Notes under the pieces: generated by a model | The model's input: the letters and a program-made list of their open reading frames with translations, nothing else | Database searches by the model: none | What the model was told of the DNA's origin: nothing | Shown here: positions 1-20,000 of the stretch, piece by piece | How the letters are laid out: every line of letters starts with the position of its first letter | Numbering within the stretch: position 1 is the stretch's first letter | Position numbers and translations under genes: made by a program | From: Chiloscyllium plagiosum | Taxonomy: Eukaryota | Assembly (NCBI RefSeq): GCF_004010195.1 | Contig: NC_057718.1 | Coordinates: forward strand, 92,267,388 to 92,287,387 | Reading direction: 5' to 3' | Length of the DNA stretch: 20,000 nt

Positions 1-430
1 TGCCTTCAGCCAGAAGTGTCACACCTCTTCCAACTCGATTCGCTCCACAGGATATCAAGAAGTGGTTGAAGACATCATACTATAAAGGCTGTGGACCCTA
101 ACAACATTCTAGTAATTGTGTTGAAGACTTGTGGTCCAGCAATAACTACCCCTCTATCCAAGCTGATCCAGTGCAGCTATGACATTGTTATCTACCTAAC
201 AATGTGAAAAGTTGCCCAGATAATTCCTGTCCATAAAGAACAGGACAAACTTGAGCCAGCCAATTACTGCTGATTCAGAATATTGTCAATAATCAGTAAT
301 GTGATGGAAAGTGTTATCAATAATGCAATCAAGTAGCTTTGGCTCAGCAATTCTCATTGATGCTCAGTTTGGTTTTCACCAGGACCATGTACCTCCTGAT
401 GTCATTACAGCCTTGGTCCATCTATCAAGA
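1..430 (+). mobile_element. Decayed CR1-clade non-LTR retrotransposon ORF2 fragment (N-terminal part of the RT region), 'family 2'
   Basis: Manual translation gives KAVDPNNILVIVLKTCGPAITTPLSKLIQCSY...KVAQIIPVHKEQDKLEPANYC*FRILSIISNVMESVINNAIK, then AQFGFHQDH...ITALV. These match the KAxGPD, PVHK, NYRPISLL and QFGF motifs of LINE RT. In-frame stops are present. Confidence 0.85.
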
Positions 431-724
431 ATTTTTTTAAAAATCACTCAACTCTAGTTCTGCTGGGTAGGACACATCATTCACAAGCTTAACACCAGAT
501 TCACAAAGAAATGTTACTACTTTGAAATTGGCATTGGCCAAAGCTCTCTCCAATTGTTATGGTGACTGAGCAGAACTCTGAGTGGTCTGAATGGCACTTT
601 GCATCCTTTGAGTGGAAGATATAAAGGCAGTATTTTTTTCACAATTTATTTATTGAAGATTAAAAGTGTGCATTTATATTACTTGACAGTTACAGGTATT
701 CCACCTGCCAAAATAAACAAAATT

Positions 725-1010
725 GGTGACTCAGTCGTTAGCACTGCTACCACACATCGTCAGGGACCTGGATTCGATTCCAACCTTGGGCAACTGTCTG
801 TGTGGAATTTGCACATTCTCCCGGTGTCTGCATGAATTTCCTCCCACAGTCCAGATATATGCCGGTTAGGTGGATTGGCCATGATAAATTGCCCATAGTA
901 TCCAGGGATGGGTAAGTTAGCCATGGGAAATACGGGTTACAGGGTTAAGGTGGGTTTGGGTGGGATGCTGTTCAGAGTGGCCTGCTAGCACACTGTAGGG
1001 ATTCTATGAT
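725..1010 (+). mobile_element. tRNA-derived SINE, HE1/V-SINE type (elasmobranch)
   Basis: Pol III A box-like TGACTCAGTCG (727-737) and B box-like GATTCGATTCC (771-781). V-domain-like core tgtgtggaatttgcacattctcccggtgtctgc...ggttaggtggattggccatgataaattgccc. CR1-like 3' tail acactgtagggattctatgat. Confidence 0.85.
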
Positions 1011-1039
1011 CTGTGACTCAGAGGTCTGGGATCCCATTT

Positions 1040-2305
1040 AGCGATGGAACGTACACCACATATATGACCAGCTTACACCAGTAATTTCTTCACTCTTCTG
1101 TTGGCAGTTACTCATGCCTAACTGTTTTCTGTCCCAACGATTGTATATTGCACATAAGTTTATACTTTGTCCAGATGAAATGTACAAAAACCTGCACAGT
1201 GCTACCAGTTCACCTAGAACAACATTCAGAAGGCAACAGAGTTGCATTGACAGGTTCAGGGAATACTTGTTTACTACATTGTTACACTTATTTACTTGCT
1301 ATGTTCAATAGTTGATCAGGACACTGTAGTTTCACATGAGTGCACTCACTGCAAAGGGTCTTGACAGTCACCTCACTTCATTCAGAGATTGAATGCACCA
1401 TACTCTTCAAATTGTCCTTTCTTACTGTCCACCTATTAATCATGGTACATACTGTTTTTAGAAGCATTTCACTAACTTGCAAAATTGCTTCCAAGCATCA
1501 TCTTTTCCCAGATATTCTCTGTGAATAATGCTGTTCTGACAAATGTTTGACTTCACATTGCATCACTCTTACTGATCTACTTTTCTTTCTGAGCATAACA
1601 ATAAGGTCTGTCCAATGTATACATCACCATCTTCTGTGAGTCAAGGTCACTGTTAACATAAAATTGCTTGATTGCTGTCATACGAGAGACATGCTCGCAA
1701 TGCAGTCAAGGTTAAAAACTCCTGCAAAGACAGTCTTGCAAACAACTTAAGTCTCTGGTCAAAACATAATGTTCAAAAGTAACATTTTTCTGTACTGAAA
1801 TGTTTGTACTTTAATCTATTATGTAAATATGATTTGGACAATGCATCCAAGAACTGTTTCTGCTGAAGTTAAATGTACCCCACAAATTCAAAGATGTAAT
1901 CTTTGCTGCACCAGCTCTCAGTAATTGCTGTGTACTTCACCATGTGAAAATGAACATCTTGCATGAAAAGCCATGAAGCATTCACTTTTACCACAAGTGT
2001 TATATTGTCAATGAGAATGTTCACTATACCGCAATTAGGCTTTTTGTGCTCTGCATGCTGTACCTCATCACACAATCTCCTGGTGTTTTGAAAACCATTC
2101 ATAACATGTCTTCTTTGTTTTGGTTTTTTAAAGTTGTAGCAGCATCAGTCAGCACCTTTTGGCCCAAATGCTGCTAAAGGAAGTCTAGGTTCCCATGGTG
2201 TCACTTTTTTGCAGCGCTGAACTCATCTCCCACGTTTGATTTAGAGCAAATAGTGTGCGGGACATCATCATTTCCATGATAAATGAAAATCTTGCCAATT
2301 TCTGC
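1040..2305 (-). mobile_element. Fossil hAT-superfamily DNA transposase (ZNF862-like), pseudogenised
   Basis: Minus-strand translation across frameshifts shows hAT motifs in the expected order: zinc-finger-like ICSKSNVGDEF...LDFL*QHL (~2160-2270); IID*STNISVQK, resembling IDESTD (~1790-1825); QKMVMYTLDR..VMLRKK, resembling TSDGAxVMLG (~1580-1636); EQH/IIHREYL, the CxxH region (~1508-1540); LNEVR*LSRPFAV, the RW motif (~1345-1385); LLNVVLGEL (~1205-1232). No TIRs identified. Confidence 0.8.
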
Positions 2306-2309
2306 TTCT

Positions 2310-2745
2310 GGGGTGAAGATGCAAAATAACTGTTCAATTCATCTGCCATCTCCTTCTTTCCATTATTAATACCCAAAGGTCACTTTCGATAGAACCAATG
2401 CTTATGTTGTTCACTTTTCTTCTTTAAACAACTTGACAAATTCTTACAATTTGTTTTTATGTTTCCAGCCAGCTTTCTCTTGTATTCTAATATTTCCCTT
2501 CCTGTTAATCTGAATTTAATTCGTTATATTTTGAATATACTTTATCCAATCTTCAGACATGTATCTTTCTGCAATTATTTGTTTTCCTTTAAATTTAATA
2601 CTAGCTTTAACTTTGTTTTAGTTAACTGCAGATGGTGGCTCCTCCATTTCACAAGCTCCCATTATTTCTTCCTGTATGTGCCATTCTGCCATGTGGTTAT
2701 TTTTAGGCTGTCTGTACCTTTACCATTTCCCATCTTGACCTAACC
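2310..2745 (-). mobile_element. Decayed CR1-type LINE ORF2 fragment (linker between endonuclease and RT)
   Basis: Minus strand reads EYKRKLAGNIKTNCKNLSSCLKKK and INNGKKEMADELNSYFAS, the 'MAxxLNxYFASVF' motif. The same region occurs in the CR1 copies at 14.1-14.3 kb and 15.3 kb. Confidence 0.7.
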
Positions 2746-2904
2746 CACTTCTGCATCCAGGTTTCCTGAGTCAAATCTCTCTATTGTTTGAATATGATTA
2801 TTAATTTACAAAGTCACTATAAGGTCCCTCTCTTCCTCTATGTATTTATTGTGTATTATTTTGCCTTATTTTAGATCTCCAAGTCTATTACCTCTTACTT
2901 TTCA

Positions 2905-3110
2905 GTATGGAATTTCATTTGTCACTTTCCTTCTTATCTGAACAATCTATTGATATCTTCCTTAATGTAGATACCTCACTCTCATTATCACATATTGTGG
3001 TTAGTTTTCACATCAACTATCACAAACCACAAACCTTTGTCTGTCCACTAAATTCAAGGCAAAGTTGTTATATACCATGAACACTAAGGACCCAGTATTG
3101 AACCATGCCA
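2905..3110 (-). mobile_element. Very decayed LINE RT remnant
   Basis: ggacccagtattgaacc (~3088-3105) reads GSILGP on the minus strand, the QGSxLGP motif. The flanks resemble CR1 RT only weakly. Confidence 0.4.
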
Positions 3111-6100
3111 GAGCCACACCAAACTAACTTTCAGTTGCACTGAAAGTGACCAAATGATGATTCTAATTTTACCACCATGTGGTGAGCATTAAATTCATTT
3201 ATTCATGCAAGTGCACTGACCAAAATGTTTCAACCAGCCTGCACATGCACATAGCCTTGGATCCCATAGTGCAACCAATTGACAGGAAGACTAATTGCAT
3301 GAAACAAAATGAAATTTGGCAAAGTGACTCTGTTCAGCTCACTCTTCTGACATCTGGTTGTAACTTAAAAGTAGTTTAGACATTTGCATTTAATCTCAAG
3401 AACTGACGGGCATAGCAATGATTACACATGTATGAAGCGTGCACTTACAGCTGCTTGATTTATACAATTGTGTCCAACCAGTTGCTCTATCGAGTGCATT
3501 TCTGACTCACTTTACCATCTCCAATCAACCTGAAATCTTTTGGAGTTCTCTTTGCTAGAGTAATGTCTCATGGATAAAATGCACAATTTGTCTGTAAGTT
3601 ATTAGAGATTTCTAATCTCTTATCACTCTAGCACCTGTGTTTCCAAAGCACTTTTCACTGCTGACACAGATAGCAATGACCCTGCTGCCTTATGTGGAGC
3701 TAAGTGTGAACAGATGTTGCTTGTAATCACTAAATGTTGCTTGTTGTTTTTTTCTAGTATTTATGGGTTGTTTTAAGTGGCATATGTCACAGAGCACTCA
3801 TTATCTTTTTCAAAATGCTTCTACAGGTATATTACATGTGACAGCCTATTTGTTCACCTTCAGCATCAGTGCTAATGAGCAATTAAATTTTTAAGTGCTG
3901 CATTGAGAACAGGATGTAGTGCAAACTCTCACTTATCAAGAAGGGACCCTGTTATGATCCCTGCTCTGTACCCAGTCAGCTGATCTCAGACTTTACTTCA
4001 GCAACCTACTGGGAATGAAGGACTGTTGTAGGGCAGGGGCATGTTTTACTTGATATTTTCATCAAACACCTAAGCATGTCTCCCAAAGAGCTCCTATATG
4101 TTGTGAAAACAGCTCTTCATAGACTATAAATAGATAGGACTGTATTGCTTATAAGACATCTGCTATTATAGAGTCACTGCATCTGTTTTTATTAAACTTT
4201 AACTTGCCTTATCTGAAGAGTGTGAATGGTCTGTTGCAATTCAAATAGACAACAGAATGCAGCCATAAAAGGTTAGAAAGTGGTTTAAACGAATATTCAA
4301 GAAAAACAAAAGGGATTTGTTTGCTTAATACATATAAGCTGATAAAGAGACCTGACAAAAGCTGTTCATCATAATTTGTTCAGAAAACATTTGTAATATG
4401 ACAGGAAGAACAGATATCAGAACAACCTACTTATAATTGTACTGGTCAAGCATTAAGAATTTTCTAGTTTCAGAATTTTGAATCAGCCATATTTGTATAA
4501 TGAGACATTGCCTTGAGGAATGAAAGAAAGATAATTGCACCTGTTTTAACTTAACAAAATAGACAACTACCATTCTCATCTTCATTCTTCAGGGCTTTTT
4601 TGTGACTAATCAGTGTCAACCTATCTGGTTTAAGTTTAAACAAAGCTTGGCAGTTAACCATCAATCACAATACAACTGTTGTATTCTCCATGGTTATGTC
4701 TCTACCAATCCGAGTTCATTTTCCAAACAATCAGAATGGCCTACCCATACGATATAAAAATGTTGTTTGCCTTTGCTTTGGTATTACTGTCAATTATGAG
4801 TGTAAAATGAAAAACTTTAATAAAGTGTATTTTTTTCTACCAAGAATCAAGTTATTTACTACCAGTTGACAATTTAAATACCTTAGAGATTGTTATAAGT
4901 TAACAGCACCTCTTAAATTCCAGATGCTCTTTGTAAACTGCTTGTGTTTTGTTCATGGTGTGGCATTTTTTTTTGAGACATTACTTCATTAAAGCCACAC
5001 CAGCTAACCTTGAGGTTATGAGATCTTGCTATGGGTGGCATTTAAAATCGACTTTTCTGATTGCTGTTTCAAGGAGTTACTTTCCATCAGTGATTATTTA
5101 AATTTATAATGATTTTCTAGTTTTGTTTTTAGGTTTTGTTTGTCAGCTGCTCCCCTAACTTTTACAAATGCAAACTATTCAATTGGTTTCCTTGAGCAGT
5201 TATGTTCAGTTGACAGCTTGAAGTGTAATGATTCTTCTTGTCAGTGTGGTCTAACTGTGTACTTTTTGTTGATTTGAAGTTGGCTCTATGGTTCTATTTG
5301 GAATGTTGTCTTGAGCTTGCTCATTTATGTGCATTTCCTTTCAGTTTCAGTGTGCTTCTGTGGTTGCCCTCTTGTACCTCGCCCAAGTGGTTATTCTTCC
5401 TGTTGGGAGCCTTGGCAGTCAATGTTGGCAGAACTCTTAGAGTTGGGGGAGGAGACCAACAAGAGACAAATTCAAACTTATCCTCATTCAACATCCAGAC
5501 ATTGCATTTTCCACTTTTGTATCTGGAAAGCAATCAAAAACAACTGGTGAGAGGCCAATTTCAATATCACTACTGCCCCCTCTAATGATCAGTTAAAGAA
5601 GCAGAACCAGAAAATATAAAATCTAAGAGCTTTCAATGGACCAATGTCACATTGTCTTTGCTTACAGAGTGATCAGGGGTTTTTATTTTAACATTCTTCA
5701 AAGAATGCAAAGAAGAAACAAGTCTTTGTTTGTATATTTGTACTTTGTATCTTTCCTCTTAGAATTGATATATAAATGTGCATGAAAGTGTACACCCAAG
5801 GAAGATAAACATTGCACACCTCATTGATTTTTCCACCTTGAGTCAGCTCTAAATCCTGTAAGACCTTTCAGTATCAAGAAGCATTGAGTCAAATGTTTCA
5901 TATGTAGGTGTTACTCCAAGTGGTGGGAAGGGGTTGAAAAAGTTTTCAGTGCATATCTCCTACCCATTGGTTACATTCACATTCTGTGCCATTACATTTG
6001 AACAGAATAAAACCTGCATGCATTTGCGGTACTTTAATTCTGCTTTGCTAAAGTGGGCAGGTTCTTGGAAATTTTTGAGTGAATTCTACACATTATAACA

Positions 6101-6998
6101 GCGACTATACTTCAAAAATAATTTATTGGAAGTAAAATACTTTTGAGACATCCAATCATCATAAAAGGCGTAAGATAAATGCAAGGCTGTCTTCTTTTTT
6201 AGTGCTCTGAAACCTTTAAAATAATTTCTGTGTCGTGATTGTTGCAGACATGATGGTTTTGGTAAAATTACGTTGCTCCTTCTATCTGTACTAATCCCTC
6301 TCAGTGCTATATCTTGAAGTCTGACATCCATGCTGATGGTGGTAGTTCTGAAATGGCAGTTTAGCACTTATGGGAATGTTGGTGTTCAACAGACTGGAAT
6401 GGAGCAATGATTGGTGGCTGTCTGATTGCAATTGTCTGTGTAAGGAACGATTTGATAATGGTGTATTTTGAATATTATTAAATGTGTATGTATGTGTGTT
6501 AAAGTTAATTGGTGAATGATGAAATACGTGTATTGATGGTGATGGAGATGTAGGTACCAGTGATGACGATGCTGGGTTTGTTTGGAATGGAACCTTACAT
6601 CAGTACAATCTTAGATTTGGGTGAGGAATATTAGTTGTAACAATCCAACATAAAGGTTGATGATTTCTAAAAAGAGATATGAATTTCTTGGTGACTGACC
6701 TATGAAGGATCACAAAACAAGATTTTATATTTTAAGACTTTTACTGTAACACTCAGATTAAAGTCAACATGAACGACATAATATTTAGCAGGAAACTAGA
6801 ACACAACAGAAAAGGGTATTTCTTGGAAACATCTTTGAACAACTGAAAACCCATACTCACCACACATATATAATCCTGAGTTTAAATCTCTGCTGAACTT
6901 TTCACAGTTTTACAAGGGTGAACCTTCCATTACCATTTTAAGTAAAGTTTGCTCACTCAACCCGTTGAGTACAGACTTCTTGTTGCAAGTTACCCTTT

Positions 6999-7961
6999 AG
7001 TCATAGAGTCACAGAGATATACAGCATGGAAACAGACCCTTTGGTCTAACGTGTCCCATACTGACCAGACATCCTAAGTAAATCTAGTCCCATTTGCCAG
7101 CATTTGATCCATATCTCTCTAAACATTTCCTACTCATTTACCCATCCAGATGTTTTTAAATGTTGTAATTATACTAGCCTACACCACTGCCTCTGGCAGC
7201 TCATTCCATACATGACCACTTTCTGTGTGAAAAAGTTGCCCCTTAGATCCCTTTTCAATATTTCCCCTCTCACCTTAAAGCTATGTACTCTAGTTTTGAA
7301 CTCCCTCAACCCGGGGAAAAGACCTTGTCTATTCACCCTATCCATGCCCTCATGATTTTATAAACATTCACAAGGTCATCCAGCGCTCCAGTGAACATAG
7401 CCCCAGTCTATTCAACCTCTCCCGATATCTCAAGCCCTCCAATCCTGACAACCTCCTTGTAAATCTTTTCTGAACCCTTTTAAGTTTCACAACACCTTCC
7501 TATAGCAGGGAAACCAGAATTGAATGCTGTGTTCCAAACGTGGCTTAACCAATGTTCTGTATTGCTGCAACATGACCTCCCAACTCCTATACTCAATGCA
7601 CTGACCAATAATGGCAAGCACTCCAAATGCCTTCTTCACTCTCCTGTCTACTTACAACTCTACTTTCAAGGAACTATGAACCTGCACTCCAAGCTCTCTT
7701 TGTTCAACAAAAGTCCCCCAGGACCATACCATTAAGCATATAAGTGCTGCCCTGATTTCCCTATCCAAAATGCAGCATCTCACATTTATCTAAATCAAAC
7801 TTCATCTGCCACTCCTGGGCTCATTGGTCCATCTGTTCAAGATCCCATTGCACACTGAGGTAACCTTCTTCGCTGTTCACTATACCTCCAATTTTGGTGT
7901 CACCTGCAAACTTACTAACCATACCTCCCATGTTCACATCCAAATCATTTATATAAATGAC
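6999..7961 (-). mobile_element. 5'-truncated CR1/HER1-type LINE (RT C-terminus and 3' end), 'family 1'
   Basis: Begins with the tcatagagtcacagag tail, the reverse complement of (ACTCTATG)n. FAGDTK (the FADDTK motif) lies at ~7894-7911 on the minus strand. It is collinear with the reverse complement of 16000-16968. Confidence 0.92.
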
Positions 7962-10398
7962 ATGATTATGTGATCATTAACTCTACACAATCTTTTTATT
8001 TTTATCAAAAATAAATTCCATCCTCATTAGCTTTCCACCAGCTTTTCAACTCAAAAGAAACCTTTTTATTCTGCATGGCATTGTAGCACCATTTGTTTTT
8101 GTTTTGAACTTTATATTGAATTAAAGGAGATAGTTTAAATCATAGTCATCTTATAGAATGTCAAACAAATTTATGTTTGTCCTGTTCTTTACAAACAAGA
8201 CAGAACTCAATCTCTTTCCTGACAATATGTAATGACTAGATTATGCCTATATTGTTCATAAATTGTGCTGATGTAGATTTTGCTATGTCTCTCAGGTGTC
8301 AGGAATTTAAGTCAGCAAACCCTACTCGGTAACTATATAACGTGTGCATGTTATATTTGTATAATTCAGGCTTTGTTGGATACTTGGTAGTAAGGAAATT
8401 GACGATTTTACAATATTAAGATTATAATGTATTAGTCCTTATGATTTAAATACTTTATAACTTTTCAGACATTCTTATTACTGTATATGATGTCATCTGA
8501 GGTCATACATCAACACTAAAGCAAACACTTATGATAACATATAGAAACTGGAACTATTTGTATGATATTACTCTCAGACAAAAATAAAAGTACAACTTTA
8601 TGATATCTGGATATGCTGCAAAAACATTCAATTTCACACCATTAGAAAATATTCAATCTCTGCTCTCACTTTCTTACCAATTCATAAGTGTGCAATCATA
8701 CTGAATTGGTTCAGTGGTCTGAAAAAATTGGTTTGAGAAATGAAAAGGTAGCACACAAATACTCTAATGTGTATATGCCAATTTCTTTTTTGACAATATC
8801 AAGAAAATGCTTGGAACACTCTGAGGAGACTGGGTCTTGTTAAAGGGCAGTTTTGTGTGTTACAGTTTTGATAGGTTCAAAATTGGTCTATGTGGGTCAA
8901 CAAAGGAGAATTCAACAGCTGACATAGCAGAAAATCTCAAGGTACAGCACTATTTAGACACCTCCTTAGCACAGGAGAATTAGAAGATATTGACCTTCAA
9001 ATCAGCTTTAAGTCTGAGTTGATAAAAGAGATAAGGTGGACCAATCTGTCAGCTTCTTACACTCATCTTCACTGATGGACTGACACTAAGTCATTTAAGC
9101 TTTGACTACAGTTGGGTCAAACAGCAAATATGCTACATTGCTTGATTCTGTGCAGCAGCAAATGGTGAAAGACCTACCTATAAAGAATTAAACTGCCTTG
9201 AATGAAGAAACTATTATTGATTGTCACATTGCAAATGTGAATATCATCACAGGGCAAGCGAGATTCGTTCTGCTTTGGGCACTTACTGGCTTACCAAAAA
9301 CGACAAGTCAAGGCTGTTATAGAATAACAATAGAACAGCAGCATATTTCTGTTTTCTTTTCAAGCCCAGTATTGATTTATGGAAGCCAGACAGCAAATTA
9401 AAAATTGTGTGCTAGTTAAGGAGTTCAGATGGCATCACAAGCCACGCAGCCGAACTCCAGCTCCAGGGGAAGGAAAGTAATGTGAGCACAAAGCAGCATT
9501 CCCGAATTTATACATATTCTGACTTTTTCACTCTCATTTACCAATTTCCATCTATGTTCATTTATTCGCAATATACACTACAGAATGTTTTATGGATGTT
9601 CGAAGCTTATTTTACATTTTATTTTATGACACGTTTAAATGATAATTTCAGATCTCCTCTTTTGTATTATATTATTCCCTGGACTGATATGAGAGTCATT
9701 ACCAATCCTGAATCAGCTGGAGAGAGAAACAGGAAGTTACTTGCCCTTTGATTTTTATCTTCCACATTGTGGGAATACAGTGAGCCTCTGGAGTCTCCCT
9801 TTGAACAGGTGAGATTAGAAATTCTTTCTGTGGCATACTATTGTGTCCATGGCACCTTAGCATTCCATGGAACAATAACTTTGCTACATGAAAGTCTTAT
9901 GCTATCTTACTGAGTGAGAGAAAAATTAAACACAAAATAATGGCTGTTTTAAGAAAAATAGAAGTTATGAAAAAGACTAATGCCAAATTTTACTATATTT
10001 TATGTATCACTCAGTTGTGCAGTATCAGAACATGTTGTTGAAATAAATAATTTGTGATTTAAACTTATGAATGCCTTTGTAAAAATGTAATGGAACTATA
10101 GTGCAGTTAGTGTGATCATAATCTATAATTGAGTAAAGCCTTTGTGCTTGTGTGTGCTGTAAATCAAATAGTCCACGTGCCTGTGTAGTATACAGTTTAC
10201 ATGAACAAAAGACAAATAACAATTACATTTCTGAGACTTTGCAATACAAGGAGGAGTCTTGGATACAGTACATGGCTCATCATGAGATTGCTAGCACACT
10301 AAGTAGCTGACCCCTCAAAAGATTTAATATTAGGTTTTGGATTAACTTCAGAGATCTCTATTTTTTCAAACAAAGCCTCATTTCAAAATGTGTTAATG

Positions 10399-10433
10399 CT
10401 GGCAAGTGTCCTATTTTCTGGCAAGTGTCCTAT
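10399..10433. repeat. Local direct duplication of 16 bp
   Basis: ctggcaagtgtcctat occurs at 10399-10414 and 10418-10433, separated by a 3-bp spacer. Confidence 0.85.
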
Positions 10434-10457
10434 CTGATTGTTAACAGTCAGAGTAAA

Positions 10458-11860
10458 GGGTGGAATCTTCCAGGTCTCATCATGCTAATTTTGAAGCCAG
10501 ATTGGAGGCAAACTTGGACACACCAATATCAACTTGACTGATTTGTTCCAACCTCTGATGATTTTGTCAAAAACAGGGCCAGGGTAGCAATGGCTATCTG
10601 CCTAGCAACATCAAGTTATCAACTAAGTGGCCTCTTGTGGACTAGTTGGACATGTCTCTGGGATAATACTCCAGCCCTCACACTGAGGCTGAAGCCTAAT
10701 AGATGACAGGAGGTGGCCTCTTAGTGAGAACCATGGTGTCATTGAGCCTTCCATTTCCTTCCCACATGCCCGACCTCCATTCCCCTCCCTGCCTGTGACT
10801 ACCCCTCCACACCCCTGACCCACCTCCTTCCAAACCACCCCCGTTCAGCCCCCTGGAGCCATGTCTGCATCATTCTTTCCATAACGAGAGCCTTGCAGCT
10901 GTGGTCAGACTTAATTTTGAACGTTTAACCTTTTTAGAGGTCATTTCCATGTTGCGGTGCCCATACTGTTTTGCTCCTACATTAGCAATGGCCATATTTG
11001 ATGGCATTCCCATGAGCTCTGTGCCCATTCGCCACCCCAAAGTGGGAATAGAATCTTGTGCTCCTGGAAGTGACTAGGTAAGAGACAAGTGGGTCATTTA
11101 ATTAAGCAGGTTGGTGACCTACCAATCTTCGCTTCTTTACTGCCTTCACCAGAATTAAGTTCATGCTGGATGGTTCTTGGTTAACTCCCATTCAACAACC
11201 ATTGAGGCCATGTACGCATTCCGACAAGGACTCCATCCCTAAGGCCCTCGCCCCGCCACCACTGGGATTAATGCAGCTGCATATGGGCCTATCACTGTTC
11301 AGCTTTCCTGGAAGCAAAAAGAGTGAGGGTTGCTTGTCAGCAGCATGGGTGTGAGCCCCTTGGTAAAGGCACTCAATAACTGACTGATGGCACGAACATC
11401 AGGCACTGAGATCCAGGCCCCTGTCCTTGTTTCCAATTGTCACCGGCTCTCATAGAGTCTTAGAGTTGCACAGCATGGAAACAGACCCTTCGGTCCAACT
11501 TCGTAATGCTGACCAGGTATCCTAAATTAATCTAGTCTTATTTGCCAGCATTTGGTCCATATCCCTCTAAACCCTTCCTATCTATGTACTCATCCAGATG
11601 TCTTTTAAATGCTGTAATTGTACCAGCCTCCACTACTTCTTCTGGTGACTAATTCCATAGACACTCCCTCAGATACCTTTTAAATCTTTCCCCTTTCACC
11701 TTAAACTCATGCCCTCTAGTTTTGGATCCCTCACCCCACAGAAAAGACCTTGGATCTTCACCCTTTCTGTGCCCCTCATGCTACCAGTGGAAGATGCTGC
11801 CTTGAAATGCCTTAATTGGAAGCCTCTGGGATCTCACACAGACTGGTAAGACTCACAGAG
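10458..11860. mobile_element. Possible old non-autonomous DNA element (Harbinger-like termini) interrupted by a CR1 3' end
   Basis: A block richer in GC than its flanks starts at gggtggaatcttcc (10458). There is only a weak inverted match, ggtaagactcac, near 11846-11857. No coding motifs. Confidence 0.3.
11450..11780 (-). mobile_element. Short 3' fragment of CR1/HER1-type LINE (family 1)
   Basis: tcatagagtcttagag...cagcatggaaacagacccttcggtcc, highly similar to 6999-7350 and 19814-20000, with an internal deletion. Confidence 0.92.
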
Positions 11861-12632
11861 CATCCATGATTAAGAATTGCAATGTCTCCCAAATGAAAAA
11901 TATTTTCTAAGGCGATATGATTTTTCTATCGTCTGCAATTAACACCTCAGTTGAAAAGTTGGGCATAAAATATAATGGGTAGTGAATGTGTGCAGTGTAT
12001 AAATTTACAGTTAGCTTCATGTTTAGACAACTTAAGCAGTTGCGTTCCAATTTATTAAATTCCAGTTATACAGCAAAACTTTTATAGGACAAAGCATTGT
12101 GAGAGACATTTCACTGCACTAACAATACCTCCCTCTTACATATCAAAATAAGAGGAGAATTAGTTTTTTAAAGTGATGTATTCATATCCATTTATCTGCT
12201 TGGAGCTATTTACACTCTTGCAGAAAAAGCTACGAGAAGATTTATTGGCATTTTGTTTTTAACATTATGTGATATTTAGATAAGGTGTGAATAAGGTAAG
12301 ACTACTTTCTGTGTTTCCAGGCTCCAGTAACATTATAAAGTGAGGAGGAATATTAGGAGATTTTTTTAATGTGTGTTAATCAACACAGAAAATGATTTAA
12401 TCAGAGACAATTGCAGCTTATCAGAAAGGAGAGAATGAATCAATGGAGAGAGAACAGCAGATTAGTTTTGGATTACTGTACCAAGTGTCCAGAACAGATA
12501 CAACTGGATAAACATCTATGCTTCCAAAGAAATTGTGGATATTCTTGCTCATTCTTGAACATAATAGGCAATAATACTATTACCCAATATCTCCTCCTCA
12601 AATGTTAGCAAGAAAAGAACAATTTTAAAGAA

Positions 12633-12840
12633 ACAAAGAACTGTGGATGCTGGAAATCAGAAACAAAAACAGAAATTGCTGGGAAATCTCAGCTGGTCTG
12701 GCAGCATCTGTGGAGAGAAAGCAGAATTAAAGCTTTAGGTCCAGTAACTTGAGGAAGAGGAAGAGTCTAGGGATGGGTCACTGGACCTCAAACATTATCT
12801 CTGCTTTCTCTCCACAGATGCTAAACGGGCAATTCTGTTT
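12633..12840. mobile_element. Fold-back (palindromic) short element related to the 15075-15199 element; Penelope-type terminal-repeat derivative with a decayed hammerhead motif
   Basis: Perfect 23-bp inverted repeat at 12703-12725 / 12800-12822, inner 11/12 inverted repeat at 12737-12748 / 12777-12788, and outer aaacagaaattgc / gcaattctgttt. Its 5' end (ctgtggatgctggaaa) matches ctgcagatgctggaaa at 15088. Confidence 0.7.
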
Positions 12841-13151
12841 GGGTTATCTTGCAAATTTATTCATGGCGCTTACAACATATTTTGTTCAATTCATTTAGTT
12901 TGTTTATTACCTTAGTAGTATGGGAAAGATAATAGGAGTTACACCTTCAAATATTTACATGACTGTGTTTTGATATGGCCTTTCTATAGAAAAAATGTTT
13001 GTCTTACCAGGCAAAATTCAATTCAAAATGAAAGTGGACTCTGCCATATATAGAACTGTTCACCTCATGAGTGAGTGCCAATTATTTGGGACTTAGTGCC
13101 TTAAGTGCTTGGATTGTTCTCCCAGCTTTTTCCTTTACTATTCCTTATAAG

Positions 13152-13211
13152 GGATTTGGTGGTGCAGTGGGAATATCATTTGGCTAGTAATCCAGCAGCC
13201 CAGGCTAATGT
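13152..13211 (+). mobile_element. 5' head fragment of a tRNA-derived SINE (SacSINE1/Deu-SINE-like)
   Basis: A box-like tggtgcagtgg followed by ctagtaatccagcagcccaggctaatg; truncated where the Gypsy sequence begins. The family name is from recall. Confidence 0.45.
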
Positions 13212-14086
13212 GTAGATGAGAACTTAGCAAAATCCAAAAAAAAAATCCAACCTTCAAGAAGCTAGATGCAACAGTGGTTTTTTAATAACTATCCATTGAT
13301 GAAGAACTTCATTTGTTCACAACCTCCTTTTATAACCTTTTGTTTGACTGCCGTAATGCATCACATCAGTCCCAGCAAATTTCCAGGGACAACATCAATC
13401 CTAGGGGAACTGGATGAAGTCATTTTTCATGAGGATGAAGTCTTGATGCAAGCATCCACTCACAATCAATATGACACCAGAGTGCAAGCTGGGCTGCAAT
13501 GCCTAGCGGAAGCATGACTTTACTTAACAAGAAATGTCAATTCTCACACATGACTATCTGAATGCTTGGGGGTTTTACAGATGCATCCGGCATAGAAGTC
13601 AAGAGCAATGAAGAGATTTACAGCTCCACGGTATGGAACTGAGCTTTAGATATCTTGTGTATGGTAAATCAATTTGTAAGTGTGCTGCCCAACCTAGCTG
13701 CTATCAATAAGCCATTATATAACCCATAAAAGAGATCTTTTGAGAATATCAGAGAGATGTGGATATGAGTTGATATATGAGCTCACCATGATCCAGAGGT
13801 ACTCATTCTCATTATTGCAGATTTACTTTCTACAGGATTGGGATCTGTATGCTCTCAGATACTGAAAGATGGAAAATGCAGACAGGTTTGCTACACATCC
13901 CATTCACTGCCAGAGACTCAACACAAATCTGCAGTGATAGAGAAAGAAGAATTAGATGATACATGGGCTTGTAAAAAGTTTGCAGATTATGTTCTTGGTC
14001 TTCATTTCAAGACAGAGATAGATGATAAACCTTTAGTGACACACAGGAATTCTGAGGAATTAGTGAAAATGCTTCGACAAGTACAA
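13212..14086 (+). mobile_element. Ty3/Gypsy LTR-retrotransposon pol fragment (RT and RNase H), pseudogenised
   Basis: VDENLAK...FKKLDA.SGF**LSIDEE...FIT (LDxxxGFWQ and TFITP motifs); ILGELDEVIFHEDEVLM (YxDD region decayed); RNase H region GLGSVCSQ..DGKCRQVCYTSHSLPETQHKSAVIEKE...WACKKFADYVLGLHFKTEIDDKPLV. Confidence 0.9.
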
Positions 14087-15074
14087 AAGGTTAAGGACAA
14101 TCCAAAGAGATTCTACAAGAACATTAAAAGCAAAAGAGCAACTAGAGAGAGAAAGTAGGGCGCCTTCAAGATCAATGAGGTCATCTTGGTGTTGAACCTC
14201 AAGGGGATGGGAGAGATATTAAATAAATATTTCCTGTTGGTTTTTACTGTGGAGAAGGAAATGGTGGGTAGAGAACTCCAGTCATTGATGTTTTGAAAAC
14301 AATACACATTACAGAAGAGAAAGAGCTGGAGGCCTTAGTAAACATAAAGGTGAAAAAAATCACTGGGATCCAATCAAGTGTATTTGAAGACATTGTGAGA
14401 AGTTAGTGAGAAAAGTGCGGAGTCCCTTGCAGAAATATTTGTATCATCTATAACCACGGGTGAGGTACCAGAGGACTGGAGGGTAGCTAAAGTTGTGCCT
14501 TTACTTAAGAAAGGTTATAAAGAGAACCTGGGAATTGTAGACCCATGAGTCTGACATCTGTATTATTAAGTTGTTGGAGGTGATTCTGAAAGATAGGAGT
14601 TACATGCATTTGGAGAGGCAAAGAATGATTAAGGGTAGTCAGCATGGTTTTGTGTGAAGTAAATTGTCTCACAAACTTGACTGAGTTTTTTTAAGGAAGG
14701 AACCAAAAAGATTGGTGAGGGCAGAATGGTAGATGTTGTTTACTAGGACTTTGGTAAAGCCTTTGATAAGGTTCTGCATGGTAGTGGTGGTGGAGGCCTG
14801 TGACCCAACAGTGTTCCACAGAAAACAGTACTGGGTTCACCTTTGTTTGTCATGTATATAAATGATGTGAATGAGAATAAAGGAGGCATGGTTTGTAAGT
14901 TTGCGGATTACACCAAAATTGGTGGCATAGTGGACAGTGAAAAAGGTTACCTAAGATTTCAAATAGATCTTGATAAATTGGGTCATTGGGCTAAGGAGTG
15001 GCAGATTGATTTTTAATTGGGTAAGTGCAAGATATTGCATTTTTGTAAACAAACAAGGGCAGGACTTATACAAG

Positions 15075-15199
15075 GTAAAGACAATGACTGCAGATGCTGG
15101 AAACTAGATTCTGGATCAATGGTGCTGGAAGAGCACAGCAATTCAGGCAGCATTCGAGGAGCTTCAGCAAAATCGACGTTTCGGGCAAAAGCCCTTCAT
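15075..15199 (-). mobile_element. Short Penelope-type (hammerhead-bearing) retroelement insertion with 15-bp target-site duplication
   Basis: Flanked by identical caggacttatacaag at 15060-15074 and 15200-15214. The internal sequence is not CR1 and retains CpGs. Confidence 0.8.
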
Positions 15200-15207
15200 C
15201 AGGACTT
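15170..15207 (-). ncRNA. Minimal type I hammerhead ribozyme motif
   Basis: Minus strand 5'-AAGUC CUGAUGA A GGGC UUUU GCCC GAAA CGUC GAUUU-3'. Intact CUGAUGA and GAAA core, 4-bp stem II with a UUUU loop, palindromic loop-less stem III (ACGU), GUC cleavage triplet and a 5-bp stem I (AAGUC/GAUUU). Confidence 0.8.
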
Positions 15208-15248
15208 ATACAAGACCTAGCGGTTTAGGTACATAATTCTTTGACATT

Positions 15249-16968
15249 AGGCAGCTATGTGTGGAGCCGCAGGAAATGGGGGAGATGCTAAACGAGTACT
15301 TGCATCAATGTTTACTGTGGAGAAGGACATGGAAGATATGGAATGTGGGGAAATAGATGGTAACATCTTTAAAAAAATCCATATTACCGAGGAGGAGGTA
15401 CTTGATGTCTTGAAACGCATAAAAGTGGATAACTCTCCTGGGCCAATCAGGTATACCCTAGAGCTCTGTGGGAAGTTAGGAAAGTGATTGCTCGGCCACT
15501 TGCTGAGATATTTGTATCATTGATAGTCACAGGTGAGGTGCTGGAAGACTGGAGGTTGGCTAATGTGGTGCCACTATTTTAGAAAGGTGGTAAGGACAAG
15601 CCAGGGAACTGTAGACCGATGAGCCTGACATCGGTGGTGGGCAAGTTGTTGGAGGGAATCATGAGGGACAGGATTTACATGTATTTGGAAAGACAAGGAC
15701 TGATTAGGGACAGTCAGCATGGCTTTGTGTGGGGGAAATCATGTCTCACAAACTTGACAGATTTTTGAGGAAATAACAAAGAGGATTGATGAGGGCAGAG
15801 TGGTAGATGTGATCTATATGGCCTTCAATAAGGTGTTTGACAAGGTTCCTCATGGGAGATTGGTTAGTAAGATTCGATCTCATGGAATACAGGGAGAACT
15901 AGCCCTTTGGATACATAACTGGCTCGAAGGTTGAAGACAGAGGGTGGTGGTGCACGGTTGTTTTTCAGCCTACAGACCTGTGACCAGTGGAGTGCCACAA
16001 GGATCAATGCCATTTATATAATTGATTTGAATGTAAACATAAGAGGTATAATTAGTAAGTTTGCAGATGACACCAAAATTGGAGGTGTAGTGGACAGTGA
16101 ACAAGGTTACCTCAGAATACAATGGGATCTTGATCAGATGGGCTAATGGGCTGAGGAGTGGCAGATGCAGTTTAATTTAGATAAATGCGAGATGCTGCAT
16201 TTTGGAAAAGCAAATCAGAGCAGAACTTCTACACTTAATGGTAAGGTCATAGAGAATGTTGCTGAACACAGAGACCTTGGAGTGCAGGATCATAGTTCCT
16301 TGAAAATAGAATCGCAGATAAATAGGATAGTGAAGAAGGCATTTGGTATGCTTTCCTTTATTGGTCAGATATTGAGTATAGGAGTTGGGAGGTCATATTA
16401 CAGCTGTACAGGACATTGGTTAGGCCACTTTTGGAATATTGCGTGAAAATCTGGTCTCCTTCCTATCGGAAGGATGTTATAAAACTTGAAAGGATTCAGA
16501 AAAGATTTGCCAGTGTTGGAGGATTTGAGCTATAAGGAGAGGCTGAATAGGTTGGGGCTGTTTTCCCTGGAGTGCCAGAGGCTGAGGATTGTCCTTATAG
16601 AGGTTTATAAAATCATGAGGGGCAGGGATAGGATAAATAGACAAGGTCTTTTCTCTGGGTTGGGGGAGTCCAGAACTGGAGGGCATAGGTTTAGGGTGAG
16701 AGTGGAAAGATATAAAAAGGACCTAAGGGGCAATATTTTCACACAGAAGGTGGTGCATGTATGGAATGAGCTGCCAGAGAAAATGGTGGAGGTTGGTACA
16801 ATTACAGCATTTGAAAGACATCTGGATGGGTATATGAATAGGAAGAGTTTGGAGGGATATGGGCAAAGTGCTGGCAAATGGGACTAGAATAGATTAGGAT
16901 ATCTGGTCAGCATGGAAGAGTTGGACTGAACAGTCTGTTACCGTGCTGTGCACCCCTATGACTCTATT
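15249..16968 (+). mobile_element. CR1/HER1-type LINE copy B (younger, 5'-truncated, RT to 3' tail) nested in copy A
   Basis: EMGEMLNEY/ASMFTVEK; GEVLEDWRLANVVPLF; SQHGF; FADDTKIGG at 16060-16086; LSYKERLNRLGLFSLE...WNELP; 3' tail ctatgactctatt. Copy A resumes after it. Confidence 0.95.
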
Positions 16969-16974
16969 ACTGTA

Positions 16975-17795
16975 TTTGCATCACAGGGTGGTTAAGAAGG
17001 CATTTAGCATGCTTTCCATCATTGCTCAGACCTTTGAGTATAGGAGTTTGGACATCATGCTGAGATTGTATATAGGAAGGATATTACAATCGGTTCTGCT
17101 CATTTCTTCAACATGGATTGACTTTAACGCAATTGAAGGATCTAGACTGTTATGTGTGGAACACGAACTTCCCTTACCTGTGTTGGCTATAATGCGATTC
17201 CGGCCCCATTTGTTTAAATGGCGGGGCTATTATGCGATTTTCTTATAATGCGAGATCTCTCGAGAACGGAACTATCATGTCATATCAGAACTGACTGTCT
17301 TAAAATGGAGAGGGTTCAGAAAAATTTGCTTGGATGTTGCCGAGAATGGTGGGCTTGCGTTATAAAAATAGGCTGGATGGCTGAAAGTTTTTTCACTGTA
17401 GTGTAGGGCATTGAGAGGTGACCTTGTAGAGGTTTATAAAATCATAGGGAGTATAAATAAGGTTAGCGATAAGGGTCTTTTACCTAAGGTGGGAGAGTTA
17501 AAAATTAGGGAGCATATTTTTAAGGTGAGAGGAGATAGATTTAAAAAGGTCATGAAGGGCAACTTTATTACATCGAGAGTGGTGAATATGTGGAATGAAC
17601 TGCCAGAGGAAATGGTGGATACAAGTACAGTTATAACTTTTAATAAACATTTGGAAAGTATGTGAATAGGAATGGTTTGGAGGAATATAGGCAAAATGCA
17701 GGCAGATGGGACTAAATTAGTTTGGGAACATGTTCAGTATAGACTGGTTGGACCAAAGAGTCTGATTTCATGCTGCATGATTCTGTCCCTATAAC
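16975..17795 (+). mobile_element. CR1/HER1-type LINE copy A, 3' part
   Basis: Resumes with RVVKKAFSML...FEYRS, then MERVQK, RGDLVEVYKII and WNELPEE, followed by the 3' UTR. It continues the sequence broken at ~15248 and is interrupted by the MITE at 17087-17297. Confidence 0.9.
17087..17297. mobile_element. Tc1/mariner (Tigger-like) MITE, 211 bp
   Basis: Imperfect TIRs caatcggttctg / cagaactgactg (10/12). TA on the left (17085-17086) and TC on the right (a mutated TA). Removing it restores the CR1 sequence ggaaggatatta-ttaaa. Confidence 0.75.
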
Positions 17796-17797
17796 TA

Positions 17798-17877
17798 TTT
17801 AGACTAAGGATAGTGAGATTTGATGCAAAATAGATTATATCCAAGTCAAGCAACAGATTACAGCAAATGTTTTGTCC
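17798..17877 (+). mobile_element. Continuation of the Gypsy RNase H fragment
   Basis: FRLRIVRFDAK / IDYIQVKQQITANVLS, matching RFRLRLMRF...YxPGKxxxxADALS, which normally follows the ..KMLRQVQ ending at 14086. Confidence 0.8.
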
Positions 17878-18336
17878 ATATCCATATTTCCAATGAAGAG
17901 TCACCCATGTCACCTATGTACCTTCAGAAGTTGTTCTTTTTCACTTTCTTTCCATTATCTGTGTGAAGGGCTATTTGTGGCTGGCAATGATTGACTTGGT
18001 GCATAACTAGACTTCAAATATGGTGCCAACACTGTTGAGTGCTTGAAACAGCATGCCATGATGCATACGTACTAATATGAACAGCAGAATTTTGTATGAG
18101 ACAACTCGCTGGAGCACATGGAGAGAAACCCTCCAGAGAACTCTCCGAAATTGACACGATCGACTTTTTTTGGGAAAATTCCAATGCGTTGAATCAGAGA
18201 TTTGGAGGGAAATGTAGTGTGAGGCATTATGTCTGGCTGTATCATATACTAATGAGGCAAATCATTTCAGATAGCACTGCAATTTCACATGATTTTACTC
18301 TCGCAGCCTCAAGACAAGATGAAGCCATAGTCAACA

Positions 18337-19813
18337 TTTTTTTATTCACTTGTGGGACGTGGACGTGACTGGCTGTGTCAGCATTTTTTTTGTCTGTCCC
18401 TAGTTGCCCTTGAGAAGGTGGTAGTGAGCTGCCTTCTTGCAGCCCACCTGATGTCATTGACCCACAATGCCCTTAGGGAAGGAATTCCAGATTTTGACCC
18501 AGAGACAGTGAAGGAATATTGATATATTTCCAAGTCGGGATGGTAAGTTGCTTGGAATGGAACTTTCAGATGGTGGTGCTCCCCCCATGTATCTGCTGCC
18601 CTTGTCCTTCTAGATGGAACTGACAGTGTTTCTGGAAGGTGCTATCTCAAGAGCTTTGGTGAATTTCTACAGTGCATCTTGTAGATAGTACGCACTGCTG
18701 TTACTCAGCATTGGTGGTGGAGAGAGTGAATGGTTGTGGATGTGGTGCCAATCAAGTGGGCTGCTTTATCCTGGATGGTGTCAAGCTTCTTGAGTGCTGT
18801 TGGAGCAGCATCATCTAGACTAGTGGGGAGTATTCCATCACTCTCCTGATTTGTACCTTGTACATTGCAGACAAGCTTTGGGGAGTCAGGAGGTGAAGTC
18901 ACTGACTGCAATATTCCTACATTCTGACCTGCTCTTATAGCCACTATGTTTATGAGTTCAGCTGAGTTTCTGGTCAATGGTAACTCCAAAGATGTTGATA
19001 GTAGAGTATTCAGTGATGGTAACACCATTGACTGTCAAGAGGTGATTAGATTCTTTCTTATCGGAGGTAGTCATTGCCTGGCATTTGTGTGGTGGGAACG
19101 TTACTTGCCGCTTGTCAGCCGAACACTGTTCAGATCTTGTTGTACAGATGCACAATCCATTATCTGAAATTCCAAAATCCAAAAGTTCCAAAATCTGAAG
19201 GCTTTTTTGTGAAGTTTTTTTTGTATAACAAGTTGTTCGACATTGAGAACAGGTGACCCAACTCCACAGTCACTCAACCCATGTCTCTCAGATGTCACAT
19301 GACACTGTGGCCCAGCACTGGCAGGCACCAATTGTGTCTCAGCACTTGTACTAGTCACACATGGGTTTGCTGTTCAGTAAGTTCTTTTTACTTCAGTGTG
19401 AAAATATCAGTTATTCTGAAATCCACAAAATTCCAAAATCCAAAAAACAACTGGCCCCAAGGATTTCGGATAAAGAATTGAAAGTGGACTGCTTCAGAAT
19501 CTGAAGAGTTGCGAATAGTGCTGAATATTGTGCAGTCATCGGTGAACATCCCCACTTCTGACATTATGATGGAAGGAAGCTCATTGATGGAACAGCTGAA
19601 GATAGTTGGGCCTGAGACACTAGCCTGAGGGACTCCTGCAGAGGTGTCCTGGAGCTGACATGATTGACCACCAACAACCACGACCATCTTCCTCTTTGCC
19701 AAGTAAGACCAACCAGTGCAGAGTTTGCCCCCAATACCCATTGATTCCAGTTGTGTCAGGGCTCCTTGATCCCACATTCGGTCAAATATAGCTTTGATGT
19801 CAAGGGCTGTGCC
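18337..19813 (-). mobile_element. CR1-clade LINE family 2: RT domain to 3' end, decayed
   Basis: TALDIKAIFDRMWDQGAL; AGVPQASVSGPTIFSCSINELP; MFTDDCTIF; INIFGVTIDQKL; LDTIQDKAAHLI; 3' end gtgaataaaaaa on the minus strand at 18337-18349. Confidence 0.92.
19145..19480. mobile_element. Tc1/mariner (Tigger-like) MITE inserted in the CR1; right end truncated
   Basis: TA then cagatgcacaatccattatctgaaat on the left. The right end atttcggataaagaattg is a 15/18 inverted match. Internal direct repeat aaattccaaaatccaaaa at ~19167 and ~19428. CR1 sequence resumes at tggactgcttcag. Confidence 0.75.
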
Positions 19814-20000
19814 TCATAGAGTCATAGAGATGTACAGCATGGAAACAGACCCTTCAGTCCAACCCGTCCATGCCGACCAGATATCCCAACCCAATCTAAT
19901 CCCACCAGCCAGCACCCTGCCCATATCCCTCCAAACCCTTCCTATTCATATACCCATCCAAATGCCTCTTAAATGTTGCAATTGTATCAGCCTCCACCAC
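19814..20000 (-). mobile_element. 3' end of a young CR1/HER1-type LINE (family 1), running off the window
   Basis: tcatagagtcatagagatgtacagcatggaaacagaccc, the same family as 6999 and 11450. It abuts the RT of family 2. Confidence 0.92.

Follow-up and report, generated by a model that had tools for sequence, protein, structure and literature searches.

Minimal hammerhead ribozymes in the pseudo-LTRs (pLTRs) of metazoan Penelope-like elements (PLEs) are already known: Cervera and De la Pena (2014, PMC4209133) described these min-HHRs and reported low activity. The available text of that paper notes no in vivo evidence for a role of the Penelope hammerhead, whose function is called unclear in the available part of PMC8557442. 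The latter source also places a CX2-5CxxC linker between the reverse transcriptase (RT) and the endonuclease (EN) of Neptune, and also of Nematis. In the Anolis Poseidon element PAc two fixed 3' ends follow about 100-130 nt downstream of a hammerhead, and Frangieh et al. (2024, PMC11167929), who equate the optional tail with two RT start sites, report in the sections available that cleavage is dispensable in vitro and that no reads end at the cut. Non-LTR retrozymes (Cervera and De la Pena, 2020, PMC7229834; Li et al., 2026, preprint), as far as these sources are available, are short, non-coding, hammerhead-bearing and PLE-related, consist of tandem 150-450-bp repeats with mostly canonical type I hammerheads, and are expressed as abundant monomeric RNA, linear and circular.

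The window analysed here is a 20,000-nt stretch of Chiloscyllium plagiosum DNA, in which the initial annotation had placed an intact minimal hammerhead within a 125-bp insert at 15075-15199. Reading the minus strand, we found the core boxes, the GUC site and the cut position at exactly the positions given for them, and the extra A, the GC-rich stem II and the loop-less palindromic ACGU stem III are present as described. The motif is composed as follows:

15203-15207, minus strand: stem I 5' strand AAGUC of the window copy; 15203-15204 are common to the element, 15205-15207 are CR1 target.
15196-15202, minus strand: hammerhead core box CUGAUGA (C3 at 15202 to A9 at 15196), with C3-U4-G5 inside a 5-nt microhomology with the target (sequence, CR1 paralogues).
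15183-15195, minus strand: bulged extra A (15195, between A9 and stem II) and stem II GGGC/GCCC with a UUUU loop (15194-15183); the A bulge recurs in 189 of 201 motifs.
15175-15182, minus strand: GAAA box (15182-15179), then C-G-U-C (15178-15175), forming the ACGU palindrome, which has no loop and makes helix III only in a dimer, and the GUC triplet, an architecture as in the available text of PMC4209133.
15170-15174, minus strand: stem I 3' strand GAUUU (15174-15170), starting past the predicted cut between 15175 and 15174; the 5' junctions of sister copies peak here.

Positions along the motif are numbered with C3 as 0 and the first base past the predicted cut as +28. A relaxed hammerhead descriptor gave one match in the window and one in 300 first-order Markov simulations of it, and we conclude that the motif is real and beyond chance. 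Cleavage aside, all features listed for min-HHRs in the available text of PMC4209133 can be read from the sequence: a type I core, a nucleotide between 9 and 10.1, G10.1-C11.1, a palindromic 15.2-16.2 with no loop 3, a short helix I, and an occurrence mostly as single dispersed motifs from truncated PLEs with inverted pairs nearby; stem II has 4 bp here, whereas the same source gives 7-8 bp for Schistosoma. An Rfam search of the window at E<=10, as the initial annotation had proposed, returned no hammerhead, likely because minimal motifs have no helix III. The U6 and miRNA matches that were returned are weak and fall on repeats, and we rejected them; that to U6 (16457-16554, 24.8 bits, far under the cut-off) lies on CR1 RT sequence and is a chance match. 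No tandem repeats were found in the window.

The insertion that carries the motif, and its surroundings, have the following parts:

15073-15204, minus strand: short copy of an EN+ Penelope-like element, covering its 3' end (pLTR end and tail), 97.7% identical to the sister copy L016 and continuous there with a GIY-YIG ORF.
15073-15109, minus strand: optional Penelope tail of about 36 nt, present in the window copy; its inner boundary, drawn from two 3'-end classes among 184 copies, is approximate.
15060-15074, plus strand: left copy of the target duplication, CR1 sequence by its paralogues; the final 2 nt are common to the element end.
15200-15214, plus strand: right copy of the target duplication, by CR1 paralogues; the initial 5 nt are common to the element.
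14394-15260, plus strand: decayed CR1-type LINE RT region, the target, with approximate outer limits (repeat families D1, D4, D6 and D7; RT-like frames; paralogue alignment).

The perfect target site duplication claimed for the locus holds as an exact 15-nt direct repeat, CAGGACTTATACAAG, at 15060-15074 and 15200-15214, but seven of its 15 bases are microhomology: 5 nt at 15200-15204 (including C3-U4-G5) and 2 nt at 15073-15074 are common to element and target, CR1 paralogues giving AAGTCCTG as the target sequence. The target duplication is thus 8-15 bp long, and the element-matching stretch is not the 125 bp first proposed but 132 nt, with its 5' end 2 nt before C3 (-2). The same overlap qualifies the hammerhead itself: the core is indeed intact, by way of the 5-nt microhomology, and the five pairs of stem I exist, but the 5' strand of that stem lies inside the target duplication and three of its five bases are CR1 DNA, so that stem I is partly host-made. 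That the retro-insertion is recent is borne out by its 97.7-98.5% identity to sister copies, and four CpGs are retained, as had been noted.

The target LINE, which we take from its motifs to be of CR1 type, lies in a 3.56-Gb genome rich in CR1; on a neighbouring paralogue (15583-15765), RVT_1 was matched at E 3e-5, under the Pfam cut-off. Compared with paralogues, about 35 nt of CR1 are absent at the insertion site (15074/15215), through an earlier deletion or as part of the insertion event. A search for the empty site in four DNA runs of three samples found no joint skipping exactly the insert and one duplication; the skips listed fit CR1 paralogues, and one contig has the left junction with no differences. 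Elsewhere in the window, at 12631-12822, lies an older relative of the same element type whose two head-to-head arms form an inverted repeat (12703-12748 / 12777-12822); its decayed hammerheads belong to the GGGUC/GACCC family. An RT-RNase H remnant of an LTR-type retroelement (13781-14158, plus strand; PF17917, E 4e-12) adjoins the CR1 fragment.

The attribution to a Penelope-type minimal hammerhead was upheld both by copy number and by linkage to Penelope RT and GIY-YIG ORFs. Genome-wide there are 15,140 exact copies of the 33-nt motif (reversed control, 0) and 20,101 of the 30-nt element 3' end (control, 0), and the best sister copies, 96-98.5% identical, have a fixed 3' end and ragged 5' ends. 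In L016, which bears the same subfamily marker and is 97.8% identical to L024 over their shared part, the sequence upstream of the motif is a pyrimidine-rich 3' UTR and then a GIY-YIG frame, while L012, with the same marker, runs upstream into the RT thumb. RVT_1 (E 6.6e-7, at the cut-off) and GIY-YIG (E 9.5e-4, under the cut-off) share one frame in L110, and GIY-YIG is above the cut-off in L106; a YIDD motif and a CX4CxxC linker are visible, the latter stretch reading CHRRNCKTC in L097, L106, L107, and L110. A single ORF with RT followed by a C-terminal GIY-YIG is thereby seen in sister copies, not in the window copy. The partial tandems L262, L266, and L271 link the hammerhead stretch directly to the ORF start: the order in L262 is EN end, 3' UTR, hammerhead, tail and ORF start, with the first in-frame ATG about 40 nt past the tail end, and a partial tandem of this type makes the hammerhead-bearing stretch of L016 and L262 a pLTR. 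A search with a 157-aa piece of the protein raised 75,714 candidates at first look, and the 150 matches that were scored stand at 88-100%; this is not a copy number. No intact full-length ORF was found in 20 8-kb regions, where the longest open stretches have 400-570 readable aa.

Judged by these alignments, the insert is the last ~130 bp of an abundant endonuclease-bearing PLE, one of >15,000 near-identical stubs, and the parent is an EN+ PLE, Neptune-like by its linker. By itself, the window copy is ordinary. The order of RT, CX4CxxC linker and GIY-YIG matches that of Neptune and Nematis in the available text of PMC8557442, and the partial tandems, the inverted 5'-truncated pieces, the optional tail (30-40 bp in described EN+ PLEs, ~36 nt here) and the 5' joins by microhomology have counterparts in what is available of PMC8557442 and PMC3846280. 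Unlike the EN+ PLEs described in those texts, this family has an extreme excess of ~100-130-bp copies and no intact ORF among the regions inspected. Its copy number exceeds the figures of 4,000 for coelacanth and 9,000 for Xenopus given in PMC4209133, the available text of which mentions no cartilaginous fish.

As in PAc, a distance of ~100-130 nt separates the hammerhead from two fixed 3' ends, which would be the two RT start sites. In a survey of 184 copies from loci picked regardless of 3' end, 69 have their 3' end no more than 3 nt from the tail end and 54 stop 33-40 nt earlier; 43 more halt at -47, where a subfamily difference breaks the alignment. The PAc ORF starts at the core AUG (PMC11167929, available sections), whereas the core AUG of the window copy opens 11 codons only and the in-frame ATG of the family lies past the tail. 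In most subfamilies (spacer 16 or 19 nt) the ORF frame is open backwards through tail and hammerhead (L262:860-1250; window 15073-15204, minus strand), though the first ATG is downstream; in one young subfamily an 18-nt spacer breaks this frame.

Short copies prevail: among 92 copies picked by their 3' end, 65 have their readable flank within ~140 nt of the tail end. This would suit a 125-bp unit that is mobile in itself, a non-autonomous element, retrozyme-like as the initial annotation had supposed or SINE-like, that is transcribed, self-cleaved to monomers or circles and inserted in trans by a Penelope protein; three cut-site junctions (L401, L402, and L403), in which the first base past the cut is joined head-to-tail to the inner 3' end, speak for it as well, and the preprint of Li et al. 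(2026), in its available part, derives retrozymes from pLTRs. Yet copies of the same subfamily extend into the GIY-YIG ORF (L016) and the RT thumb (L012), so that a coding master is not absent, and the 5' ends are ragged rather than set at a single boundary. The insertion is a single unit instead of consecutive tandem units with complete hammerheads, and among 289 motifs in the fetched loci we found no regular head-to-tail array: a same-strand neighbour within 600 nt accompanies 24, at irregular spacings of 43-542 nt, and an opposite-strand neighbour lies near 68. A monomer excised by the hammerhead would moreover start at the cut, whereas the window copy starts 30 nt upstream. RNA run X19, a poly(A) single-cell run unsuited to small circles, showed no joints or pile-ups and weighs neither for nor against such RNAs. 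In contrast to a retrozyme, the window insert is a dispersed fragment of a coding element, and we regard the retrozyme reading as largely refuted and very improbable.

Across the fetched loci, CUGANGA, GAAA and UH boxes were found in type I order, and the palindromic 15.2-16.2 is CG in 143 of 201 motifs and CA/TG, from CpG decay, in 43 more. The stem I 5' strand of the family is UAUUC in 61 of 85 exact-core motifs, giving C-G, U-A, a U.U mismatch and A-U, a stem weaker than that of the window copy. The covariation proposed as a check was seen in part. Between five families, compensatory pairs were found by inspection in stem I (AUUC/GAWU, AGUC/GACY, AGUU/AACU, GCA/UGC and CCA/UGG) and in stem II (GGGC/GCCC, GGGU/ACCC and GGGUC/GACCC), AGUC/GACY going with GGGU/ACCC, AGUU/AACU with GGGUC/GACCC, and GCA/UGC and CCA/UGG with long stems II. 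Within the main family, by contrast, variation falls on N7, loop II and the CpGs, and stem II is invariant in the young family. The two hammerhead families with long stem II and GCA/UGC or CCA/UGG in stem I were seen at L100:1991 and 6381, L266:236, L232, and L200:455.

The monomer folds best as an inactive hairpin, UGAUG/CGUCG, whose 3' base falls on +28; for the dimer, the cleavage-type fold is less stable than the best one by 14 kcal/mol in the family and by 7 kcal/mol in the window copy. These folds agree with the low activity reported in the available text of PMC4209133, and slow cutting is predicted for the family hammerhead, either in dimeric form or assisted by protein. The window copy differs in that its stem I, formed with target bases, counts five pairs where that of the family counts three, and its cleavage-type dimer reaches -17.5 as opposed to -10.3 kcal/mol, as might be expected if the stronger ribozyme now cleaved a host antisense or intronic transcript. 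We consider such host use highly improbable, since the locus is a decayed LINE amid other repeats, the copy is young and one of >15,000, and helix III requires a partner, the monomer folding inactive.

We next consider where sister copies begin. Among 223 copies that keep the stretch from stem II to the cut, a set that includes loci picked by the hammerhead query, 45 flanks are unreadable; 102 of the 178 readable 5' ends fall between +8 and -10, with a mode at -4 (n=19) and few per base past -10. Of the 92 copies picked by 3' end alone, 42 have their 5' end at +9 or later, 23 have it at +8 to -10 and 14 still further upstream, the other 13 being unreadable. In an independent DNA run, place 896 (= -4) has the most loose ends among the rows listed (72 contigs, varied flanks). 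Three families show C/T-A-K-T-Y at -4, which we take to resemble the initiator consensus. A test for an untemplated cap G before -4 did not reveal one in the young family (2 of 11 copies), and in older families the preceding base is G in 8 cases as against A in 1 and T in 3, several of these being fold-backs. The RNA evidence consists of run X19, X20 having given 0 reads; in X19 no start or end pile-up was called, both strands were about equal with 95% of reads running into unrelated sequence, and there were no spliced joints at possible 3' splice sites upstream of the motif. Apparent 5'-end clusters at +40, +47, -170, and -188 were rejected as artefacts of indels relative to the reference. 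The window copy, with its end at -2 and its microhomology, belongs to the class that ends at the front edge of the motif; since the sequence before the cut is retained in it, its template RNA would have been uncut.

We are left with a preferred explanation that we hold with considerable confidence: the window copy is a short pLTR-end copy of an abundant RT and GIY-YIG PLE, likely internally primed, run to the RNA 5' end and joined to CR1 by microhomology. The observations behind it are family identity, copy number, the ORF link in partial tandems, the two fixed 3' ends, the 5'-end clustering and the microhomology. By analogy with the anole element (PMC11167929, available sections), reverse transcription would start inside the element RNA at the tail end; the cDNA would extend ~130 nt and run off at the likely RNA 5' end at the hammerhead front, transcription starting near -4 on the simplest reading of the 5'-end cluster, and would then join CR1 DNA via the 5 nt of microhomology. 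The resulting stub was probably dead on arrival, because it does not include the stretch of ORF, downstream of the priming site, on which the anole protein depends.

Having spotted several junctions at +28, we counted such junctions genome-wide with patterns that require two non-element bases before the element. Raw matches numbered 869 at +28, 77 at +29 and 125 at +27, and reading of flanks gave real junctions for 34 of the first 65, 19 of 20 and 9 of 20, respectively, of which host-DNA junctions made up 10/65, 10/20 and 2/20 of the matches read. The raw 869 was rejected as a junction count, since 28 of the first 65 matches are CG-prefixed: of the 15 that were read, 13 have a 16-nt duplication or are complex and the other 2 carry a one-base insertion; the remaining 13 were taken to be of the same kinds, and all were scored as non-junctions. 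Corrected for pattern acceptance, with factors that assume host base composition and without CpG-decay correction at +27, the young subfamilies counted hold ~1,300 junctions at +28, 290 at +29 and 160 at +27, an excess of 4.5 (3.2-6.4) over +29 and 8 (4.9-15) over +27; with host flanks only, the ratios are 2.5 (1.2-5.4) and 10 (3-55). Among 297 local copies, 8 begin at +28, as against 1.3-1.5 per base at +9..+27 (p about 1e-4; the background list has 28 junctions, 2-3 of them point variants).

A broader pattern that includes older subfamilies gave 2,443 matches, the first 100 of which, read by eye, comprise 17 clear and 7 CpG-ambiguous junctions at +28, 7 at +29, 2 at +27, 10 at +26, 1 at +25, 10 at +24, 2 ambiguous ones, and 44 at +30 to +33, a range made imprecise by degenerate bases. 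The +28 peak thus shrinks to 17-24 of the 100, where a neighbouring base has about 8, and a second rise, of 10, stands at +26. Fold-back microhomology to the element itself, with stem I, is seen in about 9 of the 24 at +28. In the loose-end tables of four DNA runs, the cut site is not among the few rows listed, beside 283 further rows, and the tables therefore speak neither for the peak nor against it. Two side observations concern the same position. In several of the loci L294-L319 a 16-nt duplication starts exactly at the cut, making up about 40% of the raw +28 matches; this lineage may go back to a single old event in which cDNA ran off at the cut and synthesis was primed anew on a downstream GAU, or to plain slippage. 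In L401, L402, and L403, and in L239, the inner 3' end (or the ORF start) is joined head-to-tail onto the first base past the cut.

The +28 peak is real but modest, and it may reflect run-off on cut RNA, RT stalling at the inactive hairpin, or fold-back microhomology with stem I. The last two belong to an account that leaves the identity of the element as in our preferred explanation and differs in mechanism alone: ordinary 5' truncation from the downstream pLTR, with cluster and peak produced by RT pausing, microhomology and fold-back, and neither a transcription start nor cleavage. Heavy 5' truncation is the norm for PLEs in what is available of PMC8557442 and PMC3846280, the 3' base of the hairpin falls on +28, many junctions are made to inverted pieces of the element over 1-4 nt of microhomology, opposite-strand neighbours accompany 68 of the 289 motifs, and run X19 has no pile-ups. 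Stalling, however, leaves unexplained the ends at -4, beyond the hairpin, and the steep fall past -10, and the +28 maximum, with its steep drop at +27, persists when only junctions to host flanks are counted. We rate this account a serious possibility, though somewhat likelier to be wrong than right. The sharp +27 drop and the host-flank excess favour a defined end, and do not separate run-off from stalling. A few per cent of sister copies start exactly at the cut, likely from cut RNA, a reading whose chances we put at about even against RT stalling or microhomology.

A single copy matters little; it is the junction statistics of the family that bear on the open role of Penelope hammerheads. 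PAc has no RNA ends at the cut in the available sections of PMC11167929, whereas DNA junctions here are enriched at it. We found no comparable junction count in the literature searched, though shark motifs or such counts may be in Lunse et al. (2017) or in supplements. With tens of thousands of young copies in this genome, DNA junctions counted base by base suffice to test both for cleavage in vivo and for the position of the RNA start. We tentatively propose, at chances falling only just short of even, that the insertion ends of this family are a genome-wide record of two RNA 5' ends, a transcription start at the first helix I base, to which the window copy would belong, and the cut of the hammerhead itself 32 nt downstream. 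If true, a metazoan Penelope minimal hammerhead would cut in the germ line, and cut and uncut RNA would both be copied and inserted.
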